A DNA stretch of 64,000 nucleotides. Origin: Dictyostelium discoideum (taxonomy: Eukaryota). The DNA lies in the NCBI GenBank assembly GCA_000004695.1, contig CM000155.2, positions 1,376,001 through 1,440,000 of the forward strand, given 5' to 3'. Numbering within the stretch: the first letter of the stretch is position 1; each line of letters opens with the position of its first letter. The notes under the pieces are model-generated. The model was not told where the DNA came from. It did no database searches and saw only the letters and a list, made by a program, of their open reading frames with translations. The position numbers were made by a program, and so were the translations under genes. Below are positions 1-64,000 of the stretch, piece after piece.

Positions 1-1
1 A

Positions 2-2288
2 TCCCAACATGTATCTATTATCGCAGGAGATTTCAACTGTATCCACAACGACAATTCACTATTAGACGATATTATCCAATCCTACACATACCAACACCAT
101 CTAATTGATCAAGGTGAATTTAAAAACACTCCAACTCATACACATGGCAACAGATTAGATAGAATATATACTCAATACAATAGAATAGACCCTGAAAATA
201 TATATACACAAGTCCACCAAATTCCATCTTCATTATCAGATCATAATCCAATATCAACAACAATTTCTTCACCTTTTCAAATAAATAAACATAAGAAAAG
301 ATGGATATTATCACCTGGTACTGCAAATGACCATGAAGCAATCAATATTATCAATCATTTAATAACTAATCACAATAACACATCAATCAATCAATTTACA
401 AACTGGTCAAAAGTAAAATCAAAAATTATTAAAACTCTAAAAAACTATCAATATAACAAAGACAAACAAACTCAACGTGCAAAACAAATACTATTAGAAA
501 AAGCAGCAAAATTCAAACATCTTGAAGAACAATGCATCGCTGAATACAATATTATATGTAACAAAAACAAATTACATCAAAACCACACAAACATATTAAA
601 AAAACATATAAATTTAGAAATACCTAGCAAGTATCTATCAGCAATACTAAACAAAAGATCAAAAGATGCAAAAATTGAATCAATCCAATATGGTAACATC
701 ATTACATCCGACCCCGACCAAATTGAAAATGCGTTTGTTGAATTCTACACAAATCTATATAGCTTACAAATATGTTGTCCAATTACTCACCAGCTCATGC
801 TAAACACATGGCCCATCATAAAAAATGAATATTGGAATGGTTTAGACTCACCATTTATACAAGATGAAGTTGAAGCTGCAATTAAAACCTGTAACCCCAA
901 CAAATCACCCGGTCCAGATGGCGTTACAAATGCATTCTACATTAATCATCTAAACCAAGTTAAACCAATTCTCACTACATTATTCAACGATATACTAGAA
1001 AATCCTCACCACATCACAACAGAATTCACAGAAGGTCTTATACACACAATATACAAGAAAGGCAACCCCTTACTCATATCAAATCGTCGTCCCATTACAC
1101 TTCTAAACACTGATTACAAGATCCTCTCCAAAGTAATCAATGCACGTCTTCTGAGAATACTTCCTTTCATCATCAACAACAACCAAACTGGTTTCGTACC
1201 CCACAGATTCATCATAGACAACATCATCAACATCAATGAATTAATCAACTACCTCAAATCTAAAAACCTCCCTGGTATCATCACACTATTTGACTTCTTT
1301 AAAGCATTTGACTCTATCTCTCACGATAGTATTAAAAGAACATTAATTCATATTGGTATACCAATAAAATTAATAAATTTAATCCACAAGCTATTATCTG
1401 ACTCACAAGCAAAAATTTCAATTAATGGTAAAACGACCAGAAAATTCGATATTAAAAGAGGTGTAAAACAAGGTGACCCAATCTCAGCCACTTTATTTGT
1501 AATTGTAATTGAAATATTAGCAAGAACAATAAATGCAGACAATTCAATAATTGGATTACCAATTTCACCCAATCCACAAATTAAAATCAAATTTACCCAA
1601 TTTGCAGACGACTCTACAACATACAACATCAACTACGAACAACAACAACAATCAATCAAACATTTCGATAATTTCTGCGCTTCAACATCATCATCTTTAA
1701 ATTTTGACAAAAGTGCAATAATAGAAATCAACCCCCACAAAATCACTGATAAACACATAATAAACAACATTCCACAATCAAAAAGAATTCCAATAACCAA
1801 AAAAGATCAATCAGAAAGAGTTCTTGGCTATTTCTTTAATCATAATGGTTTACATAGGAAATTACCAGAAACAATGAAAACACTGATTAAATCATTAGTG
1901 CTATGGAAAACTAGTGGCACAACATTAAAAACAAAAACAACCATCATAAACACCTACTCACTATCACCAATAACATATTTATCATACCTTGAAGAATTTA
2001 CAAAAGATGAAGAAATTCAAATTAATAAATTAATCTCATGGTTTATGAATTCTCCCGCAAATTCTGAATCACCAACTCTCGATACCAATTCCATTGAAAA
2101 CAACACATCAACCATCCATTCACGTGCAAAAATACCTTTGATGTGTTATGATAGATCATTAAAACCATTAAAAGAAGGAGGTTGGGGTATGTGGAATATC
2201 CAATTACGACAAGTTGCTCAAAAGATTTGGATATACAACAGATTTTTACAAATGCATAAATCTGCAAACAATTCAATATACATGATAA
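2..2288 (+). mobile_element. 5'-truncated ORF2 (AP-endonuclease C-terminus + reverse transcriptase) of a non-LTR LINE-like (TRE-type) retrotransposon; continues into the assembly gap
   Basis: Single open frame from window start to the N-run (same frame as track ORF 797..2425). Motifs read directly: IIAGDFNC and SDHNPI (APE-type endonuclease C-terminal motifs); then RT motifs PGPDG, QTGFVPHRFI, FDFFKAFDSISHD, RGVKQGDPISATLF, FADDSTTY (YxDD box). Assignment to the dictyostelid tRNA-gene-targeted TRE class is inferred from host context only. Confidence 0.8.
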
Positions 2289-2388
2289 NNNNNNNNNNNN
2301 NNNNNNNNNNNNNNNNNNNNNNNNNNNNNNNNNNNNNNNNNNNNNNNNNNNNNNNNNNNNNNNNNNNNNNNNNNNNNNNNNNNNNNNN
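2289..2388. other. Assembly gap (100 N)
   Basis: Run of exactly 100 n characters. Confidence 0.99.
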
Positions 2389-2431
2389 TAATTTTTTTTT
2401 TTTTTCATTTTTTTTTTCTAATTAATTTTTA

Positions 2432-2830
2432 TTAATTTATTTTTATTAACTCCCTGAGTTGTTCAATTGCTTGATTTACCATATCACTGTAAACACTGCA
2501 CACAATTGAATTTTTTCTAGCTTTGTTACCTCTGGTGCATTTGATGTTTTTGCATTTTCCTTTGTATACAAAAAAGTCCAAATATAATTCGTTTTCTATT
2601 ACAGTTTTTACACAATGTTGGTGAAATTGTTTTGATTTTAATTCTAATGCTTCTAACATCATATTTGGATTTTTAACGATTAAAGCATCACCACTATTTA
2701 CATATAGTACTTTGGCTGCTTTTTCGAGGAATTTAGTCAAATTTTCCTCTGAATCTAACTATTCTTCATTGCCATATTCAATGGCTAAATTTCTTAAGAG
2801 TTTTATCGAATCTATTAATTCTTCGATCAT
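2432..2830 (-). CDS. Small hypothetical ORF, unidentified; N-terminal 23 codons (MIEELIDSIKLLRNLAIEYGNEE) lie in a different frame from the 102-aa track ORF, so a frameshift or sequencing error next to the gap is likely
   Basis: Track ORF 2432..2740 (102 aa, contains FFVYKGKCKNIKCTRGNKARK). Upstream minus-strand ATG at 2830 opens a second frame that stops at TAG and abuts the first ORF. Moderate GC and no homopolymers suggest coding, but I could not match a family. Confidence 0.25.
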
Positions 2831-3066
2831 TCTTTTTTTTTGAAATTTTTTTTTATTTTGTTTTTTCAATTTTTTTTTTTTATTTTGTTTTTTCAATTTT
2901 TTTTAAGTTTTATTTTTTTTTATTTTTTTTTATTTTTTTTAACAAATGTAATTTTTTTTTATTTTTTTCAATTTTTTTTTTTTTTTAATTTTTAATTTTT
3001 TTTTTTTTTTTTAATTTTTTGTGTTGATTTGTGTTTTTTTTGTTTTTTTGATTTGGCCACTTGTTT

Positions 3067-5360
3067 TTATTTTCTAATTTCCCCATACCCCCTTCTATTA
3101 ATTGCAACCAAATCAAGTTCTAATTTTTGTGTCCTTGTTAACTTTGTTTTTGCAACTTTTTTTGAAGGTATCACATTAACGATTTTTCCTATTGATGGTG
3201 ATTTGGAAGGTGATTTAAATGGTGATTTAAAAGGTGAATTGGAAGGTGATTTAAATGGTGAATTGGAAGGTGAAATGGATGGTGATTTGGAAGGTGATTT
3301 AAATGGTGATTTGGAAGGTGATTTAAATGGTGATTTAAATGGTGAATTGGAAGGTGAAATGGATGGTGATTTGAGAGGTGATTTGGATGGTTTAGAATGT
3401 GATTTTAAAGGAGGTTTATTAACAATTGGTATCTTATGAGGACGGCCTCTGAGACGTTTAACAGTTGTTACTATACCACTACCAGATTGTGGTATAGTAT
3501 ACGATGGTATTATTTGCACTTGAGGTATTGGTGGTACTATTTCTTTTAAATTCATATCCTTTCTCAAACAATTCATTAAATTTGGCGCTGTTGGATTATT
3601 ATTTAAAAATGGGAGTATTTCTTCTTGTTCCATTTCATTATTGAGTTTGTGTTGAAATGGATTATCGTTAATGATAGGTGGAATATTTGATGGATTGTTA
3701 AGAGCATCTTCCAAAACCCTAAATGGATCATTTTGTGTTACCAATTGATGCAAGTTGAAATTGGATAAATCCTTACCAAGATTTTTAATAAACTGAACCA
3801 GAAATTCAATAACTTTCCCATCATTATTTAAATAAAGACCAGAAGTAAAAGAATCAATATCTTTTTGTATGTTTGGCGATGTTCTAAAAATATCAACTGT
3901 TGATTGTTTATAAAGAACCAACTTGTTACCTCCTACAAAACCAGAGTATAAACCTTTTTTTTGAAGGCTATTGATTCCATCTTCCAAAAATTCAAGTTTA
4001 TAAAGTTGTTTAGTGTCTTCCTGTATTACCTTATGAATTTTACACAAAATCAATATTTTCTATTAGAATTAAATATAAAATTTGTTAATTATTACTGTTT
4101 CATATATTATTAATCTTTATGTTTTAATTACTTACATTATTTTTTTTAATTTCTAGAAAGAGTACAGTATCACCAACTTTCAATCCCTTTGGTGGTTTTG
4201 AATTCCATTGATTTTGGTAACTTGTGAGATTTTCAAGAATAATAGCTGTTCTTTCTTCTTTTGAAACATCTGAAACACCAATTGATTGAGAGTCTTGTTC
4301 TGATTGAACATTAATAAACAAAGGAACAATACCAACAGCTTGAGATGGTTTCATTTTAATTGTTCTTGTTTTTGTATTATTGTAATCATACAAAGCTTGT
4401 TTTAATAGTTCAGAAAGAGACCTAGAAGTACCATCAAGAAAACTAAAATTTATTTATAAATGATTAATTAATAAACATATCGATAATTTATATTGTTCAC
4501 AATATCATACTCTTGTTGTTTTAATTTTGAGATCCTCTCCTTGATAGTTCGATTCAATCTTTCTACCATACCTTGAGTTGTTGGTGTACGAGGAGCTCCA
4601 TGTGCTGACTTGGAGCCTGGAAAAAGTTTTAGGAATTCTTTTTGGACTTTGTTTTTAAATTCACGTCCATTATCGCAGTGCCATACTTTCACAGGTTTGC
4701 CAAAGTACGTGAGAGCCAAAAAATTGTATATGGGAACTGTTCTCTTTGTTGTCAAACATCTAAAAAATAAATGATAATTAAAATAAAAAAAGAAAACTAA
4801 TAAATTAATAAATAAAAAATAAATACCTTCCAGTAGCAAATTTTGTAAAAGAATCTATGCATAGAATAATGTAAACAACATCGGTGTCGTACGGTTGTAC
4901 AGAGTCATATTGGATAAGATCATCTAGTTTAGTTAGTATCTTTTCATTATCATCATCGTATGTAACTTTTTCTTTATGTTCACCTTTAATTGATGTTAAA
5001 TCATAAACCAATCTTGAGTATTCCTCGGTATCTACAATTGGAGCAAAATCCTTTGTTATACCTATTAATTTATTTAAATTATTAAAAGAGTTTTAATATA
5101 AAAGTTACAAAACATCATATAAAAATGATTGATACCAAACCTTTTATTCTATTTCGTTGGCAAATGTCACACGTATCTACTGCATCAGATACAAAAGAAT
5201 ACAATCCCATATTATAATATTTAGTCTTGTAGTTCCCATAGGTTGCATCTCTTCCTATATGACCTTTATGCATTTCTTCCCAGAGTGATACCATTCTATA
5301 ATCATTAATTACTTCTAAACACACTTCTTTTGATATATTTCTATCTCCGCCACAATTCAT
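3067..5360 (-). mobile_element. Degenerate Ty3/gypsy (chromovirus; skipper/DGLT-like) integrase fragment: HHCC zinc finger, DDE core, C-terminal GPY/SH3-like region, possible chromodomain-like segment, then a novel AT-hook + (SPxK)n tail; frame-disrupted
   Basis: Minus-strand ORF pieces in reading order. 5360..5115: H-x3-H...C-x2-C (HKGHIGRD...CDICQRNR). 5011..4805: IDSFTKFATG. 4839..4468: VWHCDNGREFKNK...HGAPRTPTTQGMVERLNRTIKE, the classic retroviral-type integrase core. 4393..4124: ALYDYNNTKTRTI...KGLKVGDTVLF. 4053..3067: KIHKVIQEDTKQLYKLEFLEDG, then KRLRGRPHK and SPxK repeats. The frames of successive pieces differ. The junction at 4468/4393 cannot be rescued by any GT-AG splice in any phase, so it is a true frameshift. 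No RT or RNase H lies upstream (5360-5800 is poly-A), so the element is truncated. Confidence 0.75.
3195..3425 (-). repeat. About 19 tandem 12-bp units (ggtgatttggaa/ggtgatttaaat/ggtgaattggaa on plus strand) encoding an (S-P-x-K)n repeat (KSPSKSPFKSPSNSPF...) at the C-terminus of the integrase-like ORF
   Basis: Periodicity visible directly in the sequence; the minus-strand translation gives SPSK/SPFK/SPSN/SPSI units. The AT-hook-like RGRP lies just upstream (plus 3441-3463, ggacggcctctgagacg). Confidence 0.9.
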
Positions 5361-5579
5361 GACTTTTTTTTCAATTCTAAATAATTTTTCTTTTCTGTTT
5401 CTGTTTTTTATTGGTCAGAATTTAAAAAATGATTGTGTTATTGTAAGGAAAAATATTTACTCATCATGTAAAAATTTATAATTTTTATGTTTAGTATTTT
5501 CAAAATTATTATCTTCAATAAATTTTAAATAATTTATAATTTCATTTATTTTATCTTGTTTCATTTTGGGAAAATGAAA

Positions 5580-5614
<35 letters not shown>

Positions 5615-5809
5615 TGTTGGGGAAAAAAAAAAAAAGTTTTGGCGCAAAAAAAAAAAAAAAAATTAAATTAAAAAAAAAAAAAATTAAATTAAAAAAAAAA
5701 AAAAATAAAAAAACTTATATAGAACTAATAATCAAATAAAAGATAATAATTTAATAAACTTTATTTGTTTTTTGAAAAAAAAAAAATTTAGGGTCAGTGA
5801 TTTTTTTTT

Positions 5810-5875
5810 TTCACTACGCTACTGTAGTGAAATTAAATAATAAAATTCACTACGCTACTGTAGTGAAATTTTATT
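5810..5875. repeat. Two direct copies of a 26-bp element (attcactacgctactgtagtgaaatt), each containing an inverted repeat tcactac-gctac-tgtagtga (hairpin potential)
   Basis: Exact duplicate 32 bp apart (5823-5848 and 5855-5880 approx). It sits between the poly-A tract that follows the integrase fragment and the first codon of the truncated paralogue A. Confidence 0.9.
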
Positions 5876-6979
5876 GAAAATTCCCTACAACAATAATCAT
5901 ATTCAAAATTTAGATAAACAAATTGATATCAATAATAAGTTATTAAATGAATCAAATAATTTATTTAAACCATTAGAAGATAAACACACTGAAAATGTAA
6001 ATACAATCACAAAAGTATTTAAAGAACTCTCCAAATTATTACCAATCATTGAAATTGATAAAATCAAACAATTAGTAACACTCTATGATGAAAATAAAGA
6101 TATCAATACAAACATTTCAACCATTATACATGATAATTTAAATAATATTAATTTAATTACAAATAAATATAAAAATACAATAAATCAAATAAATATTGAT
6201 CAAATCATTAATAACAATAAAAATAATTATCAACATATTGAAATATTAAAACATTGTCATCAATCACAATTATTAATAAAAGATAATCAAAATGAAAATA
6301 AAATCAAAGAATTAATAAATCAATATAAAAATGTAAATATTGTAAATAATAGTAAACAAGTTAAAGAATCAATTAAAGAAATATTTGAAATTAGCGATTC
6401 TCTCTCTATTGCAAATGTAAAAGACCCAAAAAGAGTTACTGGTAAATATTTTAAAAAAATATAAATATAATAATAATTGTGGTATTTGTTTTATTTTAAT
6501 TATTAATATTAAATTATTTATTTAAAGTTACAGGAAAAGGATATTTTATTTATAAAAATGATTCTATCATTCCAAATGGTACTACTCATGTAGCGATTGC
6601 ACCAAGTGTTAGAACAATTAAAATAGGTTCAATTCCAACATCGATTCAATATTTGGTATTACTTGATGGATTTAATGTTCAACTAAAAGAAGGTATGCTA
6701 CCGCAATCAATTATATATCTATATGTTGGTGCAATTAAAAAACCATTGTTAAAAGGTTCAATACCAAATAGTGTTACTGGTTTGTTTTTATTAGATGGAT
6801 TTAATCAAGAAATAACTGAAATACCACAATCATCTTGTTTATACCTTTTTGATACTCCTTTGACAAATTTCCCATTTCAAAATCTAATTTACAGAAGCCC
6901 AAAATATAAACAACAACTCACTCACTCAAAGGTTGGTAATTGGGATGGTCGTAATTATGATCCTATAATTGAACTTTAA
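5874..6979 (+). pseudogene. Paralogue A of a B-box/coiled-coil/FNIP-repeat gene family, 5'-truncated: no B-box and no ATG; exons 5874-6441 and 6528-6979
   Basis: Homology to copy C read directly (..IEILKHCHQSQLLIKDNQNE..KDPKRVTG vs ..IELLKHSYQTQILLNEQDDD..KDPKRVKG). Intron 6442-6527 (GTAAAT...TTTAAAG), phase 1, at the same position as the copy-C intron. Exon 2 encodes VLLDGFNVQL...GSIPNSVTGLFLLDGFNQEI (FNIP-like repeats). The open frame starts at TTG immediately after the 26-bp repeat, and there is no Met codon in 196 codons. Confidence 0.6.
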
Positions 6980-7270
6980 AATATATTTATGTTTGGTAAT
7001 AACAAATGGAAATCCATCTATAAATTTCTCTTTTTTTTATTTCATTATTTTTTTAAAATTGTTTTAAAACGATAAATGAAGAAAAAAATTTATTTTAAAT
7101 TTCCACATTTAAGTTTACCACTTTTTTTATTTTGAACATAAAATTTATTTTCCAAAGAGTTAAATAAATCACATTATTATAAAATTACACATTTTTGTTT
7201 TATTTTTTTCCTTTTTGAGATAAAAATTGTTTTTTTTATATCTAAATATTATCATTAAAAATGAAACAAC

Positions 7271-7325
<55 letters not shown>

Positions 7326-7640
7326 AAGAATACCAAAAAAAGAACTCTAACCAAAATAATAAAAATCATTAAAAAAAAGTGATTTTTATTTTTTACATTC
7401 TATTTTAATTACCTTTTATATGTAGAATGTATCTACCAAATCCAGAAAAATAATTTCCATATGAGCAAAGAAATTGTATTAAATAAAATTTATTTTTATT
7501 AACTATTTAGGCGATTTAAATTTTAAATGTATTTTTTTTTATATAAAATGTAAAAAAACTCGATTTTAAATTTATAGAATAGTATTTTATAATTAAAAAA
7601 ACAATAACACAAATTAAAGAAGATTCCAAAAACTATGATA

Positions 7641-8660
7641 TGAAATGTGAATTTCATGAAGAAAATAAATATAAATTGATATGCCCAACATGTAAAGTTG
7701 CAATGTGTAAAGTTTGCATAATCAGTAAAGGTCATCGTGGTCATGAAACTGAGTTGATTACAAAAGATAGTATTGAACCAATAACTAAAGAATTTAAAGA
7801 TATTAATTTCAAATCAATACAAGAATGTTCAAATAATATTAAATAAAATTTAGAAATATCAAATAAAAAGTTTTATAAAATTGAAAAAGAATATTCAAAA
7901 AATGAAAACTTTGGAACCAAATGAATTCAAGAAAATAAACAAATTATTACAAAAAACAGAAAATGATAAAATTAAAGAACTTTCAACTCATTTTAATACA
8001 AATAAAGAAATCAATACAACATTTCAACTTTGGCAAATAAAAATTTAAAAAATATTGATCAAATTCAAAAGAAATTAAAAGAATTAAGAGACTTTAATGT
8101 GGAATCATTAAATGATAATGATAACAATAGTAATGATAAGGATAAGATTTTAGATTTTTTAAAACATTATCATCAAACCAAAATTGTTTTAAAAGAAATT
8201 TCTTATGAAAGTGAAAGTGAAATTAATGAATTATTAAGTGAATATGAATATATTACCAAACGGTACTCCATATTTAGAATTAGGACCAAGCATAAAGAAT
8301 TTGAAAGCTGGTTCTATTCCTACAACTGTAGTCTATATTATTTTACTAAATGGATTTAATTTCCAACTTTTAAATGGTATTTTACCAAGTTCACTTCAAG
8401 TATTATATGTTGGAGCTATCGAAAAACCATTATTGAATGGTTCAATACCATCAAATGTTTCCACACTCGTTTTATTGGATGGATTCAATCAAAAAATATC
8501 TGAAATACTACCAAGGATTAGTGTTGTATATGTTGGTGATATTCATTCAGAAGAAATTCCACTAAAAAGTACTATCCAAATTAAAAAATCCCCTTCTTGT
8601 AAACAACAATTCAACAATAGCAATTATGTATACGAATGGGAAGGATGTAAGGAAAAATAG
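7641..8660 (+). pseudogene. Paralogue B of the B-box/coiled-coil/FNIP family: intact B-box (MKCEFHEENKYKLICPTCKVAMCKVCIISKGHRGHE), then at least four frame changes; intron-less at the position where copies A and C carry an intron
   Basis: Track ORFs 7640..7846 (B-box), 8030..8359 (coiled coil, LKHYHQTKIVLKEISYESESEINELLSEYEYI) and 8238..8660 (LPNGTPYLELGPSIK..LNGFNFQL..LLDGFNQKI) lie in different frames. Between 7847 and 8040 there are two more short frame-shifted pieces homologous to the copy-C coiled coil. Confidence 0.55.
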
Positions 8661-9732
8661 TTTAATTAGAGGAAATTAAAAAAACAATAAATAATATTAG
8701 TTATTAGAAAGATTTTTAAAAGAGATTATTATAATTTTTTTTTTTTTTCTAAAAATCATTATATAATTTGTTGTTGCTGTTTCTCTTTTTGTTGCTTTCT
8801 AATTCTGCTAATTTCTTTTCTATTTCTTGTTCTTTTCTCAACTTGATCCATGTTTTCTAATTTTTCACCTTTTTCAGCTTTTTCTTTTTGTTAAATTTAA
8901 GTTTTCTTTGTTTTTCTTGTTGTTTTTCACGAGTTCTTTAATTCTTGTTTTTCTTTTGCTTCGTTATCTCTTCTTTTTCCTCTTTCTTTCTTTGTTTTTC
9001 TTTTTGTTGTTTGTTGTTGTTTTTAAAATTTTATTTCTTTTCAATCTTTTACTCATATTCTAATTGTAATTGTTTATCTTTTTCAAGTTTTTCTTTTATT
9101 TCTCTTTCTTTTTCAATTGAGCTTATTGTTATTGGTTTCTATTTTTTTCTTCTTTTTTTCTTCTATTTCTATTTCTCTTTCCAATTCCATTTGAGTCAAT
9201 TTTTCTTGTTTTTCTCTTTGATATTTTTTTTTGGTCTTTTTGAATGCATTCTAGGTCACTTTGTTCTTGTTTCTTTTTCCAATGGTTTTTTATTTTCAAA
9301 TTGTTTCTCTGATTGAAAGATTGATTTCACGTCTACTGAGAATGCAGATTGTTTCTCTTTCTAATTGAAGACCAGATTGATATTATGTTGTAATATTACC
9401 CATTGTTGTTGATGAATTGACATCAGAATCAGCAGAATTGAAACAGCTAAACAATATAAATTATTCCATCTTGAGGGTAGACGTAATATTAGAGTTAAAA
9501 GTTGATTTAAATCATTGATAGTGATGGAAAAAAAAAAAAAAATGAAAAAAAAAAAATAAAAAAAAATAAAAAATAAAAAAAAAAAAAATAAACTAGATTA
9601 ATACGAGACAGATCAATTAAATATTTTTTAAAAAAAATAATAATAATAATAAAATAAAATTATTTATTTGAAAAAAAATAAAAATAAAAATTAATTAAAT
9701 TATAATTTTTTGATTTTAATTATTTTTGGAAG

Positions 9733-9764
<32 letters not shown>

Positions 9765-9821
9765 GAATATTTTTTTTTTTTTTTTTTTTTTTTGATTTTA
9801 TTTTTATATTTATATTTAAAA

Positions 9822-11600
9822 ATGGATGACTATAGTATTTTATTTAAAATTATTAAAACTGAAGAGATTAAAAATAATAATGAAATAGATATAATTTTTT
9901 TTAAAGTTTGGAGAAATAAATTTATTTTAAATGAAATTAATCTTCATCAAAGATTATATAATTTAAATGAAAAAAAGAAATTTAAAATTTGTAAAGATTT
10001 TCATGAATTTAAATATAAAGAATATGTAAAAGATTTAACTATTTCAAGTAATGATGAAAATACATTTACAAATCAATTTAAAGTACCAAAAGGTATTTTC
10101 AAATTAACATTTTCAAATTTAAATAGAGAATTTAATATTAGAAATGTAATTCCATCAACGGTAACTCATTTAAAATTTGGTGATGAATTTAATAAACTTT
10201 TGTCACCTGGTGATATTACAAAGGGTGTTAAACATTTAGAATTTGGTAAAAAATTCAATCAACCATTTACAAATGCAGGTGTAATTCCATCAACTGTTGA
10301 AACTATAAAATTTGGAAATTTTAATAAAATTTTAAAAAAGGGTGATATACCAATGGGTGTTAGATCGGTAGAGTTTGGTTCACATTTTGATAAACCATTA
10401 AAGAATTTACCATTATCAATTGAATCATTAAAATTTGGTAGTAGATTTGGAAGAGCATTCGATGCATCACAATTACCAAGTTTGATAACTAAAATCTATG
10501 GATTTGCATCAACAGAACCATTGAAAAGCTACCAAATTCCAAGAGTTACAAGTTTACATTTCGATTCATATTATCGTCATAAATTTGAAGCTGATACATT
10601 ACCAAATGGATTATTACACTTGGATTTAAAAGATTATTCAGAAGTATATGTAATTGAAAAAGATGTTTTACCAAAAACATTGGAAAAGTTGGAACTTCCT
10701 TATAGATATAATCATAGAATTGAAATTGGTGTTTTACCTCAAACCTCTTTGAAAACTTTATACTGTTATTCAGATTACCAATATCCTTTAGAAGATAATG
10801 TTTTACCAAAATCATTAACAGAATTAACATTTGGTATTAAATCAGATATAATATTCACCAATTGTAAATTACCATCAAATATTAAAAATTTAGAATTAAA
10901 TTATTTTAATGATCCATTAAAAGATATTTTACCAAGTAAATTAGAATCATTGAAAATTAAAGGACTAAATCAGAATATTGAATTGGGTAATTTACCAAAA
11001 TCATTAAAGGAAATAACATTCTCACATAATTTTAATAACATTTTAGAAGTGAATGTTTTACCTTTAAATTTGGTTAAATTGGACTTAGGTGGTTATAATC
11101 AACCTCTACGTAAAGGTGTCATTCCAAATAGTGTTTTAATTTTAAAATTAAATACATTTGATAAAATTTTAAAAGTTGGTGATTTACCAAACTCAATAAT
11201 TTCATTGGAAATGGTGTGTTATAATCAACCTTTAATATCAAGAGTTTTACCAAATGCTTTAAAGAAATTAAAATTTGGAGATTTCAATTCAAGATTTGAA
11301 ATTGATTCTTTACCAAATACATTAACTCATTTGGAATTTAAAAGATTTAAACAAATTATTCCATCTGGTTATTTACCAAATAGTATTGAATATTTAAAAT
11401 TAGGTGATTATTTTAATCAACCTTTAAAAGGTGTAATACCATCATCAGTTACAAGTTTAAATATTGATAATTATTATTTCGATCAAGAATTATACCATTT
11501 ACCAAAATCTTTAAAAATTTTATACTTTGATAAATTAAAAAAGGATAAATTATTATCAACTTTACCAATTGACCATTCAATAATAATATTTAATGAATAG
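9822..11600 (+). CDS. FNIP-repeat protein (about 592 aa), single exon
   Basis: ATG at 9822 in-frame with track ORF 9726..11600; upstream codons are a poly-T 5' leader. Dozens of about 22-aa repeats with L/IP-x-S/T-L/V-x-x-L-x-F/L-G-x-x-FN-Q/K-x-L/I (e.g. FGDEFNKLLSPGDITKGVKHLEFGKKFNQPFTNAGVIPSTVETIKFGNFNKIL), the dictyostelid FNIP repeat. Confidence 0.85.
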   Translation: MDDYSILFKIIKTEEIKNNNEIDIIFFKVWRNKFILNEINLHQRLYNLNEKKKFKICKDFHEFKYKEYVKDLTISSNDENTFTNQFKVPKGIFKLTFSNLNREFNIRNVIPSTVTHLKFGDEFNKLLSPGDITKGVKHLEFGKKFNQPFTNAGVIPSTVETIKFGNFNKILKKGDIPMGVRSVEFGSHFDKPLKNLPLSIESLKFGSRFGRAFDASQLPSLITKIYGFASTEPLKSYQIPRVTSLHFDSYYRHKFEADTLPNGLLHLDLKDYSEVYVIEKDVLPKTLEKLELPYRYNHRIEIGVLPQTSLKTLYCYSDYQYPLEDNVLPKSLTELTFGIKSDIIFTNCKLPSNIKNLELNYFNDPLKDILPSKLESLKIKGLNQNIELGNLPKSLKEITFSHNFNNILEVNVLPLNLVKLDLGGYNQPLRKGVIPNSVLILKLNTFDKILKVGDLPNSIISLEMVCYNQPLISRVLPNALKKLKFGDFNSRFEIDSLPNTLTHLEFKRFKQIIPSGYLPNSIEYLKLGDYFNQPLKGVIPSSVTSLNIDNYYFDQELYHLPKSLKILYFDKLKKDKLLSTLPIDHSIIIFNE

Positions 11601-11817
11601 TTTTTTAAATAAAAATTAAAAAAAAAATATATAAAAAAAAAAAAAAAAAGGGTGAATTTAAATGTTTTTCAAAATTATGTATCTAAAAATAAATAATTTA
11701 ATCTAAAAAAATATTAATTCATTTAACAGGGTGGGTGTAAAATAAAAAAAAATATTTTATGCCAACTTTTTTTTTTTTTTTAATTTTTATTTTTTATTTA
11801 TAATAGTTTCTAAACAT

Positions 11818-11851
<34 letters not shown>

Positions 11852-11933
11852 TTTCAAAATTTTATTTTTTTTATTTTTTTTATTTTTTATTTTTAACTTT
11901 TTTTTAAAAAGTGTTACTTCACTTTAGTTCACA

Positions 11934-12066
11934 ATGGACGATATTCATAATAATAATGAAAACATTCAAAATGATTATGACAATATTGTAATATTATCAG
12001 AACAAGAATCAATTAAAAATCAAATTGACATTGATTTTAGTATTGAACAATTTAGTGATAATAATA

Positions 12067-12097
<31 letters not shown>

Positions 12098-12100
12098 TAG

Positions 12101-12140
<40 letters not shown>

Positions 12141-13049
12141 GATAATGATAATGATAATGATAATGATAATATAGATAATACCAGTATTATTTGTGAAGAT
12201 TATGACGATAAAATAAATATTATTAGCGATAATAATATTAATAATAATATTAATAATAATAATAATATTAATAATATTAAATACGATAATAAATGTATTT
12301 TTCATAAAGAACAAGATTATAGATTCATTTGTAGTGATTGTCAAGTACCAGTATGTGATATGTGTATAGTTAGTTCAGAATATCATAGATCTCATGTATT
12401 TGATTTAATTAATCAAGTTAATACAGCTACATTATTTCAAGATTTTAAGAATAAACATTTTCAAAATTTAGATCATTGTTTAGAGAGTATTAAAGAATCA
12501 GTCAACGATTCTAATGAAATCTATAAGAATTTAAATGAAGAACATAATCAAAATGTAAATATTGTAACTAAAGAATTTAAAGAGATTCACTCACTTTTAG
12601 AATCAATTGAAAAGGATATCATTAACAGATTAAATAGTCATCATGATGAAAATAAAGAAACCAATGAAAAAATTACAACAACTGCAAATGATCACATTAA
12701 AAATGTTGATCAATTATTAAGTAAATATAGATACTCAATCAATGATTATAATATTGATGAAATTTTTAATAATAGTAATAATAGCAATAATAATAATTGT
12801 GGTAGTAGTAATCGTCAACATATAGAATTATTAAAACATAGTTATCAAACCCAAATATTATTAAATGAACAAGATGATGATAATACACTCAATAAATTAA
12901 TAAGTGAATATAATAAAATTTCATTAATAAATTCAATTGATCTCGTTAAAAATTCAATTAAAGATACTTTTCAAATTCAACCAAATAGTCTTTATTCTGA
13001 AGATTCAAAAGATCCAAAAAGAGTTAAAGGTAATTAATTAATTTTTATA

Positions 13050-13081
<32 letters not shown>

Positions 13082-13603
13082 ATTTTTTTTAAAAAAAAAA
13101 CTAATAATTTTTTATTTTTTATTTTTTTTTAATTTTTATTAGTTGGTATTGATGAATTTTTCATTTATAAAAATGGTTGTGTTATACCGAATGGTGTTGT
13201 AAATTTAGCATTAGGACCAAGTATTAAAAAATTAACAGTTGGTTCAATTCCATCAACTATAAAGAGATTGGTTTTATTAGATGGTTTTAAAGTTCAACTT
13301 ACTGAAGGACTATTACCAAATACAATTAAATCATTACTTGTTGGTGCTATTAAAAAACCATTACTTAAAGGTTCAATACCTGCTGGCGTAGCTTACTTAT
13401 TTTTATTGGATGGTTTTGATCAAGAAATCGTTGAAATACCACGTAATGTCTCTGAAATTTTCCTTTATAATACTACTTTCATCGTTCCAATCACATATAA
13501 AGGTAATCTTTATAAGAAACCAACTTATAAACAATATACTTTATTCGGTCCAACTGCTCATGCTTGGAGTGGTGGTGGTTGGGAAGTTAAAGTTGAAATG
13601 TAA
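11934..13603 (+). CDS. Paralogue C (intact): B-box zinc finger + coiled coil + FNIP-like repeats; exons 11934-13029 and 13143-13603
   Basis: B-box read directly: CIFHKEQDYRFICSDCQVPVCDMCIVSSEYHRSH. Poly-N/D acidic N-terminus. Intron 13030-13142 (GTAATT...TTTTATTAG), phase 1, joins ..KDPKRVK-G to VGIDEFFIYKNGCVIPNGVVNLALGPSIKKLTVGSIPSTIKRLVLLDGFKVQL.., the frame of track ORF 13268..13603. Confidence 0.8.
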
Positions 13604-14051
13604 AAAAAAAAAAATAATAATAATAGTAGTACTAGAAGTAAAAAAAAAAAAAAACCAAACAGAAAACAAAACAAAAAAAAATAAAAAAAATTTCAAAGAA
13701 TATTCCAGATATCTTTTAAAACATATTTAATCATTTCAAGTGATATTTTATGAGTTTCAATTTGTTTAGATAAATTATAAATTATAAAAAGATTATTTTG
13801 TATCTAAAAATGGTTATTTAAATTTTTTTTTTTTTTTTTTTTTTTTTTTCAATTCTATTTCATGTTATTTTTAGGAAATCAATAAACCAAACCGAAAAAA
13901 AAAAAAAAAAAAAATAAAAATAAAAAAAATAAAAAAAAAAAAAAATTTTCTAAAAACGAACTCGTTTTAGTTTTTTCATTTTTTTTTATTTTTTATTTTT
14001 TTTATTTTTTTTTTAATTATTACATTTAATATTTAAATATATAAATATAAA

Positions 14052-17000
14052 ATGTTTTTAACTAAAAGAGTTTCTTCTTTAGTTAAAACAAATAATTTTA
14101 AATTAAATAGTAGTATTAGTAGTATTAATTCAATTAGATCATTAAAAGATGATCAAGAATCACAACAACAACAACAACAACAACAACAATATTATTCAAC
14201 AAAAAGAAATGTATCATCAAATTTAAAGAAATTAACCAAAAAACCAACAGTTGTAAAAAGTAAAACACCAAAAAGAATTTCAGAAATGAGTAGATTATTA
14301 TCAAAATTAACAATGGAAGATCCAGATGGTATTGATGATTCACCAATTGTTGGAGATGATAAAGAATACAATATGGAGGAGGATGATTATGATAATAATG
14401 ACGAAGAGAATGAATTTCAATTTGATTCAAAATTAAAATTTGATACAACACAAGATAATCAATTATATAAAAAAGAAAATATTCAAGAAACAGAAATCGA
14501 TAAAAATAAAGAAGATAATTATTTTAATAATAATAATAATAATAATACACAAAATTCATCATCATCATCAGATAATATTAAAAAAGATAAAAAAACAATA
14601 GATGAAGAAGTTAGATTAGAATTTTGGGCTAAACAAATGGCATTACGTGATTCATTGAAAAATGATGGTGGTAAATATTTATTAGATGAAGAATCTTATC
14701 AAGAACCAATTAAAAACTATAAAATACTTGGTAGAAAATTAATGCAACGTCGTCAAGTTGAAAAAGAAAAAGAAATAGATGATAAAAAAAAATTAAAAGA
14801 GAAATTAAAATTAGAGAAAATTAAAGAATTAGGTTTAGATTTAAATTTAATTGAACAAGAAAATGAAAAAAATAAATTAAAATCTGAAGAAGCTTTAAAA
14901 GATTTATTAACAAAAGAAGAATTTGAATCATATAAAAAATCAAATAATAATAATAAAAATGATAATGAAGAAGACGAAGAAGGAGAAGAAGAAGAAGAAG
15001 AATATGATGAAGAGGATGATGATGATGATGGTATTTATGATAATATGATTGATGGTGATAGAAATCAAGGACTTGTTGATATAGATATTGGTTTACCAAA
15101 TCTTACAAGATTAAATCCATATACACCAGTACCACCACCAATTGAAATTGTTCAAGAATTATTAGAGATTAGAAAACAAGAATTAATTAAAAAAACTGAA
15201 CAATCTTCAGATGATTTCGAAAAAAGACGTCGTATAAAGAGAATTGAATTCATTGCAAAGAAAAAAGAATTACAACATAAACAAATGTTGGAAAGACATA
15301 AAAGAATGGGTTTATATGATTCAATTGTAACTGATGAAGATGAATTACCAATTGAAATCGATCCAAAAGTATTTAGTCGTTATCAAGCTGGTGATATCAC
15401 TGAACAAGAAATGTTAGATATTAGTAAAATTGAAAATAAACAAGAAAGACAAAGACAAATTAAATCAAGAATTGAAGCAAAAAATAAGAAAATTTCAAAA
15501 CAAGATAGAAATAATAATGAAGTTATTATTAAAGGTCAAGAAAATAATGAAGTAAATGAAAATATTAATAAAGAAGTTGAAAATGATGATGAAGAAGATG
15601 ATGATTATGAGGATGATGAGGATGAAGATGAGGATGATGATGATGATTATGATGATGATGATGATGATGATTTTATGAAACCATCAAGAAAGAATACAGA
15701 ATTTTTAAGACATTGGAAAATTGGTAGTATTGGTGTACCACCATTATTAAAGAAAAAGATTACATCAGCAATTAAAGAATATCCAACTGGTCAATTAAGA
15801 AATGATGCAGCATTATTATCTGAACAATTAAGAAGTAGAACTAGATTAGGTAAAGCTATTGGTTCAACTAATATAGTTGTTAAACCAGAGGATAGACCAG
15901 TGATTACCTATGGTAAAGGTCAAGTACTTGCATATATTTCTCATAGAATGCCAGGTGTTTATGCATGTACACATCGTGTATTTAGTGAGATTAACAGTAG
16001 ATTACCAAATTTCAAACCAACTTCATTATTAGATTATGGTTCTGGTCCTGGTACTGTATTATGGTCAGCAGATACAATTTGGGGTGACTCAATTAAAAGA
16101 ATTAGAGCAGTTGAACCAAGTACCTATATGAGTGATGTTGCAAAGAAACTATTGGAAGGTAATACAAATCGTGTTAAATGGTCACCTTATTTAAATACTG
16201 CCAATTTGAAGAGACAAGATGGTACAATTCCTTCAACTGAACTTAATGAAATGGTCACTGCTTCCTATGTACTATCAGAGTTACCAAGTCAAGAAGCACG
16301 TAATGATTTAGTTAGAGAGTTATGGAGTCATGTTAAACCATCGGGTATTTTGGTGTTAATTGAACCTGGTACTCCAATTGGTTTCAATATTATCAAAGAG
16401 GCAAGACAATTGATATTGGATGAAGAACCTGAAATATTAAGTATATACAAATCAACCAAAGCACAAGTAGTTGCACCATGTCCACATAGTGGTAAATGTC
16501 CAATGGGTAGTTTATCATGGTGTCATTTCTCTCAACGTGTTGAACGTCCAGTATTCCAAAAACTTGCAAAAGGTCCACATTCAACAATGCCATATGAAGA
16601 TGAAAAATATTCTTATATCGTCTTATCAAAGGTTGTACATTCATCAATTCAAAATCAATTGGAGAAACAATTACAAATCTATCCAACAGAAGAGTTGGAA
16701 CCAACTAAAAATTGGTCACGTTTAATTGAAGCACCTCTAAAGAGAGGTGGTCATGTTATTATGGATGTTTGTTCACCAAATGGTTCATTAAATAGAGTTA
16801 CTGTCGCAAGATCACATGGTAAACAAATGTATAGAGAAGCTAGAAAATCATTTTGGTCAGATTCTTTCGTTGTAGATCCTGAATTAATTGATCATCATGA
16901 AGGTAGATTCAATAGAAATGAAGAAATTGAAAATAAATTAAAACAAGAAGAAGCTGAAAAACTTGAAGAAATTAAAAAACAAAAGAAAAAATCACAATCA

Positions 17001-17777
17001 TTTTTACAAGATGATCTTGTTGATGAGGATCAAGATGATGATGAATTATCAATTGAAAATGGTGATGCTGATGGTGGTAAATCATTAACAAAGAGCGAAA
17101 AGAAAGAAAAAGAAAGAAGAAATAATAAAGATTGGATGAATGAATTACAAGGTACTGATAGAAGAGTATTAGAGAAATTAATTAAACAAGGTAAATTCAC
17201 TGAAAAATCCGGTGGTTTATTCGGTTCACAAGATAATACACCAGCTTCAGATTATGGTACAAATGAAATGGAATTTGGTTTCCAAGAAGAGGATGATGAC
17301 TTGGATGATGAAAATGATGATGAAAGCTATAGAAAGAAGAAACCAATGACTATTGCAGATTTTAAAGAAACTTCTAAAACTAGAAAACTTAGAAAAGAAA
17401 AATTACAAAAAGATTTAAATCAATTTAGAAAACAAACAATGTCACCAGAAGAATTGAAAATACAAGAAGAAAAAGAAAATGAAATTAAAAATAGATCAAA
17501 AATTTATAAAGAAAGTAATCCAAAGAAAATTGAATATTATCTTAAAAATTTCGATAATGAAAATGCTTTAGTAAATCAAGATACCATTTTACAACGTCAA
17601 CAAAATAGATTAGAAAATCAACAAACAATGAGAGAAACTTTCGAAAATATTAAAAATGGTTTAAGTATTGCTTCAAATAAAGATAAATTATTAAAAGAAA
17701 AAGAAAAAATGGATAAATTTAGAAAATTTAAAAAACAACTTGAAAAACAACAAAATGATGTTGATAATGTTGATTAA
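14052..17777 (+). CDS. Rsm22/METTL17-family mitochondrial ribosome-associated class-I methyltransferase (1241 aa) with long acidic/K-rich low-complexity N- and C-terminal extensions
   Basis: Central domain read directly: SLLDYGSGPGTVLW (SAM-binding GxGxG motif I), ..VLIEPGTP.., and Cys cluster APCPHSGKCPMGSLSWCHF typical of the Rsm22/METTL17 C-terminal metal site. N-terminus MFLTKRVSSLVKTNNFKLNSSISSINSIRSL looks like a mitochondrial presequence. Single exon. Confidence 0.75.
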   Translation: MFLTKRVSSLVKTNNFKLNSSISSINSIRSLKDDQESQQQQQQQQQYYSTKRNVSSNLKKLTKKPTVVKSKTPKRISEMSRLLSKLTMEDPDGIDDSPIVGDDKEYNMEEDDYDNNDEENEFQFDSKLKFDTTQDNQLYKKENIQETEIDKNKEDNYFNNNNNNNTQNSSSSSDNIKKDKKTIDEEVRLEFWAKQMALRDSLKNDGGKYLLDEESYQEPIKNYKILGRKLMQRRQVEKEKEIDDKKKLKEKLKLEKIKELGLDLNLIEQENEKNKLKSEEALKDLLTKEEFESYKKSNNNNKNDNEEDEEGEEEEEEYDEEDDDDDGIYDNMIDGDRNQGLVDIDIGLPNLTRLNPYTPVPPPIEIVQELLEIRKQELIKKTEQSSDDFEKRRRIKRIEFIAKKKELQHKQMLERHKRMGLYDSIVTDEDELPIEIDPKVFSRYQAGDITEQEMLDISKIENKQERQRQIKSRIEAKNKKISKQDRNNNEVIIKGQENNEVNENINKEVENDDEEDDDYEDDEDEDEDDDDDYDDDDDDDFMKPSRKNTEFLRHWKIGSIGVPPLLKKKITSAIKEYPTGQLRNDAALLSEQLRSRTRLGKAIGSTNIVVKPEDRPVITYGKGQVLAYISHRMPGVYACTHRVFSEINSRLPNFKPTSLLDYGSGPGTVLWSADTIWGDSIKRIRAVEPSTYMSDVAKKLLEGNTNRVKWSPYLNTANLKRQDGTIPSTELNEMVTASYVLSELPSQEARNDLVRELWSHVKPSGILVLIEPGTPIGFNIIKEARQLILDEEPEILSIYKSTKAQVVAPCPHSGKCPMGSLSWCHFSQRVERPVFQKLAKGPHSTMPYEDEKYSYIVLSKVVHSSIQNQLEKQLQIYPTEELEPTKNWSRLIEAPLKRGGHVIMDVCSPNGSLNRVTVARSHGKQMYREARKSFWSDSFVVDPELIDHHEGRFNRNEEIENKLKQEEAEKLEEIKKQKKKSQSFLQDDLVDEDQDDDELSIENGDADGGKSLTKSEKKEKERRNNKDWMNELQGTDRRVLEKLIKQGKFTEKSGGLFGSQDNTPASDYGTNEMEFGFQEEDDDLDDENDDESYRKKKPMTIADFKETSKTRKLRKEKLQKDLNQFRKQTMSPEELKIQEEKENEIKNRSKIYKESNPKKIEYYLKNFDNENALVNQDTILQRQQNRLENQQTMRETFENIKNGLSIASNKDKLLKEKEKMDKFRKFKKQLEKQQNDVDNVD

Positions 17778-17938
17778 AAAAAAAAACAAAATAAATAAAA
17801 AAAAAAATAAAAAATAATAATAAAAATCAAATTTACTTTATTTAATTTTAACTGTTGTGTGGGTTATTTATTTATGGTTTTTTTTTTTTTTTTTTAATTT
17901 CCCAAATTTTAATTTTTATTTTTAAAAAATACATTTAT

Positions 17939-18946
17939 TTAAATTAATAAAGTAACTAATAATGATAATAAAATTAAAAAGATTAAAGAGATTGAATTTG
18001 AAGAAGCTGAAGAATCTGAATCAACCCAACTTGGACAAGATGCATTAAGATTGTTAACGAGTTGAAGGAAACCAGTATCTGGATAACGATAAGTTTCACC
18101 TGATTCAGTTTTAATATCAAAGTAATATTGAGCACAATAATTAAAATCGGTAGTTGTCATGTAAGCACCAGCAGTACTTGAACCATAGGTTAAAGTCATA
18201 TCAATTGAATCACCATCAACAAATACTAATTCGATTGAATCGGCAGGCATAGTTTGGTTATAGTAAATTGCAATGAATTGTGGTTTAGTGCCACTTGGGA
18301 AAGTATGATAAGCTGAATAGATTGGAGTATCTGGTAATGAACATGAACCACTTGTAAAATCTTGAGTCCAATATGAGCCATAGGTTGAACCTTTTACATA
18401 AACATGACCAACACCAAGATTACTAGTTGATTTTGACATGATATTCACTCTATGTCCATCATTATCACTTGCATCAGTGGCACAAATACTGCCGACTTTA
18501 TCACAAAGTAATTGATTATTAGTTTGTATTCCCGAAGAATAACCAGCTGCGATATTCTCTGATCTTGAACCAGCATTTGAACATGTAATAAATGAATTGA
18601 AACGTTTCCAAATATCAGTTCCATCACATGAATTATGACTGAAACATGGATATGTTGCCATATCATTTGAATGGAATCTAGCCAAATCATTGAGTGTACT
18701 ATTATACCATACTGGTGGAACTGCTGGAACATTTAAAATATTCTCTAATCCCATACTCTTATAATCATTCATATAGTTGGCCTTATATTGTGCTGGAAAC
18801 ATTCTTACCAAATTCACTAAATTATGTGATTCTCTTTCGAAATGACTTGGATATCCTTCTTCTGATTCACCATATGCTGAAACTTGATTAACCATTAAAA
18901 GGCTTGAAATAAAAATACAAATTACTAAATTATAAATAATTCTCAT
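17939..18946 (-). CDS. Secreted CAP/PR-1 (SCP-like) domain protein with N-terminal signal peptide and C-terminal hydrophobic GPI-anchor-like tail (335 aa)
   Basis: Signal MRIIYNLVICIFISSLLMVNQVSA. CAP-like motifs HNLVNLVR (HN..R), VWYNSTLNDLARFHSNDMATYPCFSHNSCDG, SENIAAGYSS (GEN-like), GHRVNIMS...GVGHV (GHYTQ-like). Ser-rich stretch followed by SISLIFLILLSLLVTLLI at the C-terminus. Confidence 0.6.
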   Translation of the reverse strand: MRIIYNLVICIFISSLLMVNQVSAYGESEEGYPSHFERESHNLVNLVRMFPAQYKANYMNDYKSMGLENILNVPAVPPVWYNSTLNDLARFHSNDMATYPCFSHNSCDGTDIWKRFNSFITCSNAGSRSENIAAGYSSGIQTNNQLLCDKVGSICATDASDNDGHRVNIMSKSTSNLGVGHVYVKGSTYGSYWTQDFTSGSCSLPDTPIYSAYHTFPSGTKPQFIAIYYNQTMPADSIELVFVDGDSIDMTLTYGSSTAGAYMTTTDFNYCAQYYFDIKTESGETYRYPDTGFLQLVNNLNASCPSWVDSDSSASSNSISLIFLILLSLLVTLLI

Positions 18947-19004
18947 TTTTTTTTTTTTTTTTCTAAACTCGGTCGATCTTTTTTTATATATAGTACAAAA
19001 TTTA

Positions 19005-19041
19005 AATTAATAAATAAAATAAATAAATAAATAAAATAAAA

Positions 19042-19112
<71 letters not shown>
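19005..19112. repeat. (AAAT)n microsatellite, about 27 units, in the 5' flank of the CAP-domain gene
   Basis: aaataaataaat... read directly, 60-170 bp upstream of the minus-strand start codon at 18946. Confidence 0.95.
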
Positions 19113-20695
19113 GTTATAAATAATTTTTTAGAAAAAAAATATTTTTTAAAAAAAAAAAAAAAAACAATCAAACAGATATTTAGCGTTGAAAAAAAAAAAA
19201 AAAAAAGTAAAAATTATAAAATAAAATAAAATTTTAAGCCATCATTTTTTTTTTCAAATAAAATTAATAACGTATATTCTTTAAAAAAAAAAAAACAATC
19301 AGATAGTTTTTATTTATGATTTTTTTTTTTTTAAAAAAAAATTTTATTTTATTTTATTTTTTATTTTATTTCCCAAAAATAAATTTTTTTGATTTTTTTG
19401 ATCTTTTTTTTAAACAATTTTTTTTTATTTTTTTTTTTTTATTTTGATCATATCTCAAACCTTTTATTATTTGAATTTTTAAAATTAAAATTTATTTATT
19501 CTCTCTTTTATAAAATTCGTGCTTCTTGCCAGGCAGATAATAAGTTTTTTTCATTGTTTGAAGCGGCAAAAAAAAAAAAAATATTTTCATTTTTTTTTCA
19601 TTTTATTGTTATAAAAATTCCAAAGTGCGCACTTTTCGAAATTTAAAAATTATTCATATTAATTTTATATATTAACTCCCATGTAAAAATATCCTTGATT
19701 AAAAAAAGTGGGCAAACTTGGATTGTTACAATAAAATGAAAAAAAAATTATCCTTCCAATAGTTCATTTTTATTTTTTATTTTTTTTATTTTAATATGAA
19801 TTTAGTAAAAATAGAGCAACCAAAAATACAAAAACCATAAAAAGTTTAAAAAAATGGGTGCAAACATTTGGATTTTTTTTTTTTTTTTTTTTTTTTTCTA
19901 ATCAAAAATTTTTTATAATATTATTATTATTATTTTTTTTTTTTTTAAACAATGATTTAATTTTAATTTTAGAATTTAATTATTTTTCATTTTTCTTATT
20001 GTTTTTTATTTTGAGGAACAACAAAAGGGAATATGTTTTTTTAAAAAAAATAAAAAATAAAAAAATAAAAAATTGATTTGATTCTATATTATAGAATTGG
20101 TATATATTTTATTTATTTATTTATTATGCCAAATTTTAATTCTTTAAAAAAAATAAAATTAAATAAAAACAAATAAAATAATCCAAATTGAATTAATTCA
20201 TTTTTTGACTTTAAAATTATAAAAAATAGACAATAAAAAAAAAAGGAAAAAAGTTTTTAAATTTTCATTCTGGCCACTCATTTATATTTTTTTTTTTTTA
20301 ATAAAATTTTAAAATAAATAAATGAAAATAAGAAAAATAAAGGTAAAACCAGATTTTTTAAAAAATTTTTGGAAAAAATTATTTGTCAATCGAGCGAGTA
20401 TCTATTTTTGAATAATTAAAAAAAAAAAAAACAACATATGAGGTAAAATTTAAAAATAACAAAAATAGAATAAAAGATAAAAAGATTAAAATTAAAAAAC
20501 GTAACCCAAAACATTTATTTTTCCAACCAAAGCATTGCAATAATAAATTACAAGAAAAATAATTATTTTTCTAATTTTTTTTTTTTTTTTTTTTTTCATT
20601 TTTTTTTTTTTATTTTTAAATTTTTTTTTTCATTTCACAATTTTTCATTTTTTAAAGGGGTTGAAGATTAAATGAATATTTAAAATTCAAAATAA

Positions 20696-23005
<2,310 letters not shown>

Positions 23006-23161
23006 ATTATTTAAATAAAATAAATATTAATAATAGTAGTGGTAGTATTAATTTTGAAACAAATAATTATATATTCTTATATTTTAATCAAATAATTTTT
23101 AAAGTTTTTTTTATTTTTTTTTTAAAGTTTTTTTTATTTTTTTTTTTATTTTTAGTTTTTG

Positions 23162-25335
<2,174 letters not shown>

Positions 25336-27333
25336 TTTAGTTGAAAAACTAAATTAAAGATTATTTGTTTCTTTAACTTTTTATTATTATTGTTTTTTTA
25401 TTATTATTATTATTATAAAAAACAAATTTGTTTTATTTGTTTTTTTGTTTTATTATTATAATAATTTGTTTTATTTGTTTTTTTGTTTTATTTGTTTTAT
25501 TTGTTTATTTGTTTTTTTTTATTAAATTTATTTTTTGGTTTTTTTTATAGTCTATTTTTAATTTATTCCCTATTATTATAGAAGGATCTATATATATTAT
25601 ATTATATAATATTATAATTAAAAAATCTGGTTTGTTGGAAAGTAAGACTTATTTAAATTTATATATTTATTAAAATATTTATTTATGTGAGTGTGAAAAT
25701 TAAAGAAATAAGTTAAAATTTTAAAAAAAAAAAAAAATTGGCGCAAAATAATTTTTTTTTTTTTTTTTTTTGGTGTAAAAACCAATTTTGAAATTTTGGA
25801 GGCAAAAAATCAACAACATTTAACAAAGATCAAAAATTAAACTTCTTTAATTAAAAAAATGGATGAGAGCGAAAATGAGTTTTCAGATGAGGAGAGGAAG
25901 AAATTTCGGAGGCATCACTTTTTTTCAAGGGATCAAGAACCAAATATTAAACTAGAGTAGTAAATAACTATTTTAATTTTGATTTTTAAAAAAAAACAAA
26001 ATATTAACAAAAAATTTCAAATTATCAATGGGTTTGTCAATTACAGGTCCTTAAGATGTATTAATATATAAAATTATGACTAAAGGAGAAGTTGATGGGT
26101 GTGAAGATGGAATTACAAATAATCAAATACCTAAATTTACATTGAATGATGGTGGCTATATAAAATTTGAGATTTTTTGGATTTGTTAAACAACACCCAA
26201 TCATTGATTTCACCATGAATTCTATGATGAGTATATAGTTGCTTATGATGGAAATAATGCTTCTATTCAATATTTACTCGGAAACCAAATAAAAAATTTG
26301 GTTTTATAGTTAGGAAAATGGTTGGTTCAAATGAAATATACTAAAATATTGATATTTACCAAGAGTAAAAATTCAGTTTTAGAGGGCGAAAATAAAAAAA
26401 AAAATTGGGAGAGAGAGTAGAGTTGGAGATAGTTGAGGTTTTATGATAATTATTATTAAACTCTACTGCTCACTCTAAAATTATATGAAGATCATATATT
26501 TTTTTTTCTACAAGCGCTTGTGGAATAACAATGGAGTTGGGTTACCTAGAACGTTCTAAAATTCTCACTTTGAAACCACCTCTAAAAAATGCCAATGTTA
26601 ACCAAATTGCAAAATTCAAACGAGATATGAATGCCATTGGCAATGTAGTATACCTATAAATCCTCATTGTTTTCAAATTTATCATAAAGTATCTTAAAAA
26701 AAAAAAAAAATAAAATAAAATAAAATAAATAAAAAAATTTAAAAAGAATCTTTTAAAAAAAGATAGAAATAACTATTTTGTTTTATTTGTTAATTTTTTT
26801 TATTATTAATTTAGATTTAGATTTATCTTATTTGTTTATTTTTTAATTTATTATTATTTTTTTTTATTTATTAATTTAATTTTTTTTTTTTATTTTTTTA
26901 TTTTTATTTTAGGGAATGGGTGCCTTATTATTGAATGAACATAAAGTATTAAAAATATTTATTTGTTTTTGAATACGAATAGTGATTTTAAAATAAAAAT
27001 AAAAATCAACAACTTTTAAATAAAAAGAAGATATTATTTCGCCACACATGACCAAATTTTATTTTTTTATTATAATTTTTATTTTTTTAATTTTTAATTT
27101 TTTTTTTTTTTTTTTTTTATTTTTTTGTGATAGGAAATTTGAAATTAATTTTATTTTATTTTTATTTTTTTATTTTTTTTATTTTTCTATTTCACAATAA
27201 TTTTTATTTTTTTTATTTATTTTTATTTAAACCCCACACCATCCACAATTGAGCAGGTAAATTAATTAAATTTATTTTAGAGTTTTTTATTTTAAAAAAA
27301 GAAGTAAAGAAAAAAAAAAAAAAAAAAAGAAAA

Positions 27334-28843
27334 ATGTCAACATCAGCAGCAGCAACATTACCATTATCGGTGATATCAAAAAATTTAAGAAAAGTATTTC
27401 TTTCACAAAAAACAAGAAAGATTGATTGGAGATATTCTCAATTAAAAGCAATTAAAAAGATGATGTCAGAGAATAAAGATAATATTACAGCAGCCGTCAA
27501 GAAGGATCTTGGTAAACATGAATTTGAAATCCATCAAACTGAAATCGTAATGATTCAAACTGAATTAGATGAAACCATCTCTCATTTAGAATCTTGGAAT
27601 AAAACTGAAAAAGTTTATAGTCCACTTCATTTCAAACCAGCTTCATCTTATATATTAAAAGAACCATTAGGTGTTGTTTTAATTATGTCACCATGGTATG
27701 TAATATTAATAATAATAATAATAAATAAAAATATTATAAATTAATATATATATATATATATATACTAATTAATTAATTATAAAAATAAATAGGAATTATC
27801 CAGTTAATTTAGCATTAATACCATTAATTGGTGCAATTGCAGGTGGTAATTGTGCTTTATTAAAATTATCAAGACATTCATATAATATTAGTAAACTTTT
27901 ACATGGATTATTAACAAAATATTTGGATCCAGAATGTTTTGAATTTGATTGTGAAGGTGGTGCACCATATATTACAGAGTTATTGGAGTATAAATGGGAT
28001 CATATATTTTTCACAGGATCAGTAAAGGTTGGTAAGATTGTTTATCAAGCAGCAGCAAAATTCTTGACACCAGTCACATTGGAATTGGGTGGTAAGAATC
28101 CATGCATCGTCGATAAGGACACCGATATTAAATTGACAGCAAGAAGATTAATTTGGGGCAAATGTTGGAATGCAGGTCAAACATGTATTGGTTTGGATTA
28201 CCTTATTGTACATAAATCAATTTTGGAGCCTTTGATCGAAGAGTTTAAAGTCGTATTGAAGGAATTCTTTGGAGAGGATATTAAAAAGTCAACTTCTTTT
28301 GCACGTATCATTAGCAGTGCCGCCGCTGAACGTTTACAACAATTGTTCTCAATGGGTAAGGTTGTAATTGGTGGCGAGGCCGATATCGCCGAGAGATACA
28401 TTGCTCCAACTGTTATCGTTGACCCAGATTTAGATTCGCCATTGATGCAAGATGAGATCTTTGGTCCAGTCCTCCCAATTGTCACCTATGAGAATATCGA
28501 TGAATGTTTGGAATTTATTCAAAATCGTCCACATGCTTTGACTCTTTATTTATTCTCTCGTGATCAAGCCATTCAAGATAAGGTTTTAGATGGTACTCAA
28601 TCCGGTTCTCTCATGATCAATGATACCCTCTTACATTTCACAAATCCAAATTTACCATTTGGTGGTATTGGTGATAGTGGTATTGGTTCATATCATGGTA
28701 AAGGTACATTTGATATCTTTGTTCATAAAAGAGGACTTGTTCAATCAACTACTAAAAAATTCTTAGACCTTCCACTTCGTTATCCACCATATACTCCATT
28801 CTCTGATAATGTAGCTGGTAAAATTTTAGGTTCTGGTTGGTAA
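27334..28843 (+). CDS. Aldehyde dehydrogenase, ALDH3/fatty-aldehyde-dehydrogenase-like (471 aa); exons 27334-27695 and 27793-28843
   Basis: Intron 27696-27792 (GTATGT...AAATAG, phase 2) joins ..VLIMSPW to NYPVNLALIPLIGAIAGGN (PWNYP motif). Catalytic motifs TLELGGKNPCIVD (Glu) and GQTCIGLDY (Cys) read directly. Confidence 0.9.
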
Positions 28844-29669
28844 AAAATTAAAAAAAAAAATAAAAAAAAATAAAAAAAATAAAAAAAAAAAAAATAATAA
28901 TAATAATAATTCAAATATCATTTCTCATTGTCAACATAAATAATTTTTATTTTTCATTTCGTTCCAGATTTTATTTTATATTAAATTAATTTTAAAAAAA
29001 AAATAAAAATAAAAATAACAATAAAAATAAATTAAGTAAAAAAAAAAAAATAATAATAATATTTTATTAATCTTTATTTGGAAATAAATATTATTAAGAA
29101 ACTGACTTTTATTTTTTATTTTTTTATTAAACTCAATTTTTTTCCTCAAATTTAATTATTTTACAAATTAATGATTAGAAAAAGGAAAAAATTAAATCAA
29201 CTAAAATTTTTTATTTTTTTTTATTTTTTTTTAATCTTTCAAAAAATAAAAAGAAAAAAAAATAATTATATAAAAAAAAAAAAATATTTTTATTTTTTTA
29301 ATTTATTTTTTAATTTTTTTTTAATTTTAATTTTTTTTTTAATTTTAATTTTTTTTTTTTTTTCTTTTTATTTTATTTAAATAATAAAAAACAAAAAATA
29401 AATTCAATTTTCTATCTCTTTTCCCCCCCTATTTATATTTTTTTTTTTTTTTTTTTAACTATATTATTTTTATATTTTTTTTTTACATAAATAAATTTAT
29501 ATCTATAATCAAAAAAAAAAAAAAAAAAAAAAAAAAGAAAAAAAAATTAGTATCTATAATCAAAAAAAAAAAAAAAAAAATATAATTGTAAGTAAATTCT
29601 TCCAAAAATCATAATTACCGAAAAGAGATAGAAAAAATATATATCTGAATTTTTTTTCATGGGGGGGGG

Positions 29670-29703
<34 letters not shown>

Positions 29704-29960
29704 CCTTCCTTTCCATTTTTTTTTTTTAAAATAAATCCAGTTATTTTCTGGTAGAAAACTAAATATTCATAAAAATTTTTTTTTTTTTTTTTTTTTTGAT
29801 TATATTAATTAATTAATTTTTTTATTTTTGTATTTTCCATTTTTAATTTTTTATTTTTTTTTTTTTTTTCAATTTTTTTTTTAAAAAAACTCACATTTAT
29901 TTGTTTTAAATATTGTTTGTGTAAAAAAAAAAAAAAAAAATAAAAAAATCCTTTTTTTTA

Positions 29961-29991
<31 letters not shown>

Positions 29992-30176
29992 ATTTCTTTA
30001 TTTTTTACTTTTTATTCTTTATTAGTTACTTTTTATTATTTTTCAAAATTATAATATAAAAAAAAAAAAAAATAATAAATAGTAAAAATAAATAAATAAT
30101 AATAATAAATAAATAATAAATTTTAAATAATAAATATTAAATAATAAATAATAGAAAATAAAAATAAAAGGAAAAA

Positions 30177-31086
30177 ATGAACAATAATAATAATGGAGGG
30201 AATGTAATATCAGATTATCCAACCTCCAGTAATAATAACAATAATGGCAGACACAATAATAATAATAACAATAATAATAATAACAATAATAATAATAATA
30301 GTTATAGAAGGTCAAGATCAAGATCAAGATCACCATCACCAACAAGAGGAAGATCACCAGTTATGTACTCTCCAAACAGAGATAGTTCTGATGACGATAG
30401 CTCATCTTCAAGATCAGGTTTATACCTTTCAAGTTCTTCATCAAGATCAAGATCAAGATCACCATTGCCACCATTAAATAATATTAATAATGGAAATCAA
30501 CAATCAAATAATTTTATTAATAATAAAAATAATAATAATAATTTTAATAATATTAATAATAATTATAATAATAATAATGGTATTAATAGCAGTAATAGCA
30601 ATAATAGCAGTAATAGCAGTAATAAAAGTAAAAACAGTAATAATAATATACCTAACATTTTACCCTATATTTCATTAAATGGTTCGGGTTCATCATCGTC
30701 ATCTAAACAATTTTCATTGCCACCATTAAAATCAACTACAACATCCTCTTCATCAAATTCAACTTCTTCATCCTCCTCCAGATCATCTAAATCACATTCT
30801 TCATCGTCATCATCATCATCATCGTCATATCCAATAAAATCTATTTTTGGAAATATTGGAGGAGGCAGTTCAAAAGGTTCTTCTTCCTCTTCTTCCAGAA
30901 GCTCTAAAAGTAGTGGCAGTAGCAGTAGTAGAAGTGATAGAGACAAAAGCGATAGAGATAGTAGAAGTGATAGAGAAAGTAGAAGTGACAGAGATAGAAG
31001 TGACAGAGATAGAAGTAGTAGAAGTGATAGAGATAGTAGAAGTAGCAGAGATAGTAGAAGTGATCGTGATAGAACTAGTAGTAGTA

Positions 31087-31131
<45 letters not shown>

Positions 31132-34100
31132 GTGGTAATAACAACAACTCTAACAACAACTCTAATAATAATAATAATAACTCTAACAACAGCAACAATA
31201 TCAATAATAATAGTAATAATAGCAGAAGTGATAGAGATAGTAGAAGCGATCGTGAAAGAAGTGGTAGAAGTGATAGAGAGAGTAGAGGAGATAGCAAAAG
31301 TAATAGATCTTCATCGTCATCCTCTTCATCCTTAAATAATAATAATAACAATAACAATAATAATAATAATAATCCATTATCGTCGTCATCATCATCAAGT
31401 AATAGACAACCATCTACAACTTCACCAATTATGCCATCTAATACTTTGTTTAATATTAAACCAATTGGAACTACTTCACCACATCTATCATCATCATCAA
31501 ATCAAGGATTACCACCAATATCATTATCATCTTCATCAAAACATAAATTATCATCATCTTTGTCGTCATCGTCATCACTATCATCGTCTACTAATCAAGG
31601 TGCTTCATCAGCAATATCATCATCAATTTCAGTATTATCATCACCAAAACAATCACCATCAATGAAATCAATGTCATCATCAAACCCTGCTTTACCAACT
31701 TTAGCACCATTAACACAACTCTCATCATCATCATCCAATCAAAAGAATTTACCAAATCTTGTATTAAAAAAAGCAATTAGTAAAAAAGATAGGGAACAAC
31801 TTATGGAATTATTAAATGAACACGAAAGTGATTCCGACGTCGATTTTTCAACAACACCAACTTTAAGTAGTCATATATCAAAATACTCACCAGCACAATC
31901 ACCTCTTCCATCAATCAAATCAATCCCACCAATGCCATTGAGTGGTAATAGTTTCGAGCCACTATCAATTGGAAATCAAAGAAATAGTACTGATAATTTA
32001 TACGATAACAGTAATAATAAAAACAATAATAACAACTACAACAACAACAATAATATGTTAAAAAATTTAGATTTTAATAGTAACGATCACTCTAAATTGG
32101 ATAATATTTTATTAAGCGAAAAATCAATCGAAAGACACAGAAATCCATTATCATCTTCTATTTCATCAGCACCAAAACCATTGGATTTTGATAGTGATGA
32201 AGATATAACAGAAGAATATTATAAAAAAATGTTAGCTAATCATGCAAGATCAAAGAAATCTAAAAAAGAAACTGATGTAAGTTTTTTTATTTTTTATTTA
32301 TTTTATAAAAAATAAATATTAATAGTTTTTTTTAATTCATTTTAGAAAATATTTAGAGAATTGGAACTATCTGATGATGATGTTTTTGATGAAAAGAATG
32401 ATAGAAAACAATTAAAAATGATGAAAAGGTTAATGGATAGAGAGGATAATGATAGAAGAGTAAAAAAGAAAATGGTTGATCCAAAATATAATAGTAGTAG
32501 TAGTAGATCAAAAGATAGATATGGAAGTAGTAGTAGTAGTAAATCATCAAAATATAATTCATCCTCATCATCATCATCTTCAAGATCAAAAGATAATAAG
32601 TATATAAGACCATCAATTTTCTCAAGTGATGATGATTTTTCAAAGGATGAAGATGATGAAGAATTTGAAAGACTATGGAAAGATAGAAAGAAAAAGAAAT
32701 CAAGTAATGGACCAAGTTTGTCAAATTCATATTCTGGTATTAAAACAGATCAATATAATCAACAACAACAATATAATCAACAACAACAACAATATCAATC
32801 ACAAAATCAACAACAACACCAACAACAACAACAACAAATTATTACAAATCAATCAATTTTAGAAAAACTTGATTGGTATAAAGAAATTGATTCAAAATTT
32901 TCATCAAATTGGATGAAAATTATAAAAAAAGATTTACCAAAAGCTTGTAAAAAGTATTCAGATATTCATATGAATGGTATTGCCAATTGTAAAAAAATAG
33001 CTCAAATGATGAAACGAGAATTAAAGATAAAGAACCAAAAGCCACCAAAAGCAACCAAAGATAATCAAATACGTGCAAAGAAATTGGTAAAGGAAATGGG
33101 TGCCTATTGGAGAAAGTTTGATAAAGATGAGAGAGAAGCTAAAAGAAGAGCAGAGAAAGAGGAAGCAAATCAAAGAAAACGTGAAGAAGAAGTACAAGAA
33201 GCAAAGAGACAACAAAGAAAACTTAATTTCCTTATCTCACAAACTGAACTCTATAGCCATTTCATGAGTAAAAAATTGGATGATCCATCAAGTGGCGATG
33301 CCACTCCCGCTACTATTGGTTCATTAATGAATGGATCACAAATGCCAACTGAACAGAATAAAAAAATCAAAGAAAAGAATGATCAAGACGACAATGAATC
33401 ATCATCTGAGGAAGAAGAGGAATCATCTGATGATGAGGGTAAAACTGAACAAGAAAAGAAAGAAGAAGAGGAATTAAAATCTGAAGCACTCAAAAAGACT
33501 CAAAAAGCAATTGAATTACAACTTTTAAAGACTAAAACCTTTGACAGAGATGTAAATAAAATTAAAAACTCTGCAACTGAAGGAGGCGGTGAAACTATAC
33601 CAGAATCATTGGCTGTAAGTGATAAAATGATGGTAGATGGTTTACCAATGATTGATATGAATTCAAGTATTCCACCTGGATTTAGTACAGCTGATACATT
33701 GAAACAACCAACCATTTTAAATGCAGATTTAAAACCATATCAATTAAAAGGTATGACATGGATCGTAAATCTTTATGATCAAGGTATCAATGGTATATTG
33801 GCAGATGAAATGGGTTTGGGTAAAACCATTCAATCGATTGCAGTCCTAGCTCATTTGGCAGAGGAAAAGAATATTTGGGGACCATTTTTAATTGTTACAC
33901 CAAAATCAACACTTCACAATTGGAAGAATGAATTTGCAAAGTTTGTACCAGCATTCAAGGTAATTCCTTATTGGGGTACACAACAACAACGTACTACCAT
34001 TAGAAAATATTGGAATCCAAAGAAATTGTATCATAGAAATTCACCATTCCACGTTTTAATCACATCGTACAATGTGATAGTACGTGATGAAAAGTATTTC

Positions 34101-36714
34101 CATAGATTACGTTGGCAATATATGGTATTGGATGAAGCTCATGCTATCAAGAGTTCAGCAAGTAATCGTTGGAAAACTCTAATGAGTTTTAATTGTAGAA
34201 ATAGACTCTTACTCACTGGTACACCCATTCAAAATAGTATGGCTGAACTTTGGGCTTTACTTCATTTCATTATGCCAACATTCTTTGATTCTCATGATGA
34301 ATTTGCAGAGTGGTTCTCAAAGGATATCGAAAATCATGCTATGTCACAAGGTGGTTTGAATGAACATCAACTCAATCGTCTTCATATGATTTTGAAACCA
34401 TTCATGTTGAGAAGAATTAAAAGAGATGTAGAGAATGAAATGCCATCAAAAACAGAGGTTGAAGTCTATTGTAACCTTACTCATCGTCAAAAGAAACTCT
34501 ATCAAAGTATTCGTTCAAATATTTCAATCACCGAGTTATTGGGTGGTGCTTCCTTTAGTGAACAAGGTTCAATGAAAGCATTGATGAATTTCGTTATGCA
34601 ATTTAGAAAGGTTTGTAATCATCCTGAAACCTTTAAAAGAAGTGAATGCGAATCACCTTTCCTCTTTCAAGTTCAAACTATGGAACCTCAAAATACTACT
34701 TCACCACAATGTCCAAATCATTTAAAAACTGTAAGATCAATTAATAATAATCCAATTCAAGTCGTAATTCCAAAGTTAATCTTTAGAGAAGCTTGGAATC
34801 CTTTAAATTCAACAGATTCTGATCAAATTAGAACTAGAACAATTGATCGTTTCAATATATTTAAAGCAAATAATATTTCAAATAATAGTAGTGGTAATGA
34901 TACTTTTTCATTTAGTAGATTCATAAATTTAGAACCAGGTGAATTAAATAAATTATCAAGTGAATTAAATTTATTAGATTTTTATCTATTGAATCAAGCA
35001 ACTGAAAATGAAGTTTATCCAGTTTTCAATCATTTATTGGATAGTGATTCATTTGATCAACCACTTTCAAATAATATGAAATCAATGTTATTGGAACCAA
35101 CTTTCTCAAATGTATTAAATGAAGATCGTTTAAATAATGGTTTATTTAATGTAAAGGATTTAGTTATTGGTGGAAATGAACGTTATCAAATTAATCAATC
35201 AGTCATTCAATATGTTTATACATTATATCCAAAAGTTACAGCTGCACCAATTGATGCTATGGTATCGGATAAATCTTTCTATATTGAAAAATCAACTCAA
35301 CAATTGAATTCTTCAATGGATTGTAAAGAGATTTCATTGGTTAAATTAACAATGAATGGTTTAATTACTAATGAAACTACCAAGGAATTAAGTGAATCAT
35401 TACCAACTGTTTTACCTCCTTCATCAAATCAAATCGTATTGGATAATCTAAAAGAGAATGGTGGTTTAATGGGTGGTTTAAATCGTTTATTCGGTTCAAC
35501 TTCAATTTGGATGCCTTCATTCTCAAAATCTTTGAATGATAGTGGTAAACTTCAAGTATTGGATAAGCTTTTAAAGGATTTGAAAGTTGGTGGTCATAGA
35601 GTACTTATCTATTCTCAATTCACAAAGATGATCAACATTTTAGAAGATTTCATGATCTTTAGAAAATATAAATACCTTCGTCTTGATGGTTCTTCAAAAT
35701 TGGATGATCGTAGAGATATGGTAGATGATTTCCAATCGGATCCTTCCATTTTCGCCTTCCTCCTATCAACTAGAGCTTGTGGTATCGGTATCAATTTAAC
35801 ATCTGCTGATACCGTTATCTTTTACGATAGTGATTGGAATCCAACTGTTGACGAACAAGCCCAAGATAGAGCTCATAGACTTGGTCAAACTAGACCTGTC
35901 ACTGTTTATAGATTAATTACAAAAAATACCATTGAAGAAAAGATTTTAAAACGTGCAAAACAAAAACATCAAATTCAAAGTATTGTTATTGCTGGTGGTA
36001 AATTTGAATCAAATCCTGAAGAATTAGATCAAGTTGGTGAAAATGAAGCAATTTCTTTCTTATTAGATGATGATGAATTAGAAGAAAGATGTAATTATTT
36101 TTAATATTTTTTTTTTTTTTTTTATCTTTATTCTAATAATAATTTTTTTTTTTTTTCACTTTTAATTAGTTAAAAATCAAATTGATCCAGCAACAGGTAA
36201 AAAAAGAAAACAACCAGAACCTGAAGTACCATCAATTGCTGATAAACCATTTTCACCAAATGATATCCCAACAACCAAACCAGTTAATAAAGGTAGACCA
36301 CCAAAAGAACAATCAAAAGAACCAAAAGTACCAAAGAAGAAAGGTCCAAAACCAGGTTATAAGAGAATAAAAACAGAAGCAGGTGGTGGTGGTGGTGGTG
36401 ATGGTGGTGGTGATACTTCAACTGCCTCAACTACAACAACTGCAACTACAACCTCTTCAACTACATCTTCAACTAATGATCCATCTTCAACTTCAACTTC
36501 ACCAACAACATCACCACCACCAACAGGTGTTAAACCAACAAAAGCAGCTAAAGTTCCTGGAAAACCTGGTAGACCATCAGGAAAACCAAAAGGTTATTAT
36601 AAAAAAGCTCCTGCAACTCCAACACCTTCAAATACAACTTTATCAACACCTTCCACCTCACCAACAATGGTAACAACTGCACCAATTGGTAGTGCAAATA
36701 CATCTCCAAAATAA
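30177..36714 (+). CDS. ino80: INO80 chromatin-remodelling ATPase (Snf2 family, split ATPase with long insertion); 3-exon model 30177-32276, 32346-36090, 36170-36714 (2129 aa)
   Basis: Exon 1 (700 codons) is S/N-rich with repeated SRSDRDSRSDRESRSDRDRSDRDR blocks and ends ..KKETD at a GTAAGT donor (32277). Acceptor TTTTAG at 32345, phase 0, joins the track ORF 32361..36104. Exon 2 contains the DBINO/HSA-like KEMGAYWRKFDKDEREAKRRAEKE..RQQRKLNFLISQTELYSHFM, DEMGLGKT (motif I), DEAH box (MVLDEAHAIKS), and after the insertion the helicase-C lobe (LLSTRACGIGINLTSADTVIFYDSDWNPTVDEQAQDRAHRLGQTRPVTVYRL). A GTAATT donor at 36091 (phase 1) and acceptor AATTAG at 36169 open a 181-codon stop-free frame that the track missed because it has no ATG. 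It encodes AT-hook-like KGRPPK and GKPGRPSGKPKG, with stop at 36712-36714. Confidence 0.8.
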
Positions 36715-36889
36715 AAAGAAAAAAAAAAAACAAATAATAATAATTTTTACCAAAAAAAAAAAAGAATTAAAAAGAAAAAGATGATTTTATTATAATAAAT
36801 ATTTAATTATAAATTATTAATAATTTATATACTTTTTTTATATATTAAAAAAAAAAAAAAAAAAATAATATTATATATATTTATTTAAT

Positions 36890-37984
36890 TTATTTATTAA
36901 TCATTTGTTTTGATAATTCATGAACAGCTTTAACATAAGATTCTGGACCTTCAATTGGATGAGTTGGATGCATACCATGACCTAAATTTGCAATTAAACG
37001 TTTAGTAGTACCAAATGATTGTAACATTTTTTGAGTTTGATCTCTAATTACTTGATCACCACAATATAAAACACATGGATCTAAATTACCTTGAAGTGAA
37101 ACTCTATCAGCAACCATTTCTCTAGCAACAGATGGTTCAATTGTCCAATCGATACCTAAAACATCGTAAGCACCACTTTTTGAGAGATCTTCTAAAGCAA
37201 AGTTTGAACCTTTTGCAAAACAAATTAAAGGAATCTCTGGATGAACTGCTTTAACTTCTTTACCAATTTGAACTAAATAAGGTAAACAATACTCTTTAAA
37301 CATTGCTGGACTTAATTCATTTGACCATGAATCAAAGATTTGTAATGCTTGTGCACCAGCTTTAATTTGACCTAAAAGATAATCAATACAAACACGAGTT
37401 AACATTGATAAGAATTTATGTGACTCTGCTGGGTGTTTGTATAACCATGATTTTGAATTTGACATGGTTGTGCCACCGCTACCCTCAATGCAGTAGGTCA
37501 TCAATGTCCATGGTGCGCCTGTGAATCCAATCAATGGTACACGACCTTCTAAACGTTTACGAGTTAATGTTAATGCATCGAATACGTATCCCAACTCTTT
37601 ATTTACATCTACTGGGAATTGTACCCTTGATAGGTCTTCAATGGTTCTGATTGGGTTTGGAAAGAATGGTCCTTTGCCTGGAATCATTTGAACTTCAATT
37701 CCCATTGCTTGTGGTACCACTAAAATATCACTAAATATAATTGCTGCATCCAATGGAAATCTATCCAATGGTTGTAAGGTTACTTTACATGCTAATTCCG
37801 GTGTTCTGCATACTGAAAAGAAATCAACATCTGCTCTAACACTCTTAAACTCTGGTAAATATCTTCCTGCTTGTCTCATAATCCAAACTGGAACATAAGG
37901 TACTTCCTCACCTCTGCATGCTTTTAAAAATGTATCATTTTTTAATTCTGGAAATTCATTTTTATTTATATTTTCTTCTGACAT
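36890..37984 (-). CDS. hemE: Uroporphyrinogen decarboxylase (haem biosynthesis), 364 aa, single exon
   Basis: Signature PVWIMRQAGRYLPEF near the N-terminus and full-length collinearity with the UROD family (..FTGAPWTLMTY.., ..GHGMHP..). Confidence 0.93.
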   Translation of the reverse strand: MSEENINKNEFPELKNDTFLKACRGEEVPYVPVWIMRQAGRYLPEFKSVRADVDFFSVCRTPELACKVTLQPLDRFPLDAAIIFSDILVVPQAMGIEVQMIPGKGPFFPNPIRTIEDLSRVQFPVDVNKELGYVFDALTLTRKRLEGRVPLIGFTGAPWTLMTYCIEGSGGTTMSNSKSWLYKHPAESHKFLSMLTRVCIDYLLGQIKAGAQALQIFDSWSNELSPAMFKEYCLPYLVQIGKEVKAVHPEIPLICFAKGSNFALEDLSKSGAYDVLGIDWTIEPSVAREMVADRVSLQGNLDPCVLYCGDQVIRDQTQKMLQSFGTTKRLIANLGHGMHPTHPIEGPESYVKAVHELSKQMINK

Positions 37985-38455
37985 TTTCTAATTTTCTAAT
38001 TTTCTAATTTTTTTTATTTTTTTTAAAATATGAAAAATTGTAAATAAAAAAAAAAAAAAAAATAAAAAAAAGATTAAGGTGGCAAGTATTTTTTTGATCA
38101 AAATTAATTTTTACAAAAAGATTTCATTAAAAAAAAAAAATAAAAAAATAAAAAAAAAAATATTTTATTTTTTTTTTCATTTTTTTATTTTTTTGTGTAT
38201 GGTTAAATTTTATTTATTTTTAATATGAATTTAGTATAAATAAATAGAGTACTCAAAAATACACAATATGATATAAAATATAAAAAAAATGAATGTAACC
38301 ATTCATTGTTTTTTTTTTTTTTTATTTAAAAAGTCAAATTAAAATGTTTTTATAAAATTTATAAAATAAAAAAAAAAAAAATAAAAATAAAAATAGAAAA
38401 TAAAACCGAGTTAAAAAATAAAGTAAAAAAAGTCAATCTAAATTACACCCTTATT

Positions 38456-38492
<37 letters not shown>

Positions 38493-38791
38493 ATTGAGTT
38501 ATTAATTTTATTAAATCCCAACACAAGAATATCATATTTTTTTTTTTTATAGTTTTTAATAACTTATTTAAATTGTACAAGGCATTGCTGTTTAAATTTT
38601 TTTATTTTTTTTATTTTTTTATTTCTTAATTTCTTGGAATTCCCAAAACAAATTTAAATTATTTTTTTTATTTTTTGTTTTTTATTTTTTATTTTTTATT
38701 TTTTTTTTTACTTTTTTTTTATTTTTTTTTTTTTTTTTTTATTTTTTACAACGAACTCTTTATACATAATTTATTAGTAATATTAAAAATA

Positions 38792-39860
38792 ATGGACTAT
38801 GACGATATTGAATGGGAAGAATCTAATAATGATAATTCTACCACAACAACTACAACAACAACCACCACAGCTTCGCCAAGATTCGATGAAAGTATAAATA
38901 ATGAATTTGACGATGAAGATAAAGAAGAAGAAGGAGATATAAATAATAGTTTAGACACTGACGAAGAAATTGGTGAAAATCAAGACGATGCTGGAGATGC
39001 TGAAGATGCAATGTAAGTATTATCTAATTTATTATATATATATTATGAAATAAATAATTGAATAAATAATAATATAAACTAACAATAAATAAATAAAAAT
39101 AGTGAATTTGAAATTGATACCAATGAATTCAAATCCAAAGAAAATGGTAAAAAAAAAAGAATTGTTAAAAAAGTAGACCTAAAAGAAAAACATAATTGTT
39201 TATACCTTCATAGAACTGTTTTAACTTGTTATTTGGCAAATTTTAAATATACTATAAATGTTTTATCAAATCAATATTTAATTTCAATTATTTCATCATT
39301 TATTCCAAAAGATTTAATTAATTTATATTCCAATAATTATAAAATCATATCTGAAATAAAACAAATTCCAACTGTTGATTCAACACCCCAAAAATCAAGA
39401 TCAAGATCAAAATCAAAACTTGATAATACTACCACTACCACTACTACTACCACCACAACCACTACTTCCAATACAACCAATAAAAAACCACCAATTCCAT
39501 TTATGACATGTATAGATGAAATTATTAAATGGTTCTTTTCTTATTTTAAAATTGATGAAATGGCTGATAATTTAAATTCAAATAATACAGATAAAAATAA
39601 TAAAAATAATACGAATAATAAGAATAAAAAACAAACTAGAGAAGTTATTAATTTGGATGATGATAATGAAAATACAGAAGAAAGAAAAAAGGAGAAAAAA
39701 TTTGAACCAATAAGAAATGTTTGTTTTATTTATTAATTTATATATTATTATAAATATTAATATTAATATTAATATTAATATTAATATTAAATAATAATAC
39801 TAAAACCTTTTTTTTTTTTCCAATTTTTTTTTTTTCCAATTTTTTTTTTTCCATTTTCTT

Positions 39861-39895
<35 letters not shown>

Positions 39896-41980
39896 TATTT
39901 AAAATAATTTTAGAGTTTATTATACTATCAATTAATTACACAAACTAAAGAAAGGAAAGTAACAAAAAAGATATTTGTTGAATTATTTTATATGGTTTGT
40001 TTAATTTTGGGTTACAAATGCCGTATAATTAGACCATTGTCAACACCACCACCAGTACCTGTAACACCAAGTAAATTGAAAAGAATTGCAAGTTCATCCT
40101 CACCACAAGCATTTTCAAGATCAAAAGCAAAATCATCACCTTCTGTTATAAGATTAAACTATAATATTGATGATGATAACGGTAATACTAATAATAATGA
40201 AACAAAAGTTAAGAAATCAAAATCACCATCAAAAACTAAAACTTCTGCAACATCATCAACTAAAAAGAAAATAGATGATGTGATTTCTTCAAAAGATAAA
40301 AAAAATAAAGAAAAAAAAGAAAAAGAAAAAGAGATAGAAAGGGAAAAAGAAAAAGAAAAAGACAAAAAGAAATCAAAAAAGAAATCACAATTTAGTTTTG
40401 ATAGTACTGACTCAGAGGATGAAGAGGAAGAGGAAGAAGAAGAAGAAGAAGAATTGATTATTAGTAAACCAATTACAAGTAGACAAAAATCAATTCAAGC
40501 TAATCAATTTAAAAATACAGTTTTAAATTCAAAGATTTCAAAGAAAACTGAAACTACAATGTCAAAAAAAAGAAAAACTAATTCTTCATTATCAAGTAAA
40601 AATAAAAAGAAAAATAATAGTGATAGTGAAAATGATACTGATAATGAAAGAGATAGTGGTAGTGATAATGATGATGCTGGTGATAAAAACAATAATAAAA
40701 GTGATCAAGAAAAAGATAATTCAAGTAGTGATTCAGATTATAAAGATAGTAAAAAGAAATTAAAAAGATCATCATCTGAACCAATTAAAAGATCAAGATT
40801 ATCAAATTTAGATGATAAAGAATCAAAAACAACTACAACAACAACAACAAATACATTATCAAATAATGAAAAAGTTGAAATTGAAAGTTGGATTGAGGTA
40901 TTTGATCATGAAAAAAAGAAATGGATTTCAATTGATTTAATTAATAAAGAAATTGATAAACCACTAAATTTTGAAAAGATATTAGATCCATTTTCATATG
41001 TTGTTGCCATTTCAAAGTATCAAATAAAGGATGTAACATCAAGATATACAAATAATTATATTGGATCATCATTAAAGAGATTACCAATTGCACAAATTAA
41101 ATGGTGGTTACAATTAGTTGGTGATGCTATTAATAATCCAACAGAGGTTGAAAATGATAATGAACCAGTATCGAAATTTATATTAGATTCAAAAAAGATC
41201 ATCTCTGTCAATATTGATCTATTAAATAATTTATCAATTGATGAGAGGAAATCAATTGAAGAGATTGATGTATATGAAAAACAAGAATTAATAATAAAAG
41301 AGAGTAAATTACCATTTCCAAGTAGTTTTGCACAATTTAAATCTCATCCAATTTTCGTATTGGAGAAAGATATCGCAAAATATTGTTCACCTGATCCTTC
41401 ATCGAAACCATTGGGTTTATTTAATGAAACTCATAAAATTTATCATAAAGACCAAATCAAGGTTTTACATACGTCAGATAAATGGGTCCAAAATGGTAGA
41501 ATGGTAATTGAGGGTCAACAACCATTGAAAATCGTTAAAGGTAGATCAAAATCAAATCCAACCTCAATGTTATTTGGTGAATGGCAAACTAAACTCTTTG
41601 AACCTGCTGTCATTGGTAAGGATGGTATTGTTCCAACCAATTCATTTGGTAATGTTTATTTATTCAATTCTTCAATGTGTCCAATTAATGGCGTTCATCT
41701 AAGAGGTAAAGGTTTAATTAGGGTTGCAAAGAAATTAGGTATCAATTTTGCACCCGCACTAACTGGTTGGGAAAATGGTCCAAAATCCTCTTATCCAATC
41801 ATTGATGGTGTAGTTGTTGCAAAGAAATTCTCAAAGAAACTTTTGGATACTTGGTTATCGGAATCAAGTAGTAGAGCTGAAGCTGAATTACAAAAGAAAA
41901 ATGATGAAATTAAAGCTCGTTGGAAACGTTTCATGAAAAAATTATTAATTAAAAATTATATTGAAAAAACTTATAAATAA
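38792..41980 (+). CDS. XPC/Rad4 nucleotide-excision-repair damage-recognition protein (about 967 aa); exons 38792-39012, 39103-39718, 39914-41980 (third intron boundary is ambiguous)
   Basis: Acidic N-terminus. Intron 1 at 39013-39102 (GTAAGT...AAAATAG, phase 2). Exon 2 has the TGD-like HNCLYLHRTVLTCYLANFKYTINVLSNQYLISIISSFIP. Exon 3 has ..FVELFYMVCLILGYKCRIIRPL.. and the C-terminal BHD region: SHPIFVLEKDIAKYC, FGEWQTKLFEP, FGNVYLF, ARWKRFMKKLLIKNYIEKTY. For intron 2 I chose donor GTTTGT at 39719 and acceptor TTTTAG at 39913 (both phase 0, preceded by a long T tract). An alternative acceptor AAAAAG at 39970 is also phase 0. Confidence 0.8.
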
Positions 41981-41986
41981 AATTAA

Positions 41987-42018
<32 letters not shown>

Positions 42019-42123
42019 TAAAAAATGAAATAAATAAAAAATATACAAATTAATTTCTGATTCCAAATTTAAAAATCTCATACCTTGAATAAAATTAAAA
42101 TAAAAATGAAAATCTTTTTTTAG

Positions 42124-42162
<39 letters not shown>

Positions 42163-42862
42163 AACAAGAAATAAAATATTTTATATTATTTTATTTTATT
42201 TTGTTTTATTTTATTTTATTTTTTATTTTTATTTTTGATAAGTTTTGATTCATTTTGGGTTTGTTTGAAAAAAAAAAAATCAGAAATTGATTTTTTTTTT
42301 TTTTAAAAATTTTTTGATTTTTTTTTTTTAAAAAATTTTATTTTTATTTTTATTTATTTTTTTTTTTTTTTTTTTTTTTTTTGATTTTTTCTTTTTTTTT
42401 TTTTTTTTTTTTTGTTATTATTAGAATTGTTGTATTTTTATAGAATTAAAAAAAAAAGGTAGGTTTCAGCGGATACTTTAAGAAAACAACTTTGTATTAT
42501 TTTTTTAAATTTTTTTTTTTTTTTTTTTTTAATAATAAAAAACAAATAAAATAAAAAATAAAAAAATAGTGATGTATCAAAAAACACACTTTATTTATAA
42601 TTTTTTTTTTTTTTTTTTATAAAAAAAATAATTTTGTTTTAATTTTTTTTTTTTTTTTTTTTTTTTTATATTATTTTTTGTTTTTTGTTTTATACCACCC
42701 CAAATAAAATTGTATTAAATATCAAATAAAACTTTTACAAATATTGAAAATATAGGAATATCAATTTTTTTTTTTTTAAGATTCTATTTATTTAATTTTT
42801 TTTCATTTCAATAATAGTAAGTAAATGTGCGGAACACAATCAGATTTATAAATATCATGGAA

Positions 42863-42893
<31 letters not shown>

Positions 42894-43156
42894 TTTATTA
42901 AAAACAATTATTTTATTTTATTTTTTTGTTTTGTTTTACTTTTTTTTTTTTTTTTTTTTTATTATGGACCACACAACCACTCTTTTCATTAAAAAAATAA
43001 TAATATTACTCTTATCACTCATCATCAAAAAGTAAATAATTATTTATATTAAAAAATAAATCAATTTATAAATAACCTTATAACAATAAATCAATATTTC
43101 ATTTCGATTATAATAAATCACCTCTTTTAGAACAACGTCAGTAACAAAAAAAAAAA

Positions 43157-43192
<36 letters not shown>

Positions 43193-43289
43193 ATTTTTTC
43201 ACAAAAATTTATAAAAAGAGCGTTTTGATAAAACATAAAATATCATATCATATCTTTTAGGAGTTACCCTATAAATTTATAAATTACAT

Positions 43290-43343
<54 letters not shown>

Positions 43344-43709
43344 AATAGTAATAATAATACAACTAATAATATAAATAATTAGTATTTAATAATATTATAA
43401 AGCAAAATAATTTGTTATTGTAGTAGTAAAGGTAACAATAGTTTTATGTCAATTTTATTTTCTTTTATTTATTTTTTTTTTTTTCTTTTTGATTACACCT
43501 CCATATTTATACATACAGATTAATATGTCAACCTCACAAATTAATTGGTATTTTTTTTTTTTTTTTTTTTTATGTATTTTTCTTTTTCTTTTTTTTTTTT
43601 CTCTCTCTTTTTTAACTGCGTACATAAATTTGTTTGTGTGGTGTGTTTAAAAAAAAAAAAGAGGAGAAAAAAATCATGTGCTTTTTAATGTGTGTGTGTT
43701 AGTGTGTTG

Positions 43710-43759
<50 letters not shown>

Positions 43760-44213
43760 GTTGTTTATTGGAGGAGGTAAAAATGAAAAATAACTTTTAC
43801 ATTTTGGGAAATAAATTAAAAATTTAATTTTTTAAAAAAAAAAAAAAAAAAAAACCCATTTTTTTGGCCATATTTATATTATTATATTATATTTATTAAT
43901 TTTATTTTTTTACTAAATATTTTTTTTTTAATTTTTTTTTTTTTATTTATTGAAAAAAAAAGATTAGAAAAAAAAAAAAAACAGTAAGAGGAAATTTTTT
44001 TTTTTAAAAAAAAAAAAAGTAGCACACAATAGACAATCAATACAAAAACAATTATTAGAAGTAGGAAATAATTTAACTATCAATATACTTTATAGTATAT
44101 TTATATATTTTATAACTACAGGAATCCAATTTTTTTTTTTTTTTTATTAAAATCCCAAGTATTCCTTTTCAAAAAATAGGAAGAAAGTTTTTTTATTTAC
44201 CTACAACTAAAAA

Positions 44214-45897
44214 ATGGTAATTATTCATTTTTGTTTTTATTATTTTTTTTTTTTTAGTATTAAAAAAAAAATAATAATAACAATTTTTATTTATTTTTAT
44301 TTTTTTTTTTTTTATATTTATAACTAAAAAGCAAAATATTGGATTTGCAGCAGGAAGTCTAATTAAAGGAAGATGGACTGTAGTAAAAAAGATTGGACAA
44401 GGAGCATTTGGTGAGATTTTTTCGGGTAAGAATATTATAAATAATGAGCAAATTGCTATTAAAGTAGAAAAAGTCGACACAAAAAAGCAGGTATTAAGAT
44501 TGGAAGTTGCAGTTTTAAAGAAATTACAATTGTGTCCATATGTATGTAGATTCATAACATGTGGTAGACACAACGATTATAATTATATGGTTATGGAATT
44601 ATTGGGTGAAAATCTTTCAGAACTTAGACGTAAACAATTGGATGGTAAATTTTCATTAGGTTCAACACTTAAATTGGGTGTACAAATGATTCAATCATTA
44701 CAAGCTGTTCATGATCTTGGTTATTTACATAGAGATGTTAAACCAGTAAGTTTTTTTTTAAAAAAAAAAAAAAAAAAATATTATTAAATTATTAATGATT
44801 AATTTAATTTTTTTTAATTTTTTTAGTCAAATTTTGCAATTGGATTAAATCCATCAAAAAGAAATATAACATATTTAATTGATTTTGGTTTAGCAAGAAG
44901 ATTTGTATTAGCATCAGGAGAAGTTAGACCTGCAAGAGAATCAACAGGTTTTAGAGGTACTGCTCGTTATGCATCAATCAATTCACATTTATCAAAGGAT
45001 TTAGGTAGACGTGATGATTTATGGTCAATTTTTTATGTATTAATTGAATTTGCAGAGGGTCAACTTCCATGGAGAAAATTGAAGGATAAGGATCAAATTG
45101 GTGAAATGAAACAAAAATACAATACACCTGATTTGGTCAAAGATTTACCACCACAATTCTCACAATTTATGAAACATTTGAAATCATTAAACTATGAAGA
45201 TAGACCAAATTATGTATTTTTACAAACACTTTTAAATGACTGTTACACTTCTTTGGGTTTAAGTGAATCCACTCCATTCGATTGGGAGGTTCAAACAAAT
45301 AGTGGTGCTTCTTCTTCCTCTTCAAATACTACTCAACAACAGCAACAACAACAGCAACAACAACAACAACGTAATTTAAATCAATCTGGTTTAAATAACA
45401 GTAGTGCTAGATTAATGGCATCACCTTCCACTATCGATGTTGAAGCAAGTGGTAAATCAACTCAATTAAATAATAGCAATAATAATAATAATAATAATAA
45501 CAAGGGATTGGGTGCTGAAAATGATTCATCACCACAACCTCAAATAATACGTAGAAATTCAGAAAGTAATTCACAAATTGCAAATTCTTCTGAAAGTGAT
45601 AATAAAGGTAGTGGTGGTGGTTCTTGGAATCAAAAGAGTTCATCACCACGTCATAAAGATAAAAATTTACAAGATGATGGAGGTGAAGGTAGTCAAAAAC
45701 ATTTGAAAGCTAGTAACAATAATAATATTAATAATAATAATAATAATTATAACAACAACAATAATAATAATAATAATAGTCATATGAATGGCAATGGTAG
45801 TAATAGTCAACCAATTGATAAAATAGAATTATCACACCAACAACAGAAATCTTCAACAACCAAGTGCTGTTCGACTTCAAAATGCAGTGTGATGTAG
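44214..45897 (+). CDS. Tau-tubulin-kinase-like (TTBK, CK1 group) Ser/Thr protein kinase (about 495 aa); exons 44214-44216 (ATG only), 44332-44745, 44827-45897
   Basis: Kinase core read directly and closely collinear with TTBK: GRWTVVKKIGQGAFGEIF, KQVLRLEVAVLKKLQ, YLHRDVKP-SNFAIG, DFGLARRF, FRGTARYASINSH, GQLPWRKLKDKDQIGEMKQKY. Intron 2 at 44746-44826 (GTAAGT...TTTTAG, phase 0) is secure. Exon 1 (ATG followed directly by GTAATT, acceptor AAAAAG at 44331) is the weakest part of the model. Confidence 0.75.
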
Positions 45898-46448
45898 ATA
45901 TTTTTTTTTTATTTTAAAAATTCGCTTCTTTATTTGAAATAAATTAAAAAAATAAAAAAAAAAACAATAATAATAATAAGAAAAAAAAAAACCAACTGGT
46001 GTTCAGCCATTATAACAAAATAAATATATTATATCTTTAATAAAACCAGAAAAAAAAAATAAAAAAAAAAAAAAAGGTAAAAAGAAAAAAAAAAAAAATC
46101 AATAAGAAATGTAAGAATATCAAGATATCTAGACACAAATATCTTTCTATTTTTTATTTTTATTTTTTTGATCAAAAGATTAAAAGTGATTGAGAAATAA
46201 ATAAAAATAAAAATAAAAATAAAAAGATAAAATTTAGCTATTTTTGTTTTTTGTTTTTTGTTTAATTTTATTTTTTCTGGAAAAAAATAAATAAATAAAT
46301 AAAAATAAAAAATAAATAATAAATATTTGATATTTCTTAAATCAAATTTTTATCTTTTTTTTTTTTATTTTTTTTTAATCTTATTTTTTCTGGAATAAAA
46401 TTCTTAAAAATAATCAGAATTTTGATTATTATTTGTCTCATTTTTTTA

Positions 46449-46479
<31 letters not shown>

Positions 46480-46488
46480 AATTTTTTT

Positions 46489-46521
<33 letters not shown>

Positions 46522-46660
46522 CTTTTTTTTTTTATTTTATTTTTTTTTTATTTTTTATTTTTTTTTTTTTAATTTTTTCTAAATTTTTTTTTTTTTTTTT
46601 TTTAACAAATTTATATTACACACTATAAAAATACATATATACATATTTATACACTTTAGG

Positions 46661-47817
<1,157 letters not shown>

Positions 47818-47952
47818 ATTATTTATCAATATTTCCTCTATTTAAAAGAAAAAATAAAAAAACATAATAAAAAATAAAAAATAAAAACTTTACAAAAAAA
47901 TAATAAAGGTTTTACTTCACTAATTATCCATCCATCCACCCACCCACCACCA

Positions 47953-47954
47953 TC

Positions 47955-48049
<95 letters not shown>

Positions 48050-48058
48050 ACAACAACA
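47953..48058. repeat. (CAA)n microsatellite, about 33 units, intergenic between convergent 3' ends of rab2 and the HINT3-like gene
   Basis: caacaacaa... read directly. Not in any open frame that joins a gene. Confidence 0.95.
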
Positions 48059-48472
48059 ATAGCATTAGCCAACAAACAAACAATATAAAGTACAACTGCC
48101 TCATTATTAAAAAATATATCATCAATTATTAATAGATTTCATATGTATTTAAGAATAAAATAAAAAATAAAACTAATAATCCACCATCAATTATAGTCGA
48201 ACCAATTGTAATAGTAATAGAAATAAATTATGAAAAAAAAAAAAAAAAATAAAAAATAAAAAATAATAAAAACAATAATAATAATAATTATAATACATTA
48301 ATAATAAACTATGTAGTTCTTTTTTTTTTTTTTTTTTAATATATTCAAATAAAGGATTTTTATTTTTATTTTTTTTTTTAATGTGATATCTCCAAAAATA
48401 AAAATTGATTACTTAAATCACAAGTGATGATTTTCCATAAGATACAAGATTTTTTTATTATTATTATTATTA

Positions 48473-49495
48473 TTAAGCAACAGAATTATATAATTCATTT
48501 ATAACAGTGTTTACATCTTTAAACCACAATCCACCAAAATGAGGAGCGTATGAATGTTTTTTAAATTTTGGTGTAAATGGTGGGACTAAAAGATGAAGAT
48601 GTAAATGTTTTACACTGTAAAATGGAGGTGAATGGAACCCTAATACAATCCCACTCTGCCCTGGGAACTTCTCTGCAATTAATTGATCAGCCACTTGTTT
48701 CATCTCGACCACTAAATATTTTAAAAGAAAAAAAAAATAATAAAATAAATAAAATAAAATAAAATTATTATTATTATAAGAAACTGGCAGATGATCGGTA
48801 AATTCTGGGAATGTGTTGCCACACAATTTCATAAAAATTGCGCGATCAAAAAAAAAAAAAAAAAAAAAAAAGATCTGGGAAAAAAAAAAAAAAAATCAAT
48901 TGGTGTTTTGTGTGATGGGAAAGTGAACCTACAAACAGGAATATCTTTTTGAGTTAAAGTTTTAATTGAAACAATATGTTCTCTTGGGCAAATCTATAAT
49001 TATTGATAATTTTTTTGTTTTTTTAAATTTTTTTTTTTTTTTTTTTTATTAGTTTGTTTTTTTTAATTTTTTTTTTTTTTATACATTTTTATTTTTTAAA
49101 TATTTTTTATTATTACTTTTATTTTAAAAATTTATTTACTTACCAAATAATGAACAGTTGCTTTTGGAGTTCTATCATTAAAAACGATAACATTCTCAGT
49201 CTTCAAAGAAAATTATTTTTTAAAAAAAAAAAAAAAAATAGATATTTTTTTAAAAAAAAAAAAAAAAAAAAAATATAAAAATAGCTATTAATAATGGAAG
49301 TTAAAAATATCTTTTCTTTTTTTTTAAAAAATATGGAAATATTACTTGAAAAATAATTTTATCATTTGGGTAATCACAAAAAGGGCATCCTTGTGTTGTT
49401 GGCTTTTTTTTCATTGTATTGCTGCCAACAATTAATAATAAATTTAAAATTAAAGATGAATATACTGCCGCTGATCTTATTGAAATACTGTTCAT
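48473..49495 (-). CDS. HIT-family protein, HINT3-like (about 168 aa); exons 49495-49346, 49200-49144, 48993-48933, 48711-48473
   Basis: Spliced product ..GCPFCDYPNDKIIFQ-TENVIVFNDRTPKATVHYL-ICPREHIVSIKTLTQKDIPV-LVEMKQVADQLIAEKFPGQSGIVLGFHSPPFYSVKHLHLHLLVPP.. carries the histidine triad HLHLHLL and the HINT3-type GFHxPPF motif. Minus-strand donors GTAATA, GTAAGT, GTAGGT. Hydrophobic N-terminus (signal peptide or mitochondrial presequence). Confidence 0.7.
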
Positions 49496-50020
49496 ATTTT
49501 TTTTTTTTTTTTTTTTTTTTTTGTTGGTACAAATCCAATCAAGATTGTTTTTTTTTTTTTTGTGGGTCGACTATAAAAAATAATAAAAATAATAATAAAA
49601 ACGTTTGAAAAAAAAGTATTACTCCTTATTATTTTATTTATTTAATTATTTAATTATTTATTTTTGGAAAATTTTAAAAGGGGTTATAATTTATAATCCG
49701 AAAAACAATGGATTATTGCTATTTTTTATTTGATTTTTTTACACTATCTTATTTTTTATGTTTTTTTTTATTATTATTATTTTTTATTTTTAAATTAACG
49801 GATAATTAAACAATTAATTTATTTTATTATTAGCTTTTTTAAAGGAATTTTTTTTTTTTTTTTTTTTTTTCTAATAATCCATCAATCTAAAAGTCACACA
49901 AATACCTTTAACAACCAACAAACAACACTATTTAAATATCAACAAAATTTTGAATTTTTTTGAATTTTTTTTTTTTTTTTATTTTTTTATTTTTTTTTTT
50001 TTATTTTTTTATTTTTTTTG

Positions 50021-50051
<31 letters not shown>

Positions 50052-50071
50052 TTTTGAATATTTTAATAATA

Positions 50072-50113
<42 letters not shown>

Positions 50114-50159
50114 ATAGTTTGTAAAGGCACTAATCTGAAGAAAACATATTGATATCATC

Positions 50160-51213
50160 ATGGCTACTTCAATTTCATCATGGTAAGAATTATTAATAAT
50201 AATTTTAAAACGAAAATAATTCCGTCTATTTTAGAAATAAAGATAAAAATATCACATATTTTTATTTTTAATTTTTTATTTTTTTTATTTTTTTTAATTT
50301 TTTTTATTTTTATTTTAATTATTTTAATTATTTTTTTTCTACTTTGCATTAATAATCATAAACACCGTCATTAAATCAACCAAAGCAATAATAATAATAA
50401 AAACAAAAAAAATAAAAAAATAAAAAAACAAATAATATTTTTTTTATTTTTTTATTTTAAAAAAAAAATTGCGCCACACACTAATTTTTTCATTTAAAAT
50501 TTTTAAATTTCCAAATTTGTCCTTAGCGATATAACATTAAAAATACTATTTGTAGGTGATCCATCAGTAGGTAAATCGTCATTAATATGGAGAATGAGTG
50601 TAAGTATATTTTACAGATTTTTTTTATTTTATTTGATTACTTAAAAAATATTAATATTTGTTTTCGTTTTTTTTTTTCCTTTCCTTTCCTTTTTTTTTTT
50701 TATTTTTTTTTTAGGAAAATATATTTCCAACAGTTGAACAAGCGAATTTAACTTTGGCAAACTCGGTGGTAATTATAATTTATTATTATTTAAAATTTAT
50801 TTTATTATAATTTAATACTCACTCAATGCATTAATTTTCATGTGAATATCAAATGATAATTACTTCTCCTTCTTTATCCTTCATAAATCAATTAATTAAT
50901 TAATCAATTAATCAATTTCAATCCACCAACCAACCAACTATATATCAATTAATCTGTATCAAATAATAATTAACTCTCCTTTTTTACATTCCAAACCAAA
51001 AATTAATCAATCAATCAATACCTCATCATTTTTTAATTTTCTACTTTTGCCATTTTTTTTTTATAATCCAATAATTATAGAAATCAAGAGCAATTCAATT
51101 TGGGAAAAAGCAGATATTAGTAAAATTTGTAAGATTTCAATTGATTTAGTTTATTATTTATTTACTTTTTTTATAACAGAAATTTAACCAATAATCTCTT
51201 ATCAAACAACAAC

Positions 51214-51309
<96 letters not shown>

Positions 51310-51565
51310 TATATAGTTTGACACAGCAGGCCAAGAAAGATTTAGAACCATTTCAAAATCATTTTATTCAAACACAGATATAATTATTCTTACATATGAC
51401 CAAAACAATCAATCAACATTTGATCATCTTGTTCAATGGCACACCGAAATTCAAAGATATTGTTCTAAAAATACTTTTATAGCATTAGCAAGTACAAAGA
51501 GGGATTTACCTCCTGTAGTTGACCCATCATTAGCTCAAGTAAGAAAAACAGTTTTATTTTATATA

Positions 51566-51638
<73 letters not shown>

Positions 51639-51984
51639 TTTAATGATTACTAATATTGATTTCTATTTTTAGAATTTTGCAAATGAAAAGGGAATTTTAT
51701 TTATGGAAACAAGTTCTTCAACAAATGAAGGTATTGAAGATTTATTACAAACTGTTATAAAGAGTGCTGGTGAAAAGTAAGTTTTAATTATTTTGTCATT
51801 TTCATTTTTTTTTTTTTCTTAACTTTAGGACTAATTAACTTTTTTTTTTTTTTTATTTTTTAGATTATATACAGAGGAAAATTGGATTAGATTTAAGTTA
51901 AGAGGTGAACAAAATACACGTCAAACAAGGGGAAGCTCACAAGGAACAGAACCAAGAAAAACTGGTTTCTGTCAAATTCTATAA
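50160..51984 (+). CDS. Atypical Ras-superfamily (Rab-like) small GTPase with C-terminal CAAX box CQIL (211 aa); 7 exons: 50160-50182, 50527-50599, 50715-50768, 51081-51119, 51317-51538, 51673-51776, 51864-51984
   Basis: Spliced product MATSISSCDITLKILFVGDPSVGKSSLIWRMS-ENIFPTVEQANLTLANSV-KSRAIQFGKKQIL-FDTAGQERFRTISKSFYSNTDIIILTYDQNNQSTFDHLVQWHTEIQRYCSKNTFIALASTKRDLPP..-NFANEKGILFMETSSSTNEGIED..-..GFCQIL. It has G1 GDPSVGKSS, G3 DTAGQE, variant G4 TKRD, G5 ETSS. Donors GTAAGA, GTAAGT, GTAATT, GTAAAA, GTAAGA, GTAAGT; phases 2, 0, 0, 0, 0, 2. Confidence 0.7.
51214..51309. repeat. (AAT)n, about 32 units, in intron 4 of the CAAX GTPase gene, immediately upstream of exon 5
   Basis: Read directly; ends 7 nt before the acceptor ATATAG at 51316. 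Confidence 0.95.
51570..51646. repeat. (ATT)n, about 26 units, in intron 5 of the same gene, about 30 nt downstream of exon 5; reverse complement of the upstream (AAT)n
   Basis: Read directly. On the same strand, (AAT)n and (ATT)n are mutually complementary and could pair over more than 75 nt. Confidence 0.95.
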
Positions 51985-52527
51985 TGTATTTTCTAGCGAG
52001 ATTATTTAAATTTTAAAAAGAAGAAAAAGAACCAAAAAAAAAAAAAAAAAAAAAAAAAAAACAAGAAAATAGAAAAAAAAAAAACAAGAAAATTTAAAAA
52101 TCAAGATAATAATAATAATAATAACCTATCAAACCAAAAAACCAATTATCAAGGCTACATATCACAACAAATAGTACTGTATAAATTGTTCTTTAATTAC
52201 AAAACAACCAAGTTTTCAAAAAAAAAAAAAGAAAAAAAAACCAAGAAAAAAAAAATTTCAAGAAAAAAAAAAACCAAAAAAAAAAAAAAAACTTTATTAC
52301 CTCATATATTATCTTTTTTAAATAAAAAAATGTAAGATTAGAAAAAAAAAAAAAAAACATAGTTATGAATTAAAATGATCCTTTTTTTTTTTTAAATTTT
52401 TAAACAATATTGGTCAACAACGTAAATTTTTTTAATAATAAATCTTATATTTTTTTTTTTTTTTTTTTTTTGGTTTAAATTTTTTAAAATCTTTTTTTAA
52501 TTTTTTATTAATCAATAAATTATCTTC

Positions 52528-55179
<2,652 letters not shown>

Positions 55180-55979
55180 TAATTGTTCTTCTTGATCTTC
55201 CTCTTCTTCTTCTTCTCCTTGACTATTTATATTCGAGTAGAGTGGATCTTGTCGCTTTTGTTGATCAAATTTAATTTTTTTACTTATTTTTTTTTATATA
55301 TATTATTTGTATAAACATACAAAATTGAAAGTAATAAATGTTTTTTTTTTTTTTTTTGTAAAAAGGAAAATTAAAAAAAAAAAAGAAATCAATTCTTTTT
55401 TTTATAAAAATATTGTTTTTTTTTTTTTTTTTTTGGAAAAAAAAAGTTTATTAATATTATATAATTATATTTTTTTTTTATTTATATTAAATTGAATATT
55501 AATTTAAATTATTATTTTTTATTTTTTTTTTTGGTTATAAAAAAAAAAATAATAAAATATAAAAAGGTAAAATAATACCAATAATAATCCAAATAGGGAT
55601 ATAATATACTTGTAGCGTTTAATAAGAGAGAAAAAATAAATAAATAAATAAATAAATAAATAAAAAAAAAAGAGGCAATCACCACCCTCTTTTTTTTTTT
55701 AATTTACTGGGTTTGAGAACTATTTTTATTATTAATTTGGGCCATTAAAAAATTGAACACAAAAAAAAAAAAAAAAAAAAAATTATTATTATTATTATTT
55801 TATTTATTTTTTACTTTTAGATAAACCAATCTAACAACAAAAAAAAAAATAAAAATAAAAATAAAAAAAAAATTCCCAAAAAAAAAATTAAAAAATAAAA
55901 AAAAAAAAAATAGATATTAAATTAAAACGATTGCAAGAAATAATTAAAAAATAATTTTTTTTAAAAAAAAAATGATAAC

Positions 55980-56011
<32 letters not shown>

Positions 56012-56234
56012 GTGTTATTAAGCTTATAATGATAACATAATTTATAAAAATATCTTAGTGGTTGATATTAAATTGGCGTTATGTATGTGAGTAAAAAGTG
56101 TTTGGTTTTTTTTTTTTTTTTTTTTTTTTAATTAAAAAAAGGGTTATTGTTGGGAAAGGGGTTTGGGTTTAGCTAAATGATTTTTTAAAAATATCAAAAA
56201 CAAAAAAAAAAAAATTATAAAAAAAAAAAAAAAA

Positions 56235-56265
<31 letters not shown>

Positions 56266-57747
56266 CCCCCCCCATACATGGGATTGGGTAATTTAATTTA
56301 ATTTTTAAATTTTTATAAATAATTTAAGGGGAGCATATTATTAAAAAGGAATTTTCATTATTTATATAAACTACAATTTTTTAAAAAAATTAATTATTTT
56401 TTTTATTGTTTTAAAAGAAGTTGGAAAAAAAAAATTTCCTTTTTTTTTATAATAAAAAAAAAAAAAAAAGAAATTAACCCTGGGAGGGATAAATAATAAA
56501 TAAAAACTATGATGAGAAAAATATAAATGACATTTAAAAATTATATATAGTATTTTTTTTTTTTTTTTTAAAACTTACATTTAATAAAAAAAAAAGAAAG
56601 AATAATATTATTTAATTTATTGTTTGTTGTTATTATTATTTTTATTATTATTTATTTTATTTATTTATTTTATTTATTTATTTATTTTATTTTCTTTTCT
56701 TTTTTTTCCTTTTTTAATTATTTTTTTTTATTTTTTGGAAATAATTAATTTCTTTTTCCTATTCACTTTTTTTTAATTTATTTTATTTTTTGATATTTTA
56801 ATAAAAAAAAAAAAAAGTCAAAGTATTATTATTTGTCCAAATAAAAATGCAATAATATTAAATGTTATTTTTTTTTTTTGAAAAGATATAGATACTGGTA
56901 ATAAAAAAAAAAAAAATCAAAAAAAAAAAAAATTAAAAAAAAAAACGATTGTTTTTGTGTGGGTGGACTTTCAACGATTTTTTCAAAATACAGATCGGGT
57001 TGGTTATTTTAAAGCAGGTCACAAAGTATAATAACAATTTTAAAAGATCCACAATTGAAAAAAAAAATTATTTAACATTGGTCTCTTTCATAAAAGGGAA
57101 GTTTTTGTTTAGAAGTTGGGAATAAAAATTAAAAAAATTAAAAAAAAAAAAAAAAATTAAAAAAAATAAAAAAATAAAAAAAAAAAAATAAAAAAATAAA
57201 TGTTTTCAAACGAACTAAATAATTTTAAAATAATTTTAAAAATTAAATTTAGTAGATTTAAAAAAAAAAAAAAAAAAATAAAAAAAAAAAAAAAAAAAAT
57301 AATTATAATTAAAATTTAAGATGAAAAGGATTTCGCACATTCATTAAAAAAAAAAAAAAAAAAAAAATTAAAAACCAATAACGGTCAAAGGTAAATTCCG
57401 AAAAAATATTTTCAGTTGACATTATTTACAATTAATAAAACAAAAAAAAAAAAAAAGAAAAAACAATTGAAAACTATTAGAAATATCTTATTCCAAAAAA
57501 TAAAATAAAATAAAATAAAATAAAATAAAATAAAATAATTGCAATGCAAATGCCCAAAAAAAAAAAAAAAAATAAAAAATAAAAATAATTCCAAAATCCT
57601 GGAATAAATAAAAGAGTTGAGTTTTTTTTTTCTTTTATTAAAACTTAAAAAAAATTAAAAATAATTATGAAATAGTTTTTTGTTTTGTTTTTTTTTTTTT
57701 TTTTTTTTATTTTATAAAATATGTAATCTGTTTTATTTTTTATTTTT

Positions 57748-61035
<3,288 letters not shown>

Positions 61036-61417
61036 TTTTTTTTTTTTTTGTTTTTTTTTTTTATTTTATATATATTATTATTATTGCTGTTTAAATTTTA
61101 ATAAAAAATAATAATAATTATATTTATAATATACAATACAAAACATAGGTGTGTGTGTGTTTCCTGTGTATAAACTTTTTTTTATTTTTATTTTTTTTTT
61201 TAATTTTAATTTTTTAAAAAAAAAAAAATTTTTTGTTTTTATTTAAAAAGCCCAAAACGAAAAAAAAAAAAAAAGGGAAATTTGAGTAAAAAAAAAAATA
61301 AAAAATTTTTTTTTAACTTAAGTAACTAACTGAGTAATTAAGTAACTTTTTTGGAAAAAAAAAAAAAAAAGGAAAAAAAAAATTTTAATTTAAAAAAACC
61401 AAAAAAAAAAAATAAAA

Positions 61418-61455
<38 letters not shown>

Positions 61456-62505
61456 TTTTATTTTTATTTTTAATTTTTGTTATTATTATTATTTTTATTT
61501 TTTTTATTTATATTTATTTTTCTTTTTTTAGTCTTTTCCTATTATTATTTTTTCATTTTACTATTTTTTTGGGGGTGCCAACAATAATTATTACCCTGTT
61601 CTTTTATTATTAATTTAAAAAATATATGCATTCCATAAATTCAAGCGAAATATAACCCAAACTTGTAAGATATTTTTTTTTTATTTATTTTATTTTTTTT
61701 ATTTTTTTTTTTTTTTTTTATTTATTTATTTTTTTTATTTATTTATTTTTTTTTTTAATTATTAAAATAAAATATTTAGAATATCTAATTCTCAAAATCA
61801 TTCAACTCGGTTAAAGATATTCCAAATGGTCTTATTTTTGATATGACTAATAATATGTTAAAACCAAAAAAAAAAAAAAAAAAAAAAAAAACTAACATTT
61901 ATTTTTATACCAAATAATTTCAATTATTATTGATAGGTATAAAACAGATATTTATAAATAGAAGATCCAACCCAACAAAAATATTTCTACAAAATAAAAA
62001 AAAAAAAAATAAATAAAGAATAAAAAAATACAAATTGCTTTAAAGTTTATTATTGCTTTTATATTATTTTTTTTAATTTCTTATTTTTTTTTTGATTTTT
62101 TTTTTTCCACTAAATTAATTCCAAAAACCACTGACAAACTGGGTGTTTGAATGTAAGTTTTGAATAATTTATATGTCTTGTGTTTAAGCAATTTTGAATA
62201 TTTTTGATGGTTTTTGTGAAAATAAATTAATAGAAAAAATAAAAAAAATAAAAAAAAATAAAATTGAAATTAAAAATTACCAAATTAAGTGTTATTTTCT
62301 TTATTTGATTAAAAGTGTGGCAGTGAAAAAAAAAAAAATTTTGAATTTCGGAAAAAAAAAAAAAATTCCAAAGCAAAAAAAAATTTTATTTTTTTTAAAT
62401 TTTTTTTTTTTTTAATTTTTTTTTTTTTTTTCAAAATTTTTTATTTTTTTTTTTCAATTTTTTATTATTATTATTTTCTGTACAACAACTCTATTCGTTT
62501 ATATA

Positions 62506-64000
62506 AAATGAACTCAGCATCAAAGTTATTTGTTGTTTTGGCTTCACCAGCCAACCAACGTAATATGGCCACCTTAAAGGATCGTATGTAAACATATATA
62601 AAAAAAAAAATAATAATAATAATAATAAATAAAATAATAAAAAAAAATAAAAAATAAAATAAAATAAAAGAATCTTTTGATCACTTTTTTTTTTTTTTTT
62701 TTATTATTTTGTTTTATTTTATTTTTTTTCATTTTATTTTTATTTACAAAAATAAAAAAAAAATGAAAAAAATAAAACTTAATCATTCATAGTGTAATCA
62801 AACAAATTGTCACAACTACCATTGCCACATTAAAAAAAAAAAAAAAAAAAAAAACAACCCCAGTGTGAACAAACATCAAAAAAAAAAAAAAAAAAAAAAA
62901 TCAAGATAAAAAAAAAAAAAGAAAAGCAATAGTTATACAAGAATATAATTACATAATAACATATAGATCAATCACTAATTTTAGATACGAATAGTCAAAT
63001 TGTCAATATTGATAAAAAACAAAGAATTCCAAAAATTTCATCAAAATTTTTCAAATTTAAAAAAAATTTTTTTTAAAAAATAGCACTCAAATTAATGGAG
63101 AAATTATAGCTTTATACAATGATAATCAAGTATTTATATTTTATTGAAAAGTGGTAGTAATAATCATTATGGTGTGGTTGTGGTTGTGGTTGTGGTTGTG
63201 GTTGTGGTTGTGGTTGTGGTTGTGGTGTGGTAGTTGATGATGAAAATGACAACGATTATACACTATATTACAATAAAAATAATGATATCTTTTATAAAAA
63301 ATTGATATTAATACTTTTTATTTATTTAATTCATGATTCAAATTAATGAAAATATAAATCAATTAATAATAATAATTAAAAATAATTTAAAATAATATAG
63401 TTAAGATTCGTTTAGGTACTGTTAAAACCATTTCTAAACTTACCAAAACTTTACATATGGTAGCTTCATCAAAATTACGTAGTGCAGAAAAGAAAGCAGA
63501 AGAATCAGGTCCATACAGTGTTGGTCCACAAAAAGTTTTAGGTGTAGTAGAAACTGCTGATGCATTCAACACCGCCACTGAACCAATTGAAGATAGATCA
63601 AATAAACAACTTTTAATTGCCATCACCACCGATACTGGTATGTGTGGTCCAGTTAATCATCAAATCATCAAAACCATTAAAGCCCTCCTCAAAGATGATG
63701 CCAAACAAGAGATTTTAGTTTCAACCACTGGTTTGAAAGGTGTTGCACCAATCGTTGCCGATTTCCCAAATCAATTTTTGATAAATGGTCGTGATTTTGG
63801 TAAAGCAGATTACAGTTTCCCAGAAGTTTTACTTTTCTTAAATGAAATCATTAGCAAAGTACCAAATTATGACTCTGCTCTCGTCGTTTACAACAAATTC
63901 AAAAATGCCCTCTCATACAGTGTCGATCGTCAATTCATTCCAGGTTTCAATCTCCTCGAATTAAATCGTGATAAATTCTACGAATATACTACCTCTGAAG
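62506..64000 (+). CDS. Mitochondrial F1-ATP synthase gamma subunit, 5' part (continues beyond window); exon 1 ends 62583 (donor GTATGT, phase 1), exon 2 from 63401; presequence region has an apparent frameshift
   Basis: Exon 2 read directly: (L)KIRLGTVKTISKLTKTLHMVASSKLRSAEKKAEESGPYS..LLIAITTDTGMCGPVNHQI.., collinear with gamma subunits (ATLKD..RL.SVK.I.KIT..M.MVAA.K; ITSD.GLCG). Exon 1 in frame 0 reads ..ITKLFVVLASPANQRNMATLKD (mature N-terminus ATLKD). The only upstream ATG (62506) is in frame +1, MNSASQSYLL.. to stop at 62575, and an in-frame TAA sits at 62502-62504. Confidence 0.8.

Follow-up and report, generated by a model that had tools for sequence, protein, structure and literature searches.

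A 64,000-nt stretch of Dictyostelium discoideum DNA (contig CM000155.2, positions 1,376,001 to 1,440,000; hereafter the window) encodes a protein with a retroviral-type integrase core that ends in an AT-hook and a tandem array of Ser-Pro tetrads, raising the questions of what kind of element carries this protein and what its tail contributes. The first-pass annotation took the protein for a chromoviral integrase with a GPY-like region, in which the usual C-terminal chromodomain had given way to an AT-hook plus about 19 SPxK repeats, a combination proposed to direct the enzyme to AT-rich DNA and thought not to have been described. Here we show that the protein belongs to Tdd-4, a DNA transposon of the cut-and-paste type in the Ginger2/TDD group, and is its integrase-like transposase; the name comes from features of the element and from a sister cluster containing Tdd-5, not from a database match to Tdd-4 itself. 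The tail is real but largely already described.

The transposase gene comprises six exons and five GT-AG introns (coordinates of this and other features are collected in the table below), begins with its own ATG, and encodes an intact product of 715 residues. A single residue (K314 vs T) distinguishes this product from P0014, a 715-aa protein called on four D. discoideum contigs. The product is laid out as an N-terminal extension, an H2C2 zinc finger (Pfam Integrase_H2C2: E = 1.2e-7, 32.1 bits, cut-off 25.5), a DDE core, an SH3-like barrel, a helical region and a disordered tail of about 130 residues. Two Pfam models, rve and rve_3, match the DDE core, both under their cut-offs, and profile comparison with the PDB retrieved the integrases of PFV (7e-20) and Ty3 (2e-15). 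The full-length PFV and Ty3 integrases were also the top Foldseek matches of an AlphaFold2 model, which is poor overall (mean pLDDT 52.8); only its core, its barrel and the predicted disorder of its tail were relied on. In this model, strands at residues 375-434 (pLDDT 63-81) fit an SH3-like barrel; the helical region of exon 6 between barrel and tail has low confidence; residues 560-692, at pLDDT 24-33 and without secondary structure, are predicted to be disordered; and a terminal helix (694-714) is predicted at low pLDDT. Pfam revealed integrase domains only: the transposase unit lacks RT, RNase H, protease and gag. The first-pass annotation was right that a chromodomain is missing, since Pfam detected none in the whole protein (E<=1) or, even at E<=10, in residues 360-560; its GPY-like region has no counterpart, as G-P-[YF] occurs nowhere in the protein.

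A candidate sixth intron of 257 nt is present, with GT-AG borders at 3088-2832 (as in model P0003) or, shifted by two bases, AT-AA borders at 3086-2830. The AX4 model P0003 thereby joins ...AINRRG to MIEELIDS..., the start of a downstream Cys/His-containing frame that could be either a seventh exon or a small gene of its own. Relatives of this frame were found in D. discoideum only, where they are annotated as separate proteins of 102-114 aa, and no Pfam family matched it. Wells is reported to have described, in 1999, a sixth intron of Tdd-4 with an alternative 5' splice site, use of which would leave out the SPXX region.

Table. Features of the Tdd-4 copy and its surroundings, in window coordinates.
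Feature	Position	Strand	Remarks
Assembly gap, 100 N	2289..2388	.	removes the element's 3' end
Tdd-4 DNA transposon copy	2389..5892	-	5' terminus at 5892; runs to the assembly gap
Cys/His-containing reading frame	2432..2843	-	MIEELIDS...; in-frame TAG at 2757-2759; downstream of transposase
Exon 6	3067..4059	-	residues 386-715 and stop; barrel to ~3913, helical region, tail
Terminal motif GKIVNVIPSKKVAKTKLTRTQKLELDLVAINRRGYGEIRK and stop	3067..3189	-	basic cluster, predicted helix
16 S-P-x-x tetrads, perfect and in register	3190..3381	-	12-bp coding minisatellite
Degenerate lead-in IPIVNKPPLKSHSKPSK	3382..3432	-	between AT-hook and array
AT-hook KRLRGRPHK	3433..3459	-	residues 586-594
Exon 5	4136..4442	-	core ends, SH3-like beta-barrel begins
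Exon 4	4511..4759	-	DDE core: HCDNG, GMVERLN with invariant E266
Exon 3	4827..5061	-	DDE core begins: D143 in YDLTS, CIDSFTK
Exon 2	5141..5400	-	H2C2 (HHCC) zinc-binding domain, residues 76-119, ~5148-5279
Exon 1	5461..5564	-	ATG at 5564-5562
5' terminal inverted repeat	5748..5892	-	terminus TGTTGTAGGG, TGTTG
Two identical 25-bp direct repeats TTCACTACGCTACTGTAGTGAAATT	5810-5834, 5846-5870	.	each palindromic internally, A/T tracts flanking

The anatomy of the surrounding DNA is that of a DNA transposon. Comparison with another D. discoideum copy, in L001, showed nucleotide identity of 99-100% and placed window position 2389 at L001 position 8462, with the 3' inverted repeat of the L001 copy following at 8465-8790. 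Some 328 bp of the 3' end, including this inverted repeat, are absent from the window copy; the sum of 3504 and 328 gives a length of ~3832 bp, vs the 3,839 bp published for TDD-4 (PMC2836005). The 5' terminal repeat matches the 3' end of the L001 copy in inverted orientation, near-perfectly over ~145 nt, after which the match decays via A/T runs to ~5572; an inverted-repeat search within the window alone returned only A/T-run matches, because the true 3' repeat falls in the gap. Termini of the Ginger2/TDD group follow the rule TGTNR (PMC2836005), and TCATC borders the complete L001 relative (2722-8790) on both sides as a 5-bp target-site duplication. The two direct repeats within the 5' inverted repeat are candidate transposase-binding sites. 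Upstream of the start codon at 5564 come A/T runs and the inverted repeat, and no RT on the same strand. An RT ORF at 1-2288 was considered as part of the copy and rejected: it lies past the gap on the opposite strand and belongs to a non-LTR element of APE type. Self-BLAST revealed no second Tdd-4 copy within the window.

Proteins 95-100% identical to the product occur in D. discoideum only, and at least 27 annotated proteins, falling in two 90% clusters, mark the element as multicopy. All full-length D. discoideum copies keep the tail; their arrays form alleles of 15, 16, 18 and 23 units, all in frame, and the tail of the window copy recurs unchanged in at least seven other annotated proteins. 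Internally deleted copies (P0003/P0030 type) have lost exon 3, with residues 122 to ~221 gone, and correspond to the ~3.4-kb deleted form taken as a trait of Tdd-4. A subfamily diverged by 11% in DNA (P0002, with an 85%-identical protein) shows no change in the AT-hook or in the final 38 residues and retains VKRLRGRPHKIPIVNKPP. A rough dN/dS of ~0.3, from one pair of copies and an ambiguous alignment of the repeats, was obtained for the array and likewise for the rest of exon 6.

Set beside the described Tdd-4, the window copy agrees in species and in having an intron-bearing gene for an integrase-like H2C2 and DDE transposase, an inverted repeat of ~145 nt with TGTNR termini, a length of ~3.83 kb and a tail of SPXX repeats; it likewise belongs to a set of near-identical copies accompanied by derivatives with internal deletions. 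It differs in having 16 units vs the 15 reportedly described and in having its 3' end in the gap, and nothing substantive separates the two.

The motifs of the tail are encoded, as the first-pass annotation had read them, in the minus-strand ORF at 3067-4053. Translated in six frames, the window yields 127,996 residues with a single RGRP, and shuffling the transposase at constant composition gives P = 0.003 for its presence there. TVKRLRGRPHK equals the HMGA-type AT-hook consensus, TPKRPRGRPKK (PMC11354804), at 8 of 11 positions; the RGRP core and basic flanks are among those shared. HMGA has three copies of the hook and Tdd-4 one, and this one is missed by Pfam's short HMM: AT_hook, a model of ~13 residues, matched neither the whole protein nor an isolated 28-residue peptide (E<=10), HMMER filters dropping weak scores.

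Read codon by codon, the tetrads comprise ten SPxK (one SPLK, six SPFK, three SPSK), three SPSI and three SPSN. The earlier count of about 19 SPxK repeats is therefore too high: a figure of ~19 needs the degenerate lead-in, PPLK-SHSK-PSK, and strict SPxK units number only ten. Tandem Repeats Finder reported a 12-bp period in 16.2 copies (3197-3391, score 187) and higher-order periods of 24 and 36 bp with scores up to 250, and a self-match at an offset of 84 nt exposed an 84-bp (7-unit) higher-order duplication within the array. Taken broadly, as tandem S/T-P-x-x tetrads in a basic segment, SPXX describes all 16 units; taken strictly, SPKK describes none, since K or R occupies position 3 in 0/16 and K stands at position 4 only in 10/16. 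The 83 residues between AT-hook and terminal motif include 15 K and zero D or E, and the whole tail of 131 residues has K+R = 30 vs D+E = 3. The window copy has 10 CDK consensus sites of the form [ST]-P-x-[KR], and other alleles have 10-15. A plus-strand ORF at 3029-3439 (GDLEGDLNG...) is merely the antisense reading of the repeat.

Much of this appears to have been anticipated. In 1999, Wells reportedly counted 15 SPXX repeats in tandem in Tdd-4 and suggested that they form the C-terminal motif for DNA binding, so that the array would not count as an undescribed module; the abstract of that report is said not to highlight the AT-hook upstream of the repeats. Our own literature search yielded nothing relevant linking SPXX with Tdd-4 or a transposase.

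Relatives of the protein place the tail in an evolutionary setting. The cluster sister to the Tdd-4 proteins contains DDB_G0290955, which is Tdd-5, "related to Tdd-4" (PMC3386910). Transposases of the Tdd-5 cluster (P0004, P0035, P0038) are 42-46% identical to that of Tdd-4, have the same domain order, and share with it the terminal motif KKKLKFSRKELLANDFKILNRS, in which K689, L698, D701 and R707 are almost invariant across Tdd-4, Tdd-5 and further relatives. A basic cluster is likewise conserved, as PSKKVAKTK in Tdd-4, KKKLK in Tdd-5 and KKTKRPR in P0010. In relatives of 42-59% identity, a few SPxK-like units adjoin the terminal motif (SPIK, SPKH and SPQK in Tdd-5; TPSK, SPSK and SPHK in P0006). 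The AT-hook is absent from Tdd-5 and P0006, and the position of the array is held by other sequences in Tdd-5, D. dimigraforme and Synstelium relatives: PPTIVTQAPS (the uncharged repeat region PP(T/A)IVTQ(A/T)PSN of Tdd-5), an acidic NSTTHSVDEEL, and KVKKVAAK. The family therefore needs no SPxK there, and because Tdd-5 and other relatives have non-basic repeats at this position, the array is not a targeting module shared across the family. Among the best 150 matches, no other integrase relative combines an AT-hook with basic flanks and an SPxK array. Arrays of [ST]-P-x-x are frequent in unrelated large proteins, which are matched via low complexity alone.

With an estimated probability of about 0.6, the best explanation for these features is that the tail of the Tdd-4 transposase (AT-hook, SPXX array and basic-helical end) is an AT-preferring DNA arm, in which the array was expanded and the hook gained. 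Judged from its sequence, the tail is most likely a non-specific arm of this kind. Flexible and polycationic, it would reach with its RGRP core and its repeated Ser-Pro turns with lysines into the narrow minor groove of A/T-rich DNA, adding non-specific, AT-preferring affinity to the integrase body. It could keep the transposase on the subterminal DNA, rich in A/T tracts, that adjoins the 25-bp repeats within the inverted repeats, and could likewise hold it on AT-rich target DNA. The notion of targeting by the tail, however, must be given up: an AT preference cannot select targets in a genome of 77% A+T, where such an arm would at most raise general affinity for DNA. An SH3-like C-terminal domain is present in the enzyme as well, so the tail supplements the DNA-binding domain of the integrase instead of standing in for it. 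The 2-3 SPxK-like units of relatives without an AT-hook suggest that the Tdd-4 lineage expanded the array and gained the hook; the former appears to have proceeded by slippage and the latter by substitution in place.

Known systems offer partial parallels. SPKK/SPXX minor-groove motifs occur in the sea-urchin sperm histones H1 and H2B, and are said to have been set out for histones by Suzuki in 1989 and by Churchill and Suzuki in the same year. These histones likewise have disordered tails in which Ser-Pro turns follow one another in tandem, accompanied by basic residues, with a proposed preference for the A/T-rich minor groove; the Tdd-4 units, in contrast, are SPFK, SPSK, SPSN and SPSI, with one lysine or none and no SP[KR][KR]. 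Since no unit is canonical SPKK and six are without lysine, the analogy is loose. Binding to AT-rich DNA, as suggested at first, is a reasonable reading of the motifs. A further caution for the binding interpretation is that the tail has one AT-hook only; single AT-hooks are usually auxiliary. The chromodomain of chromoviruses is also a C-terminal addition past the integrase SH3-like domain, but it is a folded reader of histone marks, whereas in Tdd-4 the addition is a basic repeat, predicted to be disordered, and gives no chromodomain signal. In LEDGF/p75, an import signal and AT-hook-like motifs give lentiviral integrase non-specific binding to DNA and chromatin (PMC11354804). LEDGF/p75 is a separate host protein that acts in trans and owes its specificity to a PWWP domain; the Tdd-4 hook is built into the enzyme, in which Pfam found no chromatin-reader domain.

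Of the readings that compete with a DNA-binding arm, one that is possible, if doubtful, treats the array as a flexible, slippage-prone spacer of accidental SPxK composition, what counts being the terminal motif as a nuclear import signal or as a helix docking on the enzyme or a partner. Such a role would suit the predicted disorder of the region, the range of 15-23 units among near-identical copies, the wholly different repeat types of Tdd-4, Tdd-5, D. dimigraforme and Synstelium alongside a terminal motif that is kept, and the resemblance to [ST]Pxx arrays of unrelated proteins, the nearest Pfam model being "PT disordered repeat". A spacer accords poorly, however, with an array that is strongly basic and free of acidic residues, or with SPxK-like units by the terminal motif in 42-59%-identical relatives; moreover, the same lineage acquired an AT-hook immediately before the array, and the diverged subfamily has it without change, so that array and hook are two changes, each independent of the other, that point to one and the same function.

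The Ser-Pro sites could instead act as a cell-cycle switch, in which phosphorylated CDK sites near the import-like basic cluster would govern nuclear import or DNA affinity and so couple transposition to S or M phase; we consider this reading unlikely. Histone H1 and sperm histones bind DNA less tightly once their SPKK motifs are phosphorylated. The KSP repeats of neurofilament H/M tails, and CDK-site clusters, share with Tdd-4 a K-S-P-x periodicity and proline-directed kinase sites in a disordered tail, but belong to an unrelated protein context, and the Tdd-4 sites are predicted ones. Both the 10-15 sites per allele and the persistence of the basic cluster in Tdd-5 and P0010 speak for a switch, as does the finding that Tdd-4/Tdd-5 ORFs are among the genes most de-repressed in an Rb (rblA) mutant, which its authors tie to S phase (PMC3386910). 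Against it, six units are without lysine, and Tdd-5 is likewise Rb-regulated with only ~3 such sites. A switch is compatible with the DNA-binding arm and does not exclude it. The two might even be combined, in a scheme for which we hold out little expectation: a built-in clamp for AT-rich DNA, its hook evolved in place and its array grown from 2-3 units, whose binding or entry would be switched by 10-15 CDK-consensus serines and which, together with Rb-repressed transcription, would confine transposition to a window of the cell cycle. If this were true, the clamp would be a cis-encoded functional counterpart of a LEDGF-type tether.

The original proposal, a chromovirus (Ty3/gypsy) integrase with its chromodomain replaced by an AT-hook and SPKK module selecting AT-rich targets, can hardly be sustained. 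The catalytic core is plainly retroviral or Ty3-like and a chromodomain is absent, but the anatomy of the element rules this origin out: the gene has its own start codon and introns and no RT, RNase H, protease or gag in its unit; the terminal repeats are inverted, not direct, with the TGTTG terminus, and a complete copy carries a 5-bp duplication; the GPY/F motif is missing; and the sole nearby RT is of APE-type non-LTR origin, on the other strand past the gap. Ginger2 elements are themselves without the GPY/F motif and had no chromodomain to lose (PMC2836005). Least credible of all is a chance microsatellite expansion private to the window copy, which a 12-bp tandem repeat in a repeat-rich genome might bring to mind but which is refuted by identical tails in other annotated proteins and in-frame alleles in every other full-length copy, the 11%-diverged subfamily included, so that the tail is no one-copy accident.

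Since these analyses re-identify a described element, their chief value is correct annotation: the "integrase" comes from a Ginger2/TDD DNA transposon rather than a chromovirus, with the SPXX tail as a known hallmark. To this picture we add an HMGA-like AT-hook directly upstream of the repeats, conserved across Tdd-4 subfamilies; a repeat number that is polymorphic, at 15-23 units, and always in frame; and the observation that related dictyostelid elements share the terminal basic motif and bear unrelated repeats. These additions are modest and may be of use for work on Tdd-4 and Ginger2 transposases, for which the contrast within the family frames the question of what such tails are for: DNA binding, spacing or phospho-switching.

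The reading frame encoding the tail has the coordinates and translation given in the first-pass annotation and belongs to the final exon of a six-exon minus-strand gene, with five GT-AG introns of 60-79 nt each (see table). Its intact 715-residue product lies one residue from P0014, a protein annotated on four D. discoideum contigs. Pfam matches to the product are Integrase_H2C2, which passes its cut-off, and rve and rve_3, which fall short of theirs; Pfam detected no reverse transcriptase, no RNase H and, as the first-pass annotation had supposed, no chromodomain; a sequence search for a GPY/F motif likewise returned none. The family profile of the transposase matches PFV integrase (7e-20) and Ty3 (2e-15), and full-length PFV and Ty3 integrases are the top structural matches (Foldseek) of an AlphaFold2 model that is poor overall (mean pLDDT 52.8) with a usable core. 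The model folds residues 375-434 into a five-strand barrel (pLDDT 63-81), gives residues 560-692 no secondary structure (pLDDT 24-33) and places a terminal helix at residues 694-714.

Coordinates of the Tdd-4 copy, its parts and neighbouring features
Feature	Position	Strand
Tdd-4 copy	2389-5892	-
Exon 1	5564-5461	-
Exon 2	5400-5141	-
Exon 3	5061-4827	-
Exon 4	4759-4511	-
Exon 5	4442-4136	-
Exon 6	4059-3067	-
Final-exon reading frame	3067-4053	-
S-P-x-x tetrads	3190-3381	
12-bp repeat	3197-3391	
136-residue ORF	3029-3439	+
Candidate sixth intron, GT-AG reading	3088-2832	
Cys/His-containing frame	2432-2843	-
In-frame TAG of that frame	2757-2759	
25-bp direct repeats	5810-5834, 5846-5870	
100-N gap	2289-2388	
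Retrotransposon ORF	1-2288	+
Gene-family fragment	5895-6461	+
Gene-family ORF	11934-13034	+
B-box ORF	7640-7843	+

Upstream of the ATG the element starts at 5892 with TGTTGTAGGG, and about 145 nt from this point form a near-perfect inverted match to L001, a locus of another D. discoideum assembly, past the point equivalent to 2389; L001 2722-8790 is a complete copy with TCATC on both flanks. The 3' inverted repeat and target-site duplication of the window copy are not visible because it ends in the 100-N gap; its 3504 bp and the missing 328 bp give an element of about 3.83 kb. In Bao et al. (PMC2836005) TDD-4 is 3,839 bp long, duplicates 5 bp of its target and has TGTNR ends, and its transposase carries H2C2 and DDE and lacks GPY/F; all of these features agree with ours. 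Relatives at 95-100% identity were found in D. discoideum only, some as internally deleted forms without residues 122 to about 221, and a sister cluster at 42-46% identity includes DDB_G0290955, the Tdd-5 transposase, 'related to Tdd-4' (PMC3386910 and supplement). The element, first taken to encode a chromoviral integrase, is Tdd-4, a Ginger2/TDD DNA transposon and no chromovirus. Tdd-4 reportedly has 145-bp inverted repeats with TG...CA ends and the domain order HHCC, DDE, C-terminal SPXX. The terminal inverted repeat contains one 25-bp sequence twice, in direct orientation, without mismatch and at a spacing of 36 bp; both copies are internally palindromic (CACTAC...GTAGTG), have A/T tracts on their flanks and are candidate transposase-binding sites.

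The final-exon frame reads ...TVKRLRGRPHKIPIVNKPPLKSHSKPSK, then the array, then GKIVNVIPSKKVAKTKLTRTQKLELDLVAINRRGYGEIRK and stop. Tandem Repeats Finder detects 16.2 copies of a 12-bp unit, together with 24- and 36-bp higher-order periods (scores up to 250), and a self-match at 84-nt offset marks a higher-order duplication of seven units within the array. In codons the array is 16 perfect S-P-x-x tetrads (SPFK six times, SPSK, SPSI and SPSN three times each, SPLK once). The Ser-Pro array proposed in the first-pass annotation is thus present, at 16 clean units rather than about 19, a count that needs the degenerate lead-in; SPxK describes 10 of the 16, and the likeness to SPKK stops short of the canonical unit (0/16). 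The proposed AT-hook is real: RGRP occurs once in the six frames of the 64-kb window, in this tail (P = 0.003 against the shuffled composition of the transposase), and TVKRLRGRPHK agrees at 8 of 11 positions with the HMGA consensus TPKRPRGRPKK (PMC11354804). Over 131 residues the tail has 30 K+R versus 3 D+E. The 136-residue plus-strand ORF (GDLEGDLNGDLKGELEG...) comes only from reading the 12-bp repeat in antisense, and gene annotations should omit it.

At least seven other annotated proteins carry exactly this tail, and the unit number in further alleles is 15 (with two more that are degenerate), 18 or 23, the frame always being kept; by these comparisons the SPxK tail is a feature of Tdd-4. 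In a subfamily at about 11% DNA divergence (locus L002, protein P0002) the frame is open through roughly 21 tetrads, and VKRLRGRPHKIPIVNKPP and the last 38 residues are identical. A rough Nei-Gojobori dN/dS of about 0.3, in the array and the rest of exon 6 alike, rests on one pair of copies with an ambiguous repeat alignment.

One L001 copy of Tdd-4 holds three insertions of ~760 bp (3108-3867, 5299-6056 and 7108-7867), mutually 98.5-100% identical, with termini CACAGCAAAG...GCTGTG and imperfect inverted repeats of ~160 bp; in the AX4 protein P0015 (DDB_G0282355; ...SPFKSP|HSKEKCTFKANLKKS) the SPxx array runs on into the end of this element. Absent from the window, the element has the look of a short, non-autonomous transposon, possibly thug-S, that strongly prefers Tdd-4.

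The window copy has a candidate sixth intron of 257 nt; its GT-AG reading is used by the AX4 model P0003, joining ...AINRRG to MIEELIDS..., and moved two bases it would read AT-AA. Tdd-4 is said to have six introns, the sixth AT-AA with an alternative 5' site. If used, this intron would alter the last six residues only, leaving hook and array untouched. The Cys/His-containing frame within Tdd-4, 3' of the transposase stop (MIEELIDS...HQHC...CKNIKC...C...) and interrupted by an in-frame TAG, matches no Pfam family and has relatives in D. discoideum only, annotated as separate proteins of 102-114 residues; it may be one more exon, the seventh, or a gene of its own.

Judged from aligned sequences, the array is not shared by the wider family, in which wholly different repeats occupy the same position: PP(T/A)IVTQ(A/T)PSN in Tdd-5, acidic NSTTHSVDEEL units in P0078 of D. 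dimigraforme, and H1-like KVKKVAAK repeats in P0056 of Synstelium polycarpum. The latter two are Tdd-like transposases of other dictyostelids with lineage-specific tail repeats, and P0056, with four H1-like KVKKVAAKETSTKS units, is fused to FNIP/LRR-like repeats. Tdd-4 and its relatives have in common a terminal motif in which K689, L698, D701 and R707 hardly vary; directly before it stand two or three SPxK-like units (SPIK, SPKH, SPQK in Tdd-5; TPSK, SPSK, SPHK in the related protein P0006). As P0006 has VKIGNNIEHK aligned to the hook, and relatives have these few units, the Tdd-4 lineage appears to have gained the hook in situ and enlarged the array. Among the best 150 matches of an exhaustive search, no integrase core came with both a flanked AT-hook and an SPxK array.

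The copy and the 1-2388 region form a cluster of nested transposable elements where the assembly breaks. The retrotransposon ORF, a truncated non-LTR element with the C-terminal part of an APE endonuclease and RVT_1 (E = 7e-31), is cut off by the same gap as the Tdd-4 3' end; it was rejected as part of Tdd-4, being APE-type, on the opposite strand and past the gap. Just outside the 5' terminus, a fragment matches residues 175-366 of the gene-family ORF (40% protein identity, E = 5e-37), so that this Tdd-4 copy lies within one member of a local gene family and cuts it short; the B-box zinc-finger ORF (Pfam zf-B_box, 4e-9) is a further paralogue.

The Tdd-4 tail is a polycation, predicted to be disordered, whose well-formed AT-hook is followed by 16 Ser-Pro turns, and it is conserved within Tdd-4. 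It would supply extra non-specific, AT-preferring minor-groove affinity on top of the enzyme's usual SH3-like C-terminal domain, its natural substrates probably being the A/T tracts around the two 25-bp repeats and AT-rich target DNA; RTATAY-type targets are reported for Ginger2 elements (Bao et al., PMC2836005). The target-selecting role first proposed for it fails, because at a genomic G+C of only 23% such a tail cannot be selective. The tail also holds ten full CDK consensus sites adjoining a basic cluster that resembles an import signal, through which import or DNA affinity could be regulated; this reading deserves mention in view of the strong de-repression of Tdd-4 and Tdd-5 ORFs in the Rb mutant (PMC3386910). 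The array may also be a plain spacer, a slippage-prone linker that merely presents the conserved end, as variation of the repeats among relatives suggests. Both are compatible with a DNA-binding arm.

The module is not the novelty it was taken for: 15 tandem SPXX repeats of Tdd-4 were reportedly put forward as a DNA-binding motif by Wells in 1999, so the tail is already known. To this our analysis adds the AT-hook, the polymorphism in unit number, an SH3-like domain that precedes the tail, and the comparison of dictyostelid relatives.

Follow-up and report, generated by a model that had tools for sequence, protein, structure and literature searches.

A probable Tdd-4 DNA transposon of Dictyostelium discoideum with five predicted short introns in its transposase gene

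Layout of the locus

The window (the whole 64,000-nucleotide stretch of Dictyostelium discoideum DNA that was analysed, numbered from its first letter) carries on its minus strand, over positions 5892 to 2389, an element whose sole recognisable gene is that of an integrase-like transposase; reverse transcriptase (RT), RNase H, protease and gag were sought inside the element and none was found. The visible part of this copy measures 3,504 bp, and the last ~330 bp, including the 3' terminal inverted repeat (TIR), are missing relative to the sister copy L002 and fall at an assembly gap. The main features are as follows.

2389..5892, minus strand: visible part of the probable Tdd-4 copy, 98.4% identical over 3,463 bp to L002 (MITEs removed)
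5748..5892, minus strand: 5' TIR, 145 bp, starting TGTTGTAGGG, defined by comparison with other copies
2432..2831, minus strand: 3' internal region of the element, 99-100% identical in L002
2289..2388, no strand: assembly gap of 100 N, hiding the 3' TIR and the target-site duplication (TSD) of the window copy

The 5' end of the element lies at 5892, homology to five independent copies beginning at 5892-5900. The TIR was located via comparison with these other copies; a generic inverted-repeat search of positions 1-9000 missed it, yielding nothing but poly-A/T low-complexity pairs. Two direct copies of TTCACTACAGTAGCGTAGTGAA are found inside the 5' TIR, at 5810-5831 and 5846-5867. All copies open with TGTTGTAGGG, and TGTTG is present at every end examined (7/7). 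The terminal repeats are inverted and not direct; the first 145 bp of L002 match the reverse complement of its last 145 bp at 142 positions, beyond which the end-to-end similarity falls to about 80% and continues at that level to ~320 bp. L002 measures 3,791 bp once its three MITE inserts are subtracted. Perfect 5-bp TSDs surround two copies, TCATC at L002 and TATAT at L003. L003 also holds an internally deleted derivative, and nested insertions occur among the copies. On its 3' side, the window copy is predicted to continue for ~330 bp ending ...CCCTACAACA, followed by ATTAT (minus strand) as its TSD. With its 3' TIR and TSD concealed by the gap at 2289-2388, this copy is a candidate for a complete and mobile element. 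The copy interrupts a host gene, whose missing 5' half, the part with the B-box, is predicted to come next after the ATTAT. As for its surroundings, the nearest RT open reading frame (ORF) is on the opposite strand, past the assembly gap, and LTR retroelements also occur near it in the window and in related loci.

Exon and intron structure of the transposase gene

Removal of five minus-strand introns (5460..5401, 5140..5062, 4826..4760, 4510..4443 and 4135..4060) leaves an open frame of 715 aa with the following parts.

5461..5564, minus strand: exon 1, MKQDKINEIINYL...KFLHD plus two bases of E35; N-terminus conserved in Tdd-5 and the P0010 family
5401..5460, minus strand: predicted intron 1, 60 nt, GTAAAT...ACAG, phase 2; junction HDE^NRKEK equals that of annotated model P0016
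5141..5400, minus strand: exon 2 with the H2C2 zinc-binding motif (H79...C115, 5270..5160); Pfam Integrase_H2C2
5062..5140, minus strand: predicted intron 2, 79 nt, GTTTGG...ATAG, phase 1 (RNRIK^G); junction within the published TDD4
4827..5061, minus strand: exon 3 with the first catalytic Asp, D142 (VYDLTS, 5008..4991); Ginger2 alignment
4760..4826, minus strand: predicted intron 3, 67 nt, GTATTT...TTAG, phase 2 (FATG^RC), 93% A+T; conserved across families
4511..4759, minus strand: exon 4 with catalytic D229 (CDNG, 4674..4672) and E266 (MVERLN, 4563..4561); integrase alignments
4443..4510, minus strand: predicted intron 4, 68 nt, GTATGA...TTAG, phase 2 (KLKQQ^D); junction within the published TDD4(XP_629668)
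4136..4442, minus strand: exon 5; splice map and comparison with P0016
4060..4135, minus strand: predicted intron 5, 76 nt, GTAAGT...ATAG, phase 0 (IKKNN^KIL); present in copy L001
3067..4059, minus strand: exon 6 to the stop codon; comparison with L002 and Tdd-5

An earlier note on this DNA had described AT-rich GT...AG segments interrupting an integrase frame; such segments do exist on the minus strand and are indeed intron-like, although their positions had been misplaced by 6-32 nt. Thus, the segment gtaagtaattaaaac...ttctaatag occupies 4135..4060 (76 nt) rather than 4123-4054 and gtatttatttttt...tttttag occupies 4826..4760 (67 nt) rather than 4858-4792; the third interruption inside the span then given is 5140..5062 (79 nt). 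Each of these three is 85-93% A+T, compared with 69.5% for the exons, and each contains stops when read through; over the whole gene, A+T amounts to 78-93% in the introns and to 62-71% in most exons. The start of the gene is further upstream than had been assumed, at exon 1 (5564..5461) and the intron behind it (5460..5401), and this exon is also used in the annotated models P0016 and P0002. A fourth break, at 4468/4393, had been held to be impossible to splice in any phase and was taken for a true frameshift. It is bridged by the 68-nt phase-2 intron 4 (4510..4443), with the donor aga^GTATGATA at 4510 and the acceptor AATTTTAG^ttt at 4443, giving ...KLKQQ-D-FLDGTSRS..., and no frameshift is found there. 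Position 4393 is the first TTG of the downstream ORF and was probably mistaken for a coding restart, the frame being open from 4442.

Towards the 3' end, the unspliced frame of exon 6 stops at 3067, a position homologous to the end of Tdd-5. A sixth intron of the AT-AA type, sought by eye over 3084..2832 and the SPXX array, gave no reading with a sensible frame; one model of strain AX4 uses a GT-AG intron at about 3084..2832. The 3' internal region may contain an exon 7 (2831..2759), as in the AX4 model DDB_G0292352, and a 102-aa ORF (2740..2432) continues in the same frame after a TAG; gene models are inconsistent in their use of 2432..2831. A Pfam search of the 3' ORF produced no match, and that of the non-repeat part of exon 6 nothing meaningful.

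How often such junctions might arise by chance was gauged with random AT-rich inserts of the same composition, counting those across which a GT..AG pair within +/-12 nt allowed the frame to continue. Depending on the site, 3-61% of shuffles were bridged; the joint probability for all five introns is about 5e-6. The comparative evidence presented below is much stronger than this control.

The predicted transposase

The 715-aa product has, besides an H2C2 zinc finger, an integrase core made up of D142, D229 and E266, together with an AT-hook and 16 repeats of SPXX. The match to Pfam Integrase_H2C2 (E=1.2e-7) passes the curated cut-off, while those to rve and rve_3 are both under it (for rve, 26.6 bits vs 32.6). 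D142 falls in the first catalytic D column of the Ginger2 transposases (Bao et al., Additional file 1); D229 and E266 correspond to HIV-1 integrase D116 and E152, and align likewise with the integrase cores of RSV and HTLV-2. Retroviral integrase cores are the best PDB matches of the product, and the alignment with RSV integrase crosses the junction of intron 4 uninterrupted. Both the AT-hook RLRGRPHK (3456..3433) and the 16 tandem SPXX repeats (3381..3190) are encoded by exon 6 on the minus strand. The basic C-terminus is conserved, its last residues before the stop (...INRRGYGEIRK) being homologous to those of Tdd-5 (...LNRSIQGDLK). The GPY/F motif, searched as GP[YF], has no occurrence in the 715 residues. 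The protein is most probably a transposase; it shares ancestry with the integrases of retroviruses and Gypsy elements and ends in a putative DNA-binding SPXX tail.

Identity of the element

The 256-aa TDD4(XP_629668) sequence given by Bao et al. 2010 (PMC2836005, Additional file 1) recurs unchanged in the product as residues 74-329. This identical stretch crosses the junctions of introns 2, 3 and 4 and takes in the copy-specific K314 (T in most copies). Over its full length, the product departs at a single residue from P0016, annotated at four loci of another D. discoideum strain, and likewise at one from the AX4 models P0021 and P0020. According to Bao et al. 2010 (PMC2836005), TDD-4 measures 3,839 bp, is present in more than 10 copies and has 5-bp TSDs and TGTNR termini, and its transposase has H2C2 and DDE motifs without GPY/F; the anatomy of the window copy and its sister copies agrees with these features. 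The TIR is listed there as 260 bp, as against the near-perfect 145 bp seen in L002. We put at about 95% the probability that 5892..2389 represents Tdd-4, which is a D. discoideum DNA transposon of the cut-and-paste type and belongs to the Ginger2/Tdd superfamily.

Wells is said to have described Tdd-4 in 1999 as a 3.8-kb element bounded by 145-bp TIRs that end in TG...CA, with six introns in its gene, 15 SPXX repeats and HHCC and DDE motifs. Introns 1-5 were reportedly GT-AG; the sixth, of the AT-AA type, had alternative 5' sites around the SPXX region; the ORF is reported to have been assembled by intron removal, together with alternative splicing, implying cDNA data. Tdd-4 and its introns are already known, having been described in 1999 and classed as Ginger2/Tdd in 2010, and the present observation therefore carries little scientific weight: the interruptions are genuine but ordinary.

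The earlier note had started from the premise of a retrotransposon gene and had favoured a decaying copy, which corresponds to a pol fragment of an LTR retrotransposon (Skipper or DGLT-A type) where AT-rich insertions and a frameshift mimic introns. Integrase-type domains are present, LTR retroelements and an RT ORF are found nearby in the window and in related loci, and any single break can be bridged by chance at the shuffle rates given above. However, the spliced frame is fully open over 715 aa, contains no frameshift and is one residue off the multi-locus consensus; the repeats are inverted instead of direct and are accompanied by 5-bp TSDs, no RT, RNase H or gag lies within, and the RT close by is encoded on the opposite strand, past the assembly gap. 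The GPY/F motif is absent, the interruptions are common to all copies and to families only 35-46% identical, and indels between copies respect the exon/intron map. We give a decaying pol fragment practically no chance; TIRs, TSDs and coding content point to the DNA transposon Tdd-4.

Other copies, selection and expression

The Tdd-4 gene occupies at least 10 loci in AX4 and many in other strains, and the flanks differ between copies, which identifies it as dispersed and multi-copy; dictyBase lists 19 Tdd-4 elements (PMC3386910). These elements are transcribed, with a 25-fold increase in an rblA mutant (PMC3386910), and an RNA-seq study found a Tdd-4 ORF to be differentially expressed (PMC12405889). 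Comparison with other genomic copies, which had been proposed as a check, finds the interruptions at matching positions in both L001 and L002 as well as at four annotated loci. L001, roughly 89% identical to the window copy, has its ORF open under the same exon/intron structure. Between these two copies, exon indels measure 75, 51 and 3 nt, all multiples of three, while intron indels measure 1, 2, 5, 1 and 3 nt and are mostly not. With a dN/dS of 0.43 for the same pair, the exons are under purifying selection.

An intact ORF with this dN/dS and conserved introns would also be expected of an integrase gene taken over by the host, as happened with GIN genes in vertebrates, and furnished with introns after domestication, and the database label says only "Integrase catalytic domain-containing protein". 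The copy number given above, including four identical loci in another strain, speaks against such a gene, as do the TIRs of every complete copy, each with its own TSD at an unrelated site, and the existence of internally deleted derivatives and nested insertions. Furthermore, the published sequence of the TDD-4 transposase recurs unchanged in the product, and the window copy itself interrupts a host gene. Domestication is thus very improbable. Its variant in which the domesticated gene later decayed, as well as the notion that AT-rich indels resemble introns by chance, both raised in the earlier note, are contradicted by copy number, TIR/TSD anatomy, indel pattern and the conservation of intron positions. 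The Tdd-4 gene at this locus is not part of a retroelement in decay, nor has it been domesticated.

Conservation and turnover of the introns

Junctions were compared among Tdd-like families by direct reading and then with an exact mapper, leaving out P0004, in which the first exon as annotated stems from a MITE. Positions and phases of introns 3 and 4 are the same in Tdd-4, Tdd-5, the P0009 family and the P0010 family (35-46% identity), so that the supposed frameshift coincides with an intron kept in four families. Intron 1 recurs in L001 and the P0010 family without change of position or phase, and Tdd-5 uses the same acceptor. Intron 2 is restricted to Tdd-4 and Tdd-5, where position and phase agree. 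At about the site of intron 5, the P0009 and P0010 families have an intron in another phase, while Tdd-5 has none; the site is therefore occupied in three families, in three different phases. The P0009 and P0010/P0011 families, encountered only in assemblies other than those of AX4, may not have been described before.

Public models disagree among themselves for some copies, and one might suspect that the locus is Tdd-4 but that the introns are a convenience of gene prediction, the segments being kept in vivo and all copies being pseudogenes. Such an artefact is most unlikely in view of the frame-breaking indels in introns as opposed to in-frame indels in exons, the purifying selection, and intron positions and phases conserved across four families. 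Alignments to intron-free retroviral integrases also cross the junctions without gaps, and the intron-removed ORF and alternative splicing said to have been reported in 1999 imply cDNA data. From this comparison, the five interruptions between 5460 and 4060 are predicted to be genuine spliceosomal introns, of the short, very AT-rich GT-AG kind typical of Dictyostelium. The comparative evidence, the gene models and the Tdd-4 literature suggest that all five junctions are spliced in vivo.

Tentatively, and at slightly less than even odds, the Dictyostelium Tdd clade may display intron turnover inside a DNA-transposon lineage. If true and undescribed, this would amount to a modest but clear-cut example of ancient introns being retained in mobile DNA, alongside intron gain, loss or sliding.

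Transposition and annotation

In the proposed mechanism, transposase made from the spliced mRNA would bind the 145-bp TIRs, excise the element and insert it elsewhere with duplication of a 5-bp target. The window copy may still be able to move in this manner. The element would travel as DNA, and its genomic copy would therefore never go through a spliced RNA intermediate, unlike a retroelement, which is why introns can persist in Tdd-4.

For annotators, the presence of an integrase-like ORF does not by itself imply a retroelement, and in AT-rich genomes with short introns, splice solutions to apparent frameshifts should be tried before a pseudogene is called. Several public models of Tdd-4 copies are visibly wrong: some skip the exon with the first catalytic Asp, some contain peptides that derive from MITEs, and one runs on into a host gene. 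Several models of other copies have different exon combinations.

Comparison with known systems

With published Tdd-4, the window and sister copies share the 256-aa core, the TGTTG terminus, the 145-bp TIR, 5-bp TSDs (seen at sister copies), a length of ~3.8 kb, an H2C2 and DDE transposase, the SPXX tail and the GT-AG introns 1-5. Nothing of substance differs; the window copy has K314 instead of the T of most copies, and 16 SPXX units where 15 were reportedly counted.

Tdd-5 (AF298206; DDB_G0290955) has the same architecture, about 44% protein identity, a homologous C-terminal end and introns 1-4 at matching codon positions and phases. It is a separate element family, without intron 5, and has a Pro/Thr/Ser-rich tail instead of the SPXX array.

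The animal and fungal Ginger2 elements (Bao et al. 2010, PMC2836005) also combine H2C2 with DDE, and share the strongly conserved HGAPRTPTTQG-VER motif, TGTNR termini, TIRs and the lack of a GPY/F motif. They differ in having 4-bp TSDs (5-bp in Tdd-4), only about 30% core identity and mostly shorter TIRs.

Ty3/Gypsy and retroviral integrases belong to the same zinc-finger and DDE fold family, and their catalytic D and E align with those of the window protein. These integrases, however, are domains of an intron-less pol polyprotein in LTR elements replicating through RNA, whereas the window protein is predicted to be a stand-alone transposase of a TIR element, encoded by a gene with introns and devoid of the GPY/F motif.

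Splice Structure of the Gene

The window has a G+C content of 23% and a single run of 100 N; on its minus strand, at 5564-3067, lie six ORF pieces with short, very AT-rich segments in between. All GT...AG intervals joining neighbouring pieces in frame were enumerated, and this exhaustive search provides a short solution at every break; taking the five introns out leaves a 2,148-nt CDS of 715 aa with zero internal stops. The earlier note had rightly spotted a genuine feature, which it described, partly wrongly, as an interrupted and decaying retrotransposon integrase; the interruption sequences it quoted exist in the DNA, with coordinates 6-32 nt out, and the break at 4468/4393, held to be unspliceable in any phase, is closed in frame by intron 4 (donor aga/GTATGA, acceptor TTTTAG/t), which joins ...KLKQQ to D-FLDGTSRS....

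Introns of the window Tdd-4 gene and their state in Tdd-5 and two further Tdd-like families (P0009, P0010)
5460..5401, minus: intron 1, 60 nt, phase 2; Tdd-5, same acceptor; P0009, outside the model; P0010, same position and phase
5140..5062, minus: intron 2, 79 nt, phase 1; Tdd-5, same position and phase; P0009 and P0010, absent
4826..4760, minus: intron 3 (..G^RC), 67 nt, phase 2; phase 2 in Tdd-5, P0009 and P0010
4510..4443, minus: intron 4 (..^D), 68 nt, phase 2; phase 2 in Tdd-5, P0009 and P0010
4135..4060, minus: intron 5, 76 nt, phase 0; Tdd-5, absent; P0009, about the same site, phase 1; P0010, about the same site, phase 2

Evidence for Genuine Introns

Intron positions were compared by exact splice maps among Tdd-4, Tdd-5 (44% identical to Tdd-4), the P0009 family (46%) and the P0010 family (38%). 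Introns 3 and 4 agree in position and phase across the four families, so the alleged true frameshift at 4468/4393 (intron 4) is, on sequence comparison, one of the two best-conserved introns of the clade. The introns are 78-93% A+T vs 69.5% for the exons overall. Against another Tdd-4 copy (L001, roughly 89% identical), exon indels of 75, 51 and 3 nt are each a multiple of three, and those in introns measure 1, 2, 5, 1 and 3 nt; the L001 frame stays open when the window exon map is applied, and dN/dS is 0.43 over 684 codons. As a control for chance, random AT-rich inserts of matching composition were generated by shuffling: depending on the site, 3-61% of them could be bridged in frame, and the joint probability is ~5e-6. 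As for expression, 19 Tdd-4 elements are collectively 25-fold up in an rblA mutant and their ORFs are transcribed (PMC3386910), and a separate RNA-seq study lists one Tdd-4 ORF as differentially expressed (PMC12405889). As judged from composition, indels, selection and splice maps, the interruptions are very probably real introns.

Product of the Gene and Its 3' Region

In the 715-aa product, Pfam scores the integrase H2C2 zinc-binding domain above its cut-off and the integrase cores rve and rve_3 below theirs. Among solved structures, the best matches are the catalytic cores of retroviral integrases (RSV, HIV-1, HTLV-2, PFV; E about 1e-5). The CDNG Asp pairs with D116 of HIV-1 and the MVERLN Glu with its E152, and the alignment with RSV integrase crosses the intron-4 junction without interruption. 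D142, D229 and E266 form the predicted catalytic triad; C-terminal to this DDE core lie an AT-hook (RLRGRPHK) and an array of 16 SPXX units in tandem, and no GPY/F motif was found in the product. As the unspliced frame stops at 3067, a position that corresponds by homology to the C-terminus of Tdd-5, the product is probably the full-length transposase. The SPXX array (3190-3381, minus; 16 units) changes length among copies by in-frame steps, with a 51-nt indel vs L001 and one additional SKSPLKSTS unit in DDB_G0292352 of strain AX4.

A sixth Tdd-4 intron, reportedly AT-AA with alternative 5' sites around the SPXX region, was looked for in the window copy and not found. Further 3', region 2831-2432 (minus) is 99-100% conserved in another copy (L002); Pfam gives no match to it, and different gene models use it differently. 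It holds a 102-aa ORF (2740..2432, minus) within Tdd-4, 3' of the transposase stop and in frame with a short upstream ORF (2831..2759); the single TAG between them also occurs in L002, and an internally deleted copy at L003 keeps part of the ORF region.

A DNA Transposon

Homology of the window to five independent copies at three other loci always starts at 5892, with TGTTGTAGGGAATTTTC. In L002 the opening 145 bp are repeated inverted at the opposite end (142/145 matches), and each of the two copies with both ends is flanked by a perfect 5-bp target-site duplication (TCATC at L002, TATAT at L003). The terminal inverted repeats (TIRs) hold two copies of TTCACTACAGTAGCGTAGTGAA, possible transposase binding sites. 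Minus three foreign inserts, the L002 copy measures 3,791 bp; the window copy is short only by ~330 bp at its 3' end (the 3' TIR), lost in the gap at 2289-2388. Searches for RT, RNase H and gag found none within the Tdd-4 unit. An RVT_1 ORF of non-LTR type (797-2287, plus; E=3e-31) runs into the same 100-N gap; it is a separate element, unlinked to the integrase-like gene. A retroelement reading was thus rejected on the inverted repeats, the duplications and the absence of these genes from the unit, the nearby RVT_1 being on the opposite strand and past the gap: the element is a DNA transposon.

From general knowledge of DDE transposases and Ginger2/Tdd elements, and by inference, Tdd-4 would be transcribed and its five introns (six reported) spliced out; the integrase-like transposase made from this mRNA would bind the TIRs, cut at the TG...CA ends and integrate the DNA through a 5-bp staggered cut. 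Introns would survive because the genomic copy propagates as DNA, never via a spliced RNA template, which dissolves the paradox the earlier note had seen in an intron-bearing retrotransposon gene.

Identity, Gene Models and Related Families

All of the nearest proteins in the database belong to Dictyostelium discoideum. P0016 (715 aa, four loci, another strain) differs from the window model at one residue, K314 vs T, which is also the sole difference, over the shared length, from AX4 DDB_G0283133 and DDB_G0268958. The core of TDD4(XP_629668) printed by Bao, Kapitonov and Jurka (2010, Additional file 1; PMC2836005) recurs unchanged, at 256/256 residues, as residues 74-329 of the window product, a stretch that includes K314 and crosses the junctions of introns 2, 3 and 4; on this match, the window is probably the AX4 locus of XP_629668. 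TDD5(AF298206) from the same file matches P0004, whose cluster includes DDB_G0290955, named Tdd-5 by Strasser et al. 2012 (PMC3386910).

The AX4 Tdd-4 models disagree (P0003, P0032, P0034 and P0035, respectively DDB_G0292352, DDB_G0276645, DDB_G0282083 and DDB_G0287117). Several join RNRIK straight to VWHCDNG and so lose exon 3 together with the first catalytic Asp; one continues across a long 3' intron into MIEELIDS...GNEE, and DDB_G0287117 (1,049 aa) is a chimeric model that fuses Tdd-4 to a host gene lying downstream. P0010 (L004 3001-4945) and P0009 (L005 3001-7123), 35-46% identical to Tdd-4, represent possibly undescribed families, which turned up only in assemblies other than AX4 (D. 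discoideum or D. cf. discoideum); they have introns 3 and 4 as in Tdd-4/Tdd-5 and no intron 2, and close to the site of intron 5 they have an intron of another phase. P0008 (ACTFIZ_012349, 98-kb contig), an annotated Tdd-like protein whose fused C-terminal part looks bacterial (SPOR domain, DsbA-like tail), is probably an assembly or annotation chimera.

Insertion Site and Nested Elements

A host ORF (5893-6464, plus) adjoins the Tdd-4 5' end and aligns with a paralog (11934-13037, plus; 39% identity, E=1e-37). Since the alignment begins only at paralog residue 171, right after its B-box zinc finger, the Tdd-4 copy appears to interrupt the coding sequence of a gene of the B-box/FNIP-repeat family, whose absent N-terminal half is expected on the far side of the assembly gap. 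At L003, a 1,745-bp internally deleted Tdd-4 derivative (9300-11044, minus) with both TIRs and the TATAT duplication has inserted into a Tdd-5 transposase ORF, at its 3' end, and the annotated Tdd-5 protein P0004 terminates inside Tdd-4 TIR sequence (...APSYML-stop). The L002 copy, 99.9-100% identical to the window copy, holds three insertions of one MITE-like element:

L002 5108-5867, 7299-8056, 9108-9867 and L003 about 7070-7826: MITE-like element, 758-760 bp, ends CACAGCAAAG...GCTGTG

The first L002 insertion has an apparent TA duplication, the second a 30-bp deletion taking out the intron-5 acceptor, and the L003 one lies within intron 3 of a Tdd-5 copy; the annotated proteins P0001 and P0004 contain MITE-derived peptides, and the window has no copy. 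The element may be thug-S, since a gene homologous to tdd-4 as well as to thugS has been mentioned (PMC3386910).

Comparison with Known Elements

The family has been known since 1999. The Wells 1999 abstract reportedly puts Tdd-4 at 3.8 kb, with six introns, SPXX repeats and TIRs of 145 bp that have TG...CA ends; size, TIRs and SPXX repeats agree with the element here. The copies likewise agree in termini, target-site duplications, size and domains with TDD-4/Ginger2 of Bao et al., for which 3,839 bp, >10 copies, a 5-bp duplication, TGTNR termini, H2C2 and DDE domains and no GPY/F are given (PMC2836005).

Follow-up and report, generated by a model that had tools for sequence, protein, structure and literature searches.

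We consider it very probable that three related genes in our window, 64,000 nucleotides of chromosome 6 of D. discoideum AX4, are to be read as follows: copy A has been split by a Tdd-type transposon at a translocation breakpoint, copy B has decayed in place and copy C is conserved. The 5' end of A is a nucleotide-level breakpoint of the published reciprocal translocation between chromosomes 3 and 6, which is specific for AX4/AX2 and separates this lineage from all other sequenced isolates. The translocation was described at the synteny level and validated against assembly error; in the main text of that paper the word "Tdd" is absent and "breakpoint" is used once, in a generic sense (PMC12745789). 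Beyond this synteny-level description, the present analysis resolves the junction to the nucleotide and identifies the gene that was split.

A first-pass annotation had placed three paralogous copies in tandem, and A, B and C are found essentially there, all on the + strand. With C as the query tblastn returns A with E=1.8e-77 and B with 2.7e-32 and 1.5e-27, and a 287-nt direct-repeat family at 6541-6827, 8225-8511 and 13156-13442 agrees with this. Pfam finds FNIP (PF05725) in all three copies, each with E about 1e-9 and above the gathering score, and zf-B_box (PF00643) in B (E=4e-9) and C (E=9e-8). An independent lab-strain assembly matches all three copies and the FNIP-repeat gene between B and C with 100% identity, thus the lesions described below are not sequencing errors.

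The copies are relatives of AreA (DDB_G0279871). The first gene of the array in wild strains, P0003, falls in the 90% cluster of AreA; identity to this AreA orthologue is 53% for C (E=3e-128), 50% for A (E=9e-89) and about 39% for B, and the position of a phase-1 intron is common to AreA and the family copies. The domain order of B-box, long helical region and FNIP tail is also that of AreA, whose gene comes first in this tandem array in wild strains. The differences are that C carries a low-complexity N-terminal extension of ~115 residues, and that in A-type copies the B-box is interrupted by an additional phase-0 intron and evolution is much faster. AreA binds Atg101, and an AreA knockout has a higher autophagic flux (Mesquita et al., 2015, PMC4554924). 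Within the family these properties are known for AreA only, to which A, B and C are related by sequence.

The family proteins are RING-less; their B-box is followed by a helical coiled-coil region, and the tail is an LRR of the FNIP type. They resemble TRIM/RBCC proteins in having a B-box zinc finger followed by long predicted helices, and in being a tandem, fast-evolving family with variable copy number, as are many TRIMs. No RING family is found among the Pfam matches for C, AreA and the B-type protein, and at the C-terminal end an FNIP-type LRR takes the place of SPRY/NHL; ubiquitin-ligase activity should therefore not be assumed.

The order of genes in wild isolates and in sister species is AreA, several A-type copies, one B-type gene, the 13-repeat FNIP gene, the C-type gene and DDB_G0292286, which is an Rsm22-like gene (exact match, 3.60-Mb contig). 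This ancestral contiguity is present in four other genomes (L001, L005, L006 and L007), and the region described here is the distal end of the D. discoideum AreA-family tandem array. Both copy number and pseudogene state vary among D. discoideum isolates. The first-pass annotation saw in the region the birth and death of a lineage-specific family; this holds for the one intact and two disabled copies and for the variation between isolates, but not for the mechanisms that were proposed for A and B.

Copy A had been taken as a simple 5'-truncated copy starting at 5874. The authentic A sequence starts at 5893, and 5874-5892 is the terminus of a transposon. The features are:

5893..6441, + strand: remainder of exon 2 of copy A (DDB_G0292274), from about codon 62 of the intact A-type gene.
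6442..6527, + strand: intron of copy A, 86 nt, GT..AG, phase 1; its removal gives a continuous 339-codon frame.
6528..6979, + strand: last exon of copy A, FNIP/LRR tail, stop codon included.
2389..5892, - strand: Tdd-4/5-type (Ginger2/Tdd) DNA transposon, of which the reference contains ~3.5 kb, from the right-hand side.
5573..5892, no strand: right terminal inverted repeat, ending ...GAAAATTCCCTACAACA; the inverted match to the left repeat is 81-82% over ~327 nt.
5893..5897, no strand: target-site duplication ATAAT, 5 bp, at the junction of transposon and gene A.

Residues 60-246 of the A-type protein P0004 match 5886-6440 in tblastn (88%), and synteny of the window with wild strains begins at 5889-5893. 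The phase-1 intron is at the position found in P0004, C and the B-type genes; that it sits at the same place in A (86 nt) and C (113 nt) was seen already in the first-pass annotation, and the homologous codon is KDPKRV(K/T)|V in both. It was also right that A is without a B-box: Pfam finds none in A, and its first exon has no native, in-frame ATG. The 5' half, which encodes the B-box, is on chromosome 3, where a fragment with the ATG, the B-box exon, an intron and exon 2 up to codon 63 adjoins a near-identical Tdd copy at its opposite end. This fragment best matches the copy adjoining B in wild strains. A is the 3' half of a gene which was split by a Tdd-type transposon and whose two halves were parted when chromosomes exchanged segments. 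The dN/dS values of A and of intact A-type copies are all about 0.7-1.1 and do not set A apart.

The transposon in the window is 99.5-99.7% identical to two complete copies in an independent long-read lab-strain assembly, one at the chromosome 6 locus (L004, 6579-10399, 3,821 bp) and one at the chromosome 3 locus (L003, 14786-19369), the latter differing by an extra 761-nt segment. The terminal inverted repeats are ~320 nt long with a perfect 17-nt tip; the left one falls within the N gap of the reference (2289-2388), and the right one contains the hairpin motif TTCACTACGCTACTGTAGTGAA twice, at 5810-5831 and 5846-5867 (0 expected). Integrase_H2C2 is found at 5115-5360(-) with E=4.8e-9 and rve at 4468-4839(-), the rve/rve_3 matches being weak because the transposase gene is split into exons; the full gene model has precomputed domain matches as well. 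The published TDD-4 and TDD-5 are 3,839 and 3,783 bp long, with 5-bp target duplications and long inverted repeats (PMC2836005). Their reference sequences are AAFI02000006.1:352615-356458 for TDD-4 and AF298206 for TDD-5. The element is called Tdd-4/5-type by its likeness to this description: it has a similar size, 5-bp duplications (ATAAT and CCGAC) and long imperfect terminal inverted repeats, together with a Gypsy-integrase-like transposase, interrupted by introns, in which H2C2 and rve domains are found. At the insertion site in A intact homologues read AAAAATAATCAT; the junction on chromosome 3 is ...AAAAATAAT|TE and that on chromosome 6 is TE|ATAATCAT.

The arrangement on chromosome 3 is 5'A-ATAAT-Tdd-CCGAC-Y and on chromosome 6 X-CCGAC-Tdd-ATAAT-3'A, that is, the two loci have exchanged 5-bp duplications. 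When the outer flanks X and Y are joined an 829-codon retrotransposon pol ORF runs across the junction, and this restored ORF suggests that X and Y were once contiguous. The array side is contiguous in the four other genomes. It should be noted that the N gap of the AX4 reference sits where the left end of the transposon and flank X belong, thus the left junction on chromosome 6 is taken from the second assembly alone; to the left of the gap the reference has a non-LTR reverse transcriptase and differs from the independent assembly.

The order of events and the mechanism of recombination which we infer are these. A 3.8-kb cut-and-paste transposon of the Tdd-4/5 type would have entered the last A-type copy at about codon 62, duplicating ATAAT, and a second near-identical Tdd copy would have been present on another chromosome inside the pol gene of an LTR retrotransposon, with the duplication CCGAC. 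Homologous recombination between the two copies would then have exchanged chromosome arms, so that A now lies in two parts: its B-box half closes the AreA array on chromosome 3, and its FNIP half is accompanied on chromosome 6 by B, the FNIP gene and C. Transposon-mediated ectopic recombination yields reciprocal translocations, for example with the Ty elements of yeast. The present case is similar in that there are two dispersed near-identical elements, both recombinant junctions are recovered, the target duplications are swapped and, on the array side, the ancestral arrangement is kept in outgroups.

Alternatively the copies on chromosome 6 could have arisen because the array end was duplicated as a segment or transposed non-reciprocally, or be an assembly artefact of a repeat-rich region. 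A complete Tdd copy on both chromosomes, a reference gap at the critical spot and the abundance of transposable elements in the region would fit such an explanation, which is nevertheless very improbable: the halves of A are complementary rather than duplicates of each other, the chromosome 3 fragment is followed neither by B nor by the FNIP gene or C, and the swapped duplications go together with outer flanks that rebuild one ORF. In addition the independent long-read assembly agrees with the window at 99.8%, and the published synteny analysis likewise reports a validated reciprocal translocation.

Copy B retains its B-box and carries several disabling lesions, as had been noted. The lesions were read by alignment to the intact orthologues in L005 (10001-11276) and L007 (17687-18975).

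7604..8660, + strand: copy B, putative unitary pseudogene of the B-type subfamily, at the ancestral position.
8251..8260, + strand: deletion junction in copy B (break between 8255 and 8256); the intron is gone in full, along with 96 nt of exon 1 and 44 nt of exon 2.

The start codon is changed (ATG>ATA, 7604-7606), a stop codon is gained (GAA>TAA, 7844-7846), and there are single-base frameshifts (+1 at 7919 and -1 after 8017) besides other length changes (-3 after 8129, +6 at 8203-8208 and -9 after 8652). The deletion at 8255|8256 is out of frame; its size is 213 nt relative to L005 and 241 nt relative to L001, and the blastn coordinates of L007 imply about 224 nt. Intact alleles have the 5-nt microhomology TACCA at both edges of the deletion. 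The 140 exonic bases missing from B correspond to 47 codons of conserved sequence and include the KDPKRV motif, which the first-pass annotation had assigned to all three copies. One wild D. discoideum isolate has an intact B, and in another the gene has been broken independently and in a different way; it is dispensable. Judged from sequence, B is most likely a pseudogene, and its differing state among isolates fits one of the unitary kind. It would have decayed in situ in the lab-strain lineage by loss of the start codon, gain of a stop and two single-base frameshifts, and a microhomology-mediated deletion would have removed the intron along with the exonic bases.

The first-pass annotation took B for a retro-copied or gene-converted pseudogene which had lost its intron precisely, and A for a plain 5'-truncated tandem duplicate. 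B is intronless and disabled and A is without a B-box, which is what such an origin predicts, but the loss in B is not precise. The junction is not a clean exon-exon junction, and a processed pseudogene was rejected for this reason and also because the locus is not new: B has the A-type copies on one side and the FNIP gene on the other, like the intact L005 and L007 orthologues, which contain the phase-1 intron, and its upstream flank (7264-7639) is collinear with that of the orthologue. At the 3' end of B there is no A-tract within 140 nt past the stop and no target duplication, the flanks being collinear with the orthologue instead. A, for its part, stops at the terminus of a transposon, where there is a target-site duplication, and has its 5' half on chromosome 3. 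We find this origin for the two copies hardly credible. It is also unlikely, though less far-fetched, that A and B are functional with an unusual structure, A as a truncated FNIP protein with a transposon-derived first exon (the DDB_G0292274 model) and B rescued by splicing. Two pipelines do predict a gene at A (P0055 from dictyBase, 347 aa, and P0025, 328 aa), the remaining reading frame and intron of A are intact, and a gene is predicted over the tail of B. However, each of the two models of A makes up a short first exon of its own from transposon sequence, which in P0055 supplies the first 16 codons, and there is no native ATG. In B the TAA and the +1/-1 indels lie within contiguous homologous coding sequence, which leaves no room for an intron; the frame changes can thus not be short introns, and 47 conserved codons would still be missing. 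A split by a transposon and B decayed in place are both probably non-functional at the RNA and protein level.

Copy C and the FNIP-repeat gene are in a different state:

11934..13029, + strand: exon 1 of copy C, low-complexity N-terminus, B-box and helical region; orthologues are 77-87% identical.
13030..13142, + strand: intron of copy C, 113 nt, GT..AG, phase 1.
13143..13603, + strand: exon 2 of copy C, FNIP/LRR tail, stop codon included.
9822..11600, + strand: FNIP-repeat gene, single exon, 13 FNIP repeats, 592 aa; Pfam E=3e-108.

Copy C (11934-13603) is an intact gene of two exons under purifying selection (dN/dS 0.18-0.23 over residues 117-518, about 0.2), and is the member of the family that is conserved and functional. 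The orthologues have phase-1 introns at the same site, 90 nt in L005 and 81 nt in L006. The AF2 model of the C orthologue predicts a B-box, two helices (155-210 and 216-259) and, over residues 358-513, a beta-solenoid whose pLDDT is mostly above 85 up to residue ~490; the low-complexity N-terminus is modelled as disordered. The best fold matches of this model are the FNIP-LRR of CroV588, which is the best PDB match, and the B-box/coiled-coil of TRIM5; Foldseek gives the TRIM5 B-box2/coiled-coil match a probability of 0.77-0.87. The long FNIP-repeat gene at 9822-11600 had been reported correctly, and Pfam counts its 13 repeats. It sits between B and C in every strain and species examined, with orthologues in L001, L005, L006 and L007, and its dN/dS is 0.31-0.37.

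The three paralogues of this very AT-rich window, called A, B and C, all lie on the + strand, and the first-pass annotation of them and their architecture is as a whole largely correct. The features of the region are:

797-2287, left of the N gap: non-LTR retrotransposon reverse transcriptase (RVT_1 E=3e-31)
2289-2388: assembly gap of 100 N, the expected place of the left end of a transposon and of its left flank X
5874-6441 + 6528-6979, + strand: open frame of A, with an 86-nt phase-1 intron
about 7600-8660, + strand: B, in several frames
9822-11600: the FNIP gene
11934-13029 + 13143-13603, + strand: exons of C, 518 aa, with a 113-nt phase-1 intron
14052-17777: DDB_G0292286 (Rsm22-like), ORF of 1,241 aa, exact match to the D. 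discoideum AX4 gene on chromosome 6

With C as the query tblastn found A (E=1.8e-77) and B (about 1e-30), and the phase-1 introns of A and C do lie at a homologous codon. Pfam assigns zf-B_box to B and C, FNIP to A, B and C, and 13 FNIP repeats to the FNIP gene. In an AlphaFold model with the D. citrinum orthologue of C as input (24-sequence alignment; mean pLDDT 69.8), the N-terminus is disordered and the B-box confident; there are also two long helices (155-210, 216-259), further helices, and a beta-solenoid at 358-513 with pLDDT mostly above 85 up to about residue 490. Among PDB structures the model best matches the FNIP-LRR protein CroV588 and constructs of the TRIM5 B-box/coiled-coil. The description as B-box + coiled-coil + FNIP is thus fair, but the RING is absent and ubiquitin-ligase activity should therefore not be assumed. 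Judged from AreA, the one member with experimental support, and from B-box/coiled-coil scaffolds, the B-box and helices probably serve in oligomerisation or partner binding and the short FNIP-LRR probably forms a recognition surface.

Homologues of the family were confined to Dictyostelium in the homology searches. AreA (DDB_G0279871) is a B-box/FNIP protein which binds Atg101, and its knockout has raised autophagic flux (PMC4554924). P0003, the first gene of the matching array in a wild D. discoideum isolate, shares a 90%-identity cluster with it. DUF4559, reported for AreA in 2015, gave no match with current Pfam at E<=0.1. Other annotated AX4 members on chromosome 3 are DDB_G0279873, 877, 879, 891, 897 and 899, and there are more elsewhere. 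The family falls into three subtypes, A-type, B-type and C-type; A-type genes are ~80% identical to the chromosome 3 copies and have an additional phase-0 intron within the B-box.

Window positions 4018-27790 are 99.76% identical to an independent lab-strain assembly (GCA_054883475.1, loci L002 and L004), and A, B, the FNIP gene and C are 100% identical. The features described at these genes are therefore not sequencing errors, and an assembly artefact or sequencing error was rejected as explanation.

A carries the annotation DDB_G0292274 ("FNIP repeat-containing protein", 347 aa), for which no literature was found. Its homology to all intact A-type genes starts abruptly at 5889-5893 (~codon 62), and the sequence upstream holds a gene on the minus strand that has Integrase_H2C2 and rve domains. 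It had been described as a truncated copy; the truncation is right, yet this badly under-describes a gene split by a transposon, with its 5' half on chromosome 3. The native initiation codon is in neither of two models of A, and what is annotated is a half-gene cut by the transposon, with a model beginning within it. In the dictyBase model P0055 (the part at 5429-5892) the first 16 codons, MIVLFEILLKIPYNNN, are transposon sequence, and the model of a second pipeline, P0025, has a different, invented two-codon start.

The same element, 99.7% identical, is found at the lab-strain chromosome 3 locus L003, downstream of DDB_G0279891. The last ~325 nt of the element recur there in inverted orientation, which by sequence identifies the element next to A as a DNA transposon bounded by long terminal inverted repeats. 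The complete element on the lab-strain chromosome 6 contig is 3,821 bp (L004 6579-10399). TDD-4 and TDD-5 are 3,839 and 3,783 bp and make 5-bp duplications (PMC2836005); judged by this published description they agree with the element in size, long inverted repeats, 5-bp duplications and a Gypsy-integrase-like transposase. An inverted-repeat search of the window for the left end returned A/T-rich noise only, because this end falls in the N gap, and it was recovered solely via other assemblies. The junctions (slash) are:

Chromosome 3: ...GAATTTAAAAATAAT/TGTTGTAGGG...[Tdd]...CCCTACAACA/CCGACTCTCAAATG...
Chromosome 6: ...CTCATTCCGAC/TGTTGTAGGG...[Tdd]...CCCTACAACA/ATAATCATATTCAAAAT...
Intact A-type genes at the insertion site: GAATTTAAAAATAATCATATTCAAAAT

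The left flank on chromosome 3 is the missing 5' half of an A-type gene (ATG, B-box exon, intron, and exon 2 through codon 63), its closest match being the A-type copy adjoining B in wild strains, and the right flank on chromosome 6 is A itself. The 5-bp duplications ATAAT and CCGAC are exchanged between the two chromosomes. When X, the chromosome 6 left flank, is joined to Y, the chromosome 3 right flank, via a single CCGAC, a retrotransposon pol frame of 829 codons, encoding protease DTG, reverse transcriptase and RNase H, runs across the junction without interruption; the pol sequence in question is that around ...CATTCCGACTCTCAAATG....

The simplest account of these junctions has three steps: one Tdd copy would have inserted into gene A, another copy would have resided in a retrotransposon elsewhere, and recombination between the two would have swapped the flanks. 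The account is supported by the gene order, which in four other genomes, on a single contig, is A-type copies, B-type gene, FNIP gene, C and Rsm22-like gene; AreA precedes the A-type copies in L001 and L007, the wild D. discoideum loci which reach that far. Ten long-read Dictyostelium genomes were compared in a 2025 study, which reports that the AX4/AX2 lineage alone underwent a reciprocal translocation that gave rise to chromosomes 3 and 6, a result validated against assembly error (PMC12745789); its main text leaves Tdd unmentioned and the junction undescribed. The published translocation and the junctions together would place the chromosome 6 side of the breakpoint in the window, at 5892/5893. 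We consider it quite probable that this is the base-pair-resolution breakpoint of the AX2/AX4 translocation, and that it arose via homologous recombination of a Tdd-4/5 in an AreA-family gene with a Tdd-4/5 in a retrotransposon. A pair of DNA transposons would then have mediated the reciprocal exchange, which has left the target duplications swapped and a gene in two halves. As far as the examined portions of the literature show, neither the mechanism nor the nucleotide-level junction has been described before. The gene family, the types of pseudogene, the transposon family and the translocation are each of a known kind, and what is new is that they are here connected at nucleotide level; there is no new kind of biology in these results.

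The first-pass annotation took B for a retro-copied or gene-converted pseudogene which had lost its intron precisely; precise intron loss and a retrocopy are both wrong for B. Frameshift-aware alignment of B with C, AreA and an A-type protein shows a single TAA in frame, a change of frame at two places and a large gap. Intact B-type genes are found at the matching position in D. cf. discoideum (P0040, L005 10001-11276; 73-nt phase-1 intron) and in wild D. discoideum (L007 17687-18975; 399 aa, 89-nt phase-1 intron). The AX4 lesions, mapped by nucleotide alignment A1 against intact orthologues, are:

7604-7606: start-codon loss, ancestral ATG>ATA
7844-7846: nonsense change, GAA>TAA
7919: insertion, +1 A
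after 8017: single-base loss, -1
between 8255 and 8256: deletion of 96 nt of exon 1, the whole intron and 44 nt of exon 2
in-frame changes: -3, +6, -9

The deleted stretch measures 213 nt against L005 and 241 nt against L001; against L007 it is about 224 nt, as estimated from blastn coordinates. The motif KDPKRV, believed to be common to all three copies, is not in B, since it lies inside the deleted segment. TACCA flanks this segment in the intact alleles, for which reason a microhomology-mediated deletion or replication slippage is likely. The retrocopy reading was rejected: exonic bases were lost with the intron, B is at the ancestral position, its upstream flank 7264-7639 is collinear with the orthologue flank, and there is no poly(A) tract downstream of the stop of B. 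Rescue of the frame by short introns fails as well, because the frame changes are single-base indels within contiguous coding sequence. The L001 orthologue of B retains the intron, has lost the entire 5' half and carries a different +1 frameshift. These alignments make B an in-situ pseudogene, polymorphic between strains, and apparent intron loss in a pseudogene can thus come from microhomology deletion and not retroposition. B gave dN/dS 0.38 against its intact orthologue; it is annotated only as a tail fragment and is otherwise an unannotated pseudogene.

C has orthologues in D. cf. discoideum (L005), D. citrinum (L006) and D. dimigraforme, with the N-terminal extension and the phase-1 intron site conserved, and its residues 117-518 gave dN/dS 0.18 and 0.23 (Nei-Gojobori). 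By such comparison C is an ordinary gene under constraint. The protein collection searched had no exact match to the product of the FNIP gene or to the 518-aa product of C, an intact family member. Identical genes are called in L002, and the absence is taken as a matter of database coverage and not as evidence against the gene models. An AX4-named entry for C appeared in neither homology search.

The A-type arrays are:

L001 10001-16249
L003 102-11342
L005 77-9174
L007 5934-17039

Isolates carry about 4 to 9 A-type copies (about 4 in L001 and 6 in L007, with a larger number on AX4 chromosome 3). A compared with the intact copies gave dN/dS 0.64-1.13. As a pseudogene test for A this ratio is uninformative, because the intact copies evolve equally fast among themselves (0.66-1.01, with open reading frames kept). 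The ratios indicate little or mixed constraint on the whole array; the FNIP gene gave 0.31-0.37. AreA and C are strongly conserved, in contrast to the A-type copies. A weaker suggestion, drawn from dN/dS about 0.7-1.0, open frames and 4 to 9 copies per strain, is that diversifying selection may act on the array, whose products would form a TRIM-like recognition family lacking the RING. In wild L001 the A-type copy adjoining B (P0035, 15185-16249) is the orthologue of the split AX4 gene; it keeps the B-box but lacks an internal part of the FNIP region, and is thus degenerate in another way than the split gene. The standard lab strains differ here from natural isolates: one AreA-type paralogue and the B-type gene are gone, and the array sits on a rearranged chromosome. 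This difference bears on work on AreA and autophagy and on crosses between lab and wild strains.

In the independent lab-strain assembly an LTR-retrotransposon pol fragment adjoins the Tdd element on its left, unlike in the reference, and the reference scaffold join at the N gap may for this reason be wrong or incomplete. A tRNA scan for tRNA-targeted retroelements found zero tRNAs, and a generic repeat finder gave mostly low-complexity families, the sole informative one being D11. The chromosome 3 copy of Tdd has a 761-nt segment (L003 17985-18745) missing from the chromosome 6 copy; the two otherwise differ by 5 substitutions and a few small indels. In the lab-strain assembly a third Tdd right end (L004 1-1791), in the same orientation, precedes the one next to A by about 4.8 kb and has a different flank (…ACAACA/ATATGGATAAATT). 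A 328-aa ORF with (SPSKSPFK)n repeats at 3067-4053 (- strand), with zero Pfam matches, makes up the C-terminal portion of what is annotated as the Tdd transposase gene. The 22-nt perfect hairpin-forming motif TTCACTACGCTACTGTAGTGAA occurs at 5810-5831 and 5846-5867, 36 nt apart and subterminal in the inverted repeat; it is mirrored at the opposite transposon end and could be a transposase-binding site.

Follow-up and report, generated by a model that had tools for sequence, protein, structure and literature searches.

Can two complementary microsatellites in neighbouring short introns turn a gene towards the production of circular RNA, or do they sit beside a circle that has another cause? The question is raised by rsmM (DDB_G0292300; 50160..51985, + strand), a seven-exon gene in a stretch of 64,000 nt of Dictyostelium discoideum DNA, called the window here, whose positions are used throughout. 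The gene bears on an unsettled matter, the origin of circles in organisms whose introns measure about 150 nt and which have few repeats derived from transposons. By the prevailing view, such organisms have few flanking inverted repeats and use another route, the lariat precursor (PMC4479058). The original prediction, made from the DNA letters, was that exon 5 of this gene is bracketed by (AAT)32 and (ATT)26 tracts whose perfect duplex of about 75 bp would loop out the exon, with exon skipping, a circular RNA or, in DNA, cruciforms and deletions as possible outcomes. The reading favoured here, at a probability of roughly 0.45, is that the duplex would slow forward splicing and divert the exon 5 donor to back-splicing.

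The gene was assigned to rsmM because published primers and a published Sanger read for that gene map to the window. The window has a G+C content of 23%. The exon model comprises exon 1 (50160-50182), exon 2 (50527-50599), exon 3 (50715-50768), exon 4 (51081..51128, 48 nt), exon 5 (51317..51538, 222 nt), exon 6 (51673-51776) and exon 7 (51864-51985), all on the + strand, with GT...AG introns throughout. Its translation, 214 aa ending in CQIL, is 100% identical to the D. discoideum protein EAL61274.2 / Q54DF4, described as 'small GTPase [D. discoideum AX4]'. The protein matches Pfam Ras with E = 5.8e-37 (127 bits), and GDPSVGKS, DTAGQE, STKRD, ETSS and CQIL are all found in it, as in a CAAX GTPase of the Ras superfamily; its closest named relatives are Rab18-like, at 31-36% identity. 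The original prediction of a CAAX GTPase gene was thus borne out by the CQIL end, the Pfam match and the protein identity. Its description of exon 5 also agrees with the exon model: 222 nt or 74 codons, phase 0 on both sides, coding from FDTAGQERF (G3) to the G4-like ASTKRD, with atatag before the exon and gtaaga after it. Loss of exon 5 would keep the reading frame, as had been predicted, and so would loss of exons 4 and 5 together (270 nt).

Three introns matter for what follows, all on the + strand. Intron 3 (50769..51080, 312 nt) starts with GTAATT, the sole donor in rsmM that is not GTAAG, and this donor is kept across the discoideum group. Intron 4 (51129..51316, 188 nt) carries the AAT tract, and intron 5 (51539..51672, 134 nt) starts with GTAAGA. 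As RNA, GUAAUU is the weakest donor of the gene and the GUAAGA of exon 5 is strong. CTAAT occurs in introns 1, 5 and 6, at 20-43 nt from the 3' splice sites; in intron 5, it belongs to a branch-site-like motif, TTACTAAT, at 51647-51654, about 20 nt upstream of the 3' splice site. Intron 4 lacks both a T-rich pyrimidine tract and a CTAAT-type branch motif, and its sole branch-site-like sequences are the UAAUAAU repeats, a unit that is one mismatch away from the UACUAAU of intron 5.

The upstream tract was found exactly as predicted, a perfect (AAT)32 at 51214..51309 on the + strand (TRF: 51214-51313, 33.3 copies), ending 7 nt before the 3' splice site of intron 4. The downstream tract at 51570..51638 (+ strand) has a perfect run of 23 ATT units, not 26; it is part of a 71-nt tract from 51568 and of a looser TRF array at 51554-51642 (30 copies, 91%). 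It begins 31 nt past the intron 5 donor and lies before the branch-like motif. The two tracts are 258 nt apart. They can indeed pair perfectly as AAU:AUU, over about 70 bp rather than the 75 bp proposed, and all pairs are A·U.

The predicted pairing is strong. RNAduplex gave -79.9 kcal/mol for intron 4 with intron 5, and all other pairs of rsmM introns gave -6.7 to -24.3 kcal/mol, including -14.1 kcal/mol, a background level, for intron 3 with intron 5. Intron 4, exon 5 and intron 5 folded together as naked RNA have a minimum free energy of -118.5 kcal/mol, against -63.8 +/- 4.6 for shuffled sequences (z = -11.9), and the fold shows an unbroken AAU:AUU helix. In a context of 1095 nt from intron 3 to intron 6, the probability that the AUU and AAU tracts pair, summed over registers, was 0.99 (37 C) or 1.00 (22 C); the region of the intron 4 3' splice site had a pairing probability of 0.79-0.86 and that of the exon 5 donor one of 0.73-0.80. 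These folding values describe naked RNA at equilibrium.

The pair was also compared with the rest of the window. A size-matched scan, in which segments of 188 and 134 nt lying 222 nt apart were paired (mean -27.9, sd 10.7), placed it among the two strongest of 655 positions, and a second pair of equal predicted strength was found at about 43.3-43.8 kb. RNAduplex on flanks of 400 x 400 nt was discarded as a measure, its background being already -72 +/- 22 kcal/mol. The 64-kb window holds 41 AAT/ATT tracts of at least 5 units and 7 of at least 20 units. When the 7 long tracts were placed at random, at least one opposite pair within 600 nt arose in 19% of trials. Perfect inverted matches of at least 30 nt with a spacer of at most 600 nt number six in the window, the rsmM pair being the longest. 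The rsmM pair is thus real and strong, yet not rare for the D. discoideum genome. By rough extrapolation, such pairs may number on the order of a hundred or more genome-wide, and about 0.2-1 perfect opposite pairs of at least 60 nt would be expected per 64 kb.

A circular RNA from this gene has been published. Wang et al. (2014; PLoS One 9:e90859, PMC3946582) obtained three putative circles from a shallow RNase R RNA-seq library and verified all three by qRT-PCR and Sanger sequencing; the circle from rsmM, one of only three D. discoideum genes with a validated circle, was RNase R-resistant. The Sanger read in their Text S1 joins ...TTAGCTCAA to AAATCAAGAG... at the back-splice (PMC3946582). 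We found that this 245-nt read matches the window at 245 of 245 positions, running through exon 5 (51482-51538), exon 4 (51081-51128) and again exon 5 (51317-51456). The back-splice connects canonical sites, from the end of exon 5 at 51538 (donor 51538/51539) to the start of exon 4 at 51081 (acceptor 51080/51081). The rsmM circle is therefore made of exons 4 and 5, 270 nt in all, from which intron 4, together with its AAT tract, has been spliced. An artefact of reverse-transcriptase template switching at the repeats was considered and rejected, the junction lying exactly at canonical splice sites and containing no repeat sequence.

This product bears directly on the geometry of the tracts. Liang and Wilusz are said to have shown in 2014 that intronic complements of 30-40 nt suffice for circularisation in animal cells, and the match of about 70 bp in rsmM is longer than that. 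As to position, the ATT arm lies where a flanking arm should, in the downstream flank of the circle, but the AAT arm lies downstream of the back-splice acceptor, which is 133 nt upstream of the tract. The true upstream flank of the circle is intron 3. Because the AAT tract sits inside the circularised segment, the tracts are not classical flanking arms. The original prediction of a circular RNA locus was right in that a circle exists; exon 5 is joined in it to exon 4, not to itself, and the tracts flank exon 5 without flanking the circularised exons 4 and 5.

The tracts could instead act as predicted, by looping out exon 5 and so causing regulated skipping (an exon 4-6 mRNA), a circle of exon 5 alone, or both. 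In favour of this, the loop would contain both splice sites of exon 5, at distances of 7 and 31 nt from the stem, the stem itself would draw the exon 4 donor (86 nt off) near to the exon 6 acceptor (34 nt off), and exon 5 is frame-neutral. The divergent primers of Wang et al. (2014), GCATTAGCAAGTACAAAGAGGGAT and CTTTGAATTTCGGTGTGCCATTGAAC (PMC3946582), lie both within exon 5, and a circle of exon 5 alone would have been amplified with them, at 197 bp. Their primer table gives just this size, 197 bp, for the '(5-4)' circle and 130 bp for the linear '(5-7)' product, values that leave out exon 4 and exon 6, respectively. We take this as a bookkeeping slip; a minor 5-5 species could nonetheless be present. 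The amplicon that was directly sequenced is the 245-nt 5-4 circle and not a shorter 5-5 product.

Several further findings speak against the looping-out of exon 5 as a regulated event. A skipped protein would have no G3-G4 segment and would be a dead GTPase. A contig derived from RNA-seq (SRR24091724) carries the full-length coding sequence, free of introns, and the exact proteins expected from skipping exon 5, exons 4 and 5, or exon 6 were absent from a collection of about 15 billion sequences, which is weak negative evidence. Full-length, intron-free coding sequences were also present in three metatranscriptome contigs from a relative. Conservation that would hint at regulation is absent as well. 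Exon skipping is low in amoebozoans (PMC6142364). Exon-skipped linear products are, however, often unstable (PMC4479058), and a rare or unstable skipped RNA may exist in rsmM. Taken together, skipping of exon 5 or a circle of exon 5 alone is an unlikely role for the duplex, and the claim of regulated skipping is not upheld.

To compare strains and species, perfect repeat units were counted at the orthologous loci for ATT in intron 3, AAT in intron 4 and ATT in intron 5, where "none" stands for no run of at least 4 units. The window and the identical assembly GCA_054883475 have none, 32 and 23 units, respectively. Two further D. discoideum assemblies have short AAT arms, GCA_054859385 with 4, 7 and 45 units and GCA_054859355 with 4, 6 and 28. 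Long AAT arms are present in two assemblies of D. cf. discoideum, GCA_054859205 (none, 5+29 and 33) and GCA_054859235 (19, 3+32 and 59). Two assemblies of D. citrinum have 4 ATT units in intron 3, at most 3 AAT units in intron 4, and 96 and 53 ATT units in intron 5; D. firmibasis has 4, none and 50. No run was found in any of the three introns of D. dimigraforme, D. purpureum and P. violaceum, nor in introns 3 and 4 of T. lacteum, in which intron 5 is absent.

The predicted pairing follows these lengths. Among the three long-arm alleles, intron 4 with intron 5 gives -79.9, -105.1 and -112.8 kcal/mol; in the two D. discoideum assemblies with a short arm, the energy is -21.9 and -18.6 kcal/mol, and other species range from -6.5 to -11.1 kcal/mol. 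A natural allelic series is thus available, with AAT arms of 6-7 against 29-32 units and ATT arms of 23-96 units. By coding-sequence distance, the short-arm pair is close to the long-arm D. cf. discoideum assembly GCA_054859205, and therefore the AAT arm has contracted, or has expanded more than once. The ATT arm, common to D. firmibasis and D. citrinum, is on this distribution the older of the two. Copy number varies among isolates and the tracts are absent in outgroups, as is expected of neutral polymorphic microsatellites. Judged from these assemblies, the repeats behave as microsatellites and not as a conserved structure. A conserved regulatory RNA structure was also considered and rejected, since pairing of intron 4 with intron 5 is not retained across species and Rfam gave no match; a scan of 49500-52500 returned a chance-level hit alone (E = 0.74, below the gathering score).

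The original prediction called for a check of the repeats in orthologues. In D. citrinum, D. firmibasis, D. dimigraforme, D. purpureum, P. violaceum and T. lacteum, the repeats are missing or lack a partner. The original prediction was to be given up if RNA-seq gave linear junctions alone and close relatives had no paired repeats; half of this was found, namely the loss of the repeats or of their pairing in relatives, with a short AAT arm even in two D. discoideum assemblies.

The same assemblies bear on the proposal that the inverted tracts act in DNA, by extruding a cruciform or by provoking the deletion or inversion of exon 5. Cruciform extrusion is hard with long spacers such as 258 bp, and the symmetry of the sequence is all that speaks for it here. 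Exon 5 is intact, 222 nt long and unflipped in every Dictyostelium assembly measured, among them those whose arms reach 32 and 59 units, and recombination between inverted repeats inverts a segment and does not delete it. A cruciform or a deletion at the DNA level was accordingly rejected on the spacer length and the intact exon, and a DNA-level role is hardly credible.

How, then, could tracts that fail to flank the circle promote it? In the favoured reading, the reference-type allele carries two microsatellites that have expanded independently, are polymorphic in length and lie in neighbouring short introns, both long and opposite in orientation. In its pre-mRNA, a duplex of about 70 bp, all A·U, would loop out exon 5. 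The duplex would bury the 3' end of intron 4 and make the exon 5 acceptor unavailable. Its 69 nt between the donor and the branch site of intron 5 would form a rigid rod, and exon 5-6 splicing would be delayed. The idle exon 5 donor (GUAAGA) could then be taken over by the exon 4 acceptor, which is the next free one upstream and would be poorly served by the weak exon 3 donor (GUAAUU). Removal of intron 4, before or after back-splicing, would leave the circle of exons 4 and 5. The arrangement would have arisen incidentally, as microsatellites expanded in the discoideum lineage, and not as a conserved regulatory device.

Slower canonical splicing reportedly shifts output to circular RNA, as Liang and co-workers are said to have found in 2017 in Molecular Cell. 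A delay caused by the duplex would agree with this general finding. No other pair of rsmM introns interacts nearly as strongly as intron 4 with intron 5, which speaks for the same reading. So does the allele of the strain that yielded the circle. Three SNPs in exon 5 distinguish the window from the short-arm assemblies; this strain has the window-type base at each of them, and it therefore very probably carried the long-arm allele.

Other observations count against a delay caused by the duplex. The canonical geometry of the arms predicts a circle of exon 5 alone, not the product that was sequenced. The pairing is not conserved, and inverted AAT/ATT pairs are common in the genome, for which reason the argument from coincidence is only moderately strong. 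An all-A·U duplex over a loop of 258 nt may never form in vivo, should co-transcriptional splicing remove intron 4 before intron 5 has been transcribed. Circles in S. pombe arise in the absence of flanking complementarity, via an exon-containing lariat (PMC4479058). Among the other circle loci of D. discoideum, DDB_G0285245, for which the sequence came from a different isolate, has (ATT)5 alone and no AAT/ATT pair; for cxdA, no candidate was found when fragments of its published amplicon were translated and used as queries. A scan of metagenome contigs with a degenerate pattern gave 0 matches to the back-splice junction and is uninformative.

In the main competing explanation, the tracts are neutral microsatellites that leave RNA processing unaffected, and the circle has another cause. 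This explanation is nearly as likely as a delay of splicing by the duplex. Two such causes can be named. An exon-containing lariat could be released when exon 3 is spliced to exon 6 and then be spliced internally, a route proven in S. pombe for a gene with no flanking structure (PMC4479058); the skipping of exons 4 and 5 (270 nt) that it entails is frame-neutral in rsmM. Direct back-splicing could also occur, aided by the weak GUAAUU donor and by the length of intron 3 (312 nt). The position of the arms off the flanks of the circle, with introns 3 and 5 pairing at background level, agrees with either cause, as do the AAT arm of 6-7 units in two D. discoideum assemblies, the arm of at most 3 units, mostly none, in the six other species named above, and the absence of such a pair at the DDB_G0285245 circle locus. 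AAT/ATT tracts are dense enough for opposite pairs to arise by chance (p = 0.19 per 64 kb), and the equally strong second pair at about 43.3-43.8 kb points the same way. On the other side, this explanation needs an event with a chance of roughly 1-5%, as estimated from the tract density of the window, namely that its longest inverted match should lie beside the donor of one of three validated circles. Moreover, some effect would be expected of a duplex that is predicted at a probability of 0.99, overlies the region of a 3' splice site and separates a donor from its branch site.

Known systems resemble rsmM in part. The 5-4 circle of Wang et al. is the same locus, its primers and read mapping to exons 5-4-5 (PMC3946582). 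That paper emphasises the shortness of the introns and does not mention intronic repeats, a text search giving general discussion and mouse Sry alone, and a literature search found Dictyostelium rsmM named in no further paper. The rsmM circle is thus already known; the complementary microsatellite pair, its off-flank position and the allelic series appear to be undescribed.

The repeat-driven circles of mouse Sry, human Alu pairs and Drosophila laccase2 have, like rsmM, a long complementary match between two introns beside a back-spliced exon. The arms of rsmM are pure trinucleotide microsatellites rather than transposon copies, the upstream one is placed past the back-splice acceptor, inside the circularised segment, and pairing encloses the second exon of the circle only. 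The lariat-precursor circle of S. pombe mrps16 (Barrett et al., 2015; PMC4479058) shares with rsmM its short introns and, at the true flanks of the circle, the lack of notable complementarity; the skipped linear product would be frame-neutral in rsmM. Unlike mrps16, which has none, rsmM has a very strong structure between introns 4 and 5 beside the donor.

Exons looped out in hairpins have a longer history. Solnick in 1985 and Eperon and co-workers in 1988 reportedly found that an exon placed in the loop of a hairpin is skipped, and large loops, above about 50-100 nt, are said to have been ineffective in vivo in these studies. Exon 5 of rsmM is likewise enclosed by a long intronic stem, but its loop is 258 nt. 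The tracts also resemble the ordinary AAT/ATT microsatellites of D. discoideum in being perfect arrays, in differing in length between isolates and in being absent from outgroups; what sets them apart is their opposite orientation in two successive introns of a circle-producing gene.

What the locus means for the biology of these organisms depends on whether pairing has an effect. With an effect, polymorphism in repeat length would be a new heritable source of variation in circular-RNA production, and the pairing model would be extended by the off-flank geometry. Without one, rsmM is a warning that striking complementarity beside a circle may be a coincidence in a repeat-rich genome. A wider proposal, speculative and rather improbable at present, is that AAT/ATT pairs, or pairs of A-runs and T-runs, are a general and fast-evolving cause of back-splicing in AT-rich protists with very short introns by stalling forward splicing, with rsmM as the first example. 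If this were true, circle output would be a strain-variable trait set by repeat length.

The text S1 primer table of Wang et al. (Wang et al., 2014) gives 197 bp for the rsmM circle amplicon '(5-4)' and 130 bp for the linear amplicon '(5-7)'. Calculated from the window sequence, the 5-4 circle amplicon is 245 bp, in agreement with the Sanger read of the same study (window 51431-51936 compared), and the tabulated 197 bp is this size minus exon 4. Likewise, 130 bp is the size of the linear 5-7 amplicon minus exon 6, with inclusion of exon 6 bringing it to 234 bp. An rsmM circle made of exon 5 only is expected to yield a 197 bp amplicon, the same as the tabulated '(5-4)' size. In the 270-nt circle of exons 4 and 5 (window 51081-51128 plus 51317-51538), the GTPase frame is endlessly open, with 90 codons, no stops and no AUG, and the remaining two frames contain 6-7 stops.

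The donor of rsmM intron 3 (window 50769-50776) is GTAATT, while the other five of the six rsmM donors are GTAAG. This GTAATT donor is kept in all nine discoideum-group alleles compared, and may explain the availability of the exon 4 acceptor to back-splicing. Intron 3 itself (window 50769-51080) carries AATC/AATT/CAATTAAT-type repeats, which, in a comparison with loci L001, L002, L014 and L017 retrieved from other assemblies, were found to be expanded in other isolates, where the intron is 371-402 nt long. In L017, from a 'cf. discoideum' isolate, the 5' end of intron 3 holds (ATT)19, and because of this tract introns 3 and 4 have a predicted duplex of -74.5 kcal/mol, which would compete with the pairing of introns 4 and 5.

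Synteny upstream of rsmM is conserved (L001-L003, L004 and L006). In both D. discoideum and D. purpureum, the gene is preceded by a 207-aa Rab-type GTPase gene and a minus-strand gene with a HIT/DcpS_C domain, and in T. lacteum a Ras-family gene likewise lies directly upstream of the rsmM orthologue.

At DDB_G0285245, another circular-RNA locus of D. discoideum (examined in isolate GCA_054859355), the circularised exon is exon 2, of 276 nt. It is preceded by an intron of ~1.5 kb, which is unusually large for Dictyostelium and terminates in a 21-nt A run, and it is followed by several T runs. The annotation of this assembly continues through the exon 2 donor.

Within the window, a second inverted AAT/ATT pair is formed by (AAT)10 plus (AAT)8 at 43291-43347 and (ATT)15 at 43713-43759, with arms separated by 365-391 nt. 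In the size-matched scan of segment pairs, its predicted duplex of -78.5 kcal/mol equals the rsmM pair in strength. The pair encloses a possible ATG first exon at ~43526-43548 (ATGTCAACCTCACAAATTAATTG, followed by GTATTT). A minus-strand gene at 23400-25100 also has long tracts, (ATT)n on the plus strand at 23524-23640 and 24853-25005, which appear to code for poly-Asn. A tract of opposite orientation at 24223-24258 falls within an apparent intron of the same gene, so that microsatellite complementarity between exon and intron within one pre-mRNA apparently also occurs.
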